Shown here: piece by piece, positions 1 through 64,000 of the stretch | Layout: each line of letters starts with the position of its first letter | How positions within the stretch are numbered: the stretch's first letter is position 1 | Assembly: GCA_964648795.1 (NCBI GenBank) | Contig: CAZYMB010000005.1 | Coordinates: 44,345 to 108,344, forward strand | Reading direction: 5' to 3' | DNA length: 64,000 nt | Source: an uncultured Acidimicrobiaceae bacterium | GTDB lineage: Bacteria > Actinomycetota > Acidimicrobiia > Acidimicrobiales > SZUA-35 | The notes under the pieces: generated by a model | Seen by the model: only the letters and a program-made list of their open reading frames with translations | The model's database searches: none | Told to the model about the DNA's origin: nothing | Made by a program: the position numbers and the translations under genes

Positions 1-909
1 TGTCCAGGCTTCGAAGGGCCATTGGCTCCTCTAGCTTCAGTGACATGTGAATTCGAGATTGAAGTCACAGATCCAAGCCACGTAAATGGTGCGGCTGCTA
101 CTGGAGGTCCAACAGACAACAACGGTGACCCAATCCTTACAGGTGGCGGCGAACCAGTACTCGACGAGGACGGAAACCCAGTTCTAGACGAAGACGGCAA
201 CCCAGTCCTAACCGAAGGTGAACCACTATTCGACAACCCTACTGCTGGCGATGATGCTGAGACTCTGTTCCCAGGAATCGACCTAGTAAAGGTTGCAGGA
301 GATGCGCCTGACGGTGAGGTTCTAATCTCAAGTGTTGAAGAGGTTACATTTACCTTCACTGTCACTAACACTGGTGGAACTCACTTGAGTGATACCCAAA
401 TCGTAGATGACGCTGGGACCCCTAGCGACACAACAGATGATGTAACGTTAACGTCAGCTGATTGCGCTGAACTGGCTGGACCACTAGCTCCAGGTGAGTC
501 CATTGAATGTACTCTGACTCTGAGCGTGACTGAGAGTCCGTACGTTAACAACGCTACGACTATTGGTACACCAACTGATGAAAACGGTGACCCTTACACT
601 TCGGGTGATGTTCCACTTCTTGATGAAGATGGTAACCCAGTCCTAGATGCAGACGGTAACCCAGTCTTGGTTCCAGGTGAACCATACGACTTGGCTGACG
701 TAACCGACGAAGACCCTGCAGAAGTAGAGATACCTGAAACTCTCGCTCTGACAGATGAATCTAGCGATTCTGCAGAAGAACCTGAAACTCCTCCACTAGC
801 ATTCACTGGAGCGACCACACTGCTTCTAGTATCAACGGCTCTATCAATACTGGCTGCAGGTACTTTGATGGTACTTGCCGCTCGAAGACGACGAGAGACC
901 GTAGCCTAA
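1..909 (+). CDS. Sortase-anchored surface protein, C-terminal part (5' truncated by window edge); DUF7507/DUF11-like Ig repeat(s) with LAFTG sorting signal
   Basis: Frame 1 is open from base 1. It contains an 'IDLVKVA...VTFTFTVTNTGGTHLSDTQIVD...LAPGESIECT...YVNNATTIG' Ig-like repeat. It ends with LAFTG (796-810), a hydrophobic helix and an RRRR tail, i.e. a class E-type actinobacterial sorting signal. Confidence 0.85.
   Translation, partial: CPGFEGPLAPLASVTCEFEIEVTDPSHVNGAAATGGPTDNNGDPILTGGGEPVLDEDGNPVLDEDGNPVLTEGEPLFDNPTAGDDAETLFPGIDLVKVAGDAPDGEVLISSVEEVTFTFTVTNTGGTHLSDTQIVDDAGTPSDTTDDVTLTSADCAELAGPLAPGESIECTLTLSVTESPYVNNATTIGTPTDENGDPYTSGDVPLLDEDGNPVLDADGNPVLVPGEPYDLADVTDEDPAEVEIPETLALTDESSDSAEEPETPPLAFTGATTLLLVSTALSILAAGTLMVLAARRRRETVA
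154..210 (+). repeat. Coding tandem repeat PVLDEDGN x2 + PVL (24-nt unit); second copy at 613-669
   Basis: Translation PVLDEDGNPVLDEDGNPVL at 154-210 and PLLDEDGNPVLDADGNPVL at 613-669. Confidence 0.9.
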
Positions 910-916
910 ATCCTTA

Positions 917-942
917 GTCTGGGCGGTTTAGGCCGCCCAGAC
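917..942 (+). terminator. GC-rich hairpin after surface-protein gene (terminator-like, no U-tract)
   Basis: gtctgggcgg-tttagg-ccgcccagac, a perfect 10-bp stem 7 nt after the stop codon. Confidence 0.6.
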
Positions 943-954
943 CTGGAAACACTG

Positions 955-1112
955 TTTGATCTAACCAAGAAGCTGGAGTCAGAAGCGGCTACAAAGTCCG
1001 GAAAGAAACCGACATCATGGACCCTTCCCTGAATCAAGGGGCCCATCAGCAAAAGGTCGAGCGGCAAGACCGCATCCATCCAGGTAGACTCATCAAGGTC
1101 CAAAGGAGGACC
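955..1112 (+). ncRNA. Candidate structured RNA / 5' leader upstream of RNA methyltransferase
   Basis: Nested complementary segments: ttgat/atcaa, gagtc/gactc, gcgg/ccgc, cgac/gtcg, atgg/ccat, ccc/ggg. A ggtcc/ggacc hairpin partly covers the GGAGG SD. No known family recognised. Confidence 0.3.
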
Positions 1113-1116
1113 GGCG

Positions 1117-2280
1117 GTGAAACTTACTACCGAACACATTATTGCTGGAGGCAAAGCCTTAGCTCGCCATGAAGACGGCAAAACAGTCTTTGTTAGAGGC
1201 GCTCTCGATTCTGAAACAGTCGATGTCGAGATCACTCGATCCAAGAAGGGTTTCGACGAAGCCGAAGTCATTCAGGTTATTGAGCCGAGCCCTAACCGTG
1301 TTTCGCCTAAGTGCACCCACGTCGCTGAAGGCTGTGGAGGCTGCGACTGGCAACATATTGATACAGCTCACCAATCCAAGCTTCGGGCTGACATAGTGGT
1401 TGAAAGTCTACGCAGAATAGCCAAGATAGAACATGCCGTCGAAACTGGGCCAACACTCCCCGACTTCAACTATCGCACCACCATGCGTTGTGGCGTAACT
1501 AACGGCAAAGTCGAGCTAAACAAGTACGCAAGCCACGAGACAATTCCTGTTCCAGACTGTCAAATAATTCATCCGGCCATGGCCGAGCTCATTACGGAGG
1601 GCGACTTTGGTAAGAATACCGAAGTGACTTTAAGAGTCAGTGATACAACAGGTAAGCGAATTGTCTTGGCCGAAACTGATCGTGGAGTCAACTTACCCGA
1701 CGATGTAGAGCTAGCGGTTGTATCAGGTCGTCCGAGTGAAGCATTCCTGACTGAAACCATATTAGGTACAGAGATTAGGTACAGTGCCGAGTCGTTCTTC
1801 CAGCCAAGCCGCCAGGCAGCCGAGAGCCTTGTCGAGACAGTTCGATCAATGATCGATGCGGATTTTTCAGGAACTCTCCTTGATGCCTACTGCGGCGTTG
1901 GCCTATTTGCCGCAACCGTAGCGTCCAATGCCAAGATCATTGCCGTCGAAAGCTCACCGAGTGCCGTTGAAGATGCAAAGGTTAATCTTAAAGAAGGTGC
2001 CCGAATTGTTGAGACCAGAATAGAAGACTTTGTCTGCCCTCCAGTCGACCTAGCTATAGTCGACCCTCCAAGAAAAGGTCTAGACAAGAAGGGTGTTAAA
2101 GCGATCCTAAACGGTAATCCAAGCCAGATCGTACTTGTTAGCTGTGACCCCGCATCGTTTGCCAGAGACACTGCCTTACTTATCGAAGCTGGCTTCGAGC
2201 TAGACAAAGTTGTAACGCTTGACAATTTCGCCCAAACATCACATATCGAGACGGTGGCCAACTTCGTCAAGAAGAGCTAG
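1117..2280 (+). CDS. RlmD/TrmA-family RNA (uracil-5)-methyltransferase with TRAM domain
   Basis: N-terminal TRAM region, 4Fe-4S motif CTHVAEGCGGC, SFFQ, LDAYCGVGLFA SAM motif, VDPPRKGL, VSCDPASFARD, HIE. GGAGG SD upstream. Confidence 0.92.
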   Translation: MKLTTEHIIAGGKALARHEDGKTVFVRGALDSETVDVEITRSKKGFDEAEVIQVIEPSPNRVSPKCTHVAEGCGGCDWQHIDTAHQSKLRADIVVESLRRIAKIEHAVETGPTLPDFNYRTTMRCGVTNGKVELNKYASHETIPVPDCQIIHPAMAELITEGDFGKNTEVTLRVSDTTGKRIVLAETDRGVNLPDDVELAVVSGRPSEAFLTETILGTEIRYSAESFFQPSRQAAESLVETVRSMIDADFSGTLLDAYCGVGLFAATVASNAKIIAVESSPSAVEDAKVNLKEGARIVETRIEDFVCPPVDLAIVDPPRKGLDKKGVKAILNGNPSQIVLVSCDPASFARDTALLIEAGFELDKVVTLDNFAQTSHIETVANFVKKS

Positions 2281-3281
2281 CGTCCTCTAAGGTTCTGCGC
2301 TGCAATCTTTCGTAGCTCAGAAGATTTATCTGTGATTCGGTCGACTCTGCTCGCAAACCGGTCCTGGCGTTCCACAGAGGTTCTGCTCATCGCTCTACAC
2401 GAAAGTTGCTTGGCCCTAACCGTGGCTTGCACTCTAGCTATTTCTGCTACCAGAGCTGGTCCTTTCGAAATCAGGGCGCCCCCTTTGCTCAACAACATGA
2501 ATAACTTCACTTCAAGGTTAGCTAGTTCGTATGCAGCCTCTAGCTGAGCCTCGTTCTGCGGAATTGATGCTTGCTCCCCTAGTACTGCAAATGAGTATTG
2601 AGAAGTTCTACGAACGGACGACGCAAGCCGTATCAATTCGACACTACTCAACGAGTCTGGTGCGTTCCTGACGATTCTTAGCCTATGGTTATTGCGTAAT
2701 TCTAATAGTCGTCGATATTGGTTCTCAGAAAGAGACTGACCAAGCGCAAGTAGCCGGGCTGATAGAAGCTCAATCGCTAGCTCGAGATCAACTAATGGTA
2801 GGTCAATGTTACGTTCCAACGACAACTCGTCTAGTTCTGCAATACGGTTATCGAAGAGAAAGCGAGCGTCACTCGTAAGACCAGACCTCTTGATGCTAAC
2901 GTCATTTTGAAGACCTAGAGCTAGCTTGTGGCTATCAACCAGATCCATTAGCTCAAAGAAAGAGGTCGCCCTAGTTTCTAGCTCAGTGGCCGTGGCGACC
3001 TTGGACACACGGCTCTTTAGCTCTGATCGATGAGATCGATTTCGATAGCCTGCTCGGACTAGATTCCCTGGCGTCTTTCTGATTAGAAGTTGCAACAAGC
3101 TTAAGCTCTCATCGTCCAATTCAAAGAGTTCATCACCAAGCGTCCAAAAACCGTCAATCGCTTCAGCAAGCTTCTTTTGACTCCCTGAACCAACTCCTAG
3201 AAACTGAACAGCCGCTAGAAGTTCCTTAGTCAGCTTTCCGACTCGCCCCGCTCCGCTCATATCAAGATTGATTCTAGCCAT
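2277..3281 (-). CDS. Hypothetical helical protein (334 aa)
   Basis: Long ORF filling the gap between two genes, Leu/Arg/Ser-rich, no recognised motif. Confidence 0.7.
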   Translation of the reverse strand: MARINLDMSGAGRVGKLTKELLAAVQFLGVGSGSQKKLAEAIDGFWTLGDELFELDDESLSLLQLLIRKTPGNLVRAGYRNRSHRSELKSRVSKVATATELETRATSFFELMDLVDSHKLALGLQNDVSIKRSGLTSDARFLFDNRIAELDELSLERNIDLPLVDLELAIELLSARLLALGQSLSENQYRRLLELRNNHRLRIVRNAPDSLSSVELIRLASSVRRTSQYSFAVLGEQASIPQNEAQLEAAYELANLEVKLFMLLSKGGALISKGPALVAEIARVQATVRAKQLSCRAMSRTSVERQDRFASRVDRITDKSSELRKIAAQNLRGR

Positions 3282-3286
3282 AAGAT

Positions 3287-4252
3287 ATGAGGAAACAGTA
3301 CGCTAGAAGGATGGTTGTGAACCTACTCGACACGCTGATTGACCCTATTGCACCAATTAGCTTTACCAAGCTGGGCTACAAGTTACGCTCATACATCAAT
3401 TCTTGGGAAGAGTTTGGCGGCTCCGACCTTACTATCGCTATCACTGGCCCAACTTCTGGGCTGGGCCGGCAACTCGCTATCGAACTGGACGCTATGGGCG
3501 CCAACCTAATACTAGTTGCTCGTAATGAACCCAAACTCGAAACCCTTCTGACAGAGCTTCCAGGCAAAGACAAACATTCAACTATTCTCTGCGACCTAAC
3601 CAAACCAGCATCTATTCAGTCAGCTTGCAAGGAGCTAAACGGGCTTGAGAACCTAGACGTCTTGGTTCACAACGCAGGAACCATTTTCGACTCACATTCC
3701 CTCATAGACGGCAGCGAACAAACCTTGTTCTCACATGTCATTGCCCCATTCGCCCTATCCGCTGCAGCTACACCTGCTTTGACGGCTAGCCAATCTGGGC
3801 GAATTGTCTACGTCGCAAGCGGTGGCCTATACACACAGGCCGTCGATATAGCCGACCTAGACCTGGCAGCCAAACCTGAAGATTTCAATGGCACGCGAGC
3901 TTACGCCAGGGCTAAGCGAATCCAGACTATTATTACTAGCGAAGCTTCGAAAGAATCACCAAAACCCATTCAACTTGCCGCGCACCCCGGGTGGGTCGAC
4001 ACTCCCGGCCTAGAGAAGTTACTTCCAGGCTTTCACAAACTACTGAAACCCGTATTGCGAACCCCCTCCCAAGGCGTCGACACAATCCGTTGGCTAGCTA
4101 CCACCTCAGTAGACAATCTCACTAATGGTGCTTTCTATCACGACAGAGAACCCAGATCTACTAGCTACATCCCTGGTACTCGCACAAGCCCATCAGACTC
4201 AAAGGAAATCTACGAAATTGTGAAAGCACGAGCAGCCAAGCTAACTAACTAG
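3287..4252 (+). CDS. Short-chain dehydrogenase/reductase (DHRS12-like)
   Basis: TGPTSGLG Rossmann motif, HNAG, YARAK catalytic YxxxK, HPGWVDTPG. Confidence 0.9.
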   Translation: MRKQYARRMVVNLLDTLIDPIAPISFTKLGYKLRSYINSWEEFGGSDLTIAITGPTSGLGRQLAIELDAMGANLILVARNEPKLETLLTELPGKDKHSTILCDLTKPASIQSACKELNGLENLDVLVHNAGTIFDSHSLIDGSEQTLFSHVIAPFALSAAATPALTASQSGRIVYVASGGLYTQAVDIADLDLAAKPEDFNGTRAYARAKRIQTIITSEASKESPKPIQLAAHPGWVDTPGLEKLLPGFHKLLKPVLRTPSQGVDTIRWLATTSVDNLTNGAFYHDREPRSTSYIPGTRTSPSDSKEIYEIVKARAAKLTN

Positions 4253-4739
4253 TCGGCCTTGCCATAACAAAGACCTGTGCTTGTTTTAGGTAGCGCTCTC
4301 CACCGTCATCTAGCTCGTACCAACTCTCAGTAGATTCACTTTCCACCTGGTATCCAAGCCTTTCATAAAGTCGCCTTGCACCTTGGTTGTGCTTTTCTAC
4401 ATTCAAGTACACGCGTGATACCTTGTTGCTGGCCACAGCTTCTAACGCTTCGACCAATTTTGTGCCTATACCTAACCCACGAAGCTCGGGTCGAACAATT
4501 AGCATCCAAAGTTTGGCAGAACCCGGTTCAATCGAGTATTCAGCGCCGCCGTAGCAGACCACCCGACCGTCTTTGTCTCTGCCAGCGATCATGTCAGTCT
4601 CGCCTAGCTCAGAACGCCTAACTGCATCAGCCACGTAGTCGATATGAATTGGACCGCCTGACCAGCCTAACTTGTCGACAGTTGTTTCATCGATTGTCAA
4701 AGGTGCAAAGGTAATCTCATCCGGACTTTGGCTATGCAT
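4245..4739 (-). CDS. GNAT family N-acetyltransferase
   Basis: VRPELRGLGIGTKL acetyl-CoA motif A and N..ARRLYERLGY motif B. Confidence 0.9.
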   Translation of the reverse strand: MHSQSPDEITFAPLTIDETTVDKLGWSGGPIHIDYVADAVRRSELGETDMIAGRDKDGRVVCYGGAEYSIEPGSAKLWMLIVRPELRGLGIGTKLVEALEAVASNKVSRVYLNVEKHNQGARRLYERLGYQVESESTESWYELDDGGERYLKQAQVFVMARPTS

Positions 4740-5691
4740 CTAGGTACTTAGTCACTGCAACAAATGATGAAACTAGGCCCAGAGCACCGCCAGCTAGAAT
4801 CAGGAGGAAGCCAATACCAATCTGGTCGGTGACATCAAGTTGTAGACCTTGGAAAGTGCTACCGATCTCTTCGATTTGGGGCAGGAACCACCGGTTCGCA
4901 GCCCATACAAATAACACACTAACCGTAGCCCCGATGACTCCCTGAATAAATGCCTCAAGCATGAACGGGATACGAATAAACCATTTAGACGCACCTACAA
5001 GGCTCATCACTTCAATCTCACGTCGTCGAGCAAACACAGCTGTTCGAATTGAGTTGTACATCAACAAGCTTGCTGCCAAACCGGCTACGCCCGCTGCCAC
5101 GTTCATTAACCAACCGGTGATCTGCGAAAAGCGCTGTACATTCTCGAGCAGATCTTCGGCAGCAGATACTGCCCTAACACCTGGTTCGTCGACATAGCGC
5201 TCTCGGAAATCTTCGATCAACCCTGGGTCAGTACTAGCTGGAATGACCCGGAACGATTCAGGCATTGCATCTTCTGTGACTAAATCAAGAATCTGGGGCG
5301 AATCAGCAAAGAACTCCTGAAATTCGATAAATGTCTGGGCTCTATCTACAAAGTTTTCTTCTTGAACTAACTCCGAGCTTTCCAAATCATTCTCGATCCT
5401 GGCAATCGTTCTAGCGTATTGTGCCTCTTGTTCTTCACAAGTAGCGCGAAGAGCCTCGTTGTCGCCGTCACAGTCAGCACGATTGTCTACTGGGTCGGTC
5501 AGCCAAATATCAAACTCGATCTCGTCTTCGAATCGCCCGCTCAGGTTTCCTACAGCTCTTTGCGAACCAATTGCTAAACCAACCAAAGACAAAGCAATAG
5601 CTACTGTGAGGATGGTACCAAGAGTCAGCGACGCATTACGCCAGAAGTTATTGCCTGTTTCTTTTGCAAGATAGTCAACTCTAACAGCCAT
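4732..5691 (-). CDS. ftsX: Cell division permease FtsX
   Basis: 4-TM pattern, NSIRTAVFARRREIEVMSLVGASKWFIRIPFMLEA signature, directly downstream of ftsE. Confidence 0.93.
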   Translation of the reverse strand: MAVRVDYLAKETGNNFWRNASLTLGTILTVAIALSLVGLAIGSQRAVGNLSGRFEDEIEFDIWLTDPVDNRADCDGDNEALRATCEEQEAQYARTIARIENDLESSELVQEENFVDRAQTFIEFQEFFADSPQILDLVTEDAMPESFRVIPASTDPGLIEDFRERYVDEPGVRAVSAAEDLLENVQRFSQITGWLMNVAAGVAGLAASLLMYNSIRTAVFARRREIEVMSLVGASKWFIRIPFMLEAFIQGVIGATVSVLFVWAANRWFLPQIEEIGSTFQGLQLDVTDQIGIGFLLILAGGALGLVSSFVAVTKYLDA

Positions 5692-5693
5692 GA

Positions 5694-6374
5694 TTACTCG
5701 TAGTTTCCTCTGACCTCGTCGCGAATGAGCTGTCCTTCAGAAAGCTCGATAACACGTTTGCGCATGGTATCTACAATGCCCCTATCATGAGTTGCCATAA
5801 CAACGGTTGTACCAGTTTTGTTGATCCGGTCAAGTAAGCGCATGATACCAATCGAAGTTTGAGGGTCCAAGTTACCGGTTGGTTCGTCGGCAAGCATTAT
5901 TAGAGGACGGTTTACGAAAGCTCGTGCAATCGATACACGCTGCTGCTCGCCACCAGAAAGTTGATCTGGATACTTGTCCATCTTGTCTTTGAGGCCTACA
6001 AGTTCGCAAATAACTGGAACTTGTTTGTTAATGAGCTTCTTACTGCCACCAATAACTTCTAAGGCGAATGATACGTTTTCGAAAACTGTTTTATTTGGGA
6101 GCAACTTAAAGTCCTGAAAGATCGAGCCTATGTTGCGTCGCAAGAGAGGCACCTTCCAAGGTGACAGCTTTGCAATGTCTTTACCAGCTACAAAGATGCG
6201 TCCACGATCTGGGTCTTCTTGTTTGGTGAGGAGTCGCAACATAGTTGACTTGCCGGATCCAGATGGGCCGACTAGAAATACGAAATCTCCCTTGGAGATA
6301 TCAATGTCAGCCTGATTCAGGGCAGCACGCGCTTGTCCCTCGTACCTTTTCGACACGCCCTCAAGTCTTATCAT
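5694..6374 (-). CDS. ftsE: Cell division ATP-binding protein FtsE
   Basis: GPSGSGKST Walker [31 protein letters not shown]. Start moved to MIRLEG at 6374. Confidence 0.95.
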
Positions 6375-6488
6375 TAGAACAAAACCACCCCAAAATGTGT
6401 ACCCACAGCGTACCTCATACACCGCCTAATTTGGCGAAATAGTCCAAACGGACCCACCACAAACGCCCGAATTGACCGATCCTAAAGT

Positions 6489-7193
6489 ATGGAGACGAAC
6501 ACTCAGGCCCACAATGGCTCTGAACAGCTTAAAAACAGCTTCCAAGCTATTGCTCTTGCCGCTCGCCAATTTGTCGAGCAAAGTTCCAAAGAGTCCTATG
6601 CAGAACTAGACCTTAGTGCAGAAGAGCTAAATAGGGCACAAGATTTCTTTACTCACAATACGCAGATTTCGCCTACTGATTTCTGGGACACTACTGCAGC
6701 GTTGCGCTCATCCTTATTGTCAAAAGCTCTGCTAAACATCGTCGATGAATCTCGTAGCTCGATTATCGAACAGCTAACCGCTGCAGCTGCGCAAGGAACA
6801 CAGCATAGCCTCAGCGAAGTTCCGGCCGAACAAATACTAATGACCGGCGGGGACCTTCAAATTCAGGAACTGACTCCCACTCAGGCCTTTACCCACAGCC
6901 TTAACTCTATTTACCGGCCAATAACTGATTACAACCAGATCGACAGAGTTGGCGATCTTTGGCAGACGCAGTTACACAACGAAGCGTTAAACCTGGCACG
7001 GGAATCGAGGAGTGAATCTAATGCAGACTTTATCTTGGAAGTCCAATTAGCTGAAACCACTCTCATGGTAGATGCCCCTTGGATTTACACTGACCGCTTA
7101 CTTTGTGCTTTTGAGCTTGCCCACAAAAAGATTCAGAAGCACACTCAGCAGACTAAGCAAACACTGACAACGGTCTTTGAAGATCTCTTGTAG
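6489..7193 (+). CDS. Hypothetical protein (234 aa)
   Basis: Long ORF in the gap divergent from ftsE, helical composition, no motif recognised. Confidence 0.65.
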   Translation: METNTQAHNGSEQLKNSFQAIALAARQFVEQSSKESYAELDLSAEELNRAQDFFTHNTQISPTDFWDTTAALRSSLLSKALLNIVDESRSSIIEQLTAAAAQGTQHSLSEVPAEQILMTGGDLQIQELTPTQAFTHSLNSIYRPITDYNQIDRVGDLWQTQLHNEALNLARESRSESNADFILEVQLAETTLMVDAPWIYTDRLLCAFELAHKKIQKHTQQTKQTLTTVFEDLL

Positions 7194-7204
7194 CATCGCT
7201 ATTA

Positions 7205-7483
7205 GTGCTTCTGATTTCGATACTACTTTTAATCCTTGGGTACTCTCTTGTGCTTCCCGCTATGGCGAAGTATTCAACATTGCTAACCCAGAAGACTAAT
7301 GTCGGGCGCTTATGGCTAGTGGCTCACCAATTGGGTCTCTTGATTGCTGCTTTGGGCTGGGCACTTCGAAGACAACTTTGGCTAGCGGTCGGCCACGTGT
7401 TAGTAGCGCTTATCCTAAAGTACTTTTTTGATTCTCAACAACGGCGCCAACAGACGCAGCAACCTTCCCAGCGTGATGGCTAG
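7205..7483 (+). CDS. Small membrane protein (about 3 TM)
   Basis: Hydrophobic segments. TAGCAT-N8-GTG leaderless-type start. Stop overlaps the lipA 3' end. Confidence 0.6.
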   Translation: MLLISILLLILGYSLVLPAMAKYSTLLTQKTNVGRLWLVAHQLGLLIAALGWALRRQLWLAVGHVLVALILKYFFDSQQRRQQTQQPSQRDG

Positions 7484-9113
7484 ATCGAGTCAATGGGGTT
7501 GCTTCAACATGGCTTATCCCAACGGACTCCCCATATTCTTTGAGCTCAGTAAACTCAGCGGGAGTCACCCAACGAGAAATTGGTAGATGGTGACTGGTGG
7601 GACGCAGGTACTGGCCGATCGTCGCAATCTTTACGCCAACGTTCGCTAGATCACGCAAGGTAGCTTTTACTTCTAGCTCAGTTTCACCCATTCCTAAGAT
7701 GAGGCCAGACTTGGTAACCATCCCGGCCTCTGCCCCCCTAGCAAGTAATGCCATCGACCGGTTATAGCTAGCCGAGGGACGCACTGCTCTCTGCAGGCGA
7801 GCTACGGTCTCAATATTGTGATTTAGAATCTCTGGCCTGGCACTCATTACAGTTTCTAACGATGATCGCTCACCTGCTAAATCGCTAATTAGAACTTCTA
7901 CCCCAACGCCTGGACACTGCTTGTGAATCTGATTGATGGTGTCGGCAACTATTGCGGCTCCACCATCGGCCAAATCGTCTCTAGCCACCATTGTCAGTAC
8001 TGCAAAGTCAATTCCTAGGTCCGTAACTGTGTTTGCAACTTTAACTGGCTCATCTAGATCGATCGCTCCGGGCTTTCGAGTATCCACCAGACAGAACCCG
8101 CAGGCACGAGTACAACGCTCCCCTAACAGCATGAATGTAGCCGTGCCTTCATTCCAACATTCATAAATGTTTGGGCACCCAGCCGATTCACAAACTGTCG
8201 CTAGGTTTAATTCAGAGCTGCGCTTAGCAATTTTCGAGTAGTTCTCGCCAACGGTAAACTTAACTTTCATCCACTCAGGCTTGCGTTCCGATATCTGCAG
8301 CCCTTCTGTGACACCGGCTGTCGAAAGCCTGCTCTTAAGACGGACTGAGACCCCATCGGGCTCTGGTTTGATTGGTTCGCCTGGTCCTGCACCTGAGGAG
8401 AACAAACTTAGATCAACGCTATGGTTGTTGTGCACTACTCCTTCATAATGCGTTTCACCGGTACCTAATAGCGCAGTGCCAACTTTGCTTACGATTAGGT
8501 CCGCAATCGTTTCCATTGAAACATCTATGCCCAATTCGGCGAGCGAGGTTACACCCTTGTCTTCGATGCCACATGGGATGATTTTTTCAAACCATGAAAG
8601 ATCGGTTGAGACGTTGATAGCGAAGCCATGCATCGTTCGGCCCCGTGATTGCCTCACCCCTATGGCGGCAACCTTTTGCGGGTTCGAACCAGCTGTCCAA
8701 ACGCCGGGTGATCCTTTGATTAGCTGCGTTGCGCATCCGAGTTCTTCTAGGACAGATATGACCAGCTTTTCTATCGAGGAAACATAGCTGGCAGATCCGA
8801 AAGTTGTGCCATCTTCCAAAGTGACTATTGGATAGCCAACTAGCTGGCCAGGACCATGGAAAGTGACATCTCCACCCCGCCGAACCTGCTCGACTGGAGC
8901 GCCCAGCTGTTCACGAGGTTTCCTAAAGTTGGTACTACCTCGTACACCTATTGTGTAAACAGGCTCATGTTCGCACAACAATAAATAGTTGGCTCTGCCA
9001 GAAAATAGTCGCTTCTGAAGATCAAGGGTCTCTAAGTACTGCGTCTTCCCCAGCCAGCGAGCCTCAAGAACCCGCCCAACTGATTCGCTACCCGAGCTCT
9101 GATTCCCAGTCAC
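7410..9113 (-). CDS. lipA: Fused octanoyltransferase LipB - lipoyl synthase LipA
   Basis: N-half has LipB motifs (CEHEPVYTIG, RGGDVTFHGPGQLVGYP, KVAAIG, HGFAIN, IIPCGI). C-half has CESAGCPNIYEC, CTRACGFC and RSSHHA. The nearest in-frame GTG (9113) overlaps the dlaT end, so the start is uncertain. Confidence 0.93.
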   Translation of the reverse strand: MTGNQSSGSESVGRVLEARWLGKTQYLETLDLQKRLFSGRANYLLLCEHEPVYTIGVRGSTNFRKPREQLGAPVEQVRRGGDVTFHGPGQLVGYPIVTLEDGTTFGSASYVSSIEKLVISVLEELGCATQLIKGSPGVWTAGSNPQKVAAIGVRQSRGRTMHGFAINVSTDLSWFEKIIPCGIEDKGVTSLAELGIDVSMETIADLIVSKVGTALLGTGETHYEGVVHNNHSVDLSLFSSGAGPGEPIKPEPDGVSVRLKSRLSTAGVTEGLQISERKPEWMKVKFTVGENYSKIAKRSSELNLATVCESAGCPNIYECWNEGTATFMLLGERCTRACGFCLVDTRKPGAIDLDEPVKVANTVTDLGIDFAVLTMVARDDLADGGAAIVADTINQIHKQCPGVGVEVLISDLAGERSSLETVMSARPEILNHNIETVARLQRAVRPSASYNRSMALLARGAEAGMVTKSGLILGMGETELEVKATLRDLANVGVKIATIGQYLRPTSHHLPISRWVTPAEFTELKEYGESVGISHVEATPLTRSSHHAGKVAASVGAVVENQKSTLG

Positions 9114-10425
9114 GGGTCTCAATGATCTCTTTAACTCGAGCCATAAATGCTGCTGCATAGGCTCCATCGATTGCACGATGGTCCCAAGCTAACGCAAGAA
9201 CACCAACCGAGTGGATTGCAATTGATTCATTACCGAAGTCATCAGTAACTACAACTGGCTTACGCTTCACAGCATCAGTAGACATAATGGCTACTTGTGG
9301 CTGGTTAATAATTGGGAACTGCATCATCGTGCCATAGCTACCGGCATTTGTCAGTGTGAAAGTTCCACCAGACAATTCGTCTGGAGCCAACTGCTTAGAA
9401 CGTGCTCTTCTGGCAACATCTGAGATACTGCGAGCAATTGCACGCATTCTTTGACCGTCAGCGCCATGAACTACTGGAGCTAACAAGCCCTCGAAATTAA
9501 GGTCTACTGCCACAGCCAAGTTGATATAGTTATGAACTACCAACTCGCCTTGCCCTACTGATGCGTTCAAGTGAGGGAATTCACCAAGTGCGTCAATACA
9601 TGCTCTTGAAATAAATGGAAGGTAAGTAAGACTGAAACCTTCGTTTGACTTGAATTCCGCACCGTGCTTCCTTCGTACGGTTTCAACGTTCTCATAGTCA
9701 ATTTCCATTGCGGTCAATGTGTGTGGGGCAACAGCCTTTGACATAACCATATGTTCACCTGTCTTGAGGCGAATGTTAGTGAGAGGAATTACTGTGTCCC
9801 GATCGGTTGCTGTAACTGCTGGAGCAACTGCACGTGTCGGAGTTGCAGCCGCTGCGGGAGCAGCCGACGAGGCTGGCGCTGGAGCTGGAGCTGATGCTCC
9901 ACCAGAGCTAATGTGACGTTGCACATCGTCTCTAGAAATACGACCACCTAGACCAGTACCTGTGATGGCGCTGGCATCGAGGCCATGTTCTTTAATCATG
10001 CGGCGAACAACTGGAGATAGAAGCTTACCTTCAGTAGCGCTTGACGCTCCAGGTGCTGCCTCTTCCACAATCTCAGCTTCAGCTACCGGCTCAGGGGCAG
10101 GCGCTGCTGCAGGTGGTACTGGCGGAGGAGTTGGTTCTGGTTCTACTGCAGGGGCCGGCTCTTCGGCCGCTGGTGCTGCTGGTGCATCGCCAGAGTCTCC
10201 GAGGACAGCTAACACGGTTCCTACTTCGACAGTCTCACCTTCTGGAACTTTAATCTCCGAAAGCGTTCCCGCTAGTGGTGACGGAACTTCGGTGTCGACC
10301 TTGTCAGTCGACACTTCAAACAAGACCTCATCTAAGGCAACTGCCTCTCCGACGCTCTTAAACCACTTTGTGATAGTACCTTCTGTAACTGTCTCGCCTA
10401 GCTGAGGCATTTCGATGTTTGCCAC
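9088..10425 (-). CDS. dlaT: Dihydrolipoamide acyltransferase (E2), single lipoyl domain
   Basis: EVSTDKVDTEVPSP lipoyl Lys, SPVVRR...GTGLGGRI binding domain, WDHRAIDGA catalytic motif. Confidence 0.95.
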   Translation of the reverse strand: MANIEMPQLGETVTEGTITKWFKSVGEAVALDEVLFEVSTDKVDTEVPSPLAGTLSEIKVPEGETVEVGTVLAVLGDSGDAPAAPAAEEPAPAVEPEPTPPPVPPAAAPAPEPVAEAEIVEEAAPGASSATEGKLLSPVVRRMIKEHGLDASAITGTGLGGRISRDDVQRHISSGGASAPAPAPASSAAPAAAATPTRAVAPAVTATDRDTVIPLTNIRLKTGEHMVMSKAVAPHTLTAMEIDYENVETVRRKHGAEFKSNEGFSLTYLPFISRACIDALGEFPHLNASVGQGELVVHNYINLAVAVDLNFEGLLAPVVHGADGQRMRAIARSISDVARRARSKQLAPDELSGGTFTLTNAGSYGTMMQFPIINQPQVAIMSTDAVKRKPVVVTDDFGNESIAIHSVGVLALAWDHRAIDGAYAAAFMARVKEIIETRDWESELG

Positions 10426-10499
10426 ATGTTCTCCTTTGAACCAATTCCTAATAACTTACTAATGTCGAACAGCCATAGCTGCTTTCTCGAACAAAATTC

Positions 10500-11906
10500 C
10501 TAGTGGAGAGACCTTCCTGTCAAAGACAGAACGGTTTCACCAAATACTTCTGACATTGTTGGATGCGGCTGAATCAAGCTAGCCACATCATCAACTGTTG
10601 CTTCCCAGTTAACGGCCAAATAGCCCTGACCAAGCTGCTCAGTCACCCATGGACCAACCATATGGACACCTAGGATTCGCCCTCCAGTACCATCAGCCTG
10701 CTTTTCGGCAATAATCTTGACGAGCCCATCAGTCTCACCGACTATCATCGCACGTCCGTTACCTGTAAAGCGATGCTTAGAAACCACGACGTCCATGCCA
10801 GCTTCTTTCGCTGACTCTTCAGAATGTCCTACGAATGAGACCTCTGGATGACAATAAATGCACCAAGGAACTTTGTCGTAGTCGATTGGGGTTGCGTCTT
10901 CGCCCAAGATGTCTTTAATAACCATCATGCCTTCGGCGAATCCGATATGGGCAAGCGCTGGTGTTGCCACACAATCACCAATTGCCCAGACTCCATCAGC
11001 GGTAGTGCGACAGTGTTCGTCGACTTCAATGAAGCCACGATCATCAATATTTACACCTGTTGCTTCGAGACCAAGGGTCTCAGTTGCTGGTCGACGACCA
11101 ATTGACATAACAACCGTGTTGGCGGTAACGGTTTCGTTGTCGTCACCGAAGGTCAGCGTTACCTGATCACCCTCTGTGACTTGGGACTTAACAGCTACCC
11201 CTGTCTTAATTGTGATCCCTCGCTTAGCGAAGTTCTTTTCGACAACCTTTACAGCGTCGATATCAAGCCCCGGCAAAATTTTCGGTGCATACTCAAGGAT
11301 TGTTACTTCAGTGCCAAGGTCAGCCATCATAGATGCAAACTCGCACCCTATTGCTCCTCCACCTACCACTACTGCCGATGATGGCAGTTCAGGAATCGAC
11401 AACATCTCGTCTGAGGTAACGATTCTGCGATCATCAATTGGGAAACCATCCATCACCCGAGGAACAGAACCCGCAGCCAGCACGACAGCGTCGCCTGTAA
11501 TTACTTGACCATCTGATGCGCCACCGGTGATAGTAACAGTTCGGTTATCGGCACCTAGTGTTCCCATGCCTTCAAAGACATGAACTTTACGACTCTTCAA
11601 TAGCCCGCCGAGGCCACCGACTAGTTGGTCGACAATACCCTGTTTGCGGTTAAGCGTTGTCGACCAGTCGACTCCCTTAGCTTCGGCCAACACGCCAAAG
11701 CCAGAAGCATGAGACACTGCTCTAGAAACTGCTGCAGTTTCCAGAAGTTCTTTGGCAGGTATACAGCCAACGTTGAGGCATGTGCCCCCCAGTTTGCCTT
11801 TTTCAACTAGTGCTATGTTTAGCCCAGCGGAAGCTCCATATAATGCAGCGGCGTAACCACCTGGGCCACCACCCACTACTACAACATCAAACTCTGTATC
11901 GCTCAC
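10500..11906 (-). CDS. lpdA: Dihydrolipoyl dehydrogenase (E3)
   Basis: GGGPGGY, GGTCLNVGCIP redox disulfide, HPTMSE. Confidence 0.96.
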   Translation of the reverse strand: MSDTEFDVVVVGGGPGGYAAALYGASAGLNIALVEKGKLGGTCLNVGCIPAKELLETAAVSRAVSHASGFGVLAEAKGVDWSTTLNRKQGIVDQLVGGLGGLLKSRKVHVFEGMGTLGADNRTVTITGGASDGQVITGDAVVLAAGSVPRVMDGFPIDDRRIVTSDEMLSIPELPSSAVVVGGGAIGCEFASMMADLGTEVTILEYAPKILPGLDIDAVKVVEKNFAKRGITIKTGVAVKSQVTEGDQVTLTFGDDNETVTANTVVMSIGRRPATETLGLEATGVNIDDRGFIEVDEHCRTTADGVWAIGDCVATPALAHIGFAEGMMVIKDILGEDATPIDYDKVPWCIYCHPEVSFVGHSEESAKEAGMDVVVSKHRFTGNGRAMIVGETDGLVKIIAEKQADGTGGRILGVHMVGPWVTEQLGQGYLAVNWEATVDDVASLIQPHPTMSEVFGETVLSLTGRSLH

Positions 11907-11922
11907 TTGTACCTAACCTTAT

Positions 11923-12012
11923 TTAGCTTGCAATAATAACCTGCGTAATAAAAGCACCCAGGATCAAGAGGCCAGTGCCCAATGACAGCAGGAGAAGAAA
12001 GCGGGTGCTCAC
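11923..12012 (-). CDS. Small single-pass membrane protein, 29 aa (below ORF-track cutoff)
   Basis: GTG..TAA translates to MSTRFLLLLSLGTGLLILGAFITQVIIAS. TAGTCT -10-like box 7 nt upstream. Same strand as, and 16 nt upstream of, lpdA. Confidence 0.6.
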   Translation of the reverse strand: MSTRFLLLLSLGTGLLILGAFITQVIIAS

Positions 12013-12051
12013 CCGGAGTAGACTAGCGCGAGGTTCGACCGTTTAGGATAA

Positions 12052-12963
12052 ATGACCAACATGAAAATTGTAATCTCCGGGGCTTCAGGGATGATTGGCT
12101 CGACACTTAGCACCGAGCTGCAAAATCAAGGCAACAAAGTGATGCATTTGGTTCGCCGGCCAACGAAGACAGCTCACGAAATACAGTGGGATCCGAACAA
12201 CTACAAACTGCCCGACGGCTGTCTCGATGGGACTGATGCTGTGATAAACCTCAACGGTGCCAACATAGGTGGCAAGCGTTGGACCGAGTCTTACAAACAA
12301 ACTCTCGTTAACTCACGTCTGAGCCCAACTGCTACGCTCGCAACCGCCATAAGTCAAAGCTCTAACCCACCAAAGTGCTTCCTGTCAGGATCTGCAATCG
12401 GATACTACGGAGCACGTGGTGATGAAGAATTGACTGAACAATCAGAACCAGGGAAAGGGTTCTTGGCGCAACTTACAAAAGATTGGGAAGCAGCTGCAAC
12501 TCCGGCAGTCGAAGCCGGAGTGCGAACCTGTTACTTGCGCACTGGAGTGGTACTTCACCCAAGCGGTGGAGCCCTACAGAAAATGTTGCCACTTTTTAAG
12601 TTTGGACTTGGCGGCAAGATGGGCAACGGAAACCAAATCTGGTCTTGGATAACGTTGGCCGACGAAGTCAGCGCAATTATCCACTTGATAACTTCGACTG
12701 TTTCAGGCCCTGTCAACTTGACGAGCCCAACCCCAGTCACCAACGAAGAGTTCACAAAGCAGATGGGTGCCCACCTTGGACGGCCTACTGTTTTGCCGGT
12801 ACCAAAATTTGGGCCGTCACTACTCCTTGGTTCTGAACTAGCTCAAAGTCTTTTGTTTGACTCAGCCAATGTGTTACCAAGGGTTTTAGCCGATTCAGGC
12901 TTTACACATGCACAGCAGTCTTTACCTGAAGCGCTCGAGAGCCTTATCCCGAAGCGCTCTTAA
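12052..12963 (+). CDS. TIGR01777/YfcH-family NAD-dependent epimerase-like protein
   Basis: KIVISGASGMIG, RWT..YKQTL..SR, RTGVVL...GGAL..ML..FK.GLGG, SWI..D, GPVN. Confidence 0.92.
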   Translation: MTNMKIVISGASGMIGSTLSTELQNQGNKVMHLVRRPTKTAHEIQWDPNNYKLPDGCLDGTDAVINLNGANIGGKRWTESYKQTLVNSRLSPTATLATAISQSSNPPKCFLSGSAIGYYGARGDEELTEQSEPGKGFLAQLTKDWEAAATPAVEAGVRTCYLRTGVVLHPSGGALQKMLPLFKFGLGGKMGNGNQIWSWITLADEVSAIIHLITSTVSGPVNLTSPTPVTNEEFTKQMGAHLGRPTVLPVPKFGPSLLLGSELAQSLLFDSANVLPRVLADSGFTHAQQSLPEALESLIPKRS

Positions 12964-13241
12964 GAAACTTTTACCGCAGGATAAAAAGCAACATGGTCTT
13001 TGATGTTAATGGCATCAGGCAGTGGCTCTTCATATTGCCAGGCTGCATTGTCAGCTACCTCGCCATCGACTGATAGTGAGTAGTAGCTGGCTGAACCTTT
13101 CCATGGACACAACGTGGTTTGCTCTGTCTTGTTGAAGTAGTCCCACTTCACAGACTCTGCCGGAAAGTAGTGATTACCTTCGACAACTACGGTTGAGTCA
13201 GACTCAGCTATTACTTTTCCACCAAATTCTGCGGTAGTCAT
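12960..13241 (-). CDS. DUF427 family protein
   Basis: IAESDSTVVVEGNHYFP...CPWKGSASYY...AAWQY...IKDHVAFY. AGGAG SD before ATG 13241. Confidence 0.9.
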   Translation of the reverse strand: MTTAEFGGKVIAESDSTVVVEGNHYFPAESVKWDYFNKTEQTTLCPWKGSASYYSLSVDGEVADNAAWQYEEPLPDAINIKDHVAFYPAVKVS

Positions 13242-13397
13242 TTGAACTCCTTGTACGGTTACTTGAAGGCTAGCGGTAGGCAAACAGTCCCGGTTTGGGT
13301 ACTTTACCCCACTAACTATCAGGGTTATAGCGCGACTTTAGGCACACACTGGAGTCATACCCTTTGCCGACCCGGTTACCGGCCGAGAAAGAACAAA

Positions 13398-13652
13398 ATG
13401 AGTCCCAAGGTAAACGAAGAAACACCAATATTCATAGAGGCTAAGCAACCTCGCAAATCTTTAGCTACTCGCTCTCAGTGCCTTCGTATTTTGGGTCTAG
13501 TCGGAGAACCAACTCAAGACGACATCCAAAGCGCCTATAGAGGCTTGGTCGCTGATATGACTCCAGGTAAAAACGCTGACCATTCTCGAGTTTCACTTGC
13601 CAATACACTTCTAGCCGAAGTCGAACTGGCTTACGAAGAACTTAGCGCCTAA
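13398..13652 (+). CDS. Small J-domain-like protein lacking HPD
   Basis: ILGL..EPTQDDIQSAYRGLV.....and ..LLAEVELAYEEL match J-domain helices II and III. HPD is replaced by TPG. Confidence 0.65.
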   Translation: MSPKVNEETPIFIEAKQPRKSLATRSQCLRILGLVGEPTQDDIQSAYRGLVADMTPGKNADHSRVSLANTLLAEVELAYEELSA

Positions 13653-14114
13653 CTATTGTTCAGTTGCCTCGACTGCTAGACGGTCTGCTTTGTCATTCAT
13701 TTCGTTACCAGAGTGACCTTTAACCCAAGTAAATTTGATTTCATCTTGGCGATCTAAGTATGCCTCAATCAAAGGTTCCCAGAGGTCTCTGTTTGCCACT
13801 GGTTTTCCGGTTGAATTCTTCCAGCCCCGCCTCAACCAGTTTGAATACCAACGGTCCTTGAAGCAATTTACAACGTAAGTCGAGTCAGAATAGATGTGCA
13901 ACTCCCCCTCATTGGAAGTAATTGCTTCCAACACTGCACGAAGTTCCATTCGTTGATTTGTCGATGGAGTCTCTGGACCGCTATCGAAATCATCATCAGA
14001 CGCTATCCATGCCCAACCTCCTGGACCAGGGTTACCAGAACAAGCTCCATCTGTGTAGATCTCTTTAGCCAATACATTCCCTCGCATCCACCGTTCGGAG
14101 ATAAACCCTACCAC
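13653..14114 (-). CDS. rnhA: Ribonuclease HI
   Basis: YTDGACSGNPGPGGWA, TNQRMEL, SDSTYV, VANRDLW, WVKGHSG, ND.AD. True start is probably a few codons downstream. Confidence 0.95.
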   Translation of the reverse strand: MVGFISERWMRGNVLAKEIYTDGACSGNPGPGGWAWIASDDDFDSGPETPSTNQRMELRAVLEAITSNEGELHIYSDSTYVVNCFKDRWYSNWLRRGWKNSTGKPVANRDLWEPLIEAYLDRQDEIKFTWVKGHSGNEMNDKADRLAVEATEQ

Positions 14115-14207
14115 TTCGATGCACTAACTCTGAGGATCTAAAAACTTCTTGTCACCCAATTTGGCACATACTATTGAAAAGCTCCGCACAGAGACCACAA
14201 TAGAAAC

Positions 14208-16898
14208 ATGAATGATAGCTACCTAATGCAGTTCCCTGATTTTGATCCGGGGGAAACCGATGAATGGCTTGACTCGCTTGACTCAGTGAAGCAGATCAGA
14301 GGCCGTAAGCGAGCAAGGTATCTACTCGACCGACTCATCCAGCACGGAACCGATATTGACCTGTCTAACCCGGTGCCAGTCTCGACCGACTATGTAAACA
14401 CAATTCCGACAGAGTCTGAGCCAGAATTTCCCGGAGACCCAGAACTAGAACGACGCGTTAGAGCTTTCGTACGATGGAACGCTGCGGCAATGGTTGTAAA
14501 CGCGAACAAGCGCGCTGATGGAATTGGTGGACACCTTTCAACTTTTGCATCGTCGGCAACGTTGTATGAAACAGGTTTCAATCATTTCTTCCGAGGTAAA
14601 GAAGATGGAAGCGCCGGTGACGCAATTTACTTTCAGGGTCACGCTGCTCCCGGAATCTATTCACGGGCATTCCTCGAAGGGCGCCTAGACGAACAACACC
14701 TGGATAACTTCCGTTTCGAAGTAGATGGCCATGGCCTATCGAGCTATCCGCACCCACGTCTAATGCCAGAGTTTTGGGAGTATCCAACTGTCTCCATGGG
14801 ACTTGGACCAATCAACTCGCTATACCACGCACGTTTCCTTCGCTATCTCCACAACCGGGACATTGATGACACATCCAACACCAACGTCTGGGCGTTCCTA
14901 GGTGACGGTGAGTGCGACGAACCAGAAACTCTCGGTTCAATCTCGCTAGCTGGTCGTGACAAGCTCGACAATTTGACTTGGGTTATCAACTGCAACCTGC
15001 AGCGCCTTGACGGACCCGTTCGAGGAAACCAAAAGATTATCCAAGAGCTAGAAGCTGTGTTCCGTGGAGCGGGTTGGAATGTAATCAAAGTCATATGGGG
15101 CGAAAAGTGGGACGAACTCTTTGCTAATGACACTGAAGGTGTTCTTCAAGAGCGACTCGAAAACACAGTTGATGGTGAGTTCCAACGTTACGCCGTTGAG
15201 TCTGGCGCTTACATCCGCGAGAATTTCTTTGGGACCGACCCTCGTCTACTCAAGTTGGTCGAGCACCTTAGCGATGATGAGCTAAGACTTCTTCCACGAG
15301 GCGGACACGACTACAAGAAAGTTTACGCTGCCTACAAAGAAGCATCGGATCACAAGGGTCAACCAACCGTCATCTTAGCTAAGACAATCAAGGGTTGGAC
15401 TCTAGGAGATGGCTTTGAGGGGCGTAACGCAACTCATCAAATTAAGAAGATGACAGTAAACCAGATGCAAGAGCTAAGAGAACGGCTTTACCTAACTAAT
15501 GATGTGGACGAAGCTGAGCTGGAAGATGGCTTTGCACCATATCTAAAGCTTGATCCCGAAAGCCCTGAATACGCCTACATGATGGAACGACGTTCGGACC
15601 TTAATGGTTCGCTTCCAAAGAGGACCGTTTCAACTCGTCTTGCTCTTGGCCGACCAGAACCTAAACTATTCACCAACCTTGATGAAGGTTCAGGAGGCCG
15701 AGAAGTATCTACAACTATGGCCTTTGTTTCTCTGCTTCGTGACCTAATGCGAGACGATGCTTTCGGTGACCGAGTCGTACCAATTATTCCAGACGAAGCC
15801 AGAACATTCGGCATGGACTCGATGTTCAGAGAATTTAAGATCTACGCACCGTTTGGACAAAAGTATGAACCAGTCGACCACGCTCTACTACTTAGCTACA
15901 CAGAGGACACCAGCGGGCAGATTCTTGAAGAAGGAATCACCGAAGCTGGCTCAACTGCTAGCTGGCTAGCTGCTGCAACTAGCTATGCCCACCGAGGGGT
16001 GCCAATGGTGCCTTTTTACACGTTCTATTCAATGTTCGGATTCCAACGAGTTGGTGACCTTTTATGGTGCGCTGCGGACTCACGCGCACGTGGCTTCTTG
16101 ATTGGAGCAACCGCTGGTAGAACTACGCTTACAGGTGAAGGGCTACAACACCAAGACGGACATTCGCTAGCTTTGGCCGCAACAATTCCATCTTGCCAAG
16201 CCTATGACCCTGCTTTTGCTTATGAAGTATCAGCGATCGTTAAAGATGGCATGGAACGAATGTATGAGAAGGGCGAAGACGTCTACTACTACCTGACTGC
16301 TTACAACGAAAACTATGAGCAGCCAGCTAAACCCAAGGTCAAAGGTATTGACTCACAAATTATTTCTGGTTTATACAAGTGGGCCGACGCTCCAGCTGCA
16401 AAGCATCCAGCAACAATTCTGTTCTCTGGCTCAGCACACTCTGCTGCCCGAGAAGCACAAACTGAATTGGCAGCCAAATGGGATGTAGCAGCAAGTCTTT
16501 GGTCAGCAACCAGCTATAAGCGACTAAGAGAAGATGCTATGGAGGTAGAACGATGGAATCGTCTACATCCAACCGAGACTCCTCGTGTTGCTTATGTTAC
16601 TGAAGCACTCGAAGCCTCAGAAGGTCCAATCGTTGCTGTGAGCGATTATATGCGAGCAGTTCAAGAACAGATTCAGGCTTATGCACCTCGCAGCTACTTG
16701 GCGCTCGGCACTGATGGCTTTGGTCGTTCCGACGAACGTATGGCCCTGCGCAGGTTCTTTGAGACCAACACCCCACATATTGTGGTTGCTGTTCTATCTG
16801 AGCTCGCAAGTAACGGTGAAATACCGCCGGAGATAGTTGCTAAAGCAATTACCGAGTACGGAATTGATACCGAGGCAGATGCCCCCTGGACTAGGTAA
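14208..16898 (+). CDS. aceE: Pyruvate dehydrogenase E1, homodimeric type
   Basis: GGHLSTFAS, PTVSMGLGP, GDGECDEPE ThDP motif, NCNLQRLDGPVRGN, GEGLQHQDG. Confidence 0.97.
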   Translation: MNDSYLMQFPDFDPGETDEWLDSLDSVKQIRGRKRARYLLDRLIQHGTDIDLSNPVPVSTDYVNTIPTESEPEFPGDPELERRVRAFVRWNAAAMVVNANKRADGIGGHLSTFASSATLYETGFNHFFRGKEDGSAGDAIYFQGHAAPGIYSRAFLEGRLDEQHLDNFRFEVDGHGLSSYPHPRLMPEFWEYPTVSMGLGPINSLYHARFLRYLHNRDIDDTSNTNVWAFLGDGECDEPETLGSISLAGRDKLDNLTWVINCNLQRLDGPVRGNQKIIQELEAVFRGAGWNVIKVIWGEKWDELFANDTEGVLQERLENTVDGEFQRYAVESGAYIRENFFGTDPRLLKLVEHLSDDELRLLPRGGHDYKKVYAAYKEASDHKGQPTVILAKTIKGWTLGDGFEGRNATHQIKKMTVNQMQELRERLYLTNDVDEAELEDGFAPYLKLDPESPEYAYMMERRSDLNGSLPKRTVSTRLALGRPEPKLFTNLDEGSGGREVSTTMAFVSLLRDLMRDDAFGDRVVPIIPDEARTFGMDSMFREFKIYAPFGQKYEPVDHALLLSYTEDTSGQILEEGITEAGSTASWLAAATSYAHRGVPMVPFYTFYSMFGFQRVGDLLWCAADSRARGFLIGATAGRTTLTGEGLQHQDGHSLALAATIPSCQAYDPAFAYEVSAIVKDGMERMYEKGEDVYYYLTAYNENYEQPAKPKVKGIDSQIISGLYKWADAPAAKHPATILFSGSAHSAAREAQTELAAKWDVAASLWSATSYKRLREDAMEVERWNRLHPTETPRVAYVTEALEASEGPIVAVSDYMRAVQEQIQAYAPRSYLALGTDGFGRSDERMALRRFFETNTPHIVVAVLSELASNGEIPPEIVAKAITEYGIDTEADAPWTR

Positions 16899-17690
16899 TT
16901 AGTCTGATCTGGTCGAACCAGCCAAAGTAATTTCCCGATCGAGCCAACCAAGCAAGACTGCTATTGCACGTGGGTCTTGTTTAAGCTGGTGTCCTCCCCC
17001 ATCAATAAAACGCAAGTCTGCCTCGCCATGCTCATCGGCGATTATTCTTGCATCGAAATGTGGCACGACACCATCTTCTGAACCATGAATAATCATCAGT
17101 GGCTTAGGGGAGAATTCTCCGGCTGCTACCACTGCTCTTACTTGAGCTAGTTCTGCCTGCCATTCATCGACACTAGACGGGAACTTTGTATCGCTGATTG
17201 CACCAATCTGTCGGGCAAACTCTAGTAGATCCTTTGGGTTGGCATACCAGTCATCAAAATCGGCTGGAGAACCTAAGGTAGCAACGCCATCAACATGGGC
17301 ACTCTCGGTGGCCGAGACTAACCCAACAGCTCCCCCGGTGCCGAACCCTACAACCCAAACATGACTTATAGAATGCTCGTCAGCCAAGTATTGAATGGCC
17401 GCTGTTGCATCTTCAACCCAACCTTGTAGTGAGAAGTTACCATCTGAACCACCACAGCCTCGGAGTCCTAAGACCATTGCTTTACAGTCCATTTGAGTAA
17501 CAATTCGAAGCGCTAGAGCGTCAAGCCCTGACGTTACAATTTCGGCTTCTAGTTCTCTTGATGGAAAACCGTGGAGTATTAAAGCAGCATGCTTGACCGA
17601 AACCGCTGTTTCTACTTCGTAAAGTTGTGCCGTAAGCTCAAGATCACCCAAGCTGACTTTGACTGTACTTATTTGTGGCTCGCTATCCAT
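16899..17690 (-). CDS. Alpha/beta-hydrolase fold protein
   Basis: ILHGFP, GCGGSDG, GFGTGG nucleophile elbow (Thr at the usual Ser position), IIHGSEDGVVP, GGGHQ. Confidence 0.85.
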   Translation of the reverse strand: MDSEPQISTVKVSLGDLELTAQLYEVETAVSVKHAALILHGFPSRELEAEIVTSGLDALALRIVTQMDCKAMVLGLRGCGGSDGNFSLQGWVEDATAAIQYLADEHSISHVWVVGFGTGGAVGLVSATESAHVDGVATLGSPADFDDWYANPKDLLEFARQIGAISDTKFPSSVDEWQAELAQVRAVVAAGEFSPKPLMIIHGSEDGVVPHFDARIIADEHGEADLRFIDGGGHQLKQDPRAIAVLLGWLDREITLAGSTRSD

Positions 17691-17722
17691 AGGCGCTCCA
17701 GCTTAACCTCGACAAGCCTTGG

Positions 17723-18211
17723 GTGAAGGATCAAGCTAGAATCGATCTTATGCCTTTCTGGCTTTTACTTCTGTGCATGCTAATAGCGGCAATACTTTCA
17801 CTAATCTCGGTCGGATATGCGGTCCGCAGAGTCTTAACCACGCCACCACAGATCATCTTCGATGCTGAAGAGTCCATAGAGTACGCTGCCCAAGCTCTAC
17901 CCGATGAAGTGACAAGCCAAATCTCTTATGGTGATTTGCAACGGGTTCTACGTCTCCACCTTGAGTGGTTACAAGCGTTCCATTGGTCTCCTGTTGGAGC
18001 CTCAAAGAGCCCGATTGTATTCGATGAGCTGGAGCCAAAGCAATACATAACAGAGCGTGCAGAAGTCATTGGCCTAGAAATCGATACACAATATATCGAA
18101 TCAATACTTGCTTCACACTACGACTACTTAACGGCAGTCGGAGCCATTCATGCTCCTAGGCGCCCTGACGCTGCGACCGATCTTAACTCGACAGAAGAAT
18201 TAACAGCTTAG
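17723..18211 (+). CDS. Hypothetical single-pass membrane protein
   Basis: N-terminal hydrophobic helix followed by a soluble domain. Fills the gap between two genes. Confidence 0.75.
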   Translation: MKDQARIDLMPFWLLLLCMLIAAILSLISVGYAVRRVLTTPPQIIFDAEESIEYAAQALPDEVTSQISYGDLQRVLRLHLEWLQAFHWSPVGASKSPIVFDELEPKQYITERAEVIGLEIDTQYIESILASHYDYLTAVGAIHAPRRPDAATDLNSTEELTA

Positions 18212-19032
18212 TCTTTGTCGACTAGCGCTAGACCGTCTGTATCCGGGCTGAGAATAAAGAACTTGCCGCCATCGAACTCAGTGGCTGACATTTGTGAGTA
18301 GAACTCTTTAGTTCCCAGTAAGCCAATGCTTGGCCCCGCCCCAGAAAGCCAGGCCATATGTAATCCATCTATGTCGTGAGCGGCAGAAAAAACTGTCTGA
18401 GATTCGGGGCAGCAATCCAGTCTTGGGTCTTGATGAATCTTTTCACGACATGAACGTAGACCTTCAAGGTCTCCCTCATAGAAACATGACACAAGCCGAG
18501 CAGTACTTTCTATATTCACGACCGCATCCTCGAGTGACACTTCGTCTGGTAACTTCTTTCTGGAGCTGTCTGTCGAACTTGATTTTGACGCAATCCAAAT
18601 TAGAAACTCTTGCGGCAACTCAACATTGACTTGACGACAACTCTGCCTCGTTGCAATGTTCAGACCACCATAAACAGAGCCAGCGGCATTGTCTCCATGA
18701 CCTTCCAAATCGGCCACAATCTGAAACACCTTCGACTTAGCAGACTCTAGGTTGTCGCCTTTTTCAATCAAAGCCATTCCAGCGCCTACGGAACGAGCAG
18801 CTGCCGAAAATCCCAGACCGCGACCGGGCTCTAAGTTATGAGAAAACCAGACCTGACCCTTACCGTCAGCAGCTTCATAGGCCTGTCTGATAATTGATTC
18901 TGGACCTTCGGGTTCGCCGTCGCCAAAATTTCGGGCCGTTACATATCTGGCTAAACCAAGCCCGAAACAGTCAAATCCAGGTCCAAGGTTAGCAGTTGAG
19001 CCTGGGGCTCTGAGTTGGATGTGTTGCGACAT
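18208..19032 (-). CDS. thrB: Homoserine kinase
   Basis: APGSTANLGPGFDCFG, PGRGLGFSAA GHMP motif, EGHGDNAA, LSGAGPS. Confidence 0.9.
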   Translation of the reverse strand: MSQHIQLRAPGSTANLGPGFDCFGLGLARYVTARNFGDGEPEGPESIIRQAYEAADGKGQVWFSHNLEPGRGLGFSAAARSVGAGMALIEKGDNLESAKSKVFQIVADLEGHGDNAAGSVYGGLNIATRQSCRQVNVELPQEFLIWIASKSSSTDSSRKKLPDEVSLEDAVVNIESTARLVSCFYEGDLEGLRSCREKIHQDPRLDCCPESQTVFSAAHDIDGLHMAWLSGAGPSIGLLGTKEFYSQMSATEFDGGKFFILSPDTDGLALVDKD

Positions 19033-19092
19033 TTCGGCACCACTATATCACTATTGAACTTTCCAATTAATACCTAACCTAGACTCGTCACT

Positions 19093-20091
19093 GTGTTTGC
19101 TGATCGCTACGGATGGAACTCTAAGGCAAAGAGTGCCATAGAGTCACAACTTGAAGATTTCGGGAACCATAGCGTTGGGCGCGTCCGCCGATCAGAAAGA
19201 GATTGGGATCTCGTAGAGATCGAGAGTGGTCCAGTCAATTGTGAACGAAGACTTGGGTCGTTTGGAAGCTATGTTGAGCCAGCTGTTGGCGATTGGGTTC
19301 TTGTTTCCGAGGACCATTCACAAGAACCCCCACAACATGTAGTCGTCTCTATTGCACAACGACAGAACAACATTCTTCGTAGAAGGTCCCAACCTGGAGC
19401 TATTCGCAGCCAAGCAATAGCCGCCAATATCGACACACTTGCCTTAGTCGTCGGCCTCGATCAGGGCTTAAACCAGACAAGGCTGACTAGGTCAGTGATA
19501 CTGGCTTTAAATGCCGACGCTAAACCAGCTCTGATATTGACTAAAAGCGACACGGTCTCAGAAAAAAAGCTCAATAAGGTTTTACGCCTAGCGGACGAGG
19601 TTGACCACCTTGATTCTGTTTTTGTGGTCAACTCTTTTAACCAAGACCAGGTTGAACCTATTTACTCTTACCTCGCTAAAGATGAGCCCACCACGGTTGC
19701 TCTAATGGGAGCATCAGGAGCTGGAAAGTCAACCCTTATAAATTCACTGTGCGGCACTGAGCTAGAAACTCAAGAAGTCCGCAAGCAAGATTCAAGGGGC
19801 AGACATACGACTACCTTTCGTGAGATGCACCCCTTCGCAGAAGTCTCAGCAATTATTGACACCCCCGGAATTCGTGCAATCGGCATGTGGGATGCCGAAC
19901 ACGGAATCGCTAAGTATTTCAATGCCATCTACACCGCCATGGAACAGTGCGAATACTCACGATGCACTCACACTGGCGAGCAAGGCTGCGGCATATCTGA
20001 AGCAGTCTCGGCTGGCTCTATCACCCAACAAGACTTGGAGCTCTGGCAAGCTCTAATAGAAGAGAATTTAGAAACTACGCAGGATAGCTAG
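19093..20091 (+). CDS. rsgA: Ribosome small subunit-dependent GTPase A
   Basis: Circularly permuted GTPase: TKSD, GASGAGKSTLIN, RGRHTTT, DTPGIR, CEYSRCTH.GEQGC zinc motif. Confidence 0.95.
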   Translation: MFADRYGWNSKAKSAIESQLEDFGNHSVGRVRRSERDWDLVEIESGPVNCERRLGSFGSYVEPAVGDWVLVSEDHSQEPPQHVVVSIAQRQNNILRRRSQPGAIRSQAIAANIDTLALVVGLDQGLNQTRLTRSVILALNADAKPALILTKSDTVSEKKLNKVLRLADEVDHLDSVFVVNSFNQDQVEPIYSYLAKDEPTTVALMGASGAGKSTLINSLCGTELETQEVRKQDSRGRHTTTFREMHPFAEVSAIIDTPGIRAIGMWDAEHGIAKYFNAIYTAMEQCEYSRCTHTGEQGCGISEAVSAGSITQQDLELWQALIEENLETTQDS

Positions 20092-20782
20092 CTTCAACAG
20101 CTTCAACGGCCAGGTCGAGATGATCTTGCATTTGTGAGCGAATATCTTTAGTAATGCTAGGTATCTTTTCGCGAGAAAGTTTTGACCCTTGCGCCACAAC
20201 TTCAACCGGAGCCCCAATCGAAACTGCAACCTTAGTTTTACTTGGCCACTTTGCGCCAGACGGCAAGGCGTACTCGGTTCCATAAATGGCCATTGGAATT
20301 ATCTTCGCATTAGAGCGCGATGCCAACCAGACTGGGCCGTCGAAACACTCAGCAACCTCTCTACCAGTTTGTCTAGTTCCTTCGGGAAAGACAATCATAA
20401 TTTCGCCACGTTTCAGAATCTTCAATGCTGCTGCCAAAGCTTCACGGTCGGCTTCTCCCCGCCGCACTGGGAATGCTCCGAGCGCTGCAAAAAGAAGCGA
20501 TAGACCTGGAACCCTAAATAGTGATTCCTTACCCAGTGCACGAATCCGTCGCGAGGAGTTTTCGGCAATAACACCCGGGTCAAAATGTGATCGATGTGTG
20601 GCGGCGATTACGACCGGGCCTTGCGTCTCTAAGTGCTGCGCACCAACGACTGAGACTGTCTTAAGCCAACGACTGGACAAGAAGCGATGAGCTTTGACGA
20701 GGTAAGGGTATGCAGCAAGGCTTAGCTTGTGATCACCACGACGTAGCGCCTTCTCACGCAGCTTGCGACTGTCTACTGGCAC
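20075..20782 (-). CDS. 1-acyl-sn-glycerol-3-phosphate acyltransferase (PlsC family)
   Basis: THRSHFD (HX4D), GAFPVRRG, VFPEGTR. Confidence 0.92.
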   Translation of the reverse strand: MPVDSRKLREKALRRGDHKLSLAAYPYLVKAHRFLSSRWLKTVSVVGAQHLETQGPVVIAATHRSHFDPGVIAENSSRRIRALGKESLFRVPGLSLLFAALGAFPVRRGEADREALAAALKILKRGEIMIVFPEGTRQTGREVAECFDGPVWLASRSNAKIIPMAIYGTEYALPSGAKWPSKTKVAVSIGAPVEVVAQGSKLSREKIPSITKDIRSQMQDHLDLAVEAVEASYPA

Positions 20783-20783
20783 C

Positions 20784-22055
20784 CTACGGAGTCCACTCTG
20801 TTAAATCTATTTCAACCTGGGTTCTATCATCCAAGTCTCTCATCTCAACTGCTCCACTTTCAGAAACGAAAGCTACGTATTTGACGCTAAGTCGTTCGGC
20901 TTGCTTAATCTGTTTACCGTATGGCTGGTCGGTGTCAGACACCAAGCAACTAATCCCTCTATCGCGAAGTTGACCTGCAACTTTGTTTGAAGCTGAGCGA
21001 GTCTCTTCTGAATTGACAGCAACAACAACCTCGGCTGTGCCAGCATCTTGCGACTCAAGAAAGCCAAACTTAATCCCGTATGAAATTAGCCGTGAAATTC
21101 CAATTGAGAACCCAACTCCTTGGACGCTTTGTTTACCAACCGAAACCAAGTTGTCGTAGCGACCGCCAGAACATATCGATCCAACATCGTCGAAACCAAC
21201 TAACTCGCTTTCGGCAACTGTCCCAGTGTAGTAATTAAAGCCTCGGGCAATGTATAGCGCTGCGTCAACTGATGGTTTCTTTGAGTTCTCATTTGCTTTG
21301 TCGAGCACAAAGCTCAACTCAGAAACACCTTCATCAAACAATTCGCCGCTAACACCAAAGTCTTTGACCACAGCCAGGTCAGCAGAAGTCGCTGCACGAA
21401 CCTGAGTGAGGCCAAGTATTGCTTCTATTTGAGCTTCAGTGAGGCCTTCGGCTAGAAGCGTTTCCTTGGTTTTATCGGCTCCCACTTTGGGAAGCTTGTC
21501 GACTGCCCGCAACACCCCGACTACATCTTCCAAACCTAGGCCAGCGTAAAATCCTTGCAACAGCTTTCGGTTGTTGATCACAAATTTGACCTCTGGGATT
21601 GGCAGCGCCCCCAGCGTGTCAGAGAACAAAGCAAGCAAGTCTGCGTCGTGGCGTATATCGAGGCTGCCGGTGTCAACTATGTCAGCATCTGCCTGAATGA
21701 ACTCACGGAATCTACCGAGCTGCGGTCTCTCTCCACGCCAGGCTGGTTGTATCTGGTAGCGCCGATACGGAAATGTCAGTTGTCCGGCATTTTCTGAAAC
21801 GTAGCGAGCAAATGGCACTGTCAGGTCATAGTGCAAACCAAGCGTTGGTTCATCAACAGAGCCTAGCCGCGACACTGCAAATATTTCTTTGTCAGTCTCG
21901 CCTTGATCCAGGAGTTCTTCTAGAGGTTCAATAGACCGTGTCAACAGCGGACTAAATCCATGCAGAGAAAAAGTCTCACGAACAGTCGAAATAATTCGGT
22001 CCTGTATTACCTGGTACTCAGGTAGCCATTCTGCAAAACCTTTGATCTTTGCCAT
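20784..22055 (-). CDS. hisS: Histidine--tRNA ligase
   Basis: LHYDLTVPFARY, RGERPQLGRFREFIQ.D, ARGFNYYTG, GGRYDNL, anticodon domain. Confidence 0.96.
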   Translation of the reverse strand: MAKIKGFAEWLPEYQVIQDRIISTVRETFSLHGFSPLLTRSIEPLEELLDQGETDKEIFAVSRLGSVDEPTLGLHYDLTVPFARYVSENAGQLTFPYRRYQIQPAWRGERPQLGRFREFIQADADIVDTGSLDIRHDADLLALFSDTLGALPIPEVKFVINNRKLLQGFYAGLGLEDVVGVLRAVDKLPKVGADKTKETLLAEGLTEAQIEAILGLTQVRAATSADLAVVKDFGVSGELFDEGVSELSFVLDKANENSKKPSVDAALYIARGFNYYTGTVAESELVGFDDVGSICSGGRYDNLVSVGKQSVQGVGFSIGISRLISYGIKFGFLESQDAGTAEVVVAVNSEETRSASNKVAGQLRDRGISCLVSDTDQPYGKQIKQAERLSVKYVAFVSESGAVEMRDLDDRTQVEIDLTEWTP

Positions 22056-22093
22056 AGAGACAGGCTAGCCACTAAAGAGTTCTAAAGCTGTGC

Positions 22094-22315
22094 TTATAGA
22101 TCTTCTGGGATGATCTTGTAGCCTTGCGACCAGCAGAACAGGACCACATACCAAAGAGCTATCGCCACACCTACAGCCAAGTACCCTAGCGCTTTAAACG
22201 GCTCACCGTTCTGGACTGCCATTGCCGTATATACGGCCCCGCCGATTACAGACACTGCAGTAGCTATTAAACAAGCTGTTGAGAAAATGCTTCGTCTACC
22301 GGCTCTGCTACTCAT
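22094..22315 (-). CDS. Small 2-TM membrane protein
   Basis: Two hydrophobic helices. Co-oriented 3 nt downstream of the M50 gene. Confidence 0.65.
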   Translation of the reverse strand: MSSRAGRRSIFSTACLIATAVSVIGGAVYTAMAVQNGEPFKALGYLAVGVAIALWYVVLFCWSQGYKIIPEDL

Positions 22316-22318
22316 GAT

Positions 22319-23326
22319 TTACCCAGAAGTCTCTGCTGCTGTTGCCGCTGCCGCTGAAAAGAAATCTGCTGTAGGTGTTTGGAAATCCACGATGGCAGCA
22401 GTCACAGTTAAAAAGCCAAGGAAAATGATGGTTACGTATGCAAGTGGAGTCAACTTATGAATGTTGAACATATAGTTCTTGTTTCGTGTTACTAAACGAG
22501 TAACGCCATCAAACACAGCAGCAACTGCATGTGATCCATCAAGCGGCGGGAACGGCAACAAGTTAACAAGTCCTACGGCGGCCGAAACAATTGCAAGCCA
22601 TACCAGGCTGCTGTTCAAACCAGAATTAAATGCCTGTTCGGAGATCGCAGCCAAAGTTTTTGGCCCAGCAAACGCAACTTCGACTTCCTCAGGGTTATTA
22701 ACAACATCGTCCAGATACCCAACAGGATTCTGAATTAAAGTCCAGAACTGACCCAGTGTCAGTGTGATGAGCGTCCAGAACTGCGTAAATGCATGGTTGA
22801 CCGCTTGACCTAGTGCTGCTCCTTGTAGCAAGGCGCTCGCTGTGAAAGCTGCAAGTGCGACGAAGAAGTTAACAAACGGCCCTGCCAGAATAGTCATTAA
22901 GCGCCCAAACGCCGATGCGCCTCTAAACGAGTCCTCCTCATCAAACCCTTCTGGAAGCTCTGACTGAGAAGTCATACCCTCTAGCTTTACGTAGCCGCCA
23001 GCCGAGATGAACTTAAGACCGTAACGAGAGTTCTTTGTCTGAATGGCAAATACCTCCGGACCAAAGCCCCAGAAAAATTCAGCTGGTTTCATGCCCGAAA
23101 GTTTGGCAACAAAGAAGTGTCCCGCCTCATGTGTGGTAATAACGATTCCTAAAGTGATGAGGACATAGAGAGCTGGTGGGAATATGAAAGCTAGAGCAAT
23201 TATCGGCAATATCGTCGCAAGTGCCCACGGTATTGATGCTTCAAATTTTGCGCCTTTTACCTGCCATGGAAGCGTTACTTGCTTCCCTAGGACTGAGATC
23301 TCTTTCTTAGTAACTGCCAATTTCAT
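22319..23326 (-). CDS. Site-2 (M50, RseP-like) intramembrane metalloprotease without PDZ
   Basis: HEAGH, FFWGFGP, AGGYVKL.GM, LAGPFVN, NLLPFPPLDG. Confidence 0.9.
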   Translation of the reverse strand: MKLAVTKKEISVLGKQVTLPWQVKGAKFEASIPWALATILPIIALAFIFPPALYVLITLGIVITTHEAGHFFVAKLSGMKPAEFFWGFGPEVFAIQTKNSRYGLKFISAGGYVKLEGMTSQSELPEGFDEEDSFRGASAFGRLMTILAGPFVNFFVALAAFTASALLQGAALGQAVNHAFTQFWTLITLTLGQFWTLIQNPVGYLDDVVNNPEEVEVAFAGPKTLAAISEQAFNSGLNSSLVWLAIVSAAVGLVNLLPFPPLDGSHAVAAVFDGVTRLVTRNKNYMFNIHKLTPLAYVTIIFLGFLTVTAAIVDFQTPTADFFSAAAATAAETSG

Positions 23327-23377
23327 TTCCTACAACGTCCCCCGCTTGTTAAGCCCAAGGTACATGACTAAACCAGC

Positions 23378-23409
23378 GCTAGTAAAGGGTGACGGTCACC
23401 TTTACTAGC
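23378..23409. promoter_or_regulatory. Near-perfect 15-bp inverted repeat between divergent genes
   Basis: gctagtaaagggtgac-g-gtcacctttactagc, with one extra G in the left arm. Confidence 0.5.
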
Positions 23410-23489
23410 CTCTATGAGCCTGGTGGCCCATTAAGTTTCCTTCTTTCGAATTCTGGTATTGAGCCCGGCATTCCGCTAACCTCACCCAA

Positions 23490-23999
23490 GTGACTGTTGC
23501 AACCTGTGTAGCCCCGCCAGAGTACAAATTTGGCAACTTAGCTGGCACCGAATACAAACTTAGAGACTGGCTAACCTCCTACCCACTATTGCTGGTAGCG
23601 ATAGACCCATACACCGCCCAAAGCAGCTGGATATTAGACACCGCAGTACGGATTTTTCGCCACTTCCAACCAGCTGACATAAGAGTTGGCTGGATCTGTA
23701 CCGGCGATGTCGAGGCCACCAAAGCCTTCTTGGGCCCCTTGGCTGAAGAGTTCTTAACCATTAGTGACCCTAAAGCAGAACTTTGCAAAGAACTCGGAAT
23801 TGGGGTGCTTCCGTCTCTAGTTCACATCCGAGTAGATGGATTTACCCAACACGCTGATAGTTGGGACCCGCAGGTTTGGACAAAGGTCACCGATTGGGTC
23901 GCCACAATAGCGGCCTGGTCGAAAATCAACCTAGGTGTCGGGCCAGACCCCGTAGCCTATGAAGGCACCAGAATAGCCCCAAGTTCAGTCGCAGGCTAG
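23490..23999 (+). CDS. Thioredoxin/AhpC-like fold protein without CxxC
   Basis: Pattern 'G....L.DWL...PLLLVAIDP....W......F..F....IRVGWI...FL..SDP.....K.LG...LPSLV.IR.DG' resembles redoxins. Confidence 0.6.
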   Translation: MTVATCVAPPEYKFGNLAGTEYKLRDWLTSYPLLLVAIDPYTAQSSWILDTAVRIFRHFQPADIRVGWICTGDVEATKAFLGPLAEEFLTISDPKAELCKELGIGVLPSLVHIRVDGFTQHADSWDPQVWTKVTDWVATIAAWSKINLGVGPDPVAYEGTRIAPSSVAG

Positions 24000-24044
24000 A
24001 AGACCAGTAAGGCTTTTACCCAACGGCTAGCTATCCTTTGAAGT

Positions 24045-25127
24045 ATGAGCGGTACCGGCGGGGACAATCTAGATGTGGACAAAACTCTCTTTGTTGTAGG
24101 CGCCGAACCTACAGCCCTGACCACTTCTGAAACAGGTTCAGAGACTGAAGCACAGCTCGAACCTACTCCAGACGTTGTCGATGACGAAGAAAGAATTCCG
24201 TTTGCGAGCGAGTGGACCCCTTCAAGGCGAACACTCCCTATGCCGGTTTACGCTGGCATCGTCTTTGCCGTAGTAGCAGCATGTATAACAGTCGTCTTCA
24301 CAGTTTCAGGAGATGACGACCCGACAGCTGCAGCATCAGACAACGATGAAGCAATAACTGCCACAGAACAAGATGACGACGACGACAATTCACCAAGCAA
24401 CGTCCCGGCTGCGCCAACAACAGAAACTGACGAGTCCGAAGAGCCAGGTGACACAACAGATTCCACATTGGACGACAACTCCGAGGACGCTTCTACCACT
24501 AGCACCACGACAAACACGGATTCAGGCAGCAACTCTACTGAAACAAACTCAGAGGCAACCACACAGACCAATCGACCAGAGAACCCAATCCAAATCGTTA
24601 TTCCTAATACCGCTCCAACCCCTACTCTGCCAATACCTTCCGAGATTCTGACAACAACCACACGACGACCTACCACCACAGCACAACCTAGGACGACTCA
24701 ACGGCCGATTACTACCGCACAACCAACAACAAGCGCTGCCCCAACTACCACCATCCAAACCACCACAACAGCGGCCCCAACAACCACTCAACCGACGACT
24801 ACTGCCCAACCAACGACGACCACACCACCTCCACTTGCCATTGCTCGCACCGAGCTGCGGTTCGAGGACACCTTCTTGGTGGCCGTGTACATGGTTCCGG
24901 CTGAACAATTCTGCTTTGCTTCTTGGAGCTACACGTTGAGAGACTCCAACGGGGCTCAAATTGCCAACCGTTCCCAAACGCTACCCACTGATAGTTGCAC
25001 TATCTGGCATGGGGTACCAGTAGAGACACGTGATTTACCTTCAGGTGAAACTTATACCATTGATTTAACTGCCACCTCCGACCAAGGGCGCCAAGCTACA
25101 ATTCTTGACGAAGTCACCATTCCATAG
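24045..25127 (+). CDS. Single-pass membrane protein with acidic and Pro/Thr-rich stalk and C-terminal beta-sandwich-like domain
   Basis: TM at about aa 66-88, D/T-rich linker, PTTTAQP-type repeats, C-terminal ~95 aa beta-rich domain with 2 Cys. Confidence 0.8.
   Translation: MSGTGGDNLDVDKTLFVVGAEPTALTTSETGSETEAQLEPTPDVVDDEERIPFASEWTPSRRTLPMPVYAGIVFAVVAACITVVFTVSGDDDPTAAASDNDEAITATEQDDDDDNSPSNVPAAPTTETDESEEPGDTTDSTLDDNSEDASTTSTTTNTDSGSNSTETNSEATTQTNRPENPIQIVIPNTAPTPTLPIPSEILTTTTRRPTTTAQPRTTQRPITTAQPTTSAAPTTTIQTTTTAAPTTTQPTTTAQPTTTTPPPLAIARTELRFEDTFLVAVYMVPAEQFCFASWSYTLRDSNGAQIANRSQTLPTDSCTIWHGVPVETRDLPSGETYTIDLTATSDQGRQATILDEVTIP
24651..24834 (+). repeat. Coding Thr/Pro-rich imperfect repeats (TTTAQP/TTTAAP)
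   Basis: TTTTRRPTTTAQPRTTQRPITTAQPTTSAAPTTTIQTTTTAAPTTTQPTTTAQPTTTTPPP. Confidence 0.85.
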
Positions 25128-25150
25128 CTGAACTGCTAACCTTTGGGGCG

Positions 25151-26188
25151 ATGAAGAAATCAGTAGTTCTCCTTTTCCTAATATCAATACTCGCCGCTTG
25201 CGGCCAGTCCCTCTCAGAAGGCGACACTGCAGAAGTAGTCGAGACGGCAGCGACTGTCACGATTGGTGACGACACCTTTACAGTCACCGGCGCTGATGTT
25301 GAAGAGATCAGTCTGGCCAGCCTCGAGTTTCAAGACCAGTTAGCCGCCGAAGCAGGCCAACCAGTCGACGACACAGTTTCGCTAGCTGAAAGGCTTGAAA
25401 TAACACGCCCAACAAGTCTTACATTGGCAATCTACTCTCGTATCATCGACCAGCAGCTGGCTGAGCGTGACATTACCCTCGAGGGAGATCTGCTTGCCGA
25501 AGTGAACGAGAGAATGCAAGAACTTCAGTTCATGACTGACACTGAGTTTGAAGAATTCCTGAACGACCCGAATCAGTTCACGCAAGAAACGATTGGGCTA
25601 CAACAAGGACTCCTAGCCCTAGCAGCAGTTGAAGATGTAGAACCGATCGAAGCCACATGCATTAGCCATGTACTAAGGAGCTACACCGCCGAAGAACGAG
25701 CGCTGCCTGACTTTGTTGCCGACGAAGCAGACGATGAAAGATTCCAAGCCGAAGCTGAAGAAGCAAGGCAAAGAGTCGTTGACGGAGAGCTATTCGAAGA
25801 CGTTGCTTCTGAGGTCTCAGTAGATACAGGTAGCGCTATCGAAGGTGGAAGCCTTGGCTGCTTCCCGACTGCTGAAGTCAGCACAGCCTTAGTTCCAGAG
25901 TTTGCAGAAGTTGCCCTCGCATCCGAGATCGGCGAACTTTCGGAAGTCTTCGAAAGTGAATTCGGATTCCACTTCTTAATCACTACCGAGGATGAAGAAG
26001 GCATCGCTCTGCTTCAGAGTGCTGAAGCAGAAAACGTGGTTCAAACCCAACTGCAAACCGTTCTTCAAGGTGCAACCGTAGAGGTAGACCAAAGTATCGG
26101 TGCATGGAATCCAACTAGTCTTCAAGTTGAGGCTCCCCTACCTGATGTTGAGTTCGAAGAGACCCAAGCTCCGCCAATAGCTGAATAA
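25151..26188 (+). CDS. PrsA-like parvulin peptidyl-prolyl isomerase lipoprotein
   Basis: Lipobox LAAC, ISHVL, F.DVASEVSVDTGSAIEGGSLG, VPEF, S.VFESEFGFHF. Confidence 0.88.
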   Translation: MKKSVVLLFLISILAACGQSLSEGDTAEVVETAATVTIGDDTFTVTGADVEEISLASLEFQDQLAAEAGQPVDDTVSLAERLEITRPTSLTLAIYSRIIDQQLAERDITLEGDLLAEVNERMQELQFMTDTEFEEFLNDPNQFTQETIGLQQGLLALAAVEDVEPIEATCISHVLRSYTAEERALPDFVADEADDERFQAEAEEARQRVVDGELFEDVASEVSVDTGSAIEGGSLGCFPTAEVSTALVPEFAEVALASEIGELSEVFESEFGFHFLITTEDEEGIALLQSAEAENVVQTQLQTVLQGATVEVDQSIGAWNPTSLQVEAPLPDVEFEETQAPPIAE

Positions 26189-26190
26189 CG

Positions 26191-27219
26191 ATGAGCATTC
26201 AGATTTGTGGCTTGGGCCCAGCCGGACCCGAGCTAATCTCTGCCGAAACAAAAGCAATCATCAGCAATAGTAATCATGTCTTTGTGCGCACGAAACATCA
26301 CCCGGCTGTTGCATCTATAGATTTTCATGCTTCGTTTGACTCCGTTTATGAAGCAAATGAATCCTATGAAGAAACCTATAAACAAATAGCTGAAACCCTT
26401 ATTGCTGAAGGTTCAACCAAAGACATCGTCTATGCCACCCCAGGTTCGCCGCAGATACTCGAAGATGTTGTTGCCCTCCTAACGTCTCAAACCGAAGTTA
26501 AAGTGACTACATCCCCCGCAATGAGTTTTCTAGACTTATGTTGGGATCGCCTTGGGGTTGATCCAGTAAAGAACTCTGTCACACTCGCTAACGCTGGCGA
26601 CTTCGAACCTAATCGATTTTCAACTGGTCCAATTCTTGTGACACAAGTCTTCAACACTGATATGGCGTCAAAGCTAAAACTCTCTTATCAAAATGAAATC
26701 GACGTTACCGTCTTGACAGATCTCGGTTCTGAAACTGAGACAGTTACGACGATGCCAATCAGCAAACTCGATCAAATCACCGCAACAAACAGAACGACTG
26801 TCTACATCCCTCACCCAGGTATCCCTGAAGTTGCCGGAATGGACAGCTTAATAGGTCTCATTTCACGACTTCGTAAAGAATGCCCATGGGACGCTAAACA
26901 GAATCATGAATCACTTGTTAAACATCTTGAAGAGGAAACCCAAGAAGTAATCGAAGCCATCCATGAGCGCCATAACAGCCAGGTCGGCTATGCGAACTTC
27001 GCCGAAGAACTAGGCGACCTCCTACTCCAAATCCTTTTGCACTCTGAAATAGCCTCAGAAGGTGATTTCTTTGATATCTCAGATGTAGCCAACGCCCTGC
27101 ATGACAAGATGATTCGACGCCATCCGCATGTTTTCGGGGATTCAACCGCTTCTACTCTAGAAGAGCTTGAACAACAGTGGAAAGCAATAAAAGAGGCTGA
27201 AAAAGGCAAAAATAGCTAA
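26191..27219 (+). CDS. mazG: YabN-like tetrapyrrole-methylase/MazG nucleotide pyrophosphohydrolase fusion
   Basis: GLGPAGPELIS, YATPGSP N-domain. LRKECPWD..Q.HESL...L.EE..EV, EELGDLLLQ, KMIRRHPHVFG. Confidence 0.9.
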   Translation: MSIQICGLGPAGPELISAETKAIISNSNHVFVRTKHHPAVASIDFHASFDSVYEANESYEETYKQIAETLIAEGSTKDIVYATPGSPQILEDVVALLTSQTEVKVTTSPAMSFLDLCWDRLGVDPVKNSVTLANAGDFEPNRFSTGPILVTQVFNTDMASKLKLSYQNEIDVTVLTDLGSETETVTTMPISKLDQITATNRTTVYIPHPGIPEVAGMDSLIGLISRLRKECPWDAKQNHESLVKHLEEETQEVIEAIHERHNSQVGYANFAEELGDLLLQILLHSEIASEGDFFDISDVANALHDKMIRRHPHVFGDSTASTLEELEQQWKAIKEAEKGKNS

Positions 27220-27232
27220 TCTAAGGGGCTAT

Positions 27233-28561
27233 TTGGCCGACTCTAGTCAGGTGGAATCACCTGTCGTAGAAGCTAAAAGCCAATGGCTGAACTCGGAACC
27301 TCTAGACATAGAGAATTTAGGTTCAGATGCTTTAATTGTAATGTTTTCTGCTGGGTGTGAATTATCCAAGTCACGCCTCAGACAACTGAAGCACGTCAGA
27401 AACAGTTTCAATTCTGCGATATCAATCATTGCGATACATGTTCCTCGCTTTGACTATGAACGATCTCCTGAAACGGTCAAACGCACGCTAGAAGAACTCC
27501 GCATAACGTTCCCGACTTTGCATGACCCGGACTTAGAAATGTGGAAACGATTCGATGCTCGAACAATTCCTTCTGTATCTCTACTGAAAGAAAATGGCGA
27601 ACTCATCCAAGGTGAGCACGGAACTCTGACCGCTGCGCAGTTCCAAGATGTATTCCAATCGGGCCCCGACATAGAGCCATTGCCGGTCGAGGCAGATTCT
27701 CCGAATAATTCAAAAGATCTTGTCTATCCAACGCACGTGGCCAAGAGCAATGACGGATTCTTAGCGGTTTCTGATCCTGGTAATGGTCTTATCATGGTGT
27801 CCCAACATGAACCTGGTGCCGGAACTGCTCAGATCATGGGCTATATTGACGAACTACTTCGGCCAAGCGCAGTAATATTTAGCTCTAGCGGCACGTTGAT
27901 CGCAGCTGACACAGACCGAGGAACGGTCAATGAGTACAACATTGAGAGCGGACAATCTCGGCTGCTTGCAAAGGATTTAAGGTCACCGGGTGGGCTTTGC
28001 TTTGATACCGATGGCAGCCTCTTTATTAGTGACGGCGCAGCAAATACGATCTTTAGAATCTCGGCCGGCTCAGACTCGGTGGATCGTTTTCAAAAGGTTG
28101 CAGGAAACGGCGATTATGGTTCGACCGATGGTTCTTCAACTACAGTTGAACTAGCCCAACCGAATGGAATGGCGAGAACAGAATTTGGCTTGTACTTCTG
28201 CGAGAGTGCCTCGAGTAAAATTCGCATGCTGACTGATGCTGGAAATATTGTGACCAAAAATGGCAGGCCTGGATTTGACTGGGGATTCTCCGACGGCATA
28301 GGTTCTGAAGCTCTACTACAACGCCCGACTGATATTGCCTCGCTAGGCGATGGTTCTCTACTCATCAGCGACACCGGAAATTCAACGCTGCGACTTCTTA
28401 CTGATGGACATCTCTCAACTGTCGCAATTGACGGGCTCATCGAACCATACGGCCTCTTCGTTGACTCCGACCAAACAATCTTTGTCACAGACGCCTTCAA
28501 TGCTCGAATTCTGACTGTTGCTGCTGATTTTGGTTCAGCACAAGAACTGATCTTCAAATAG
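27233..28561 (+). CDS. Thioredoxin-like + NHL-repeat protein (NHLRC2/SOQ1-like architecture)
   Basis: IIAIHVPRFDYE...ITFPTLHDP..MWK.F....IPS redoxin domain, then NHL repeats (P..VA, VAGNG..GSTDG...LAQPNG, LQRPTDI). TTG start uncertain. Confidence 0.85.
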   Translation: MADSSQVESPVVEAKSQWLNSEPLDIENLGSDALIVMFSAGCELSKSRLRQLKHVRNSFNSAISIIAIHVPRFDYERSPETVKRTLEELRITFPTLHDPDLEMWKRFDARTIPSVSLLKENGELIQGEHGTLTAAQFQDVFQSGPDIEPLPVEADSPNNSKDLVYPTHVAKSNDGFLAVSDPGNGLIMVSQHEPGAGTAQIMGYIDELLRPSAVIFSSSGTLIAADTDRGTVNEYNIESGQSRLLAKDLRSPGGLCFDTDGSLFISDGAANTIFRISAGSDSVDRFQKVAGNGDYGSTDGSSTTVELAQPNGMARTEFGLYFCESASSKIRMLTDAGNIVTKNGRPGFDWGFSDGIGSEALLQRPTDIASLGDGSLLISDTGNSTLRLLTDGHLSTVAIDGLIEPYGLFVDSDQTIFVTDAFNARILTVAADFGSAQELIFK

Positions 28562-28598
28562 AGGCTACAACTGCACATTACTGAGTTAAGTTGGACAT

Positions 28599-29993
28599 GT
28601 GAAATTACAAGACCTAATAGTCGCAGCTAATCGACTACCGATCCGGCAAACGTTGGATGCGGACGGCAAACTGTCATGGTCGACATCACCCGGTGGCCTG
28701 GCGTCAGCCTTAACGCCCGTTATGCAAAAAGCTGACAGCGTTGTTTGGGTTGGCTGGCCAGGAAATAACGCTGAGGAAGGTCTCGAAAGATTTTCCTCCG
28801 ATGGGATCGACCTTATCCCAATCAACATGAGTGTAAATGAAATAGAAGCTCACTACGAGGGCATGTCCAACGGCACACTGTGGCCGCTTTACCACGACAA
28901 GGTTGTAAACGCGGTCTTTCACAGACGATGGTTCGATGCCTACAAGAAGATCAATGAAAGGTTCGCTCACTCAATCATCCCTTTAGTGTCAGCTGACTCG
29001 ACCGTCTGGGTGAATGACTACCAGCTTCAATTAGTTCCAAAAATGATTCGTTCCGTTAAGCCGGAAGCCAAAATTGGTTTCTTCTTACATACCCCGTTTC
29101 CGCCGCCCGAGCTGTTCAAACAGTTGCCTTGGCGCGAAGAAATAATACAAGGCTTGCTCGGCTGCAACCTAATTGGGATGCAGACACCAAATGACGCTGA
29201 TAACTTCCTCCTAACCGTCAAAGACCTAGGACTTGGCACTATTACTGACTCTGTAATCCACCATGATCGTGGAACAACTGAGATAGAGGCATTTCCTATA
29301 GGTATTGATTTTGACACCTATGCTGATGCCGCAAAGACTAAGGAAACCGCAGAAAGAGCAGATCAGATCCGTAGCCTACTTGGCAACCCAAAGACCGTAA
29401 TTCTCGGTGTGGATCGCCTCGACTACACCAAAGGAATTGAAATTCGATTGCGAGCCTACAAAGAGCTGCTCGAAGAATCTCGACTGGACCCTGCCACGGT
29501 TGCGATGGTACAGGTGGCTACGCCGAGCCGCAACAATGTACGCGCCTACGATAAGATTCGTTCTGAAGTAGAACAAGCAGTTGGCAATATAAATGGACGC
29601 TTTGCCAAACTAGGACGCCTCCCCATCCACTACCTGGGGCAAGATCAGAACTTTTCCGAACTCTTGGGGTTATACCGAGCCGCCGACATGATGCTCGTCA
29701 CTCCATTCAAAGACGGCATGAATTTAGTCGCAATGGAATACGCTGCAACCAAGTACGACAACACCGGTTCGCTTATCTTAAGTGAGTTTGCCGGCGCTGC
29801 TTATATTTGCGATGGTGCTCTGACGGTTAATCCGTACGCTATAAACGAACTCAAAGACGCAATTATGGAATCGATCAGAATGCCTGAGGCCGCAAAACTG
29901 CGACGAATGGAAATTCTCCGAGATTCAGTCAAACGAAACGACGTCAATCAATGGGCCGAGAGTTTTGTAGGGGCGCTCAGTAAAGCCGGTTAA
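28599..29993 (+). CDS. otsA: Trehalose-6-phosphate synthase
   Basis: [72 protein letters not shown]. Confidence 0.96.
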
Positions 29994-31242
29994 GAGTCTT
30001 AAAGAACTCAGGAAATGTTTTGTCGACACATCTCGGATTTTCTATTTCGATTCCAGCGTTCGTTAGCCCTAGCACTGAGAAACTCATTGCCATTCGATGG
30101 TCATCGTAGGTTTGCACTTTTGCTGGCTGTACTTTCGAAGCCCGAACAACAAAACCATCTTCAAATTCTTGTGCTGACACACCGCAACGTTTCAGCTCAG
30201 CCACGGTTGACCCCACACGGTCAGTTTCTTTATTGCGGATAAACCCAATGCCTGAAACAACGGTTTCACCTATTGCACTAGCAGCTACCACGGCCAGCGT
30301 CTGTGCCACATCAGAGCAATCAGACATATCGACCTCGACCCCAACCAGCTCCTCGGGACCAGTCACAGTAATAGAGTTGGACCCGTAGGAGACCTCTGCC
30401 CCCATAGACCTAAGGATCTCAGCGAATGCAATATCGCCCTGTATCGAACTACGACTGAGCCCTACGATTTCGACTGTGCTTTTGCTAACAGCAGCAGCGG
30501 CCATAAAGTAGGAGGCAGCCGAAGCATCGGGTTCAATTTCGATATTGGCGCCACGATATCGGGTGGGCGCAATCTTAAAGTCTGTTAGGTCGGCGTTGAA
30601 ATCTACAGCAGCACCAAACTTGTTCATAACATCAAGCGTCAATGAGATGTATGGTTTCGATACAAGCTCGCCTTGCACTTCGACATTTAACCCCTGAGGT
30701 AGCACGGGCCCAACTAGCAACAATCCGGACAAAAACTGCGACGACAGCTGACCGGACACCTGGCAGCTATTTTTGCTCGGTGTAGCTCCACTAATTTCTA
30801 TAGGCAAGGACTCGCCCTTTAGGTTGGCGCCGAGCTGGTTAAGTGACCTAACTTGATCTCCGAACGGGCGGGCTTGCAGTTGCGAGTCCCCATCGAGGAC
30901 GTATTCACCTTCAGAAAACGATAGGGCCGGTAACAAGAAACGCGCTGTAGTCCCTGACCTATTGGCTGAAACTCGGATCGGCTGAGTTTTTTCATTGACA
31001 GCTAGACCGCTCAGGCCCGAAACGTCAATCGCTGAGCCATCAAGAGTTAGTCGAGTTCCTATCGAGCCCAACGCGTCGAGCATGGCTTGGGTGTCTTCAG
31101 AATCAAGCCAATTGGATAAATGCGATGTTCCATCGGCTAATGCTGCGCACAATAATGCTCGATTCGTATGACTCTTAGAGCCTGGAAGCTCAATCGAAAC
31201 ATCAAATGGGCTGTCTAGGGGCAAAATGGCTATGTTCTCCAC
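29977..31242 (-). CDS. aroA: 3-phosphoshikimate 1-carboxyvinyltransferase
   Basis: LPGSKSHTNRAL, SGTTARF, SSQFLSGLL, EPDASAASYF, R.KETDR, TYDDHRMAMSF. Confidence 0.96.
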   Translation of the reverse strand: MENIAILPLDSPFDVSIELPGSKSHTNRALLCAALADGTSHLSNWLDSEDTQAMLDALGSIGTRLTLDGSAIDVSGLSGLAVNEKTQPIRVSANRSGTTARFLLPALSFSEGEYVLDGDSQLQARPFGDQVRSLNQLGANLKGESLPIEISGATPSKNSCQVSGQLSSQFLSGLLLVGPVLPQGLNVEVQGELVSKPYISLTLDVMNKFGAAVDFNADLTDFKIAPTRYRGANIEIEPDASAASYFMAAAAVSKSTVEIVGLSRSSIQGDIAFAEILRSMGAEVSYGSNSITVTGPEELVGVEVDMSDCSDVAQTLAVVAASAIGETVVSGIGFIRNKETDRVGSTVAELKRCGVSAQEFEDGFVVRASKVQPAKVQTYDDHRMAMSFSVLGLTNAGIEIENPRCVDKTFPEFFKTLNRLY

Positions 31243-31337
31243 TTAAAGACTCTAGCCATTTGGGGCCTAACAGTCAGTAACGACGAAGGAAACAACTATT
31301 CTTTCATTCCACTTGCGCTCTTTGAGAGTCTGACCCT

Positions 31338-33311
31338 ATGATTATGCGAGATCTGAGTATTCGGGTCAAAATGAGCGAGGAGAATCCTGTGAAACCCCAG
31401 GAAAACGGCGAAGAAAATCAAACTAGAAACCCATTTGGGTTTAAACAGGTCCTACTTGGCGACCCGGCCACGGTGGCCGTTGTCGTAGGTTCTACCGACG
31501 ACTGGGACACAGAACATATCGAGCGCCTCAACCAGATTTCAAACACAGCAGGCCTGACTCCATTGTTAGACGTCGACTTCACAAGCGACAAACAACCTTA
31601 TGCTGCCTATCCTCTACTCGACTACCCGACTTTTGCAGACGTAGTTGCAGAAAAGAAAGCGACCTGGAAAGACAAAGTTGCGATTCTTTCTGTTGCTGCC
31701 GAGACTCTCCACAAAGCTCACGAACTAGGCCTTGTGCATGGTGCTCTCAGCCCAGAACGCATCTTGGTTAAAGGCGACGATGTGGTCATTGACTCACTCG
31801 GCCTAAGCAAAGGTGGCACCTTGCCAGATGGGTCTGAGCAATACGTTGCTCCTGAAGTGGCTGATGGCACCGAGCCTCGGGCATCTGCTGACCTTTTTGC
31901 TCTAGGAAAAATGATCGACGAGAGCTTTGATAAAGATGACAAGAAGCCACGATCCCTGTCCAGGCTCTCAAAGTGGGCTATTTCAGACGTCCCAGAAACT
32001 AGACCACCATCTGCTGAGGAAATGGCCTCCGTTATGGCGGACAGTCTGGGCGACTATTCTTCTTCATATCGTCCCGGCTACGTCCCAACTACCGACTACG
32101 TTAGTGTTATGGAAAACATCGATAAAGACGTCGCCAACTCCACCAACAAAGACTCAGATGATGCTCTGGACTTTGAAGAAGTTCATGCTGATGAATCACG
32201 AAGAGTCGGTTCTGCAGATATTGCAGACACAGAAGACATCTTCGTATCGGATGAGGAAGAGAAACGTGGAATCGGCTTTGTTGGTGTCGCCTTAATAGCT
32301 GCCCTAGCCGCTGTGCTGGCTTTCTGGGCCTTAAGAGATGACGATAGCGAAATCGCAAGCTCCGACGAAGAAACTGCCGAAGTTGCTGCTCCGACTACAG
32401 ATTCTGACGACGAAGACTCCGACGATGATGAAGCTGAGGAGGACGAAGACGAAGATGAGTCTGATGAAGAAGCTGAAGATGACTCAGAAGAAGACTCTGA
32501 TGAAGAAGATGAAGACTCTGAGCCTGAAGCAGCCGAAGAAGAACCAGCTCCTGTCGAAGAAGCTCCAACCTCAGCTTCTCCAATCGAGCTAACTACTGAC
32601 TCAGAAGGACTTCAGATTGTTAATGCTCTCCCAGAAGAACCAATCGACCTCTACATAGATGGCGAGTTGGCAGTTGCTAATTTCACTTCCGGTACCCTTG
32701 CTGGTCCTGCTGACAACGGAACAGACACATACACCCTCTCAGCTTTCGAAGCAGCTGATTCACCCGCTCAGTCTGATGACGACCGAGACGATGACGAGCT
32801 CATCTCCGAGACTCTTACTTTCGTAAATAGTCCACAATTAGCTTCGATCGCAAATATCGATGGGGAGCTTACTATCGATTCGATAGATCTGGACACAAGC
32901 CAAGTTGCTGCAGGTGAGTCACGAATCACTGTCTTTAACTTCAGCACCGAACCTGCGGAAGGTTCAGTAAATGACTCGCCACTTAGTCTGGAATCAGGCG
33001 ACTCGGCGACTGTAGAAGTAGCAGAAGACTCAGCTGAGATTGATCTTGAAATCGACGGTGAAACAGAAACCGTTGGGCTAACGCAGACCGAAGGTCAACT
33101 CACAAGCGTCTATGTATTCTCTGATGAAAACGGCGAGATTCAGGTCTCAGAGCTAAGAGTCTCAGGTATCGAGACAGCCCCTGCCTCAGTACCAACCGGT
33201 GACAGTGGCCTAGCTGGCACCATGGGAACGAGTCTACAATTTGCTACAATCCTCGCCCTACTTGCCTTTGGAGTTGCCCTACTAAAGGGACGACGTGCGA
33301 GGACTCTCTAG
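31338..33311 (+). CDS. Ser/Thr pseudokinase - TM - acidic spacer - DUF4397-like ectodomain - VPTG sorting signal
   Basis: Kinase subdomains: LVHGALSPERILV (31737), IDSLG, YVAPE, SADLFALG, RPPSA. TM KRGIGFVGVALIAALAAVLAFWAL at 32268. LQIVNALPEEPIDLYIDGELAVANF DUF4397-like start. APASVPTGDSG + TM + KGRRAR tail. Confidence 0.8.
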   Translation: MIMRDLSIRVKMSEENPVKPQENGEENQTRNPFGFKQVLLGDPATVAVVVGSTDDWDTEHIERLNQISNTAGLTPLLDVDFTSDKQPYAAYPLLDYPTFADVVAEKKATWKDKVAILSVAAETLHKAHELGLVHGALSPERILVKGDDVVIDSLGLSKGGTLPDGSEQYVAPEVADGTEPRASADLFALGKMIDESFDKDDKKPRSLSRLSKWAISDVPETRPPSAEEMASVMADSLGDYSSSYRPGYVPTTDYVSVMENIDKDVANSTNKDSDDALDFEEVHADESRRVGSADIADTEDIFVSDEEEKRGIGFVGVALIAALAAVLAFWALRDDDSEIASSDEETAEVAAPTTDSDDEDSDDDEAEEDEDEDESDEEAEDDSEEDSDEEDEDSEPEAAEEEPAPVEEAPTSASPIELTTDSEGLQIVNALPEEPIDLYIDGELAVANFTSGTLAGPADNGTDTYTLSAFEAADSPAQSDDDRDDDELISETLTFVNSPQLASIANIDGELTIDSIDLDTSQVAAGESRITVFNFSTEPAEGSVNDSPLSLESGDSATVEVAEDSAEIDLEIDGETETVGLTQTEGQLTSVYVFSDENGEIQVSELRVSGIETAPASVPTGDSGLAGTMGTSLQFATILALLAFGVALLKGRRARTL

Positions 33312-33927
33312 TCATAGACTAATCTGGTCGTTAATTGGTCTCTCAGCCATTGTTGCTGCGGGGTTTAGTTCGCTTGCCGCAGCATCGACTACTACTGCTC
33401 CGGAGGTCTCAACCGAATCAGTAGATCAACTCGAAGCGAAACCTGATATTGAGATTTCCAAACTGAGTCAATCAGAAAATTCAGACCGGATTGCTCCAAC
33501 TCAAATTGCAGTACCAAGCATCGATGTTGATGCCCCAGTACTAAGTGTCGGTGTCAACGCTATTGGAGACTTCGATGTTCCAGGTGCTGACGCCGCAGGC
33601 TGGTACCAGTTTGGTGCAGGCCCAGGCGATCCCGGCAATATGGTAATAGCAGCTCATGTCGACTACCAAGGTGTTCCAGGGGTATTCTTCGACCTAGCCG
33701 AGCTCAATGAAGGGGAACTGATTCGGGTCGAATCAGACGGAGAATGGGTGGAATATAGCGTCACCAGCACCACTAACTATGAGCGTATCTCATTGCCCAG
33801 TACAGACCTATTTAGCCGCTCTGGAGACCATTCACTCGTTCTTATCACCTGCGGAGGCGACTTTGACCATGTCGAGCGCTCCTATACCGACAATGTTGTA
33901 GTGACTGCTACGCCAATATCGGGCTAG
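33295..33927 (+). CDS. Class F sortase
   Basis: N-terminal anchor, P..I.VPSI.V.A.V, AGWY..G..PG..GN.VIAAHVD, LITCGGDFD...Y.DN.VV. Overlaps the upstream gene by 17 nt. Confidence 0.93.
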   Translation: MRGLSSHRLIWSLIGLSAIVAAGFSSLAAASTTTAPEVSTESVDQLEAKPDIEISKLSQSENSDRIAPTQIAVPSIDVDAPVLSVGVNAIGDFDVPGADAAGWYQFGAGPGDPGNMVIAAHVDYQGVPGVFFDLAELNEGELIRVESDGEWVEYSVTSTTNYERISLPSTDLFSRSGDHSLVLITCGGDFDHVERSYTDNVVVTATPISG

Positions 33928-33936
33928 ACTGAAACT

Positions 33937-34668
33937 ATGGCGCATCCCCGAACAAGCTTGCGGGCGAATGAAAAGGTAATCCTCGATTCGAGGCCTCACT
34001 GGTGGTTTTTTGTACGGCCCATCTCTTTATTGGTCGTCTCCATTGTTGTGGCTATCGTTGTTCTTCTGCGAGCCGATCAAGCTGAAATAGTTGCACAGAA
34101 CCCTGACTTAGATTCAGCCGACTTGGATTTCCTAAACAGCGGCGGCCAAATTGGAATCGGCCAGAACTTGGACTCAATTCTGCAGATTTTAGCCAGTGCC
34201 CTTATTCTTGCATCGCTACTCATCTTGGTTGTCACAGCCGTCACCTGGTATTTCACACACTTCTTTGTAACTGACCAACGTGTCGTGCTTCGAGCCGGTG
34301 TCCTAAACCGAGAAGGTGTCGAGATTCCCCTAGACCGTGTTAACACAGTCTTCTTCGAACAAAACTTTATCGAACGAATCGTTGGTTCTGGTGATGTCTT
34401 GGTCGAATCTGCTGGTGAGAGCGGCGTGCAAAGGTTCTTTGACATTGCCCACCCATTGGCAGTTAAGGATCGATTGCGCAAATACATCGACCTTTCTCAG
34501 AAGAAATCCAAACCAACTTCGGCTGTAAATGCAATGCAGCCAATACCGGCCCCTAAAACAACCCCAATTACCACTCAGATTCGAGAGCTAAGCGACCTTC
34601 ACGAAGCGCAGATTCTGACAAGCGAAGAGTTCGAGTCCAAGAAAGCCGAGTTGTTGGCTCGAATTTAG
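33937..34668 (+). CDS. Bacterial PH-domain (bPH_2) membrane protein with C-terminal SHOCT
   Basis: L..NE.VI...RPHW, two TMs, F.VTDQRV..R.GVL.R...EIPL.R, G.GD..VESAGE, IRELSDLH...ILTSEEFE.KKAELL. Confidence 0.9.
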   Translation: MAHPRTSLRANEKVILDSRPHWWFFVRPISLLVVSIVVAIVVLLRADQAEIVAQNPDLDSADLDFLNSGGQIGIGQNLDSILQILASALILASLLILVVTAVTWYFTHFFVTDQRVVLRAGVLNREGVEIPLDRVNTVFFEQNFIERIVGSGDVLVESAGESGVQRFFDIAHPLAVKDRLRKYIDLSQKKSKPTSAVNAMQPIPAPKTTPITTQIRELSDLHEAQILTSEEFESKKAELLARI

Positions 34669-34681
34669 TAGGATCTGAGGC

Positions 34682-37243
34682 GTGAACAATTTCCGCCTTA
34701 ACCCACAAATTCAACCGCAGCACTACAAGCTTGATCTAGATCTTGATGTTGCCCAAGCAACCTTCGTCGGCTCCGTAGAAGTAACTATTACGGCCGAAAA
34801 ACCAACCCAAGAACTCGTCCTTCATTGTCTAGATCTCGAGATCTCTGAAGCCTCCATTGCTGACAACGATGCGAGAGTCGAGATTGACTCTTGGGCTATC
34901 GATACGACAAGCGAAACAGTTAAGTTTCAACTGACGAAGCCTCTCGAACCAGAAACAGCACTAACTCTTGCGCTCACATTTTCTGGAAGCTTTAACTCGA
35001 AGCTCGTTGGCATCTACCTAAGCACCTTCAAAGACGAGGAGGGCAACGAACAACGTATTGCCAGCACCCAGTTTGAAGCCCCACACGCTCGCCGAGCATT
35101 TCCCTGCTTCGATGAACCTGCTTTCAAAGCAACATATGAAATTAGCCTGACCGCAGATAGCGAACTAGAGGCTATTTCGAATGGTCGTAAGCTTGAAACC
35201 GCAGAGGCGTCACATGGGCGAACCAAGCACAAGTTTGCTACCACCGTTCCGCTAAGCACTTACCTAATAGCGTTCGTTGTTGGGCCGCTAGAGATTAGTG
35301 ACCCGATCGATGTTCGTGGCATCGAGGTACGAATCGCCTACCGCCCTGGTCGTGAAGGGCTCGATGCCTTTGCAAAGCGAGTTGCCGAGTTCTCACTCTC
35401 TTACCTGACTGACTACTTCGACATCAAATATCAGGGAGATAAGATAGACCTGATAGCGCTTCCTGATTTCGAGATGGGAGCTATGGAAAATCATGGCTGT
35501 ATTACCTTTAGAGAAACTGCCCTTCTGGCAGACGAATCTAGGGCAACCCAGCCCGAGCTGGAGAGAACAGCCGACGTCATCGCCCATGAGCTGGCCCACA
35601 TGTGGTTTGGCAACCTTGTAACAATGAAATGGTGGCACGGACTTTGGCTAAATGAAGCCTTTGCTACCTTTGCCGAGATGAAGGTCGTCGACGCTATGTT
35701 CCCCGAATGGGACCGCTGGGGAAGCTTTATGCGCTCGCGATCTGCCGCATTTGAAACAGACGCCACCTCTTCTACTAGGCCAATCGAATTTAACGTTGAG
35801 TCACCGGCTGAAGCTGAAGCTATGTTCGACATCCTCACCTATGAAAAGGGCGCTTCGCTCGTGCGAATGCTAGAACAATACGTAGGAGAAGAGGCGTTCA
35901 GAGACGGACTCCGCCACTATATGGAGACCTTTAAGTTCTCAAATACTGACACTCCGGATCTATGGTCATCGATCGACTCCACGACAAACGGTGCCGCCTC
36001 AGCAATGATGGAAAGTTGGATCTTCACCCCAGGTTTCCCAAGCCTCGAATGTGTAATCATCGAAGATAAACTTACCGTCAGCCAAAACCGCATCGACCTC
36101 GAGGGTGCTAATGCTTCAGACGGTAACCCTTCATGGGTAGTCCCGTTGAGCTACAAGGTAGTCGACGGTGAGAACTCCACGGTTAGTAAAGCCCTACTCG
36201 ATAACAAGAGCGTAGAAATTGACCTCACAGGCGTTAACTACGACTGTGTAGTAGTTAACGCTGGCGGTGACGCATTCGCACGAGTTATATATTCTGAGGA
36301 AATGTTGGCTGATTGTGCTGGGAATCTCTCGTCACTAACCCACATCGAACGATACAACTTGATAGATGACGCCTGGTACTCGGTCAAAGCTGGGCGTAGC
36401 TCTGCTGGAGCGTTTCTTAACCTCCTAGAGTCTTTCTCAGCTGAAGAGTCAAGGATTGTCCTGGGTCGCATAATTACGGGTCTCTATGACCTCTCAGAGC
36501 TCCTTACAGAAAGCCAACTCGATGATTTCTCTTACATTGTGACTGACCTTCTGAGACCAGCTCTCATTCGTATTGGAATGGCACCTGCTGAAGAGGAAGA
36601 TCAATCCCTACGCCAACTTCGAGGTGAGCTAATTTCGACACTAGGTATTCTCGGCCAAGATCCCGAAGTACAGGCAGAAGCTGAGCGTACGCTCTCAGTC
36701 CTTGTTCGTGACCCGGAACTAGTAGAGCCTTCTATTGGGGCCGCTGCAATCTCAATCGTCGCTCGAATTGGTGATGAATCGGATTTTGACCAATTTGTAG
36801 ACTCATGGAAGTCAGCCTCAACTCCTCAGGAAGAACAAAGGTTTCTAGGAGCCCTTCCCCGATTCAAACAACCAGAGCTGCTGGATAGATTCTTTGATTT
36901 AATCTTGGAAAAGAAGATTAAATCTCAAACTGGTCCTTTCCTACTGCGAGCTGGCCTAGCTTCAAGGTCAAACCGAAACGCAACTTGGGAGTTCATAAAG
37001 GACAACTGGGCGTTCTTAACCGATTATTTCGGCGATGCTTCCTTAATACGAATGGTCGACGGAGTGACCAACCTAAACGCTTCGAGCGAAGAGGTCGCAC
37101 AAGTACAGAAATTCCTTACCGACGCCAATCTTAGAGTTGGAGGAAAGACTCTGGAGCAAATATTCGAACGCCAGTCTGTGGCATTAAGTTTGCGTGAGCG
37201 TGAATCAGATCGTTTTAGTCAGCTAACGAAACAGAAAGACTAG
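34682..37243 (+). CDS. pepN: M1 family aminopeptidase (ERAP1/puromycin-sensitive type)
   Basis: TQFEAPHARRAFPCFDEP, GAMENHG, HELAH...W.GLWLNE (HExxH-18-E), YEKGA. Confidence 0.95.
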   Translation: MNNFRLNPQIQPQHYKLDLDLDVAQATFVGSVEVTITAEKPTQELVLHCLDLEISEASIADNDARVEIDSWAIDTTSETVKFQLTKPLEPETALTLALTFSGSFNSKLVGIYLSTFKDEEGNEQRIASTQFEAPHARRAFPCFDEPAFKATYEISLTADSELEAISNGRKLETAEASHGRTKHKFATTVPLSTYLIAFVVGPLEISDPIDVRGIEVRIAYRPGREGLDAFAKRVAEFSLSYLTDYFDIKYQGDKIDLIALPDFEMGAMENHGCITFRETALLADESRATQPELERTADVIAHELAHMWFGNLVTMKWWHGLWLNEAFATFAEMKVVDAMFPEWDRWGSFMRSRSAAFETDATSSTRPIEFNVESPAEAEAMFDILTYEKGASLVRMLEQYVGEEAFRDGLRHYMETFKFSNTDTPDLWSSIDSTTNGAASAMMESWIFTPGFPSLECVIIEDKLTVSQNRIDLEGANASDGNPSWVVPLSYKVVDGENSTVSKALLDNKSVEIDLTGVNYDCVVVNAGGDAFARVIYSEEMLADCAGNLSSLTHIERYNLIDDAWYSVKAGRSSAGAFLNLLESFSAEESRIVLGRIITGLYDLSELLTESQLDDFSYIVTDLLRPALIRIGMAPAEEEDQSLRQLRGELISTLGILGQDPEVQAEAERTLSVLVRDPELVEPSIGAAAISIVARIGDESDFDQFVDSWKSASTPQEEQRFLGALPRFKQPELLDRFFDLILEKKIKSQTGPFLLRAGLASRSNRNATWEFIKDNWAFLTDYFGDASLIRMVDGVTNLNASSEEVAQVQKFLTDANLRVGGKTLEQIFERQSVALSLRERESDRFSQLTKQKD

Positions 37244-37323
37244 CCATTAGCTCGCTTACACAGTCACTAATAGCCGCAGTAGCGATCTCGATAGTCTTAC
37301 CAAGGGTTCGCTTTGGTCGTTAT

Positions 37324-37926
37324 GTGCTATATCCGTTTGCCTTACTAGGCACGTGGGCACACGAAACTGGTCACGGTCTAGCAGCAATTTTGGTCGGTGG
37401 TAAGTTTAAATCCTTAGAGCTCTACTCAAACCTTGGAGGCGTAGCTTACTCAACTGGCACTGCTAACCGCAAAACAGCATTCGTGGCTGCAGGCGGTCTT
37501 CTTGGTCCCGCAATTGTCGGTGCCATCGTCATCTTGTTTTCAGCACGTGAAGAACTAGCTCCCTGGGTCGTACTAGCGATTGCAATTTGTGTGGCATTCA
37601 CTACAGTCCGCTGGGTAAGAAACCGATTCGGTTTCGCTGCAATGATCGCCATCTCCGTTGGCCTAGTTGGATCTACTATCTACGCCCCCGCTAATGTAAA
37701 CATATTTCTGGGTCAGCTGATTGGCATCCAATTCTCCGTTGCCTGCTGGAATACTCTTGATTACATGTTCACAAAGCACTTTTACAACAATGGCCGCCTG
37801 ACGAACTCCGATACTCAAGACATCTCTGAATCCATAGGGTTTCCCTACTGGTTTTGGGCATCTCTCATAAGTCTGGCAAGTGCCGGGCTACTTGGCCTCT
37901 CGTTCTATATTGCGTGGCTAAACTAG
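37324..37926 (+). CDS. Peptidase M50B-like membrane metalloprotease
   Basis: TWAHETGH.LAA...GG, AAGGLLGP, SD...I. The reading frame with a hydrophobic helix continues upstream to 37219 with no canonical start. Confidence 0.85.
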   Translation: MLYPFALLGTWAHETGHGLAAILVGGKFKSLELYSNLGGVAYSTGTANRKTAFVAAGGLLGPAIVGAIVILFSAREELAPWVVLAIAICVAFTTVRWVRNRFGFAAMIAISVGLVGSTIYAPANVNIFLGQLIGIQFSVACWNTLDYMFTKHFYNNGRLTNSDTQDISESIGFPYWFWASLISLASAGLLGLSFYIAWLN

Positions 37927-37930
37927 TCAT

Positions 37931-38380
37931 ATGATTGAAGAACGAATACGTGAAGAAATGAAAACCGCCATGAAAGCTCGCGATAGTGAGCGCTTGAAAA
38001 CCCTCCGTTCATTAGTCGGAGCTATCCAAGTCGAATCTGTGGCTGGCAAATCAGCTACGGTCCTAGATGACAAAGCCGTTATGTCAGTCCTGAACTCTGA
38101 AGCAAAGAAGCGAAAAGAGTCGATAGTTGCATTCACTGAAGCTGATAGACCAGAAATGGTTAAAGCTGAGGAGGCTGAGCTGGAGATCATCGCTGAGTTC
38201 TTACCAGAACCACTGAGCGAAGTTGAGTTAACCAGCATCGTCGATACCGTTATCAGTGAAAATAGCTTCTCATCCCCTGCTGATATGGGCAACACCATGA
38301 AGTTAGTTAACGCTCAGGTACAAGGCAGAGCTGACGGCAAAGCAGTAGCCGATTTGGTCAAATCTAAGCTTCTTGGCTAG
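37931..38380 (+). CDS. GatB/YqeY domain protein
   Basis: I.E.MKTAMKARD..RL..LR, KKRKESI..F..A.R.E....E..EL.II..FLP..LS, DMG..MK.......GRADGK. Confidence 0.93.
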   Translation: MIEERIREEMKTAMKARDSERLKTLRSLVGAIQVESVAGKSATVLDDKAVMSVLNSEAKKRKESIVAFTEADRPEMVKAEEAELEIIAEFLPEPLSEVELTSIVDTVISENSFSSPADMGNTMKLVNAQVQGRADGKAVADLVKSKLLG

Positions 38381-38985
38381 GACTTACTAGCTGCGACTTG
38401 ACTGAGAGCAGGCATTGGTGGACGCTCATGTCCTGACCGTACATCAACAACAGTTGCTGGCTGAGGTGCTTCGATAAATCTGTCCAGTAGCGGTTCGGCT
38501 GCTAAGAGCATAACTGCGATCAATCCATAGCTCAGAGCTTGCTGATCAGCAAATGCTGCAACGGACGTACCCGCTCCTAAAAGAGCCATTGAAATCGCCC
38601 CTGTCATCCCAACTGGATTCTCCTCTAGCCAGGCAATCAAGCCAATTATCGTCGCCAGAACAACTAGTGTGGCCGGCACAACCCAGTCTTGGCGAACCGC
38701 AAAGGCTATGACACCACATGCGGGCAGGGCCCCTATTAGCACTCGACTATACATTGCAACTGCTGCTTTGGGATGCCTTTGTCGGGCCATGTCTACAGCT
38801 CGCCACGCAACAAGTGGACCCAGGATTGCCCAAAGCAGACGATTAAAAGGATGTGTTGGGATTAGGAGAAGGTGCAATATGGCCGCAACAGCAAACAGGT
38901 AACCAAAAAGGGACAAGGCAAAGCCTTGCCTGCTTGCATACAGGTTAACTTCGGTGTCTAACTGCTTATCAGATTCGTAAGACAT
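38377..38985 (-). CDS. Hypothetical multi-pass membrane protein
   Basis: About 6 hydrophobic segments, no motif recognised. Confidence 0.75.
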   Translation of the reverse strand: MSYESDKQLDTEVNLYASRQGFALSLFGYLFAVAAILHLLLIPTHPFNRLLWAILGPLVAWRAVDMARQRHPKAAVAMYSRVLIGALPACGVIAFAVRQDWVVPATLVVLATIIGLIAWLEENPVGMTGAISMALLGAGTSVAAFADQQALSYGLIAVMLLAAEPLLDRFIEAPQPATVVDVRSGHERPPMPALSQVAASKS

Positions 38986-39067
38986 TAGAGCGCGCTCCCA
39001 TGAAAGAGATCTTAGTGTCTGAGTTTAAGTTATTCGGGGATATCGGCTACAGAGGCCGAATCGGAAT

Positions 39068-40303
39068 TCAGTCGCTACTGTTCGGGAGTTGCGGCTTCTG
39101 AGACTGGCTCGACTGATATAGAACCTTAGGGGCAGGAGTGTGAGTTGATTCATCGAACAGCTCTACAGGTCCCAAATCGAGTTGAGGATCTTGTGTGCCC
39201 GGCACCCCTCCAGCTTTAATTAGCTTTCGGAGCTCGTTGGAGGTAAACGCTACGTAAACCATAGTGCGAACGTCGGAGTCGGTGATCTCACCCTCTGAAG
39301 TCAGCATTTCTTGATCGAGCAGCGTGTTGACAACCGTCATCTCACCAAGCTTGATTGCTTCTTCTAGGCTCGAGTCAAACTCAGAATCATCACTGCCACG
39401 TAGATCAATTACTTCTCGTAGGTCTACAACCTCTGGAGTTGCTTTTACGGGCTCGACACTCAAGTCGATCAAAGACGCTTCTGAAGGATCCTCAGTAGTT
39501 TCTAGATCCTCCAGATCCTCCACCCCTGAATACGGCAGAGTCTCAGCAGAAGCCTGCGAATTGAAGGCTGGGAGTGAACAAGTCTCGCCTGCAGTTGTAG
39601 ACGCTCCGACTTGACCGTGAACATCGATAATCGAAGCTTCTTCTGCTACCTCAGTTGCTGTGTCGACAGCTTGAACTTCTTCCACTTCAGCTAATGGCGG
39701 CTCAACGTTCGGTTCAGGGACAACAGCATCAGAACCAGGCTCTTGTGACACAGGTTCTGCTGCGAAGTCATCTTGAGCTATCGCCACATCATCTGCGACT
39801 ACTGGCTTGCCCGTATCCGGCCATGCAAACTGATCGTTAGTAGTTTCAACTGGATTATCGTCAGCTATTGCAACGAGGTCATCATTGTTGGACCAGGTTG
39901 GGCTTGAGGCTATTGGCTCGCCTTCGTCTAAGTCGCTGAGAGACTCTCTAAGTTCTTCGAGTTCTGCCAAGTCATAGCCAACAGACCCTGATCCTCCGTA
40001 GGAAGCACCAACAACTTCAAGTTCTCGTTTATCAACTGTCGTTTGACCTAGATCGTTGAGATAGTCAGATTTTTCATCAGAAGCAAAGATGTCACTTCTT
40101 CCACGCTTCGATGACTGAGCTGAAGATTTACTTGCCTGGAGGCGAAGATCGCTGACCACATAGAGACCCAACGCTGCAACAACGACTGCCGTTAAGAAGC
40201 GAACAAATAGCTGATCGCCCTCTGCAACCGCACCTGCAACAATAACCCCCAAAGCACCCACTGCTATGAGCACAAACAATCCACCAAGAATACGCTTTGT
40301 CAA
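39068..40303 (-). CDS. 2-TM membrane protein with long acidic disordered region and helical C-terminal domain
   Basis: Start reassigned to TTG 40303 behind an AGGGAGG SD. Two N-terminal TMs, then a D/E/P/A-rich linker. Confidence 0.8.
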   Translation of the reverse strand: MTKRILGGLFVLIAVGALGVIVAGAVAEGDQLFVRFLTAVVVAALGLYVVSDLRLQASKSSAQSSKRGRSDIFASDEKSDYLNDLGQTTVDKRELEVVGASYGGSGSVGYDLAELEELRESLSDLDEGEPIASSPTWSNNDDLVAIADDNPVETTNDQFAWPDTGKPVVADDVAIAQDDFAAEPVSQEPGSDAVVPEPNVEPPLAEVEEVQAVDTATEVAEEASIIDVHGQVGASTTAGETCSLPAFNSQASAETLPYSGVEDLEDLETTEDPSEASLIDLSVEPVKATPEVVDLREVIDLRGSDDSEFDSSLEEAIKLGEMTVVNTLLDQEMLTSEGEITDSDVRTMVYVAFTSNELRKLIKAGGVPGTQDPQLDLGPVELFDESTHTPAPKVLYQSSQSQKPQLPNSSD

Positions 40304-40312
40304 CTCTCCGGA

Positions 40313-40458
40313 CCTCCCTATATATGCAGAATAGGAGGGATTTCTGCAGCTTGCATCATCAAACAATTAGGGCGAATCTTGCTGTTTATTGCTGCTGTTT
40401 CTCGTGCCTTGGACTACCTTGTTGCGGCATCCAAGGTTACCCAGCTTAAATCGCCCTA
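40313..40458 (-). promoter_or_regulatory. Structured 5' leader with anti-SD pairing
   Basis: Complementary pairs tagggcga/tcgcccta (40368-75/40451-58), ccttgga/tccaagg (40407-13/40430-36), tgcagaa/ttctgca, and cctccctat/ataggagg, which covers the SD. Confidence 0.35.
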
Positions 40459-40668
40459 CAAATAAGCAAGAACTCTGGTTCAGGCTGTTTAATACTGCGG
40501 ATGGCCCAACAAAAGTTTTTTGGAAAAATATCGGCCCCAAGGAAAAAATTACCCGTACCAACCATTTGGCTAGCTACCAACCTCTGACTAGTGCCAGCGA
40601 CCTAGATCTTTATTTAGTCTAGACCCCCTGGTATCCTTGGAGTTAACAAGACAAGAAGGCGGGCTCTT

Positions 40669-41805
40669 GTGTCTAAATCTAAGTTTGAGATATCTGAAAC
40701 TAACAATAGGATGTTGAGACGCGTGTTCAGTAAGATTCGTTTCTCAACCCTCATGGCAATGACTGCCGTCTTGGCAATATCTGGAGTCGCTGCTGCTCAG
40801 AGTGACCTGGCGGATGAGTTCCGCCAACAAGCTGATCGAGAAGATGCGATCATCGCCGAGCTAGATACCCTCACCCAGGAACTCCAGCAAGTTCAGTCTG
40901 ATCTGGAAAATGCACGTCGCCTAGTTAACAAGAGCGAGCTCACCATCGAAGAAACGGAAGAACAAAAGGTTCTTATTGATGCTCAAATCCGAGAACTCTC
41001 ACTAGAACTTGAAGACGCAGCTATCGAAGGTTATGTACTCTCAGATCAGAACCGCGGAAGCCTAGACGCAGCTTCGGTAACAGATCGCATCAGAGCAGAA
41101 AACCTACTTAGCGGAGTACAAACAACTCGTGCCGAACTTATTGCCGAACTGGAAGGCTTAACGCAGCAACGCCAACTCGTGGACTTCTCTTTGGAAAGAG
41201 CTAAACAAATCCGCTTAGACAATATTGCTGTTCAAGAAGACCGTGAAGCAGTACTGATTGATCAACGCGAAAGGCAGAATCAGCTCTACTCTCAGGTTCA
41301 AACACGACTAGACGACCTACAAGCCGAAGCAATTGCATCGGCCCAACTTGATGACGAACTACGGGCGTTAATTGAAGAACGTCAGGGCTTTGCTCTCGCA
41401 AATGACGGAGAGCTAAGCAACCCCCTCGGAGCTAGCCGAACGACTTCACCATTCGGTTACCGCATCCACCCAATCTACGGAACCTCTAGACTGCATGCGG
41501 GAATCGACCTCTGCCCAGCTTCGGGTGCTTGTTCTGGCGCTCCAATAACTTCAGCCGGTCCTGGGCGAGTCATCTTCGCTGGAGTTCAAAGTGGTTACGG
41601 AAATACAGTCATCGTCGATCACGGCGAAGGAATAACTACCCTATATGCTCACCTCTCATCAATTCAGGTACGCAACGGGCAAGACCTACTAGGACTTGAG
41701 CGAGTTGGACTTGTAGGCGCCAGCGGTAACGTAACTGGCGCTCACCTTCACTTTGAAGTACGTGACAACGGCAGCCCAACTGACCCTTGGGCTCACATTG
41801 GCTAA
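40669..41805 (+). CDS. Coiled-coil M23 family peptidoglycan endopeptidase (EnvC/NlpD-like architecture)
   Basis: Signal peptide, long coiled coil, TSPFGYRIHPIYG..RLHAGID (HxxxD), GYGN.VIVDH, TGAHLHFEVR (HxH). Confidence 0.92.
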   Translation: MSKSKFEISETNNRMLRRVFSKIRFSTLMAMTAVLAISGVAAAQSDLADEFRQQADREDAIIAELDTLTQELQQVQSDLENARRLVNKSELTIEETEEQKVLIDAQIRELSLELEDAAIEGYVLSDQNRGSLDAASVTDRIRAENLLSGVQTTRAELIAELEGLTQQRQLVDFSLERAKQIRLDNIAVQEDREAVLIDQRERQNQLYSQVQTRLDDLQAEAIASAQLDDELRALIEERQGFALANDGELSNPLGASRTTSPFGYRIHPIYGTSRLHAGIDLCPASGACSGAPITSAGPGRVIFAGVQSGYGNTVIVDHGEGITTLYAHLSSIQVRNGQDLLGLERVGLVGASGNVTGAHLHFEVRDNGSPTDPWAHIG

Positions 41806-42305
41806 GAGGCTCTAAGCCTCTTACGTCTATTAGACTCAGCCGTTAGAACGCTGTGATCTGCAGGCACAAATGCTGGCTTGGGACGCCTCACACTTTGTCC
41901 GCGTGGCGGAATTAGGCTTGCCAGTCTCACCCTCTCATCAGGATCTAGAGTCGGCCTCGCCTCAGGCTCGACAATGAGCGCTGGTTCTAGAACCACTGGA
42001 GCAACAGGGTCCGGAACAATTTGTTCGATTTCTAAATCGTCAGCAATTAGCTGCCTCCCAACAACAAAAGCCCGAACATAAGCCCAAAGTGTCAACAAAG
42101 TGCTAGTACCAAGCACTACGATAGCGAAGCCTCGCAAAGCAATCGCTGCAAAGATGGCATACACAGTACTGAGAGTCAGCCCAATTAGAACTTGGCGCCG
42201 TTTCTCAAATACTGTCTGTGAACGCCAACTAAACAAATGTGACCACCTAGGAAACGCCAGAGTCTTTCCGAGATTGGGCGCTAAGGACATCGCTACGGTC
42301 ACCAC
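41802..42305 (-). CDS. SepX/GlpR-like membrane protein (putative)
   Basis: 'KRRQVLIGLTL...TM-TM...WAYVRAF' followed by a Pro/Arg-rich tail. Located downstream of glp-moaC as in other actinobacteria. Confidence 0.5.
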   Translation of the reverse strand: MVTVAMSLAPNLGKTLAFPRWSHLFSWRSQTVFEKRRQVLIGLTLSTVYAIFAAIALRGFAIVVLGTSTLLTLWAYVRAFVVGRQLIADDLEIEQIVPDPVAPVVLEPALIVEPEARPTLDPDERVRLASLIPPRGQSVRRPKPAFVPADHSVLTAESNRRKRLRAS

Positions 42306-42795
42306 TTTGCGCTACGTCTTTGTCACGCCTGTAAACTCCAGCTTTTCCACCGGTCTTTTCCCACAATGCAATCTCTCCGATAACAATGTTTCGATCGACT
42401 GACTTACACATGTCATAGATTGTGAGCGATGCAACAGAGCAGGCCGTGAGGGCCTCCATCTCTACTCCGGTTCTTCCAACGCTGTCGACAGTCGCCTCAA
42501 CTTCGATGTAATCGTCTTTAAGGTCAAAGCTGATTGTGATAGCTCCGATCAAGACAGTGTGACAAAGTGGAAGCAACCCAGAAGTGTTCTTTGCTGCCTG
42601 GATACCAGCGATTCTCGCTACTGAGATAACGTCGCCTTTGTTAACAGCACCTTTGGCAACTAGAGAAGTTGTTTCAGGGCTCATATAAACACGTGATCGA
42701 GCCAGTGCCCGGCGGTGTGTTGGTTCTTTCGGTGAAACATCCACCATTCGAGCACGACCCAACGGGTCTATGTGGGTCAATTCGCGTTCTGTCAT
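42247..42795 (-). CDS. moaC: Cyclic pyranopterin monophosphate synthase
   Basis: LTHID..GRARMVDVS.K, KGDV...ARIAGIQAAK.TS.L.PLCH, TGVEMEALTA, YDMCKSVD, EKTGGK. Confidence 0.96.
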   Translation of the reverse strand: MTERELTHIDPLGRARMVDVSPKEPTHRRALARSRVYMSPETTSLVAKGAVNKGDVISVARIAGIQAAKNTSGLLPLCHTVLIGAITISFDLKDDYIEVEATVDSVGRTGVEMEALTACSVASLTIYDMCKSVDRNIVIGEIALWEKTGGKAGVYRRDKDVAQSGDRSDVLSAQSRKDSGVS

Positions 42796-42859
42796 ATCTA
42801 CAAATCTAGACCAAGTCGCCTATCCACGCAGGCATCTTTTTCGATCCAAGTAATCGTCT

Positions 42860-44065
42860 CTAGAGGCCTGAACCAAACTTATGAACTCTAACCTGCTCGC
42901 CCACAACGTAGTCCCTTGGCTCGCCGAGCTCAACTAGGCAATTGGCAGTTGCATATGAGTTGATCTGATGGGATGAGTCTTCCCCAAATAATTCGACGAT
43001 CAAGCCGCCATCGAAATCAAGCCTTCCAGCTCGATAGTGAACTTTATCGTCACTATTCTTGGAGGTAGCTGACCTCAGCTCTGCTGTAATTGACTTAGAG
43101 CCATCGATTCCTCTAGAACGATCCAGATAAGTCCGGACAATTAAAGTAAAACTGACTAAGGCACTAACAGGGTTCCCTGGAAGGCCGAAATACGCAATAT
43201 CTGAAATCTCTCCAAAGACGAGTGGCTTCGCAGGCTTAATGGCAACTTGATACCAACCCAAATTGTTGTCAGGCTCCATCGCCAAAGCCTTCACATAATC
43301 GTGGCGCCCCATACTTACTCCGCCTGTAGATATAACAGCGCTAGCACCGTTGTCTTTGGCTCTCTCAATTAGGGCTAGCACTGAGTCTTGATCGTCAGGC
43401 ACTATTCCTAAGTCCACCACTTCGCAGTCCGAGGCTTCGAGTAGCTCTCTGAGAAGGGTTCTGTTTACATCTCTAATCTGAGCTCCGGTGGGCACTTCGT
43501 CAGGTGCAACGAGTTCTAGCCCAGTCGACGCAATGGCAACTTTGGTCTTTGGATGAACCAGAACTTCTGTAACCCCAAGTGACTGAAGAGAAGCCGCACC
43601 TGCGGGAGTCAACACTGTGTTTGATTCGACAACTAGCTGACCCTGGGTTATTGCACTGCCAACCTCACGGATATAAGCGCCCTCAGGAACTTGGACTTGA
43701 ATGTGGACTAGGTCTCCAGCGATATCAGAGTCTTCGACCATTACGCATGTATCTGCTCCAGCCGGTACTGGAGCCCCAGTCATTATTGGTGCTGCCTCGC
43801 CCGAATTTAGCTCCTTACCCTCCTGACCAGCCGCTATCTCATCTACTAGTAACAGTTCACTGGGTTTTGCTGGGCTCGAGCCCGCAACATCGGCTGAACG
43901 CACTGCGAATCCATCTACCGAGCTAACTCTGAATGCTGGAACATGTTCTGGAGCGTCATATGAACTAGCCAATCGCCGTCCTACTGCCTCAACAACTGGG
44001 GTCAACTCAGGGTCTCCTTGAGTTATATTTAGATGCTTACTTAAGAGCTCGGTAAGGTCAATCAC
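42860..44065 (-). CDS. moeA: MoeA / gephyrin-like molybdotransferase
   Basis: P.FRVSSVDGFAV, IMTGAPVP.GAD, STGLEL, IRDVN, STGGVSMG.HD, KPAKP, GLPGNPVS. Confidence 0.93.
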   Translation of the reverse strand: MIDLTELLSKHLNITQGDPELTPVVEAVGRRLASSYDAPEHVPAFRVSSVDGFAVRSADVAGSSPAKPSELLLVDEIAAGQEGKELNSGEAAPIMTGAPVPAGADTCVMVEDSDIAGDLVHIQVQVPEGAYIREVGSAITQGQLVVESNTVLTPAGAASLQSLGVTEVLVHPKTKVAIASTGLELVAPDEVPTGAQIRDVNRTLLRELLEASDCEVVDLGIVPDDQDSVLALIERAKDNGASAVISTGGVSMGRHDYVKALAMEPDNNLGWYQVAIKPAKPLVFGEISDIAYFGLPGNPVSALVSFTLIVRTYLDRSRGIDGSKSITAELRSATSKNSDDKVHYRAGRLDFDGGLIVELFGEDSSHQINSYATANCLVELGEPRDYVVGEQVRVHKFGSGL

Positions 44066-44337
44066 ACAGCCGACTCTAACGTCGACCTCAAGTTATGTTG
44101 CGATTATGTAACGGACCTAGCGTCACAGTGCAACATTACATACTCAAAAAAAGCCTGTTTCAGAGCCCTGTTTTCTAACTATGTCAGCAATGTTAAATGT
44201 GACAGGTAGTTTACGTTCCCGACAACTACCTGACGATACATAACATGTAGGCTAAAACAGAAGGCGGATCAAACCGGCGTGGGCGTATGCACCAAAGGAA
44301 TGATCTTCCAACCAAACATTTATGTAGGAGATATTCA

Positions 44338-44661
44338 ATGAAGAAACTAACAATACTTGCAGCAATTCTAGGTCTTGGCCTAGCAGCATGTTCTGACGCA
44401 GTTGACGGTGTTACTGACGCTGTTGACGAAGCTGGCGACGTAGCTGGTGACGTAGTTGACGAAGCTGGCGATGTAGCTGGTGACGTTGCTGACGAAGCAG
44501 TTGACGCTGTTGACGGTGAAGACGAAGTAGAGACTGACGAAGAAGTTGAAACTGACGAAGAAGTAGAGACTGACGAAGAAGTAGAGACTGACGAAGAAGT
44601 TGAAACTGACGAAGAAGTTGAAACTGACGAAGAAGTAGAGACTGAAGAAGAAGAAGGCTAA
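44338..44661 (+). CDS. Hyper-acidic repeat lipoprotein (107 aa)
   Basis: AGGAG SD, MKKLTILAAILGLGLAAC lipobox. Mature part is 47/90 Asp+Glu with no K/R/H and no aromatic residues. Confidence 0.88.
   Translation: MKKLTILAAILGLGLAACSDAVDGVTDAVDEAGDVAGDVVDEAGDVAGDVADEAVDAVDGEDEVETDEEVETDEEVETDEEVETDEEVETDEEVETDEEVETEEEEG
44524..44649 (+). repeat. 18-nt coding tandem repeat x7 (EVETDE)
   Basis: Units gaagtagagactgacgaa / gaagttgaaactgacgaa. An upstream 33-nt duplication encodes VDEAGDVAGDV x2. Confidence 0.95.
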
Positions 44662-44686
44662 AACCCTTTAACAACTTAGTTAAAAG

Positions 44687-44716
44687 CTGTGGCCGCACCA
44701 TTTGGTGCGGCCACAG
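44687..44716 (+). terminator. Rho-independent terminator
   Basis: ctgtggccgcacca-tt-tggtgcggccacag perfect stem, preceded by aaaag and followed by tcgttttt. Confidence 0.9.
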
Positions 44717-44755
44717 TCGTTTTTAAACAATTCTGCGCTGATATCATTAGGACAT

Positions 44756-45067
44756 ATGCCTATCTACCAGTACAAGTGTTCAGACTGCCCCGAAATACTT
44801 GAAATCCAGCAGAGCTTCGACGAAGACTCACTTACTTCAGCTGATGGATGCCAAGTAAACGACGACGGTAAGCACAGCTTAAAGAAGGTCTTCAGCTCGG
44901 TCGGTATCTCATTCAAAGGTTCTGGCTTCTACGCCAACGACAGTCGTGGGGCAAATTCAACTAGCACCCCACCATCCACAAGCTCTGAAGCTAAGAGTTC
45001 AACAACTGAATCAACCAGTACTACGACCAGCTCAGACTCGAAATCATCGAGTTCTTCAACTGACTGA
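44756..45067 (+). CDS. FmdB-family zinc-ribbon protein
   Basis: MPIYQYKCSDC....EI.QSF....L..., LKKVFS.VGISFKGSGFYANDSR, Ser/Thr-rich tail. Confidence 0.92.
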   Translation: MPIYQYKCSDCPEILEIQQSFDEDSLTSADGCQVNDDGKHSLKKVFSSVGISFKGSGFYANDSRGANSTSTPPSTSSEAKSSTTESTSTTTSSDSKSSSSSTD

Positions 45068-45088
45068 ATGCAGAACTTGAGCCAAGGC

Positions 45089-46435
45089 TTACTTGCCCGA
45101 TAGAGCTATATCTTTGATAACAACCGATGGTGTTGATGTCGCACCGTACAGGTGAGTCAAGTCAGAACCAATGTCGTCAATATTGTGCAGCATGTTTTGA
45201 ATGGTGGAACTTATAGTGCACTCATTCACTGGCTCTGCCAGTTCGCCATTGCGAATGACCCTGCCTTCAACTCCAACGGACATATCTCCTGACACTGTAT
45301 TCACCCCACTGTGAAGTCCGGAGAAACTAAACACTGCAATACCGTTATCAATGCCAGCCATCAGATCTTTGGGTTCTTTAGTTCCTGCACCGACAGATAG
45401 TGCAAGCGATCCAGGTGATGGAAGCCCTCTTGTCGAGCGCACTGCCGATGAAGTTGGACTAAAGCCACCTCTTCGTGCTGAGTAACTGTCGTGAAGGAAA
45501 CCCCGGAGCTCACCGTCAGTAATTAGATCTACTTTCTGGGTTGCCTGGCCTTCTCCGTCATATGCGGTAGCACCACTGGCTTTAGCATCCAAGGGGTTGT
45601 CTGAAAGCGTGAGCAGCGTTGAGGCTACCGAGGAGCTAACTCGATCAGCAAAGGGTGTACGACCTTTGATTACTGACTCGCCGTTTAGCATTGACGCGAC
45701 CAGTTCAAAGAAGTCTGAGGCATTGTCTGGGTCTAACAGCAAAGTGACATTTTGGGAGTCTGGTTGAGTTGCACCAAGCATCTGGATTGCTCTACCCACC
45801 CCATGTTCGAGAATCCTGTCTCGGTCTATATCAGCAAGGCTCGTTCCTCCGTCGTAGCCGTAGCTTGACTTCGTTTCTTTGCCATCTGTTGCCAGCACCT
45901 GAATGGCTGTTGACACAAACGTTGACTTCTCAGCGACCTCAGTGCCTTTGGAGCTGGCAAGAGCCGAATAGTACGAGCCGTCGCTATAGCTGGTAGTCCT
46001 TGCACCACTAACTCTGTCATCAGCATTGAGTGCTTCTTTTTCTAGTTCAATTGCATAGTTTATTTTGTCCGCAGTTGGAATCGCCAGGACAGCTTCATCC
46101 CAATTGTCAAACTCAACGCTGGCCTTTGCGCCAGTACCTGCGACTGCCATATCTGGATCAGCTTCAGCAGAATTTGCATTTTCTCTAGCAGCGGCCAATG
46201 TTAAGTCCAGAACATCATCGGTTAAAGCCGATGCGGAGGCAAACCCTTGCTGATTGTTAATAATTACTCGAACTCCAACTCCGTTCGATACCGAGTTCGT
46301 TAGCGACTCGACTTCTTGGTCATGTACTCGCACACTGGTACTAGCAGCGCTTGAAAGCGCTACTTCAATCTCTTCGCCAGGCTTTGCTGTACCAGCAATT
46401 CTGTTGGCAATCTCTAGTAAATCATTCTCGTTCAC
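45089..46435 (-). CDS. pmbA: TldE/PmbA protease subunit
   Basis: GVGVRVI..QQGFAS, LSDNP....SG...YDGEG, G.N.VSGD.S.G.EG..I.NGE...PV. No HExxH. Confidence 0.88.
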   Translation of the reverse strand: MNENDLLEIANRIAGTAKPGEEIEVALSSAASTSVRVHDQEVESLTNSVSNGVGVRVIINNQQGFASASALTDDVLDLTLAAARENANSAEADPDMAVAGTGAKASVEFDNWDEAVLAIPTADKINYAIELEKEALNADDRVSGARTTSYSDGSYYSALASSKGTEVAEKSTFVSTAIQVLATDGKETKSSYGYDGGTSLADIDRDRILEHGVGRAIQMLGATQPDSQNVTLLLDPDNASDFFELVASMLNGESVIKGRTPFADRVSSSVASTLLTLSDNPLDAKASGATAYDGEGQATQKVDLITDGELRGFLHDSYSARRGGFSPTSSAVRSTRGLPSPGSLALSVGAGTKEPKDLMAGIDNGIAVFSFSGLHSGVNTVSGDMSVGVEGRVIRNGELAEPVNECTISSTIQNMLHNIDDIGSDLTHLYGATSTPSVVIKDIALSGK

Positions 46436-47853
46436 GCCGCACCACCTACGGTGAGCGCTTCTACGGAAAGTGTTGGGACACCATCACCAACTGGCACACC
46501 CTGACCATCTTTTCCACAAGTTCCTGGAGGACCCATTGCAAAGTCATTTCCAACAGCATTGATCATTGTTAAGACTTTGGGTCCGTTTCCGATTAGCTGA
46601 CCGTCACGAAGTGGCGTAGTTAGCTCTCCATTTTCGATTAGATAGGACTCGACCATGCCGAAGACGAAGTCGCCGCTAGCTGTATCGACCTCACCGCCGC
46701 CAAGCGCTGCCACATAAACTCCGTAGTCAACAGAGGAAATGATCTCTTCTGGAGTCTGTGAGCCACCAGCAAGATACGTATTGGTCATTCGAGTCATTGG
46801 CAGATGCTTATAGCTTTGACGACGACCGTTCCCAGAAGGCTTGCGACCATGTTTTCTACCTGTCTTTGCATCCCACATATAGTCGACTAGAACGCCATCT
46901 TTGATCAGCACATTTTCAGCGCCAGAGTAGCCTTCGTCGTCGTACTGGTAAGCACCCCATTCGCCGGACATTGTTCCATCGTCAATGAGAGTTACTAACT
47001 CTGAAGCTACTTGGTCACCAACTCTGTCTGCGTAAACGCTCGCACCTTTATAAACAAGGTCTGCTTCTAGTCCATGCCCACATGCTTCGTGAAAGACTAC
47101 TCCGCCGGAGCCAGGGCCTATTACTACAGGCCAAGTACCAGAAGGCGCCGACTTAGCGCTAAGTTTCAAAGCCGCACGCTTAGCGGCTTTCGCAGCAATT
47201 TCTGTCACGTCGTATTGGTCAAAGAGTTCGTAACCCATTGCATGACCAACGGCTTCAGAACCGCGTTGGAGCTGACCATCGCCTGCGGCGACGGTCGAAA
47301 CAACAAACAAAGTCTTTGACTGATCATCGGTAACAAACTGGCCATCCGAGTTGGCCACAAGAATTTGACGGCGACTGTCACCAACTCGAGCAGAGACTTG
47401 AGTGATTGCATCGTTAGTTGCCCTCGCAGCAGCATCAGCCTCATTTAGCAAAGCAATCTTTTCATCGTTTGTAATTTCGTTCGCAGGCTTAACGACTGAA
47501 GCTGGCTGATGTGGTTGGTAGCTAAGCTCACCAACCGAGTTACTAGCCGAAGACGACGAAACTTCCGACGCCAGCTTTGCAGCACTCAACAAACCATCAA
47601 GACTTAGATCAGATGTGTGACTAAATCCAGTGGTTTCACCGTAAATAACTCGAATGCCGGCTCCTCTGTCGGTAGAAGAAGACAGCGACTCGACTCTATT
47701 GTCGTCTAATGCGACTGAACTTGACTGTTTGTCCTCAACGAACACCTCAGCAAAGTCGGCTCCAGCCGACATTGCCTGGGCTAGAACCTGCTGTAAATGC
47801 TGTTGTGGAATGTAATCTCTTATTTCTGAACTCACCTCCAGTAATCTAGCCAA
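46432..47853 (-). CDS. tldD: TldD metalloprotease
   Basis: AEVFVE, GAGIRVI.GE.TGF, FHEACGHGLEAD (HExxxH), GNGRRQSY...P..RMTNT, GTCGKDGQGVPVGDG.PT. Confidence 0.95.
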   Translation of the reverse strand: MARLLEVSSEIRDYIPQQHLQQVLAQAMSAGADFAEVFVEDKQSSSVALDDNRVESLSSSTDRGAGIRVIYGETTGFSHTSDLSLDGLLSAAKLASEVSSSSASNSVGELSYQPHQPASVVKPANEITNDEKIALLNEADAAARATNDAITQVSARVGDSRRQILVANSDGQFVTDDQSKTLFVVSTVAAGDGQLQRGSEAVGHAMGYELFDQYDVTEIAAKAAKRAALKLSAKSAPSGTWPVVIGPGSGGVVFHEACGHGLEADLVYKGASVYADRVGDQVASELVTLIDDGTMSGEWGAYQYDDEGYSGAENVLIKDGVLVDYMWDAKTGRKHGRKPSGNGRRQSYKHLPMTRMTNTYLAGGSQTPEEIISSVDYGVYVAALGGGEVDTASGDFVFGMVESYLIENGELTTPLRDGQLIGNGPKVLTMINAVGNDFAMGPPGTCGKDGQGVPVGDGVPTLSVEALTVGGAA

Positions 47854-47909
47854 AGTCAGACATACACTTGATACTTATGTGCAAAGAACCCGACGGACTG
47901 GGAATAGAT

Positions 47910-49721
47910 ATGATTCTGGACCGCATTACATCTCCTAGCGATGTACAGAACCTAACCACTTCAGAACTCAGCCAGCTCAGTGAAGAAATCCGCCAAGCCA
48001 TAATTTCTCAGGTTGAATCCGGCGGTGGACACCTTGGTTCTAACCTCGGGATTGTTGAGTTGACCATTGCTCTACACTCCGCTTTGAATTCGCCTAAAGA
48101 TGCCATTCTTTTCGATACAGGACACCAAACCTATGTCCACAAGCTTCTAACCGGCCGCTACTCCAAATTCGATACCCTACGAACCGAAGGTGGTTTGTCT
48201 GGCTATCCATCACGTTCTGAGAGCGAACACGACTGGATAGAGAACAGTCACGCCTCAACAGTTCTGAGTTACGCACACGGAATGGCCTTAGCCAAAGCAC
48301 AAAACAATGACACGGGTCGAATTGTTGCCGTAATTGGAGACGGGTCGATGACTGGAGGCATGGCCTTCGAAGGTTTGAACAACCTTGGGCATTCCGGTTC
48401 GAATGTGACGATCATCTTTAACGACAACGGCCGTTCATACGCTCCAACAGTCTCCCTACTTTCACAAAGCCTTTCTGAGATTCGCTCTAACCCAACCTAC
48501 GTTAAGCGACAACGCCGCTTAGAAAACTTCGTTCGCAAGGTCCCTGTAGTGGGCAACTGGTGGTATTCGTCTATCCGATCAAGCAAGGCTGCTGTCCGAG
48601 AATTTATAGAACCCACAGCTTTCTTTGAACCGCTCGGTGTTAGATATCTTGGACCTTTCGATGGTCACAATATTGAGAAGTTAACAGAAGTAATTTCCAA
48701 GTCAGACGAGCTCGAGGGCCCCACCGTTATACACGTCTTAACCCAAAAGGGTAAAGGCTATGCACCAGCTGAGAACGACCCAATCAAAAATATGCACGAT
48801 CTTGGGGCTGTTAAACCTGATAGCTATACAGAAGCTTTTTCGAATTCGATAGTCGAGCTAGCCGATAAACATTCAGACGTTGTAGCGATTACCGCAGCAA
48901 TGCCCGATTCGACTGGGCTCCTTCCATTTGCAGAGAAGTTTCCAGACCGGTTCTTAGATGTTGGTATTGCCGAACAACACGCTGTTACATCCGCTGCCGG
49001 CATGACAATCGGTGGCATGCGTCCAGTTGTAGCTCTTTATTCAACATTCTTATCCCGAGCCTTTGATCAACTTAATTTGGATGTTGGTCTACACCGCCAA
49101 CCAGTCATTTTCTGTCTTGATCGTGCCGGAGTTACTGGAGATGATGGTGCCTCGCACCATGGCATTTTGGATATGGTGCTCGCTGCCAAAGTTCCAGGCA
49201 TGACAATCCTTTGCCCATCTTCTTATGAAGAGTTGGGACAAATGCTATTCGATGCATACAAAATTACCGACGGACCAACCTGTATCCGCTGGCCCAAGAC
49301 TAAAGCGTTAAAAGACCAACCCACAGGTTCTGGACTGCTTGCCCGTCAAGTGAAAGCTGGCAAACGATGCTGCATCGTTGGCGTTGGCAAGATGCTCGAG
49401 ACCGCTCTTGAAGTCGCAGAGCTCCTCGAAGCAGATGGCATCTCAACAACTGTCTGGGATCCAAGAGTCGTTCTCCCCTTCGACTCAGCAATGATAGAGA
49501 ACGCTTCTACACACGACTTAGTTGTCTCGATTGAAGATGGACTAATCGATGGAGGCGTAGGTTCTCGTCTACGCTGCGAATTTGACCATGACACCAAAGT
49601 AGAGATCTTTGGTTTACCCACAGAACACATCGACCACGCCAAACCGGACGCTATCTTCGTTCGCTACAATCTGACAGCGCCAGACATAGCTAAGCGCTGC
49701 GTCGAAGTGCTTAATACTTAA
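47910..49721 (+). CDS. dxs: 1-deoxy-D-xylulose-5-phosphate synthase
   Basis: GGHLGSNLG, FDTGHQTY.HK, GDGSMTGGMAFEGLN, YLGPFDGH, DVGIAEQHA, DRAG.TG.DG.SH. Confidence 0.96.
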   Translation: MILDRITSPSDVQNLTTSELSQLSEEIRQAIISQVESGGGHLGSNLGIVELTIALHSALNSPKDAILFDTGHQTYVHKLLTGRYSKFDTLRTEGGLSGYPSRSESEHDWIENSHASTVLSYAHGMALAKAQNNDTGRIVAVIGDGSMTGGMAFEGLNNLGHSGSNVTIIFNDNGRSYAPTVSLLSQSLSEIRSNPTYVKRQRRLENFVRKVPVVGNWWYSSIRSSKAAVREFIEPTAFFEPLGVRYLGPFDGHNIEKLTEVISKSDELEGPTVIHVLTQKGKGYAPAENDPIKNMHDLGAVKPDSYTEAFSNSIVELADKHSDVVAITAAMPDSTGLLPFAEKFPDRFLDVGIAEQHAVTSAAGMTIGGMRPVVALYSTFLSRAFDQLNLDVGLHRQPVIFCLDRAGVTGDDGASHHGILDMVLAAKVPGMTILCPSSYEELGQMLFDAYKITDGPTCIRWPKTKALKDQPTGSGLLARQVKAGKRCCIVGVGKMLETALEVAELLEADGISTTVWDPRVVLPFDSAMIENASTHDLVVSIEDGLIDGGVGSRLRCEFDHDTKVEIFGLPTEHIDHAKPDAIFVRYNLTAPDIAKRCVEVLNT

Positions 49722-49762
49722 GTTCTACCTCCGTCGGGGCCTATCAACTAAGCTCGAGCACA

Positions 49763-50350
49763 ATGGACCCGAGACCATACACATTGACCGCCGTATCGCT
49801 CGGCATCGTTGCCGTTGCCGTCTTCGGGCTTCATGTGCTCGCCCCTGTAGTCGATCGCAGCGGTCGAATTGGGATAAGAAGAACAATTGAATCTGCCCAA
49901 CTTGAATATGTGACTGCTGTTGCAATTGCCAGCATGGCCGGCTCGCTCATAATGAGCGAAGTAGTTGGGTTCATCCCCTGCCGTCTGTGCTGGATCCAAA
50001 GAGGATTCATGTACCCAGCAGCGGCCTTGCTGCTTATAGAAACTCTTCATGTAAACATCAGAAAGAGACCAACCGGAGCAATACTATCTGACAGACTCGC
50101 CCGAGTTCCTCTAGGAGCAGTCATAGCAGTTATTCTAGCTGTTGGCGGGCTAGGCGTATCGGTCTACCATCGCTGGATTCAGGCACAGGACGGTCCGAGT
50201 GGATTTTGCGATGCAGCAGCACCCTGTAGTGCCAAGTACTTCAACTACTTCGGCGTCGTCTCAATCCCAGTTCTGGCAGCAGTTGGCTTTGTCTCGATTA
50301 TTTATTTCGGAACACGAACAATTCGTGCTTTCAGCTCGACAAAGCACTAG
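49763..50350 (+). CDS. DsbB/BdbC-type disulfide bond formation membrane protein
   Basis: PCRLCWIQR..MYP, second Cys pair CDAAAPC, multiple TMs. Confidence 0.9.
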   Translation: MDPRPYTLTAVSLGIVAVAVFGLHVLAPVVDRSGRIGIRRTIESAQLEYVTAVAIASMAGSLIMSEVVGFIPCRLCWIQRGFMYPAAALLLIETLHVNIRKRPTGAILSDRLARVPLGAVIAVILAVGGLGVSVYHRWIQAQDGPSGFCDAAAPCSAKYFNYFGVVSIPVLAAVGFVSIIYFGTRTIRAFSSTKH

Positions 50351-50383
50351 ATTTAGACTCGTATTTATGGCCGGAGGTCTCCA

Positions 50384-51106
50384 ATGACTACAACACTCGA
50401 TGAAAACAACGGATCTGGAAAGCTCTTTGCGCTAGCAATTCTTGCCCTCGTGGCTGCCGGAATCGTGGGCGTTATCTTTGCTGCTCAGGGGCGTGCCGAA
50501 CTTCCACCACAAGTAGCTCTATCAGAAGCAGCTCCCGCAATTGAGGGTATCGAAGAGTTCGAGACAATCAGTGGTGTCCCATTTGATCCGACATTTCCAC
50601 AACTAGTAGTCGACGGAGATCCGCTTCCCCCACTAATAGACTCAGCGACCGACGAATTTGTTGGAACTGAGTTCCCAACAATCACAAGCACCAATTTTGA
50701 GGGTGAAGAAGTCTCCATTGAAGCAGACGGACGAGCCAAGGTTATCTACTACCTAGCCCACGGCTGCCCTTTCTGTCAGGCCGAAGTTCCCGAAGTAATT
50801 GACCTAGTTGAAGAAGGCCTACTACCTGAAGATCTAGACATCTACGGAGTCGTAACTCTGACAGACCCCGGCCAAGGAGAATACCCGCCAAGTGCCTGGC
50901 TCGAAAATGAGAACTGGGATTTCCCAGTGCTTCTAGACGACGATGTCGCTACAGCATTTAACGCAGCAGGTTCAACGGGTACGCCGTTTATCGTTGCCTT
51001 AGATGGAGACAACAATATTCTTGCCCGAGTGTCAGGTCGAATTCAGCCAGCAGAAGCTGTAGTTACCTTCTGGGAAGAAACTGCCGCGTCTGAATCTGCT
51101 GGCTAG
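50384..51106 (+). CDS. Membrane-anchored thioredoxin-like (TlpA/DsbA-type) oxidoreductase
   Basis: GGAGGT SD, N-terminal TM, AHGCPFCQAEVP, GTPF cis-Pro loop. Confidence 0.88.
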   Translation: MTTTLDENNGSGKLFALAILALVAAGIVGVIFAAQGRAELPPQVALSEAAPAIEGIEEFETISGVPFDPTFPQLVVDGDPLPPLIDSATDEFVGTEFPTITSTNFEGEEVSIEADGRAKVIYYLAHGCPFCQAEVPEVIDLVEEGLLPEDLDIYGVVTLTDPGQGEYPPSAWLENENWDFPVLLDDDVATAFNAAGSTGTPFIVALDGDNNILARVSGRIQPAEAVVTFWEETAASESAG

Positions 51107-51142
51107 ATCTATTTTATTGACCGCCAGGTAGGATCACTTTAG

Positions 51143-51763
51143 ATGGCTAACAAAGAAATACCACTAACTGTTTCTCCCGCTGCACTCGACGTTGTCCTAG
51201 AAACACGATCACTAGAAGAAGACCCAGAACGCTCGGCACTAGCAGTCTCAGTTTCTGGCGCCACGATGACAGAGTTCATCTACGAACTAGAGATTGTCCA
51301 CTTAGACAATGTTGCCGCAGATAGCGCTGTATACACCCAAGGCGAACATGATGAGCTTAGTGTTGTAGTCCCGAAGGACTCGGCTGAAGTTCTGAATGGA
51401 GCCGAACTTGACATTGCACAAGGCACAACAAACGGACTAGTAATACGCAACCCAAACAAGCCGGATCCACTGTTTGGGAAAGAACTAAATCTTGAAGGCT
51501 CTCTGGCAGATCAGGCGAAGCAAGTTCTAAACGAAGCAATAAACCCAGCACTAGCTTCGCACGGCGGCTTCGCCGAACTCGTCGGCGTATCTGATGAGAA
51601 CATTGCCTTTGTAACTATGGGCGGTGGTTGCCAAGGCTGTGCAGCCAGTGCAATGACCCTTCAAGATGGCATCAAAACAATGCTTATGGACGCCTTGGGT
51701 GAGTTAGTAGACGTCGTTGATTCAACCGACCATTCGGCCGGAGAAAATCCCTTCTACACTTAA
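51143..51763 (+). CDS. NfuA-like Fe-S carrier (degenerate HesB N-domain + NifU C-domain)
   Basis: INPALASHGGFAELV, MGGGCQGC. Confidence 0.92.
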   Translation: MANKEIPLTVSPAALDVVLETRSLEEDPERSALAVSVSGATMTEFIYELEIVHLDNVAADSAVYTQGEHDELSVVVPKDSAEVLNGAELDIAQGTTNGLVIRNPNKPDPLFGKELNLEGSLADQAKQVLNEAINPALASHGGFAELVGVSDENIAFVTMGGGCQGCAASAMTLQDGIKTMLMDALGELVDVVDSTDHSAGENPFYT

Positions 51764-51779
51764 TCTACGCCAAGGACTG

Positions 51780-53330
51780 TTAGGGCTGCTGAAGCGTAGG
51801 CCTTGTGGAATCCAGGTCAAACCAACGCTCTGGGTCCATCTCGTTAGCCGGCGTTGGCACAGCAAAGAAATAGCCTTGAACGTTGTGAACGCCCAAGCTC
51901 AATAAGGCTCGTAATTGTTCTTCGGTCTCGACTCCTTCGGCAACAATATTAAGATCCAATGCTTTGGCCATAGTCACGATTGCTTCAATTATTGCTCGGT
52001 CAGCGTCACTGGAGTTGATATCAGTTACAAACTTTTCGGCTATCTTGAGCGTCGAAACCATATCAAGTTCTTTAATTGAGTTAAGTGATGACTGTCCAGT
52101 TCCAAAATCATCAATTGCAAGGTTGATTCCAAGGTCACTTAGAGATCGAAGCTTCGCCAAGTGGTCACCCTGTCCAATAATAATGTCCTCAGTAATTTCT
52201 AGAATCAGCTGTGATGGCTCCAAACCTGCCCAGCCCAAGATCTCCATTACTTGATACTGAAGGTTAGGGTCGACGAGCTGTGGTTCTGAAAGGTTGATAC
52301 TCATCTTTACATTCTGAGCACCACCGGCAATGTGGTTCCACAAAGCAGCCTGTGTACAAGCTTCACGCATAACTATGTCAGATATCTTTCCTAACATGCC
52401 CGCTTCGTTTGCTACATCTAAGAAACCACCAGGGGTAACGATTCCGGTTTCAGGGTGCCGCCAACGAACTAGCGCCTCGAATGCATAAAGGTTCTCGTTA
52501 GCCAGGTTTACGATTGGCTGGTAGTAGACAACAAACTGGTTCTCTTCGAGAGCGGTTGCAAGGTCACGCTCAACTTCTAGACGCTGAACACTCAATTGGT
52601 GCTGTTTCTCGTCAAACACTGCGTAACCAGAACGTTCTCTCTTGGCTTTGAACATCGCTGAGTCAGCATCTCTTACAAGGTCTGCGGAACTAACGTTTTC
52701 CTGACCTTGGTAGATCGCAATTCCAATACTCGTAGCAGCCAAATGTGTTCGACCTCCCAGTATTACTGGTTCGGCGAAAGACTTAAGAATCGAATTAGCT
52801 ACTGAGATAACTGAGTCACTTGAAAGCAGCCCTCGAGACAATATGACGAATTCGTCTCCGCCAAAACGTGCAACTACGTCAGTCGAACGCACTGATGCCT
52901 TAAGTTTTTCCGCAACAATCTGAAGAAGTTGGTCGCCAACATCGTGGCCCATCGTGTCGTTAATAACCTTAAATCGGTCTAAGTCCAAGAACAACACACC
53001 GAGCACAAGGTCGTTTCGTTCTGCGTCCTCGATAGAGGTCTCGAGCTCATTCATTAGACCTGAACGGTTGAGGAGTTGTGTTAGCGGGTCGTGAATTGCT
53101 TCGTGTTTTGCCTCTGTAGCTTCCAAGTCGACAGCTTCGTACTTGGATAGGACACCAACTGAACCTATGCAAAAGCCAATCAGAGTGATAACCACGGCAA
53201 GTACGGCAGTCCAAAGACCACCAACGAAATCACTAAGAAAAACTTGTCCAGCTACTACACCAATACAGCCAAAAACCAGTCCCCAGGCAAGCATCTGGAC
53301 GATTGGTTTTCGGGTAGGAACTTGCGCCAT
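51780..53330 (-). CDS. Membrane-bound GGDEF-EAL diguanylate cyclase/phosphodiesterase
   Basis: 2 TMs, HDPLTQLLNR, DLDRFK.INDT.GH..GD, RFGGDEF, YYQPIV, FEALVRW, LEITE, IDDFGTG, VAEGVETEEQ, QGYFF. Confidence 0.95.
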   Translation of the reverse strand: MAQVPTRKPIVQMLAWGLVFGCIGVVAGQVFLSDFVGGLWTAVLAVVITLIGFCIGSVGVLSKYEAVDLEATEAKHEAIHDPLTQLLNRSGLMNELETSIEDAERNDLVLGVLFLDLDRFKVINDTMGHDVGDQLLQIVAEKLKASVRSTDVVARFGGDEFVILSRGLLSSDSVISVANSILKSFAEPVILGGRTHLAATSIGIAIYQGQENVSSADLVRDADSAMFKAKRERSGYAVFDEKQHQLSVQRLEVERDLATALEENQFVVYYQPIVNLANENLYAFEALVRWRHPETGIVTPGGFLDVANEAGMLGKISDIVMREACTQAALWNHIAGGAQNVKMSINLSEPQLVDPNLQYQVMEILGWAGLEPSQLILEITEDIIIGQGDHLAKLRSLSDLGINLAIDDFGTGQSSLNSIKELDMVSTLKIAEKFVTDINSSDADRAIIEAIVTMAKALDLNIVAEGVETEEQLRALLSLGVHNVQGYFFAVPTPANEMDPERWFDLDSTRPTLQQP

Positions 53331-53435
53331 CCTTTCCTAACGGCTCTTTAGAGCAATTTCTTAGCTTAAAGAGTCAAATTAACCTCTACCGATTGACTAC
53401 TTTTGGCCGATACTAAGTATTGGAAGTGACTATTT

Positions 53436-54203
53436 ATGGGCAATCAGATCCAAAACCCGGAAAATGCCAGATATTCACGCCATGCTGACCTGACTCTTGC
53501 ATTCAACATCTTTGGAGAGGGAATGCGTGAATTCGTCGAAGACGAAATGACTCTACATCTCGAAAGCGAGGAGTGGTTTGGAGAAGCCGCAGCAAAGCTC
53601 GGCCGCTCAGCGCAACACGATGCCTCGGATCCTTATTTCCAGCTTCTTGTCCTTAAACGATTCTGGGGACCAGTTTTTTCCAAACGGTACTCAGAAGACT
53701 TGAGACCAGTGGTCGATGAGCTAGTCGAGATAAGAAACCTATGGGCTCACTTCTCGATACCTGGTGACGTCGATAAGTTGGATCGTGCAGTCATAATTAT
53801 GGAAAGACTCCTAGCCCCGATTAATGCTGACGCTGCAGTAGCCGTACGCTCGGTTAGATACCGACTCAAGCACCCCCGCACGGGAGAAACCCCTGAGCCG
53901 ACCGAAGAAGAAAAGTTAGCTCTACGAAACAAGCTTGACTTAGCCAGAGAAAAAGTAGAGAACATAAGTCAGCATAACTCGCAGCTGTCTACTCAACTTG
54001 CTCACACTCGTAGGATCTCAGCAGGCAAACAACTGAAACTGAGCGGCCTTGAGAACCAGTTGGTTGATATTCAATCTAAGGCTGATGCCCTCGAAGATCA
54101 CTTACGTGAGCAACGGAAACGACATGATCGTATCGAATGGCTCTTTGCTGCATTCTTACTCTGCTTCTTGCTAGCAGTGTTGATTACTTCTGGCCTTGGC
54201 TAA
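53436..54203 (+). CDS. Swt1-like HEPN domain protein with coiled coil and C-terminal TM anchor
   Basis: L....F.E.MR.FV, W, DPY..L......W..VF, V.EL..IRNLWAH (RxxxxH at 53733-53750), D...RA....ERLL..I. Then heptad-like segment and WLFAAFLLCFLLAVLITSGLG. Confidence 0.8.
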   Translation: MGNQIQNPENARYSRHADLTLAFNIFGEGMREFVEDEMTLHLESEEWFGEAAAKLGRSAQHDASDPYFQLLVLKRFWGPVFSKRYSEDLRPVVDELVEIRNLWAHFSIPGDVDKLDRAVIIMERLLAPINADAAVAVRSVRYRLKHPRTGETPEPTEEEKLALRNKLDLAREKVENISQHNSQLSTQLAHTRRISAGKQLKLSGLENQLVDIQSKADALEDHLREQRKRHDRIEWLFAAFLLCFLLAVLITSGLG

Positions 54204-54269
54204 GTTCGCCAAATCAGGTCCGGGACGTCTAACCAACAGCACCAAAGTATCGACTAAGCTCTTCGGGGT

Positions 54270-55400
54270 ATGTCAGCTGCTACAACCACTCCATCAAAAG
54301 CTCCTAAATGGGTGAAATCTGCGATTACCTATTGGTGGGTTGTAGGCGCAGGTATCTTATTCACCTACTGGGTTGCTAATACCCTGCGCAGCCTTTTGAT
54401 TCAGCTGATTATTGCTTTGTTCTTAGCTCTGGCCATGCATCCACTGGTTGAGCGGCTACACAAACGAGGTATGAAGCGCGGCTTGGCAACGGGCATAGCA
54501 ATGCTTCTTGTCTTTGCCTTCTTTGGCGTATTCATTGGAGTAATGGGCAACTTAGTCGTTAATCAGCTGAGGGATCTAATTAATGAGATCCCTGGCTATA
54601 CAACCTCTATTTCTCAATGGTCTGAATCCACCTTTGACTTCACAATTGATGCAGACGAAGTAACCGATCAGATTCAAGACCGACTTGGTGGCTCGATCGA
54701 CACTATTGCCAACTCAGCACTCAACTTCTCTGGAACAATTGTTGGACTTTTATTTCAGGTGTTAACGGTTTCGCTGTTTGCGTTCTACCTCTCCGCAGAT
54801 GGACCCAAACTCAGACGCGTAATGTGTTCTCTATTTCGTGAAGAGAAACAAGTCGAAGTTATTCGAATCTGGGAACTAGCCATTGACAAAACAGGAGCAT
54901 TTATTTCCTCTCGAGTAATTCTGGCAATCGCCTCAGCTGCTTTCCACGCTCTCGTGTTTTGGATAGTCGGGGTACCTTCACCGATCGCCCTTGGAATTTG
55001 GGTCGGCATTGTTTCTCAATTTGTTCCAGTGATTGGTACCTATATCTCTGGGATCTTGCCGGCTTTGATTGCACTGGCAGATAATCCGATCAATGCTCTC
55101 TGGGTTGTCGCAGTAATTCTGGGATACCAGCAGATTGAGAACTATCTGCTTCAACCACGCATAACAGCACAAACCCTAAATATGCACCCCGCTATTGCTT
55201 TTGGAGGGGTGCTAGCTGGCTCGAGCCTTCTTGGCGCTACTGGCGCTGTCTTAGCCCTCCCATTCATTGCCACTGCACAAGCCGTTATGGACACCTATGT
55301 AGACCGCCACAACGTTATAGATTCCGAACTCTTAGATAGACGCTCTGCAGAGCGTAACCATGAAGAAGACCCTGAAGAGACCTCTGATAGCGAGGAATAA
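54270..55400 (+). CDS. AI-2E family (PerM/TqsA) transporter
   Basis: Multi-TM, F.PVIGTY, YQQIENYLLQPRI.A..L.MHP, LG..GA.LALP. Confidence 0.92.
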   Translation: MSAATTTPSKAPKWVKSAITYWWVVGAGILFTYWVANTLRSLLIQLIIALFLALAMHPLVERLHKRGMKRGLATGIAMLLVFAFFGVFIGVMGNLVVNQLRDLINEIPGYTTSISQWSESTFDFTIDADEVTDQIQDRLGGSIDTIANSALNFSGTIVGLLFQVLTVSLFAFYLSADGPKLRRVMCSLFREEKQVEVIRIWELAIDKTGAFISSRVILAIASAAFHALVFWIVGVPSPIALGIWVGIVSQFVPVIGTYISGILPALIALADNPINALWVVAVILGYQQIENYLLQPRITAQTLNMHPAIAFGGVLAGSSLLGATGAVLALPFIATAQAVMDTYVDRHNVIDSELLDRRSAERNHEEDPEETSDSEE

Positions 55401-55439
55401 CTTGCTATAGAACCTCTTAACGAATTACACTGACCTACC

Positions 55440-56078
55440 GTGACAGCAGCAACCCTTCCTCAGCCCGTTCTAATCGACTTAGTCGCCTCCAAGCGCTTCC
55501 TAGGTATCAACCTACGCAGCCTGCTAGGCGTTACATTCTTTGCAATGCTGACAGCAGTACTCGCACAGGTTTCAATCCCGTTGTCGTTTACTCCTGTACC
55601 AATTACTGGGCAGACATTAGCGGTCCTACTTTCCGGTGCAGCTCTCGGACCAAGACTCGGATCAGCGTCCCAGCTTCTATACATTGGCCTTGGGGCAGCA
55701 GGCTTTTCTGTATTCGCCGACCGAGGAAGTGGCATCACAAGCTCCGGACCAAACGGCGCTGAGCTAATTCCGACATTTGGATACCTGGTCGGTTTTGTGG
55801 TCGCAGCGTACATAGTTGGCGTCATGGCAAAAAGAGGACAAGACCGATCGGCATTCTCAGCGATCCCAGCATTCCTTGCCGGCAGCGTTGTAATCTACAT
55901 CTTTGGTGCAACATTTCTTAGCTACTCATTAGATGTTCCATTTGCAGCTCCGCTAGATGAAGCCAGCGCCCTGGCCTTCGGTATTGCTCCATTTGTTATT
56001 GGGGATGTTCTCAAGGCGCTTGTTGCAGGTTTAGCTCTGCCAGCAGCCTGGAAGCTCTTTGGTTCTAGCTACAGCTAG
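55440..56078 (+). CDS. bioY: Biotin transporter BioY
   Basis: AQVSIPL..TPVPITGQTLAVLLSGA.LG, Y...GA.GF.VFA, PTFGYL.GF, PFVIGDVLK. Confidence 0.95.
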   Translation: MTAATLPQPVLIDLVASKRFLGINLRSLLGVTFFAMLTAVLAQVSIPLSFTPVPITGQTLAVLLSGAALGPRLGSASQLLYIGLGAAGFSVFADRGSGITSSGPNGAELIPTFGYLVGFVVAAYIVGVMAKRGQDRSAFSAIPAFLAGSVVIYIFGATFLSYSLDVPFAAPLDEASALAFGIAPFVIGDVLKALVAGLALPAAWKLFGSSYS

Positions 56079-56134
56079 CCACGTCGACTAAACTCGATTG
56101 AAATAATAAATAGCAAAGAGGTGTTAACTAAGTT

Positions 56135-56380
56135 ATGTCTAATTCTGTTGATTTTTATTGGAGACCAGGCTGCCCATTTTGTATGATGCTCGAGAAGGGC
56201 CTAGAGAAAAAAGGCATCGAGATGGTCAAGCACAACATCTGGGAAGATTCGAAGGCTGCCGATTACGTGCGGAGCGTAGCTGATGGAAATGAGACGGTAC
56301 CAACGGTTAAGATTGGTGAGCAAGTCCGAGTAAATCCAAGTGCGCGTGAAGTCGAGAAGCTCCTAAAAAAGGAGAGCTAG
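56135..56380 (+). CDS. Glutaredoxin/mycoredoxin-like protein
   Basis: YWRPGCPFC, NIWED..AA..VRSVADGNETVPTV, NPS. Confidence 0.9.
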   Translation: MSNSVDFYWRPGCPFCMMLEKGLEKKGIEMVKHNIWEDSKAADYVRSVADGNETVPTVKIGEQVRVNPSAREVEKLLKKES

Positions 56381-56514
56381 ATACTAGCTTCAACAACCTC
56401 GAGGCACGCTCAACAAGAATCTTGCTGTTTCGTTTGAACTCCTTCGCAGGCCGCGCTAATGTGCTTATGGCCTCAGCGTCGAGGGCGAAGAGCTGAAATA
56501 GTTAGGAAAAGCCT

Positions 56515-56754
56515 GTGTCCCAAGCAAACGATCGTAAAGCCCTCCATGCATACCTTAGTGACGAGGCACACGATAAGTGGCACGGTTTCGCTGCCGAGCA
56601 AGGCGTTAGCGTCTCCGCAATGCTTGAAGCTCTCGCTCCGGAACTCAACCTAGAGGGCAAACTCACTCATGAAGAACTTGGTGAACGCCTTAACATAGTT
56701 GTTAAGTCTGCCCGAAAGATCGATGCAGACCGTCGGCGACGCAAAAAAGCATAG
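56515..56754 (+). CDS. Small ribbon-helix-helix-like DNA-binding protein
   Basis: Strand RKALHAYLS, helix DEAHDKWHGFAAEQ, G-VSVSAMLEAL helix, basic tail RRRRKK. Confidence 0.65.
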   Translation: MSQANDRKALHAYLSDEAHDKWHGFAAEQGVSVSAMLEALAPELNLEGKLTHEELGERLNIVVKSARKIDADRRRRKKA

Positions 56755-56824
56755 CCCTCGAGTCTTCGCCTATTTAAATCGATAAGCACAGGCATACTAG
56801 AAGCCTGCCTAGTCATTCCATTTA

Positions 56825-57715
56825 CTAAGAGAACGCCTGCCACCAACCAGCGGCACCAACGAGTCCCACAGAGTCTCCTATTTCGGCGCTGAGGACTTTT
56901 GCTGGCTTCACACCCTTAGGGCCAAACTCGTTAAGTAGCTTTTCAATTCGAGGCAGAACCAAGTCAGCATTAAGGCCGACTCCCCCTCCAATTACAACAG
57001 CTTGAGGAGCATACAACCAAGCCAGGTTTACAATTCCTGCAGCTGCACCCATGATGCCTTTGTCAAAAACTTTGGTAGCTACTTCATCTCCGTTTTGAAC
57101 CAGCTCAACCAGTTCTTCTGTAGTTACTTCTAGTCCAGCAGCCTTTGCTTGCTCGGCTAAATTTGGACCCGAACCTAGCATCTCTGGGGTGTGCCGATCT
57201 CCTGACATAGCAGCCCCTATATCGACCATTACATGGCCTATATCATTTGCTGCATACTTGCCGTGGACAAGTTTGCCACCCAGGACTACCCCACCACCAA
57301 TACCGGTTGAAATGGTGACGTAGACAATGTCGCTGTAACTCTTTCCCGCTCCAAAGGCTGACTCTCCTACTGCCGCCAAATCAGCGTCATTTGCGAGACT
57401 AACCTCTAGCCCGCTTCTAGCTGAAATCCATTGAGCAGTAAGCGATGGAATCCAGCCTTGGGGCAGATTTGGCACATAGACAGCTCTTTGTAATTCGTAG
57501 TCGATGATCCCTGGAATGCCGACTACAACTTTGGTTGCGTCGAAACCCTTTGTCACCTCTGCAATACCTGCAACTACGATGTCTGGAAACTCTTCTGCAT
57601 GGTTGGTTCTTTCTTTGACCTGATGAAGGATCTCCCCCGTACAGCTGACCACAGCCGCTCTACAATTTGTTCCACCAAGGTCTATTGCTACTGTATTTGG
57701 TTCTTCCACACCCAC
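56825..57715 (-). CDS. ROK family sugar kinase (glucokinase-like)
   Basis: IDLGGTN, GIPG, NLP, ANDADLAAVGE..FGAG, TISTGIGGG, IGH. The Cys-rich zinc motif is absent. Start is probably GTG at 57709. Confidence 0.92.
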   Translation of the reverse strand: MGVEEPNTVAIDLGGTNCRAAVVSCTGEILHQVKERTNHAEEFPDIVVAGIAEVTKGFDATKVVVGIPGIIDYELQRAVYVPNLPQGWIPSLTAQWISARSGLEVSLANDADLAAVGESAFGAGKSYSDIVYVTISTGIGGGVVLGGKLVHGKYAANDIGHVMVDIGAAMSGDRHTPEMLGSGPNLAEQAKAAGLEVTTEELVELVQNGDEVATKVFDKGIMGAAAGIVNLAWLYAPQAVVIGGGVGLNADLVLPRIEKLLNEFGPKGVKPAKVLSAEIGDSVGLVGAAGWWQAFS

Positions 57716-57725
57716 GATACTAGGC

Positions 57726-58505
57726 CTAAGCTCCGTCAGGCCGGCGAGTTTTACTAGATCTGCGTCTCAGGATAAGGACATAGAACAGTGGAGTCAGGCC
57801 TGCAAAGATCAACCACTGCAAGGCATAGGAGAAATGGCTGCCTTCAGTGATTTCAGGCAAGCCTAGGATCGTTGGTATAGCGGGGGTTGAGTTCTCGATC
57901 GTTGAGAGTTGTATCCAAACAGGGGCAATCGTGTTAGTTTCGATATCTAGACCATCTGCAAGAATTTGAGGTATCTGGCTATTGCTGCGACTTTCTAAGC
58001 GAGCTGCCAAAGCATCAACGTTGAGTCGTGGAGCAATCTCAGAATCTCCGACATCTTCCACATCAAAGAAGCCTTTTGTAACTGAAGTTCTTATTCGTCC
58101 CGTTGCAAAGAATTCATCAGGCAGGCCGCCAACTTGAGTTCGACTTGGAACAAACCCTCTGTTTAAAAATACCTGTGTGCCATCTAACTCAACCAGAGCA
58201 ACAACATGCTCGCCTGCAATCCCATTTTGTGTGCGGTTCACAACTCTTATAAAGTCAGGGTCAATTGTCTTAGCCCGTATCTCCACAGACCTAAATTCAC
58301 CAAAGCCATCTTCGAGCTCTATGCCATCGATTTCTACCATCTCGGCACTTTGAGCATCAGTTATCTGTGTATTGAAAGCTCGTCGCTCATCTAGGCGATC
58401 AAATTGCCACAATCCCAGGAAAACAAATAGGCCAGCGCTAGCCAGAACAAAGAAGTGGCTAAATATCCAGAACGGTTTCTTAGCAAAAGCCCAATTTGGG
58501 TTCAT
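57726..58505 (-). CDS. SURF1 family protein
   Basis: LG.WQFDRL.ERR, VNR...G.HV, LNRGFVP, H.SYALQW..F. Confidence 0.92.
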   Translation of the reverse strand: MNPNWAFAKKPFWIFSHFFVLASAGLFVFLGLWQFDRLDERRAFNTQITDAQSAEMVEIDGIELEDGFGEFRSVEIRAKTIDPDFIRVVNRTQNGIAGEHVVALVELDGTQVFLNRGFVPSRTQVGGLPDEFFATGRIRTSVTKGFFDVEDVGDSEIAPRLNVDALAARLESRSNSQIPQILADGLDIETNTIAPVWIQLSTIENSTPAIPTILGLPEITEGSHFSYALQWLIFAGLTPLFYVLILRRRSSKTRRPDGA

Positions 58506-58564
58506 CTAGCTAAGCTATCGACGTTTCTAAGTAACTTCCGACGCTCTTATTAGACTAATCGCAT

Positions 58565-59473
58565 ATGTCAGTAGACAAATTGACAATACTGGGGACTGCT
58601 TCGCACCTCCCTACTAGAAATAGAGCTCACAACGGCTATGTGGTCGATATAGGCGGCGTTCGTCTACTCTTTGACCCTGGCGAAGGCACACAACGTCAAC
58701 TCACCATTACGGGTGTTTCAGTCACCAGCATCGATGGCGTTTGTCTTACCCATTTCCACGGAGACCACTGCCTTGGGCTACCGGGAGTGATTCAGCGTCG
58801 TTCGGTAGACAACCACCAAAACAACGTCGACCACGAGCTGCCCGTGGTATTTCCAAAAGAAGGCTTCGATTACTTTAACAGGCTGCGTTATGCGACGATT
58901 TATACTGATAGCGCCCATGTAGTACCTATACCAACCACAGATGGCGACGCCACCAACATTGGTTCATGTAGCGTAGTTGCAAAGTTACTAAACCACAGCT
59001 GTACAACACTTGGCTACAGAGTAACTGCTCCGGATAGCTTCAACTTCGATGTAGAGCGACTTGAGCATGCAGGAATAACTGGTCAAGATCGTGCCGAGTT
59101 AAAGGCAACTGGCAAACTCTCTACACCCAATGGTGAAGTCCAACTAGAAGACTTTGGCAGTGTCAAACCAGGCAAGGTGGTTGCCTTCATTATGGACACC
59201 GCACCATGCGACAATGCCATAGAGCTGGCTAGAGACGCTGACTTGGTCATATGTGAGTCAACTTATGCTGAGACAGAATCCGAACTTGCCAGCCAGTATC
59301 TACACATGACGGCCAAACAAGCTGCCGAGATAGCCCAGACAGCAGACGCCAAGAAACTTGTTCTAACCCACTACTCCGCCCGTTACGAAGACGAACAAAT
59401 TCTGGCCAAAGAAGCCAAAGAGGTCTTCAGCAACAGCATTGCCGCTAAAGACCTCGATGTAATAACTTTCTAA
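58565..59473 (+). CDS. rnz: Ribonuclease Z
   Basis: LGT.S..PT..R.HN, FDPGEGTQRQ, THFHGDHCLG, LNH...T.GYR, DTAPC, ESTY, HMTA..AA, THYSARY. Confidence 0.95.
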   Translation: MSVDKLTILGTASHLPTRNRAHNGYVVDIGGVRLLFDPGEGTQRQLTITGVSVTSIDGVCLTHFHGDHCLGLPGVIQRRSVDNHQNNVDHELPVVFPKEGFDYFNRLRYATIYTDSAHVVPIPTTDGDATNIGSCSVVAKLLNHSCTTLGYRVTAPDSFNFDVERLEHAGITGQDRAELKATGKLSTPNGEVQLEDFGSVKPGKVVAFIMDTAPCDNAIELARDADLVICESTYAETESELASQYLHMTAKQAAEIAQTADAKKLVLTHYSARYEDEQILAKEAKEVFSNSIAAKDLDVITF

Positions 59474-59489
59474 AACTTCAGCCTGTGTA

Positions 59490-60578
59490 TTAGCTTTGCG
59501 CCTTCTCTTCTTCAGTTGCTTCAACATCTTCTGCAGAATCAGTCAAGTCAATCTCTACTTCAGCATCCGGGTCAGCTATCAGACCAACTTCTTTCAAGAC
59601 TTTGTCTTGAATTTCCATAGAAAGTTCTGGATTCTCAATCAGATACTCTTTCGCCTTCTCACGGCCTTGACCAAGCTGGTCGCCTTCGTAGGTGTACCAA
59701 GCACCAGAGCGCTTAACGATATCCTTCTCGACCGCTATGTCCAGTAGTGAGCCTTGACGACTGATGCCTTTACCGTACATAATGTCGAACTCAGCCTGAC
59801 GGAACGGTGGCGCAACCTTATTCTTTACTACTTTCACACGGGTTCGGTTACCTACAACTTCGGTACCATTCTTGATAGCTTCGATTCTTCTGATGTCTAG
59901 TCGAACAGAGCTGTAGAACTTTAGTGCTCTACCACCTGGTGTTGTTTCAGGTGAGCCGAACATGACACCAATCTTCTCACGAAGCTGGTTGATGAAGATA
60001 CAAATAGTGTCTGTCTTGTTGAGATTACCTGTGATCTTACGTAGAGCCTGCGACATGAGGCGAGCTTGTAGACCCATATGGGTATCTCCCATGTCACCTT
60101 CGATTTCAGCACGAGGTGTAAGCGCTGCTACAGAGTCAATAACTAGCACATCAACAGAACCACTTCGCACCAAGATGTCTGCGATCTCAAGTGCTTGTTC
60201 ACCTGTGTCTGGCTGCGAGATCAATAGCTCGTCGACATCGACACCAATGTTGCCAGCATAAACTGGATCCATGGCGTGCTCTGCGTCAATGTATGCACAG
60301 GTTCCACCATTACGTTGTGCCTCGGCTACAACATGCATAGCAAGTGTTGACTTACCCGATGACTCTGGCCCGTAAATTTCGACCACACGACCACGAGGTA
60401 GCCCACCGGCCCCTAAGGCAATATCAAGTGCTAGTGCACCTGTGGGAACGGTTTCTATTTCCATTCCTGTGTTTTCGCCCATTTTCATGACCGAACCGAC
60501 GCCAAACTGCTTGTCAATATTGTCTAAAGCCGTCTTCAACGCCGTTTCTTTTGGATCTTGTTGAGATTTCTTACTCAC
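59490..60578 (-). CDS. recA: Recombinase RecA (no intein)
   Basis: [79 protein letters not shown]. Confidence 0.99.
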
Positions 60579-60630
60579 CTAAATATTCTCCTGATAGTGA
60601 TTACCGGCGCTGGTCGGCGCTATAGAAATA

Positions 60631-60653
60631 AAACTAGTCGATGCCTATGACAA
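60631..60653 (-). promoter_or_regulatory. PafBC/RecA-NDp-type promoter upstream of recA
   Basis: Minus strand reads TTGTCAT-aggcatcgac-TAGTTT, i.e. TGTCA(T)-N10-TAnnnT, against the mycobacterial consensus TGTCRG-N10-TAnnnT. Confidence 0.6.
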
Positions 60654-60708
60654 TTGCTGGCTAAGGCAACACCGCAGTACCCAGCAATCTTGACTATTGT
60701 TATTGACT

Positions 60709-61023
60709 GTGAAGTACCTAATACCAGCTATTACCATTGGTTTGGTAATTTCGGCTTGTTCTGGCGGATCCAATGACCCCCTGAGCGTCACAGAAGCCCT
60801 TGAGAACGCTACCGGCCAAGATCTAGATGCCGCTGAGGTAACCGATCTGTTAGAGTCTGCGGAAGTGCTTTGTGGCCTATCTGACTCGGTGTTGGAAGAC
60901 GTATGGGCCAACCTCAGCGAAGATCAGCTTAGCTTCCAAGATTTCGTGTTTTCAAACCAGTGCCCCGAGCGTGCCGAGAATTACAGTGCAGCAACGGGCC
61001 GACTAGTCGAAGAAAGTAGCTGA
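60709..61023 (+). CDS. Small lipoprotein (DUF732-like Cys pair)
   Basis: MKYLIPAITIGLVISAC lipobox, and the AEVLC....CP pattern of small helical actinobacterial lipoproteins. Confidence 0.75.
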   Translation: MKYLIPAITIGLVISACSGGSNDPLSVTEALENATGQDLDAAEVTDLLESAEVLCGLSDSVLEDVWANLSEDQLSFQDFVFSNQCPERAENYSAATGRLVEESS

Positions 61024-61028
61024 CACCC

Positions 61029-62036
61029 ATGAGTAAATCAGAATCAACAAAACCATTTGGATCGGTATTTTCCAATGTAATGGGCAGCGTCGAATACTCT
61101 GCAGATGCCTACGGTGACATTACAGTTGGCCCCTTAGAAAACCTAACCTTGCACCCAAGTAGTCACGTACTTCACTACGGCTCCTCATGTTTCGAAGGAC
61201 TCAAAGCTCATCGACTAGCCAGTGGCGAAGTAGCTATCTTTAGACTCGACGATCATGTAAAGCGCTTCGTGCACAGTATTGCGAGTTTGCAGGTTACTCC
61301 ACCAACAGAAACCAAGATAAAAGAACTTATTGTAGAAACAGTCAGAGCCAACGTTGATGACGTCCCAGGCCCTCCAGGTTCTCTATATATACGTCCATTC
61401 TTTATTGGGACTACTGAAAATATTGGCTCAGCAGCCGCTCCGCCAACTGAAGGAAAGCTCAGCGTTATCTGCTCACCCGTTGGCGACTATTTTCAAGGCG
61501 GCATCAGGCCGCTAACCCTGCTCGTCGAGGAGACGCTCGCAAGAACCACTTCCCAGTTTGGACGGGTCAAGGCTGGAGCCAACTATGTTATGGCACTAGG
61601 CCCGACGCTTGCAGCCAAAGCCGATCATGGAGCAGACCAAGTCCTCTTTGCTACGCACGGTTCCGTAACCGAAACTGGCGCAGCAAATTTCTTGTTAGCA
61701 ACCGACAGCGAAATCGTTACCAAAGACCTAGATGACTCTTTTCTACATGGCGTAACCAGAGACTCAATACTGACAATCGGCGAGAAGCTTGGTTACAGCA
61801 GTTCACAAAGACCGATTACTGTGAGCGAGCTATCACAATGGCAAGGTGAAGCATTCCTAACTGGAACAGCAGCTGTTGTCGCTCCAGTAGGTACCTTAAT
61901 AATAGATGGCAACCGCCACAACCTAAGAGATGGCCAGCCTGGGCCCAATACTCTCAAATTGAGAAGAGCCTTAACCGATATTCACGCCGGACTATCAGAA
62001 GATAGCTTTGGTTGGCTAACGATAGTCTCCACTTAG
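61029..62036 (+). CDS. ilvE: Branched-chain amino acid aminotransferase
   Basis: LHYGSSCFEGLKA, LYIRPF, KAGANY PLP Lys, ETGAANF, L.GVTRDSI, GTAAVVAPVG. Confidence 0.94.
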   Translation: MSKSESTKPFGSVFSNVMGSVEYSADAYGDITVGPLENLTLHPSSHVLHYGSSCFEGLKAHRLASGEVAIFRLDDHVKRFVHSIASLQVTPPTETKIKELIVETVRANVDDVPGPPGSLYIRPFFIGTTENIGSAAAPPTEGKLSVICSPVGDYFQGGIRPLTLLVEETLARTTSQFGRVKAGANYVMALGPTLAAKADHGADQVLFATHGSVTETGAANFLLATDSEIVTKDLDDSFLHGVTRDSILTIGEKLGYSSSQRPITVSELSQWQGEAFLTGTAAVVAPVGTLIIDGNRHNLRDGQPGPNTLKLRRALTDIHAGLSEDSFGWLTIVST

Positions 62037-63275
62037 CAGCCACTTTCTTAAATCATTGAGAGCGCCAATGGTTGCCAGCTGTTGGGTTTGTTCTCTGTTA
62101 CTGCCAAAGATTACTTTGTGCGACATAGTCGTATCTTTACTGGCAAATCCAAAGAAGACTGTGCCCACCGCCACGCCTTCTTGAGTGTCAGGCCCAGCTA
62201 CTCCGGTGATTGATAGTCCAATATCTGCCGAGAGCGCAACCATAGCTCCCTTAGCCATTTCTTCAGCTGCCTCTGCCGATACAACGCTGTCAGAGGTTAC
62301 ACCCAGTAGTTCAGTCTTAACATCGGTTGCGTAGCTCACTATTGAGCCTCTAAAACTCTTTGACGACCCGGGCTGGCGGGTCAACTGAGCGCCTATTCTC
62401 CCACCTGTCATAGATTCAGCAACACCAAGGCTCAGGTTGAGATCTGTCAACAAATTCAATACAACCGATTCAATCGTGTCTTCGTCAAACCCGAATACAA
62501 GATCAGCACTAAGGGTTTCCAGAATGTTTTTTTCTTCTCGGACTATTCTGGCATCGGCAAGTTCTTTGGTTGGGGCCTTTACAGTGATACGAAGCTTTAT
62601 ACCTTTGGTACCTCCAGCCAAATATGCAAGAGTAGCTTTCGTATCATTCTCGAAATCTGTATCGAGGCGTTGCACCGTCGGCGCCAGTACTTCAGCTAAT
62701 GCTGATTCACTCATACCCCATGTTTTGATGGCACGGCTCTTGAGCACTGTGGGCTCATCAATCATTTCTAGGAGCCTTGGAGCGATCGAAGAATCAAAGA
62801 TCTCTTTGAGTTCATAAGGCACCCCTGGCATCGCCACAACTACCCCACCAGGGTGAGGACACCAAAGGCCTGGGGCTGTGCCTGGCATTGGCAACAAGGC
62901 TTCGCCTCCAACAGGCACGTACGCTTGGGTTAGGTTGCTCTCTGACATTGGGCGATTTCGCACCGCAAACTTAGAGGCAATAGCTTCGACGACTTCTTCA
63001 TCTCTGTGAAGCTCTATATCAAGGGCTTTTGCAATAGCGTCTCGAGTTAAATCATCTTGGGTAGGTCCAAGACCTCCGCCGAGAATCACTACATCGCTAC
63101 GTTCTATAGACTCAGTTATCTGCTGGGATAGGCGATCTAGATTGTCACCAATAGTGGAATGATAATAACAGTCGATGCCAAGTTCGCCCAGACGTTGGGA
63201 TAACCAAACTGAGTTTGTATCAGTGCTCTCACCAAGCAACAGCTCGGATCCAACAGCAATAATTTCTGCCTTCAC
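62016..63275 (-). CDS. cinA: CinA (MoCF domain + NMN deamidase PncC)
   Basis: KAEIIAVGSELLLG...DTNS, GGLGPTQDD.TR, GTAPG, PGVP.E, AESMTGG, G.IVSYA..VK, TGVAGP. GTG overlaps the pgsA stop. Confidence 0.95.
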   Translation of the reverse strand: MKAEIIAVGSELLLGESTDTNSVWLSQRLGELGIDCYYHSTIGDNLDRLSQQITESIERSDVVILGGGLGPTQDDLTRDAIAKALDIELHRDEEVVEAIASKFAVRNRPMSESNLTQAYVPVGGEALLPMPGTAPGLWCPHPGGVVVAMPGVPYELKEIFDSSIAPRLLEMIDEPTVLKSRAIKTWGMSESALAEVLAPTVQRLDTDFENDTKATLAYLAGGTKGIKLRITVKAPTKELADARIVREEKNILETLSADLVFGFDEDTIESVVLNLLTDLNLSLGVAESMTGGRIGAQLTRQPGSSKSFRGSIVSYATDVKTELLGVTSDSVVSAEAAEEMAKGAMVALSADIGLSITGVAGPDTQEGVAVGTVFFGFASKDTTMSHKVIFGSNREQTQQLATIGALNDLRKWLLSGDYR

Positions 63276-63826
63276 AACTTGTCCTTTAATGCCTTTTGAC
63301 CATCGATAATATATTGCGCAGCACTTACGAGTGTGAAGGCAACGGCAACCCACAACATCACATCAATCACCCAATGCGACCCACGAAGAGGAGGAAACAT
63401 GGCTGCAACGATGGCTAGTCCTTGAACAACTGCCTTGTACTTACCAGATGGTCGCGCAGGCAAACTAAGGCCGTAGCGTTGCCAATAGCTGCGGTAAATC
63501 ATCATGCCAACTTCCCGCACCGCAATTATGGACATGGGGATTATGCCAAACGCTCCCTGAATCACCAGGGCGTAGCCAAGAAACAATAGCAATATCTTGT
63601 CGGCCAGCGTGTCTAGAAATGCCCCCGCCTTTGTTGGGCCAATCTTGCGAGCCAGGTCTCCATCGATCCGGTCTGTAATACCCAAAATCCAGGTCACTAC
63701 AAAGGTCAACCACCTTGGATTCATTTGCAACACAAGTGCCGCCACAAAGGGAGCAAAAACAATGCGAGACAGAGTCAAGGCGTTGGCTGTGAGTGTGAAT
63801 TTTGATTTCGCTGTGGCACCAACCAT
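63272..63826 (-). CDS. pgsA: CDP-alcohol phosphatidyltransferase (PgsA)
   Basis: ANALT.SR, TDRIDG.LAR..G.T..GAFLD.LADK, GK.K. Located upstream of cinA. Confidence 0.92.
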   Translation of the reverse strand: MVGATAKSKFTLTANALTLSRIVFAPFVAALVLQMNPRWLTFVVTWILGITDRIDGDLARKIGPTKAGAFLDTLADKILLLFLGYALVIQGAFGIIPMSIIAVREVGMMIYRSYWQRYGLSLPARPSGKYKAVVQGLAIVAAMFPPLRGSHWVIDVMLWVAVAFTLVSAAQYIIDGQKALKDKL

Positions 63827-64000
63827 TAGTAATGAATCTAGCGGATCAAAACAAGACTGGTGTGAGCCCAAAAAGAAGCCTCAGATCAGCTCATGAGTAA
63901 TCTAGATCATTACAGTTGCAAAACACCCAGGCTTACTATGGCCTACCCGACTTGGCATCACTAGGCAATTCTGCTAACCTAGAAACAGCGGGTTAAAGGT

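Follow-up and report, generated by a model that had tools for sequence, protein, structure and literature searches.

Wall-sorting signals consist of a motif, a hydrophobic helix and a basic tail, and the proteins that carry them are secreted and lose an N-terminal signal peptide (PMC12445088). Class F sortases are numerous in Actinobacteria, with five in S. coelicolor and four in Actinoplanes (PMC13251363, PMC8225981). The P. acnes class F sortase, the sole one characterized, uses LPXTG (PMC8225981), a quadruple class F knockout in Actinoplanes gave no phenotype (PMC13251363), and the physiological roles of these enzymes were still unknown in 2026 (PMC13251363, PMC8225981). The gene pair described here has in common with the canonical substrates (class A LPXTG, class E LAXTG, and P. 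acnes class F LPXTG) a C-terminal tripartite signal about 35 to 50 residues from the end, and likewise a motif ending in [TSA]-G and a cognate Cys-transpeptidase with His and Cys (PMC12445088, PMC8225981). It differs from them in that a cytoplasmic domain of about 260 residues and a permanent (predicted) transmembrane (TM) helix take the place of a cleavable signal peptide, in that the motif x-[VI]-P-[TSA]-G lies inside the longer conserved block GL.[ST]AP..[VI]P[TSA]G[DN]SGL, and in that the sortase appears dedicated and gene-coupled rather than housekeeping.

The window, the whole stretch of DNA analyzed, is 64,000 nucleotides long and contains a substrate gene, ORF A (31338..33311, plus strand, 657 aa), followed by a sortase gene, ORF B (33295..33927, plus strand, 210 aa, GTG start), that overlaps it by 17 nt. 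The original prediction had described one 657-aa reading frame in which a kinase fold is followed by a TM helix, a D/E-rich spacer, DUF4397, and a VPTG tail, with a sortase gene overlapping its end by 17 nt; all of these elements are present in the sequence. The features of the locus, each with its basis in parentheses, are as follows.

31338..33311, plus strand: whole substrate gene, pseudokinase, TM helix, acidic spacer, DUF4397 ectodomain, and sorting signal (ORF, Pfam)
31428..32123, plus strand: predicted cytoplasmic pseudokinase domain, residues ~31-262 (motif alignment, AF2, Foldseek)
32124..32261, plus strand: cytoplasmic juxtamembrane linker, acidic, C-terminal EEEKR, residues 263-308 (sequence)
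32262..32342, plus strand: TM1, residues ~309-335 (hydrophobic segment; K/R on the N side, D-rich on the C side)
32343..32606, plus strand: extracytoplasmic low-complexity spacer, residues 336-423, 88 aa, 55% D/E (composition)
32607..33164, plus strand: ectodomain, residues ~424-609, a tandem pair of beta-sandwiches of which the first is DUF4397 (Pfam, AF2)
33165..33212, plus strand: conserved sorting motif GIETAPASVPTGDSGL, residues 610-625 (logo, n=21 members)
33222..33284, plus strand: hydrophobic helix TM2, residues 629-649 (hydrophobicity, AF2)
33285..33308, plus strand: basic cytoplasmic tail KGRRARTL, residues 650-657 (sequence)
33295..33927, plus strand: class-F-like sortase, 210 aa (Pfam, NCBIfam, alignment)
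33937..34668, plus strand: bPH_2 + SHOCT membrane protein, 9 nt 3′ of the sortase gene (Pfam)

The true start of ORF A could instead be the ATG at 31371 (M12), as about 13 to 20 residues precede the conserved WFG motif in its homologues. The bPH_2 + SHOCT gene is probably cotranscribed with the sortase gene, and a promoter and terminator scan, otherwise uninformative, found no terminator between the three codirectional genes. This third gene is kept only in a syntenic subclade (loci L003, L007, and L008) and is missing in other loci, and it is thus not a core part of the system. A reading of the locus as a defense system was also rejected: PADLOC returned generic kinase-domain similarity only (PD-T4-6, Stk2, PglW, and MkoA, at most 39 bits), the sortase and the downstream gene had no PADLOC match, and the neighborhood consists of housekeeping genes.

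The N-terminal domain of ORF A resembles protein kinases in sequence and in modeled structure. The Pfam Pkinase profile (PF00069) scored 19.3 bits (cutoff, 31.7) and matched over profile positions 95-189, the C-lobe alone, and the NCBIfam model PknB_PASTA_kin reached 30 bits of the 450 required. A phmmer search of the PDB matched M. tuberculosis PknB at E=4e-5, PknB and PknA being the best sequence matches. An AlphaFold2 (AF2) model of residues 1-261 (pLDDT 87.8, pTM 0.84) had a bilobal protein-kinase fold, and a Foldseek search of the PDB with that model returned protein kinases exclusively (probability 1.00, TM ~0.5-0.6, ~260 aligned columns), headed by the bacterial Hanks kinases PknS, Stk1, PknA/B, and PknG. 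Structural motifs are kept at APEV (171-174), ADLFALG (184-190, subdomain IX), and the RP motif (222-223, subdomain XI). The catalytic positions are occupied differently: VAIK is replaced by VAVVVG (46-51), HRDxKxxN by HGALSPER (134-141), and DFG by IDSLG (151-155). Moreover, the Gly-rich loop, beta-3 Lys, HRD Asp, catalytic-loop Asn, and DFG Asp are conserved in none of 15 aligned homologues, in which HRD reads HG[AGS] and the catalytic-loop Lys/Asn positions are Ser/Arg. Of the Hanks-type kinase originally predicted, the fold thus stands, recovered by both AF2 and Foldseek, and the enzyme does not, as ORF A has lost the ATP-anchoring Lys of VAIK, the catalytic Asp of HRD, and the Mg-binding Asp of DFG. 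We conclude from the modeled kinase fold and the family-wide loss of catalytic residues that the domain is a predicted pseudokinase, the output of which would run only via scaffolding or protein-protein contacts rather than phosphorylation.

A juxtamembrane linker, 6 to 245 aa long depending on the family member, joins the pseudokinase domain to TM1. TM1 is flanked by EEEKR ahead and RDDD behind, consistent with the N-in topology first proposed. No cleavable N-terminal signal peptide was found in ORF A, and the first hydrophobic segment (309-335) comes after a folded domain of 260 residues. Every family member has a disordered spacer, 51 to 251 aa long (median, 115) and of varying composition. 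Beyond it, the DUF4397 profile (PF14344) matched residues 425-537 at 34.4 bits, above the gathering cutoff of 30.6, and homologues of ORF A carry PF14344 in precomputed annotation. An AF2 model of the ectodomain (pLDDT 85.7) indicated two tandem beta-sandwiches, the nearest folds to which were the PepT1/2 extracellular domains and AlgF; the sorting-motif region had low pLDDT in this model, i.e., it is predicted to be disordered.

The C terminus of ORF A has the three parts of a wall-sorting signal: a motif, a hydrophobic helix, and a basic tail. VPTG corresponds to V618-P-T-G621, and the predicted VPTG tail proved to be a family trait, as the motif GL.[ST]AP..[VI]P[TSA]G[DN]SGL is carried by 21/21 full-length members, 34 to 50 residues from the C terminus. 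In the logo of these members, G, [VI], and the L at +4 are each present in 21/21 and P in 20/21, and the residues just ahead of TM2 form the most invariant stretch of the ectodomain. The motif, x-[VI]-P-[TSA]-G, is not a canonical LPXTG or LAXTG pentapeptide; in the LPXTG frame, Val/Ile sits where Pro (in class E, Ala) is expected. The other protein in the window with a sorting signal carries LAFTG, a class E-type signal.

ORF B encodes a sortase with an N-terminal membrane anchor (residues 9-30) and with catalytic residues His121 in AAHVD (119-123) and Cys186 in LITCGG (183-188). The Pfam Sortase profile (PF04203) scored 79.9 bits, above its cutoff of 26.6. Among NCBIfam sortase classes, class F (NF033748) scored best, at 134.9 bits and under its curated cutoff of 166, with class E at 41; six related sortases likewise scored 101 to 142 bits against the class F cutoff of 166. 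The catalytic His (AAHVD) and Cys (TCGG) are kept in 12/12 sortases, and the candidate triad Arg195 (ERSY) is kept in 9/12, the other three having His or Gln there, each with an Arg a few residues away. Sequence comparison suggests that ORF B is a class-F-like sortase rather than a cutoff-passing member; the class F sortase of the original prediction was right as to the His, the Cys, and the best-scoring class, and the 166-bit cutoff was not reached.

The family of fused proteins was defined by exhaustive profile search. A word-based full-length search gave two relatives only, because words from the acidic spacer filled the candidate list. The profile search recovered a discrete family at E values of 1e-26 to 1e-122, followed by generic kinases, and the family comprises roughly 20 to 25 clusters at 50% identity. 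All named members come from Acidimicrobiales metagenome-assembled genomes, with GC contents of 38 to 73%, and conservation along the protein is highest in the pseudokinase domain (profile E as low as 1e-122). Public records name these proteins "hypothetical" or "DUF4397 domain-containing," the kinase fold having been missed. Loci were searched with a 3-sequence N-terminal alignment, a 15-sequence alignment being too divergent; Myxococcales (L005) and Gemmatimonadales (L006) loci were generic kinase matches, 28 to 33% identical in the C-lobe, and were excluded. A sortase gene lies directly 3′ on the same strand in 11 of 12 independent fused loci, often with an overlap of 4 to 17 nt, bearing out the expected co-occurrence, and no sortase was found near one member (P0030, L012/L013). 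Flanking genes differ among the independent loci, and no conserved partner or output-domain gene adjoining the pair was evident in their neighborhoods. The architecture and gene pair recur in 11 other independent loci and thus are not due to chance, and the recurrence of the fusion in loci of 38 to 73% GC indicates that it is real and not an assembly chimera. We conclude that the two genes are translationally coupled in most loci and that the evidence for a dedicated sortase-substrate pair is good.

The same ectodomain and tail also occur in stand-alone proteins of about 270 aa with a signal peptide, which were found with a 17-sequence ectodomain profile; a single-sequence ectodomain search found none. 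The stand-alone and fused ectodomains are homologous (profile E, 1e-40 to 1e-50), and the stand-alone tail, GLHS.P.GV.[STA]G, is of a similar kind. Sortases beside the stand-alone genes were counted by ORF ends, because in high-GC DNA an ORF read from stop to stop begins well ahead of the gene, and a sortase adjoins the DUF4397 gene in 39/46 loci. In 22/28 stand-alone loci, the order is DUF4397, sortase, extracytoplasmic function (ECF) sigma factor, and RskA-like anti-sigma factor. This cassette, with its SigK-like sigma factor, resembles the fused locus in its homologous ectodomain, like tail, and homologous downstream sortase and differs in having a normal signal peptide, no spacer, no cytoplasmic domain, and sigma and anti-sigma genes downstream. 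Neither the 64-kb window nor the 11 other fused loci gave a match to an ECF sigma factor or RskA-like anti-sigma factor. Long ORFs in L031, L039, L061, L094, and L101 were rejected as further N-terminal fusions because the extra length is Arg/Pro-rich sequence, free of stop codons, that is read through ahead of a normal Met and signal peptide. The stand-alone homologues, with a cleavable signal peptide and a sortase alongside, make it fair to say, as had been proposed, that a cytoplasmic domain and TM helix have replaced the signal peptide. The adjacency of class F sortases and DUF4397 had been called established knowledge; the loci here display the adjacency, and no support for its established status was found in the literature accessible to search.

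On balance, we favor a reading in which the gene pair is a dedicated sortase-substrate pair, the substrate being an envelope-spanning pseudokinase fixed to both wall and membrane. The precursor would be inserted by Sec/YidC as a two-TM hairpin, and the sortase would cut between T620 and G621 (T620|G621) within ETAPASVPTGDSGL, such that TM2 is discarded and Thr620 is joined to lipid II or peptidoglycan. With TM1 retained, one end of the protein would be fixed in the wall and the other in the membrane and cytoplasm, with the spacer bridging the gap. We infer a role as a membrane-to-wall tether or sensor: in the most speculative step, wall growth, damage, or membrane separation might alter the load on the pseudokinase or its oligomeric state and thereby act on partner proteins. 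Signaling is considered, and the tether or sensor role gains some indirect strength, because the stand-alone ectodomain and sortase genes share an operon with a SigK/RskA-like ECF sigma/anti-sigma pair, which the fused loci lack. The same architecture and synteny would also be expected of a structural staple that pins the membrane to the wall, or places DUF4397 where a cytoplasmic partner of the pseudokinase sits, with no information flow; the dead pseudokinase and the lack of a conserved output domain or partner gene beside the pair are in its favor. We consider a mere staple rather unlikely, however, as the tight operonic link of the stand-alone homologous module to ECF sigma/anti-sigma genes points to regulation and as the pseudokinase domains of other bacterial membrane proteins (MviN of M. 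tuberculosis and EssB/YukC) work in regulated complexes. The ECF association may itself reflect only regulon membership of the DUF4397 and sortase genes rather than sensor input.

Other alternatives concern what becomes of the two ends of the protein. The sortase might process the tail to a product not linked to peptidoglycan, acting as a maturation or release protease or using a protein, glycolipid, or polymer acceptor. The noncanonical motif, the divergent sortase subgroup under the class F cutoff, the unknown physiological roles of class F (PMC13251363), and the putative triad Arg that is not strictly kept would all suit such a product, but we think it unlikely given that the tripartite geometry (34 to 50 residues from the end, helix, and Arg-rich tail) is that of a wall-sorting signal (PMC12445088), that the sortase His and Cys are conserved, and that a pilin-type Lys motif or second substrate gene is absent from the loci. 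The protein might conceivably be cleaved at or after TM1, in which case TM1 would be a long signal anchor, the mature product a DUF4397 protein anchored in the wall in the usual way, and the detached pseudokinase part something with a separate role or none. The stand-alone homologues do mature through a normal signal peptide, and removal of the N-terminal signal is the textbook course for sortase substrates (PMC12445088). Weighing against this, and making it improbable, are the conservation of the pseudokinase domain above all others, the maintenance of the fusion, TM helix, and long spacer over 38 to 73% GC, and the lack of a conserved AxA-type cleavage site after TM1 in our reading of the family flanks; a folded cytoplasmic "leader" of 300 residues would be unprecedented. 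That the tail is simply a second TM helix of a hairpin protein with an extracytoplasmic loop, the sortase serving other proteins, would accommodate the departure from LPXTG and the one member with no adjacent sortase; it is a more doubtful proposition still, as the stretch ahead of the helix is the most invariant in the ectodomain and is common to stand-alone proteins that also lie beside sortases, translation of the two genes is coupled in most loci, and the LAFTG protein elsewhere in the window uses a class E-type signal. Least probable of all is an active receptor Ser/Thr kinase that phosphorylates targets once its wall-tethered ectodomain is perturbed. The fold, the weak Pkinase and PknB similarity, and the retained APE, subdomain IX, and subdomain XI motifs are what such a kinase would show, but the Pkinase score falls under the gathering threshold and the Gly-rich loop, beta-3 Lys, HRD, catalytic Lys/Asn, and DFG Asp are lost in all 15 aligned homologues; the active-kinase reading was rejected on the residues missing from ORF A and from them.

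The original prediction knew of no described bacterial example, and a literature search, to which subscription-only papers were out of reach, likewise found no published description of a wall-anchored TM pseudokinase with its own sortase. Within the same limits, nothing relevant was found on pseudokinase and sortase, DUF4397 and class F sortase, sortase and RskA, ECF and sortase context, sortase and wall-associated kinase, or Acidimicrobiia and sortase, and no paper on the stand-alone DUF4397/sortase/ECF sigma/anti-sigma cassette was located. To our knowledge, no bacterial covalent wall-to-membrane link of this kind has been described. A substrate retaining its TM helix and a folded cytoplasmic domain would depart from the textbook substrates that lose a signal peptide (PMC12445088) and, being at the same time membrane-embedded and covalently bound to the wall, would offer a direct mechanical or informational link. 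Coupling to a pseudokinase in one lineage or to ECF sigma/anti-sigma factors in many others raises an envelope-signaling hypothesis for these sortases. More tentatively, peptidoglycan-fixed DUF4397 proteins and dedicated class-F-like sortases could form a general actinobacterial wall-state reporter with two readouts, a SigK/RskA-type pair in many Actinobacteria or, in Acidimicrobiales, a fused pseudokinase that turns the protein into a covalent membrane-to-wall tether. Were that so, bacteria would have an equivalent of the Wsc/Mid sensors of yeast and of plant wall-associated kinases, and class F sortases would have their first physiological role. The substrate motif x-[VI]-x-[TSA]-G is offered for class F sortase biochemistry, and the overlooked kinase fold marks an annotation gap in public records of the fused family.

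Among described systems, M. tuberculosis MviN (Rv3910), with a pseudokinase domain reportedly treated by Gee et al. in Sci Signal in 2012, is said to be, as here, an actinobacterial membrane protein in which a dead cytoplasmic Hanks-fold domain is joined by a TM helix to an extracytoplasmic domain, and to act as a regulated scaffold in wall synthesis. It differs in being a MurJ-type flippase fusion with a carbohydrate-binding-like ectodomain and no sorting signal or sortase, and no specific sequence relationship of ORF A with MviN was detectable, the best PDB sequence matches being PknB and PknA. EssB/YukC of type VIIb secretion is likewise said to be bitopic, with an N-terminal cytoplasmic pseudokinase fold, one TM helix, and an extracellular domain, but is a secretion-machine component of Bacillota with no sorting signal, sortase, or DUF4397. 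EssB/YukC is cited in PMC13622651 as Tassinari 2022. The PASTA receptor kinases PknB/Stk1, the closest sequence and structure matches to the N-terminal domain, likewise have a Hanks fold at the N terminus, one TM helix, and an ectodomain directed at the wall. Those enzymes are active, and their PASTA repeats bind muropeptides noncovalently, whereas the protein here carries DUF4397 and is predicted to be catalytically dead and to be anchored by a covalent bond. Yeast Wsc1/Mid2 and plant wall-associated kinases are unrelated in sequence and kingdom, attach noncovalently or to pectin/glucan, and in the plant case are active kinases, but as a functional analogy only they too have a head bound to the wall, an extended "spring" of low complexity that is acidic or rich in Ser/Thr, a single TM helix, and a cytoplasmic region for signaling or scaffolding.

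The original prediction of a multipart surface protein followed by an overlapping sortase gene was borne out by ORF coordinates, Pfam matches, hydropathy, and the C-terminal sequence. The two genes, here called ORF A and ORF B, overlap by 17 nt and lie among the following features of the window:

1..909, + strand: ORF truncated by the edge of the window, encoding a surface protein that has a DUF7507/DUF11 repeat and terminates with PPLAFTG, then a hydrophobic helix, then RRRR
22319..23326, − strand: Peptidase_M50, site-2-protease type, ~8 kb from the gene pair
31338..33311, + strand: ORF A, 657 aa
33295..33927, + strand: ORF B, 210 aa, GTG start
33937..34668, + strand: bPH_2 and SHOCT membrane protein gene, beginning 9 nt past the stop codon of the sortase gene; the gap holds no terminator
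37324..37926, + strand: Peptidase_M50B-like, ~3.4 kb from the gene pair

Pfam placed a DUF4397 domain at residues 425 to 537 of ORF A (34.4 bits; cutoff, 30.6) and gave a subthreshold Pkinase match confined to the C-lobe (19.3 bits; cutoff, 31.7). Hydropathy indicated two hydrophobic segments, TM1 at 309 to 335 and TM2 at 629 to 651, and the 88 residues between TM1 and the ectodomain are 55% Asp/Glu. The protein ends in ...GIETAPASVPTGDSGLAGTMGTSLQFATILALLAFGVALLKGRRARTL, and the peptide across its motif, including T620 and G621, is ETAPASVPTGDSGLA. ORF B exceeded the Pfam Sortase threshold at 79.9 bits and carries the His within AAHVD and the Cys within LITCGG. Its best NCBIfam class was F, with 134.9 bits against 41 for class E, but as the curated class F cutoff is 166, we call it class-F-like. 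With the annotated ATG at 31338 as its start, ORF A begins with 11 residues (MIMRDLSIRVK) that homologues lack, and the true start may be the ATG at 31371 (MSEENP...); no strong Shine-Dalgarno sequence was found at either start.

The N-terminal domain had been predicted to be a Hanks-type kinase, of which the fold stood and the enzyme did not. In a PDB sequence search, residues 84 to 196 aligned to Mycobacterium tuberculosis PknB (E = 4e-5), with HRDVKPAN facing HGALSPER and DFG facing SLG. An AlphaFold2 model built from 15 family members was confident (pLDDT, 87.8; pTM, 0.84), and a Foldseek search of the PDB with that model returned protein kinases only, at a probability of 1.00 over ~260 columns, led by the bacterial Hanks kinases PknS, Stk1, PknA, PknB, and PknG. 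Alignments of 3 and 15 homologues indicated that structural motifs were kept (APE, SD[VI][YF]SLG, and the subdomain XI Arg) but that the active site was dead: V/T/I and then Gly stand where the beta-3 Lys would be, HG[A/G/S/D] replaces HRD without exception, the site of the DFG Asp holds D, A, N, or S, and the Gly-rich loop is absent from the domain. Thus, the domain shares the fold of Hanks kinases but fails every catalytic criterion, and an active kinase is effectively excluded. We conclude that ORF A carries a conserved pseudokinase rather than a kinase that decayed in a single genome.

To define the family, an exhaustive profile search was performed with the N-terminal domain against 1.84 billion cluster representatives. 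Roughly 15 clusters were recovered at E values of 1e-45 to 1e-122 and ~10 more at 1e-26 to 1e-36, below which the list turned to generic multidomain kinases. Full-length members span 595 to 923 aa and are all built alike: the pseudokinase comes first, then a cytoplasmic linker that varies, a single TM helix flanked by R/K on the N-terminal side and D/E on the C-terminal side, a low-complexity spacer, the ectodomain, and the tail. The spacer is present in every member (51 to 251 aa; median, 115; 3 to 18% hydrophobic) and is rich in D/E, T/A, S, or T/P according to lineage, such that its length and disorder are conserved and its sequence is not. In many homologues the linker between pseudokinase and TM1 is also long, acidic or Ala/Gly rich, and cytoplasmic (up to ~245 aa), and the TM helix is therefore bordered on both sides by disordered, very length-variable spacers. 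All members with a named source came from Acidimicrobiales metagenome-assembled genomes and were labeled "hypothetical protein" or "DUF4397 domain-containing protein." As the architecture recurs in loci of 38% to 73% GC, an assembly chimera does not explain it, and we take the fused proteins to be a genuine family that has been conserved.

The most conserved extracytoplasmic stretch among the 21 full-length members was (Q/R)R.(S/T)GL.(S/T)AP..[VI]P[TSA]G[DN]SGL, in which the Gly, the [VI], and the Leu at +4 were found in all 21 and the Pro in 20. The motif lies 34 to 50 residues from the C terminus and is followed by a hydrophobic helix of ~20 residues and an RR.R tail. The ectodomain was modeled as two tandem beta-sandwiches (pLDDT, 85.7), and the tail block was the only low-confidence, nonregular segment from the last beta-strand to the TM2 helix, so it should be accessible. 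The closest PDB folds to the ectodomain were the Ig-like extracellular domains of PepT1/PepT2, both AlgF domains, and the HGSNAT luminal domain, which are binding or scaffold folds without a catalytic signature. Judged by sequence, the ORF A tail behaves as a sorting signal, and the protein would work like textbook sortase substrates but without a cleavable signal peptide or an LPXTG/LAXTG motif.

In 11 of 12 independent loci (the window and the related loci L001, L003, L004, L007, L008, L009, L010/L011, L014, L015, and L016), the fused gene was followed directly, on its own strand, by a Pfam-Sortase gene, frequently with an overlap of 4 to 17 nt. The flanking genes varied, being otsA-aroA...pepN in one clade and acyl-CoA dehydrogenases, a NUDIX hydrolase, or a large regulator elsewhere. 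The sortases were 35 to 43% identical to ORF B with the His and Cys conserved, and the likely triad Arg (ERSY) was present in 9 of 12. The sole family member without an adjacent sortase was P0030 (L012, 4001..5788; L013, 467..2254), which keeps an intact tail motif, IPAGDSGL; no sortase was found within 4 kb, where the neighbors were unannotated genes. Of these neighbors, one gives a weak GIY-YIG match, one encodes 1,806 aa, and one encodes 793 aa with a faint match to BigA_N; the region could be mobile or phage-like. We conclude that the sortase is in all likelihood a dedicated partner of the fused gene, in keeping with the sortase-substrate pairing originally proposed.

A profile search with the ectodomain and tail recovered ~13 clusters of ~270-aa proteins (E values of 1e-40 to 1e-50; 81 to 93% coverage) that stand alone, with a classical signal peptide and no spacer. 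Since the fused family lacks such a peptide, the proposal that a cytoplasmic module replaced it also holds. The stand-alone tail reads G[LM]HS.P.GV[PNDQ][STAG]G, followed by a hydrophobic helix and RR. With the invariant Gly as the anchor of the alignment, the residue that varies corresponds to X in LPXTG and [TSA]-G to the scissile pair, so that x-[VI]-x-[TSA]-G is the most apt notation for the motif. Downstream of the stand-alone gene, in two unrelated contexts, came genes for a sortase, then an ECF sigma factor, then an RskA_C anti-sigma factor; the sigma factor was SigK-like and the sortases were class-F-like, below the cutoff. A metagenome scan found >330 relatives, and 80 loci were kept. 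Where at least 1 kb of downstream sequence was available, the next gene was a sortase in 39 of 46 loci; where at least 3 kb was available, 22 of 28 loci had the complete four-gene cassette in order. The cassette is widespread (L017-L022 and L023-L102) and consists of a DUF4397 protein that has a signal peptide and a GV.[STA]G tail, a class-F-like sortase, a SigK-like ECF sigma factor, and an RskA-like anti-sigma factor. Profiles of its sigma and anti-sigma factors matched nothing in any fused-family locus or in the whole 64-kb window. Therefore, the DUF4397/sortase module takes two forms, one adjacent to genes for a transmembrane sigma/anti-sigma switch and the other fused to a cytoplasmic pseudokinase, that appear mutually exclusive within the available sequence. 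Gene order suggests that the paralogous, ECF-linked version ties the module to signaling.

Other genes differed between clades. The bPH_2 and SHOCT gene also comes next after the sortase in L003, L007, and L008, which are syntenic loci; it is absent from that position in other family loci and may be cotranscribed with the pair in the window's clade. A DUF8091 (PF26351) gene lies directly upstream of the pseudokinase gene on the same strand in two high-GC loci (L001, 1171..1869; L009, 713..1399) and was not found in the window's clade. The end of the 1..909 protein, with PPLAFTG, is a class E-type LAXTG sorting signal, and thus the genome probably encodes a housekeeping class E sortase pathway as well, apart from the VPTG/class-F-like pair; no second sortase was found within the window.

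Established sortase biochemistry (PMC12445088) is the basis for a proposed processing route. The ORF A precursor would insert as an N-in/C-in hairpin, the sortase Cys would attack the T620-G621 bond to release TM2 and the tail, and Thr620 would be handed to a peptidoglycan precursor. Because TM1 lies inside the protein, behind a folded domain, it should stay in the membrane. Mature ORF A would then be fixed at both ends, with the disordered spacer spanning the gap between membrane and wall. More speculatively, strain on or loss of the wall link might be sensed by the pseudokinase through oligomerization or partner binding. A tether or sensor role is a reasonable inference, against which rival readings are weighed. 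ORF A could be a purely structural staple, or the sortase could release the ectodomain or join it to another acceptor; alternatively, the hairpin could be left unprocessed or the N-terminal part removed. Site-2 proteases process membrane signaling proteins, and the window gave no evidence of a link between its two M50-family membrane metalloproteases and the gene pair.

We found no paper on a sortase-processed protein with a cytoplasmic domain, on the DUF4397/class F sortase pairing, or on the ECF-linked DUF4397/sortase cassette. ORF A and ORF B probably constitute a sortase-substrate system of an unusual kind. A surprising architecture and strong comparative support speak for it, and the uncultured host lineage speaks against it. 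Also in its favor, it opens a testable way into what class F sortases do, their functions being still unknown according to recent papers (PMC13251363; PMC8225981). The closest functional parallels of ORF A are bacterial membrane pseudokinases, namely, MviN of M. tuberculosis and EssB/YukC. PASTA kinases are also parallel but are active and sense the wall noncovalently, and yeast Wsc1/Mid2 and plant wall-associated kinases (WAKs) are parallels by analogy only.

What the first reader, a model, noticed from the sequence alone, without database searches (positions are those of the whole stretch)
53436..54203. Tail-anchored Swt1-like HEPN RNase outside any defence island
Seen in sequence: the N-terminal ~140 aa follow the HEPN_Swt1 pattern with an intact R-N-x-W-A-H motif. 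A ~80-aa coiled coil and a single C-terminal hydrophobic helix with no periplasmic domain follow. Established knowledge: HEPN RxxxxH domains are RNases activated by dimerisation (toxins, Abi proteins, Cas13/Csm6, and the KEN domain of IRE1/RNase L), and Swt1-like HEPNs are typically fused to defence ATPases. Inference: this is a membrane-localised, oligomerisation-gated RNase (membrane-stress or phage-triggered dormancy effector, or a housekeeping membrane RNase) embedded among core genes with no obvious antitoxin next to it.
Basis: partly seen in the sequence, partly recalled or inferred. Interest (0 to 1): 0.75.

Follow-up and report, generated by a model that had tools for sequence, protein, structure and literature searches.

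The report
Membrane-anchored HEPN RNase paired with c-di-GMP enzyme
This is a real, conserved gene for a probable RNA-cutting enzyme tethered to the inside of the cell membrane by a long stalk; it is a core gene of one group of actinobacteria and sits next to, and probably shares regulation with, a c-di-GMP signalling enzyme, which points to cell signalling rather than phage defence.

Summary
ORF 53436-54203 (+) encodes 255 aa: a Swt1-like HEPN domain (Pfam PF18731, 58.5 bits against a cut-off of 27.5), a linker, a ~75-aa coiled coil, and a C-terminal membrane helix with 0-3 residues beyond it. R-N-x-W-A-H is invariant in 32 homologues.

The family occurs only in Acidimicrobiales/Acidimicrobiia, in 59 species genomes. 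It has no phage or defence-model matches, and the only plasmid matches are remote HEPN hits in DUF499 proteins. All genes around it are housekeeping genes.

A membrane GGDEF-EAL gene (51780-53330, -) lies divergently upstream in 57 of 58 assessable loci, while the other neighbours change. The short shared intergenic region carries sigma-28/WhiG-type promoters facing both genes. The strict consensus is present on the HEPN side in 33 of 57 loci (shuffles: at most 2). The window itself keeps only the -10-like boxes.

Best reading: a tail-anchored HEPN endoribonuclease, dimerised by its coiled coil, that is vertically inherited and co-regulated with a c-di-GMP enzyme. It is most likely an RNA-level output of a lifestyle switch, not an abortive-infection toxin. 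RNase activity, dimerisation and WhiG dependence are inferred, not shown.

This is a new variant of a known kind. No structure search found a relative.

The parts
53436..54203 (+). Gene for the 255-aa HEPN / coiled-coil / C-terminal-anchor protein (stop codon included)
   Evidence: ORF list. 32 homologue clusters of about 255 aa. Orthologues in 59 Acidimicrobiales/Acidimicrobiia genomes.
53457..53870 (+). HEPN domain, aa 8-145 (Pfam match aa 22-129 = nt 53499-53822)
   Evidence: PF18731 at 58.5 bits against a cut-off of 27.5. All-helical AF2 domain model, pLDDT 88, pTM 0.82. Most conserved part of the protein, mean pairwise identity 0.60.
53733..53750 (+). Catalytic-type motif R100-N-L-W-A-H105 (Rx4H)
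   Evidence: Invariant in 32 of 32 sequences. The same RNxWAH motif is in the sister family and in distant Swt1-HEPN relatives.
53871..53903 (+). Pro/Glu-rich flexible linker, aa 146-156
   Evidence: Lowest model confidence apart from the disordered N-terminus (block pLDDT 68). Lowest conservation (identity 0.26). Length varies between homologues.
53904..54128 (+). Coiled-coil stalk, aa 157-231 (about 11 nm if fully extended)
   Evidence: Single long helix in the AF2 model. Heptad test: 1 of 5000 shuffles reaches the observed value, and the register shifts between the two halves.
53997..54053 (+). Conserved polar motif inside the stalk, L188..R192..A196-x-K198-Q199-L200-x-L202..E206, at the heptad register shift
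   Evidence: Invariant or at least 90% conserved columns. A related motif (GRxRAVARQLAELQ) is in the sister family. It is lost in the outlier P0038/L058.
54129..54200 (+). Juxtamembrane R232-x-E234-W235 and the C-terminal transmembrane helix (tail anchor), aa 232-255
   Evidence: Only hydrophobic segment in the protein. 0-3 residues follow it in all homologues, and the preceding stretch is basic (REQRKRHDR), which suggests an N-in topology.
53331..53435 (.). 105-bp divergent intergenic region shared with the GGDEF-EAL gene
   Evidence: Estimated at 90-260 bp in 55 of 57 loci. Density of the sigma-28/WhiG consensus is 1.65 per kb per strand here, against 0.036 elsewhere in 679 kb of loci.
53406..53412 (+). 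GCCGATA, a sigma-28/WhiG -10-like element 24 nt before the HEPN start codon; the -35 position reads CTAC (poor match)
   Evidence: Orthologous loci carry the strict CTCA-N16-17-GCCGA in 33 of 57 cases. The consensus is taken from PMC8325347 and PMC12871210.
53338..53364 (-). CTAA-N16-GCCGTTA on the GGDEF-EAL sense strand; the -10-like box ends 7 nt before that gene's ATG (leaderless-type geometry)
   Evidence: CTCA/TMAA-N15-17-GCCGT is present in 38 of 57 loci and GCCGA in 3 of 57.
51780..53330 (-). Conserved divergent partner: a 516-aa membrane GGDEF-EAL protein (probable diguanylate cyclase/phosphodiesterase)
   Evidence: Pfam GGDEF and EAL domains. Orthologue present in 57 of 58 assessable loci and directly adjacent in 55. 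GGDEF intact in 52/52, EAL in about 50/52, DDFGTG in 51/52, RxxD I-site in 51/52, with N-terminal TM helices. Co-divergence with HEPN: Mantel r=0.74.

Best explanation
The gene encodes a C-tail-anchored endoribonuclease of the Swt1 clade of HEPN domains.

Proposed arrangement: the C-terminal helix sits in the cytoplasmic membrane. A parallel coiled-coil stalk of about 11 nm, followed by a short flexible linker, holds two cytoplasmic HEPN domains side by side. This lets the two Rx4H motifs form the composite active site that HEPN RNases need.

The gene is a vertically inherited core gene of Acidimicrobiales, not a mobile defence gene. It forms a fixed divergent pair with a membrane GGDEF-EAL c-di-GMP enzyme. 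In most species both genes are read from sigma-28/WhiG-class promoters in the short shared intergenic region.

The most likely role is therefore regulated cleavage of RNA at the inner face of the membrane, as one output of a WhiG/c-di-GMP-controlled lifestyle programme.

Shown: the architecture, motif invariance, taxonomic range, synteny, and promoter-consensus enrichment.
Inferred: RNase activity, dimerisation, topology, actual WhiG dependence, and the RNA targets.
For: - HEPN_Swt1 hit well above threshold with full profile coverage.
- R100, N101, W103, A104 and H105 invariant, plus the conserved DPxFQLL...RFWGPxF core.
- Confident all-helical model with one long helix from 157 to 254.
- Heptad periodicity reached by 1 of 5000 shuffles, and a terminal TM helix in all homologues.
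- All 59 species genomes holding it are Acidimicrobiales/Acidimicrobiia. An exhaustive profile search finds the full-length architecture only in this family and in a ~300-aa sister family, whose source-named members are all from the same class.
- No phage hits; the only plasmid hits are to DUF499 proteins; no PADLOC hit.
- Housekeeping neighbours throughout.
- GGDEF-EAL adjacent in 55 and present in 57 of 58 assessable loci, while the other flanks change, including an inversion of the pair as a unit.
- Co-divergence with the partner, Mantel r=0.74, 0 of 2000 permutations.
- The partner keeps its GGDEF, EAL, DDFGTG and I-site motifs.
- Strict published WhiG consensus CTCA-N16-17-GCCGA on the HEPN-sense strand in 33 of 57 loci (shuffle mean 0.14, max 2). 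CTCA-N15-17-GCCGT on the partner-sense strand in 38 of 57. 46-fold enrichment over the rest of the loci.
- Literature: the flagellar/WhiG consensus; WhiG promoters often precede DGC/PDE genes; RsiG is present in 3 of 4 Acidimicrobiales species (PMC8325347, PMC12871210).
Against: - No biochemical evidence of any kind.
- Foldseek finds no significant PDB or BFVD match for either model, and no solved structure is related by sequence. The fold is therefore supported only by the Pfam profile.
- The window itself and its two closest relatives (L001, L002) do not meet the strict two-part promoter pattern. Only the -10-like boxes are kept.
- The GGDEF-EAL-side -10 box reads GCCGT, not the GCCGA whose central CGA is described as highly conserved (PMC12871210).
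- No whiG or rsiG gene was looked for in these genomes.
- The sister family has the same architecture but no GGDEF-EAL neighbour, so the partner is not essential to the architecture.
- Much of the surrounding neighbourhood is also fairly syntenic, so part of the linkage could be inertia.
Confidence: 0.55

Rival explanations
1. Constitutive housekeeping membrane RNase. The protein would be a general RNA-decay or quality-control enzyme at the membrane, a functional analogue of RNase Y, Ire1 or C6orf70. It would act on mRNAs being translated at the membrane or on membrane-bound ribosomes. Its adjacency to the GGDEF-EAL gene would have no functional meaning.
For: Core-gene behaviour, single syntenic locus, and vertical inheritance. 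Membrane tether plus stalk, like RNase Y in reverse order. The sister family keeps the architecture without the GGDEF-EAL neighbour and sits after cysS in 2 of 4 loci. Membrane-associated HEPN RNases acting on the inner face of the membrane were predicted in PMC3710099, section 15.
Against: A housekeeping sigma-70-type promoter would be expected, but most orthologues carry a sigma-28/WhiG-class promoter. The partner stays adjacent through several independent rearrangements of both flanks. The family is restricted to one class, so it cannot be a universal decay enzyme.
Confidence: 0.2
2. Stand-alone abortive-infection or toxin effector. The HEPN RNase would be kept inactive at the membrane and switched on by phage infection or envelope damage, shutting down the cell by cutting tRNA, rRNA or mRNA.
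For: Most characterised prokaryotic HEPN proteins are toxins or defence effectors, and the nearest sequence relatives are the N-terminal HEPN modules of DUF499 defence ATPases (PMC3710099; bioRxiv 10.1101/2025.10.09.681413). The catalytic motif is intact. Membrane anchoring could sense envelope perturbation.
Against: No PADLOC model hit. Absent from 50,697 phage records, and the full architecture is absent from 72,556 plasmids. No defence, mobile-element, antitoxin or sensor gene nearby in the window or in 59 loci. One conserved locus across an order with co-divergence of its neighbour, which is the opposite of the patchy, island-borne pattern of defence genes. No sensor domain in the protein.
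Confidence: 0.13
3. The HEPN domain acts on, or senses, nucleotides of the c-di-GMP pathway rather than cellular RNA. For example, it might cleave the linear product pGpG of the neighbouring EAL domain, or bind c-di-GMP as a regulator. Alternatively it is a non-catalytic RNA-binding scaffold.
For: Fixed pairing with an apparently active GGDEF-EAL enzyme. From general knowledge, some HEPN domains of type III CRISPR RNases also cut cyclic oligoadenylates, and some HEPN domains are non-catalytic binders (PMC3710099).
Against: No known c-di-GMP-binding motif was recognised in the sequence; I looked for the RsiG-type E(x)3S(x)2R(x)3Q(x)3D motif in the stalk by eye and did not find it. Invariance of the full RNxWAH motif argues for catalysis. 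The sister family lacks the partner. Nothing here tests substrate choice.
Confidence: 0.07

Closest known systems
Swt1-like HEPN domains fused to DUF499 AAA+ ATPases (Ava_2192 type; HmaC of 'Hma' / type-1 BREX-related systems)
   Same: Same Pfam family (PF18731). Same RNxWAH catalytic-type motif and DPxF...W...VF core. HEPN at the N-terminus.
   Different: Those proteins carry a ~900-aa ATPase body and sit with a methyltransferase and a helicase-nuclease in defence loci. This one has only a coiled coil and a membrane anchor, lies among core genes, and is vertically inherited in one bacterial class.
The three bacterial TM-associated HEPN groups of Anantharaman et al. 2013 (PMC3710099, section 15)
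   Same: Predicted cytoplasmic HEPN RNase domain on an inner-membrane protein. One of the three groups is also from the Abi2/Swt1 family.
   Different: Different architectures: an N-terminal WP-type TM before a DUF4145 HEPN; a helical domain, then TM, then a C-terminal HEPN; or HEPN, two TMs, then a Zn ribbon. None has an N-terminal HEPN, a long coiled coil and a terminal tail anchor with no external part.
RNase Y (Firmicutes), and Ire1/RNase L KEN and C6orf70 (eukaryotes)
   Same: Works like them in outline: an endoribonuclease held at a membrane by a single TM helix, with a coiled-coil or dimerisation element controlling or positioning the nuclease. KEN and C6orf70 are themselves HEPN domains (PMC3710099).
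   Different: No sequence relationship to RNase Y (KH/HD domains, N-terminal anchor). No kinase or lumenal sensor as in Ire1. The domain order is reversed, with the anchor at the extreme C-terminus.
Sigma-WhiG/FliA (sigma-28) regulons of Actinomycetota controlled by RsiG and c-di-GMP
   Same: Promoters matching -35 CTCA or T(A/C)AA, N16-17, -10 GCCGA(TAA). Predicted targets frequently include DGC/PDE genes (PMC8325347, PMC12871210).
   Different: A HEPN RNase is not named as a predicted WhiG target in the main text of those two papers; the term HEPN does not occur in PMC12871210. Acidimicrobiales is mentioned once, and only for the distribution of RsiG. The GGDEF-EAL-side -10 box here is GCCGT, not GCCGA.
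HEPN-MNT and other HEPN toxin-antitoxin pairs
   Same: Small HEPN protein with an intact Rx4-6H motif.
   Different: No MNT or other antitoxin gene adjacent. No mobility. Extra stalk and anchor.

Membership tests
HEPN superfamily, Swt1-like clade (Pfam PF18731) | Sequence matches the family profile above the curated threshold over the whole domain | tested here: met
   58.5 bits against a gathering score of 27.5, E=1e-15, profile positions 2-114 of 115. All 32 homologues are pre-annotated with PF18731.
HEPN superfamily, Swt1-like clade (Pfam PF18731) | Conserved Rx4-6H motif (marker of catalytically active HEPN) | tested here: met
   R100-N-L-W-A-H105. R, N, W, A and H are invariant in 32 of 32 sequences and present in the sister family.
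HEPN superfamily, Swt1-like clade (Pfam PF18731) | All-alpha helical-bundle fold similar to solved HEPN structures | tested here: inconclusive
   The AF2 domain model is all-helical and confident (pLDDT 88, pTM 0.82). Foldseek gives no hit with E<=0.001 in PDB or BFVD, and profile searches of PDB sequences find nothing.
HEPN superfamily, Swt1-like clade (Pfam PF18731) | Metal-independent endoribonuclease activity through a dimeric composite active site | not testable with these tools
   Needs biochemistry. The parallel coiled coil makes dimerisation plausible but does not show it.
HEPN-DUF499 defence ATPases (HmaC / BREX-related type 1) | DUF499 AAA+ ATPase body fused to the HEPN domain, with methyltransferase and helicase-nuclease neighbours | tested here: not met
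   No DUF499 or other ATPase domain in the 255-aa protein. Neighbours are GGDEF-EAL, AI-2E, BioY and similar. The DUF499 fusion is seen only in distant relatives.
HEPN toxin-antitoxin / abortive-infection modules | Adjacent cognate antitoxin (for example MNT) or location in a defence island or mobile element | tested here: not met
   No such gene in the window or in 59 loci. No PADLOC hit. No phage hit, and the full architecture is absent from plasmids.
Bacterial tail-anchored (C-tail-anchored) membrane proteins | Single TM helix at the extreme C-terminus, no N-terminal signal or other TM segment, bulk of the protein cytoplasmic | tested here: met
   Only hydrophobic window is at aa 231-255. 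0-3 residues follow the helix in 32 of 32 sequences, and the juxtamembrane stretch is basic. Actual membrane insertion was not tested.
TM-associated HEPN groups described in 2013 (PMC3710099, section 15) | One of three architectures: WP-TM then DUF4145 HEPN; helical domain, TM, then C-terminal HEPN; HEPN, two TMs, then Zn ribbon | tested here: not met
   The order here is HEPN, linker, coiled coil, then a terminal TM, compared with the published descriptions.
Sigma-28/WhiG regulon member | Two-part promoter: -35 CTCA or T(A/C)AA, N16-17, -10 GCCGA(TAA), within 200 bp of the start codon | tested here: inconclusive
   Met in orthologues: 33 of 57 on the HEPN side and 41 of 57 on the partner side (mostly GCCGT), against at most 5 of 57 in shuffled controls for the corresponding pattern (strict HEPN-side pattern: at most 2), with 46-fold local enrichment. 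In this window only the -10-like boxes are present (GCCGATA 53406-53412; GCCGTTA on the minus strand), and the -35 boxes are CTAC and CTAA.
Sigma-28/WhiG regulon member | A whiG/fliA gene in the same genome, and transcription start sites at the predicted positions | not tested
   Only 64 kb of this genome is available. No sigma factor was found among the window ORFs I scanned. The literature reports RsiG in 3 of 4 Acidimicrobiales species (PMC8325347).

The most novel reading that the evidence does not exclude
The HEPN / coiled-coil / anchor protein would be the RNA-level effector arm of a sigma-WhiG/c-di-GMP switch in Acidimicrobiia. It would be expressed together with a membrane DGC/PDE from a shared WhiG-type promoter region and be functionally coupled to it at the membrane, either by local c-di-GMP or pGpG or by direct contact. 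Second-messenger signalling would then directly gate a HEPN ribonuclease that has no CARF or SAVED sensor domain. That would be a non-defence, developmental use of a HEPN RNase in bacteria.
Probability: 0.2. Interest if true: 0.85.

Novelty: new variant of a known kind. Interest (0 to 1): 0.66.

Why it matters
Bacterial HEPN RNases are known almost entirely as toxins and immune effectors: Cas13, Csm6, Abi proteins, TA toxins and HEPN-DUF499 ATPases. This family has the intact catalytic motif but behaves like a core gene. It sits at one conserved locus across an order, is not mobile, and has no antitoxin.

It also has an architecture not listed in the reference survey of the superfamily. And it is tied, by position and by promoter type, to c-di-GMP metabolism and a WhiG-class sigma factor.

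If confirmed, it would give a bacterial counterpart to membrane-tethered eukaryotic HEPN RNases such as Ire1 and C6orf70. It would add an RNA-degrading output to actinobacterial c-di-GMP/WhiG signalling. It would also raise a concrete question: how is a potentially lethal RNase kept safe without an antitoxin? Candidate answers are the tether, the stalk geometry, or a second messenger.

It would also provide a first functional handle on Acidimicrobiia, an abundant class with few cultured members.

Tried and rejected
1. **Fold confirmation.** Foldseek of the full-length model and the domain-only model against PDB, and of the domain-only model against BFVD, gave only non-significant globin or phycobilisome-like helical matches. 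PDB sequence and profile searches gave only coiled-coil noise or nothing. The fold is therefore unconfirmed, not contradicted.
2. **RNA elements.** An Rfam scan of 51000-57000 at E<=1 found nothing.
3. **Defence models and named families.** PADLOC and NCBIfam gave no meaningful hit. The weak TIGR04211 and SMC hits lie on the coiled coil.
4. **Promoter/terminator scan of 53200-54400.** No sigma-70-like promoter in the intergenic region and no terminator in the 66-bp gap before AI-2E.
5. **Same context for the sister family?** No. Four loci show cysS, an M3 peptidase or an alpha/beta-hydrolase gene upstream and no GGDEF-EAL. All four have a GCCGA box 8-15 nt before the start codon, but none meets the strict two-part pattern.
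6. **unk79 as a further WhiG target?** Only 5 of 47 loci.
7. **Window-wide enrichment of the promoter pattern.** Not significant for the two-part pattern (5 found, 3.2 expected).
8. **RsiG-type c-di-GMP motif in the stalk.** I looked for E(x)3S(x)2R(x)3Q(x)3D by eye and did not find it.
9. **PglY equals DUF499?** I first recalled this; the literature shows that DUF499 ATPases are related to BrxC/PglY but distinct from them.
10. **Preprint supplements.** None are held for the WhiG preprint, so its target lists could not be checked for this family.
Full report

Yes. The window has an ATG-initiated ORF at 53436..54203 (+) encoding 255 aa.
- Pfam places aa 22-129 in PF18731 (Swt1-like HEPN) at 58.5 bits, against a gathering score of 27.5. 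The match covers profile positions 2-114 of 115.
- All other Pfam and NCBIfam hits are sub-threshold and lie on the coiled coil. PADLOC has no relevant hit.
- A search of 5.8 billion proteins found 32 homologue clusters, nearly all 250-260 aa.
- In their alignment R100, N101, W103, A104 and H105 are invariant. So is a core motif, D65-P66-x-F68-Q69-L70-L71...R75-F76-W77-G78-P79-x-F81...D88-L89-R90.

**2. Anatomy**

AlphaFold2 with the family alignment gives a confident model (pLDDT 86.5):
- a helical N-terminal domain (helices 8-42, 47-54, 66-75, 77-81, 90-104, 112-126, 131-145);
- a low-confidence Pro/Glu-rich linker (146-156);
- one uninterrupted helix from 157 to 254.

The domain alone models at pLDDT 88 and pTM 0.82.

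On the alignment, hydrophobic residues in 160-231 follow a heptad pattern that only 1 of 5000 column shuffles reaches. The register shifts between the two halves. The shift coincides with a conserved polar motif, L188..R192..A196-x-K198-Q199-L200-x-L202..E206.

The only hydrophobic segment is aa 231-255. In all 32 sequences it ends 0-3 residues before the C-terminus, and it is preceded by basic residues and a conserved R-x-E-W. By the positive-inside rule (inference), the HEPN domain and stalk are cytoplasmic and nothing is exposed outside.

Conservation is highest in the HEPN domain (mean pairwise identity 0.60) and lowest in the linker (0.26).

**3. What the structure searches did not give**

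Foldseek of the full-length and domain-only models against PDB, and of the domain-only model against BFVD, returned no match with E<=0.001. Profile searches of PDB sequences returned only coiled-coil proteins or nothing. The HEPN assignment therefore rests on the sequence profile and the motif, not on a fold match. No solved structure of a detectably related Swt1-clade HEPN was found.

**4. Distribution**

A scan of one genome per GTDB species found the gene in 59 species, all Acidimicrobiales/Acidimicrobiia MAGs.

An exhaustive HMM search of 1.84 billion representatives found about 8 full-length representatives of the family. It also found a ~300-aa sister family (P0041, P0042, P0044, P0045, P0048) with the same plan: HEPN with RNxWAH, a longer coiled coil with a related internal motif, and a terminal TM helix. 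The sister family has more than 327 clusters, and every source name it carries is Acidimicrobiales or Acidimicrobiia.

More distant hits are N-terminal HEPN_Swt1 domains of much larger proteins, most often DUF499 AAA+ ATPases. The only plasmid matches are of that kind, and there are no phage matches. These DUF499 proteins belong to the Hma / 'BREX-related type 1' defence systems (bioRxiv 10.1101/2025.10.09.681413). Anantharaman et al. 2013 first noted the HEPN fusion (PMC3710099).

**5. Genomic context**

From about 39 kb to 64 kb the window encodes, in order: an M23 peptidase, MoaC, MoeA, two TldD/PmbA proteins, Dxs, DsbB, a redoxin, NifU, GGDEF-EAL, the HEPN protein, an AI-2E transporter, BioY, glutaredoxin, a conserved 79-aa protein, a ROK kinase, SURF1, an MBL hydrolase, RecA, an aminotransferase, CinA and PgsA. 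A few further ORFs in this stretch have no Pfam match.

In the other loci the recurrent neighbours are an ABC-F ATPase, a GDSL hydrolase, DUF3097, an SDR, an M50 peptidase, AI-2E, Grx, a B12-binding regulator and topoisomerase IV/gyrase subunit A. No locus has a defence gene, a mobile-element gene or an antitoxin-like gene beside the HEPN gene.

**6. The conserved partner**

A GGDEF-EAL gene orthologous to window 51780..53330 (-) lies upstream and divergent in 57 of the 58 loci where the upstream side can be judged. It is directly adjacent in 55. No other family is an immediate neighbour in more than 20 loci (SDR 20, DUF3097 6, AI-2E 4, M50 3).

Both flanks have been rearranged several times:
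- in the window lineage, NifU lies upstream and AI-2E downstream;
- in seven or eight loci the flanking blocks are swapped, as if the pair had been inverted as a unit.

Pairwise identities of the two proteins are correlated (Mantel r=0.74, 0 of 2000 permutations). This fits vertical co-inheritance.

The partner has N-terminal TM helices and keeps GGDEF (52/52), EAL (about 50/52), DDFGTG (51/52) and the RxxD I-site (51/52). It is probably an active c-di-GMP enzyme.

The single exception, L058, has a diverged HEPN protein (P0038) that has lost the stalk motif and sits next to SbcD/HerA-like genes.

The sister family does not have this partner. Two of its four loci follow cysS.

**7. Shared promoter region**

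The divergent start codons are only about 90-260 bp apart in 55 of 57 loci, and 105 bp apart in the window.

An unbiased 8-mer count found TAACGGCA and GGCCGATAG in 45 and 42 of 57 regions. Shuffled controls reached 29 at most. The two are variants of one core, TGCCG(A/T)TA, and each lies in the sense orientation of its own gene. A CTCA(A/G)G box lies 14-15 nt upstream of each.

This is the sigma-28 class promoter. Published forms are:
- -35 TAAA / -10 GCCGATAA, the flagellar consensus, which WhiG shares (PMC8325347);
- WhiG2: T(A/C)AA-N16-GCCGATAA;
- WhiG1: CTCA-N16-17-GCCGAACT (PMC12871210).

Results with the strict patterns:

| Pattern and strand | Loci matching | Controls |
|---|---|---|
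| CTCA-N16-17-GCCGA, HEPN-sense | 33 of 57 | shuffle mean 0.14, max 2; same-size coding controls 0 |
| (CTCA or TMAA)-N15-17-GCCGT, partner-sense | 38 of 57 | shuffle mean 0.28, max 3 |
| (CTCA or TMAA)-N15-17-GCCGA, partner-sense | 3 of 57 | shuffle mean 0.32, max 3 |

Across 679 kb of loci the strict pattern is 46 times denser in this intergenic region than elsewhere. It is also found upstream of the HEPN gene in L003, L018 and the partner-less L058.

On the partner side the -10 box ends 7-12 nt before the start codon, which suggests a leaderless or near-leaderless mRNA (inference).

Two literature points bear on this. WhiG-type promoters often precede DGC/PDE genes, for example 5 of 12 mapped promoters in Rubrobacter radiotolerans. 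The c-di-GMP-dependent anti-sigma factor RsiG occurs in 3 of 4 Acidimicrobiales species examined (PMC8325347).

Caveats:
- The window, L001 and L002 keep only the -10-like boxes (GCCGATA at 53406-53412; GCCGTTA on the minus strand at 53338-53344). Their -35 boxes read CTAC and CTAA.
- The partner-side box reads GCCGT, whereas the central CGA is described as highly conserved in known targets.
- No whiG gene was sought in these genomes.
- No transcription start sites are known.

**8. Mechanism proposed**

Established knowledge about HEPN RNases is that the active site forms between two Rx4-6H motifs of a dimer, and that activity is usually gated by how the two domains are brought together (PMC3710099). 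Here a parallel coiled coil rooted in the membrane would hold two HEPN domains about 11 nm from the bilayer on flexible linkers. The conserved stutter motif in the stalk and the conserved R-x-E-W at the membrane interface are candidate sites for control or partner contact. All of this is inference.

With no antitoxin, safety must come from elsewhere: the tether (spatial restriction), substrate specificity, or a ligand or partner. The promoter type and the fixed partner make a c-di-GMP/WhiG-linked role the best-supported context. I put this at about 0.55.

Rival readings:
- a constitutive housekeeping membrane RNase (0.20);
- an abortive-infection toxin (0.13), which context and distribution argue against;
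- a nucleotide-directed or non-catalytic role (0.07).

**9. Comparison and novelty**

By sequence and motif the protein is a member of the Swt1-like HEPN family. It is not a member of the HEPN-DUF499, HEPN-MNT or any of the three TM-HEPN architectures described in 2013. No paper in the searched library combines 'HEPN' with 'tail-anchored'. The WhiG-regulon papers do not mention HEPN, and Acidimicrobiales appears only once, for RsiG distribution.

In function it most resembles membrane-tethered endoribonucleases such as RNase Y, Ire1 and C6orf70, but the domain order is reversed and it is unrelated in sequence to RNase Y.

I class it as a new variant of a known kind: a known enzyme domain in an undescribed architecture, with non-defence, second-messenger-linked genomics.

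Noticed in passing
window 53331-53435; intergenic regions of L001-L059: Sigma-28/WhiG-class promoter elements (CTCA-N16-17-GCCGA/T) face both the HEPN gene and the divergent GGDEF-EAL gene in most orthologous loci. They are 46-fold enriched over the rest of the loci. The window keeps only the -10-like boxes.
   Followed up: yes
window 51780-53330 (-): The membrane GGDEF-EAL protein has all catalytic motifs and the I-site conserved, but its N-terminal TM region is poorly conserved and it has no recognisable sensor domain. It is the constant divergent partner of the HEPN gene.
   Followed up: yes
L060 7001-7900, L061 7001-7960, L062 6001-6939, L063 6001-6888: A ~300-aa sister family with the same HEPN / coiled-coil / tail-anchor plan is more abundant in metagenomes (more than 327 clusters). 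It has no GGDEF-EAL neighbour and follows cysS in 2 of 4 loci. All four have a GCCGA box 8-15 nt before the start codon, but none meets the strict two-part promoter pattern. Whether the two subfamilies are orthologues or paralogues is unknown.
   Followed up: partly
window 56515-56754 (+); upstream regions in 47 loci: A highly conserved 79-aa protein with no Pfam match (65-97% identity across the order) travels with Grx near the locus. Many loci have a conserved box CCGCCGCA about 25-30 nt before its start codon. Only 5 of 47 have a WhiG-type promoter there.
   Followed up: partly
L026, L033, L038, L041, L045, L046, L053, L056: In this group the blocks flanking the GGDEF-EAL/HEPN pair are exchanged: M50, Grx and unk79 are on the GGDEF-EAL side, and DUF3097, GDSL and ABC-F are on the HEPN side. 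It looks as if the pair was inverted as a unit with breakpoints exactly at its edges.
   Followed up: partly
L009, L016, L020, L023, L024 (about 95-150 nt upstream of the HEPN start): In this sub-clade the -10 box is embedded in a perfect palindrome, TTTCGG-CCGATA-CCGAAA. This could be an operator or an RNA hairpin overlapping the promoter, which here lies farther from the start codon.
   Followed up: no
L058 2989-6738: The one locus without the GGDEF-EAL partner has a diverged HEPN protein (P0038) that lacks the stalk motif. It sits next to SbcD/Mre11-like and HerA-like ATPase genes, yet still has CTCA-N17-GCCGA upstream.
   Followed up: partly
loci L004-L059, typically 1.5-3.5 kb downstream of the HEPN gene: An M50 (site-2 protease family) membrane peptidase is present in 43 of 60 loci close to the pair, but not in the window. 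Such proteases cleave single-pass membrane proteins, so release of the anchored RNase by intramembrane proteolysis is conceivable. This was not examined.
   Followed up: no
window 58565-59473 (+): An MBL-fold hydrolase shows a weak, sub-threshold similarity to the anti-Pycsar Apyc1 family (30.5 bits against a cut-off of 50). It is probably just a generic metallo-beta-lactamase fold enzyme.
   Followed up: no
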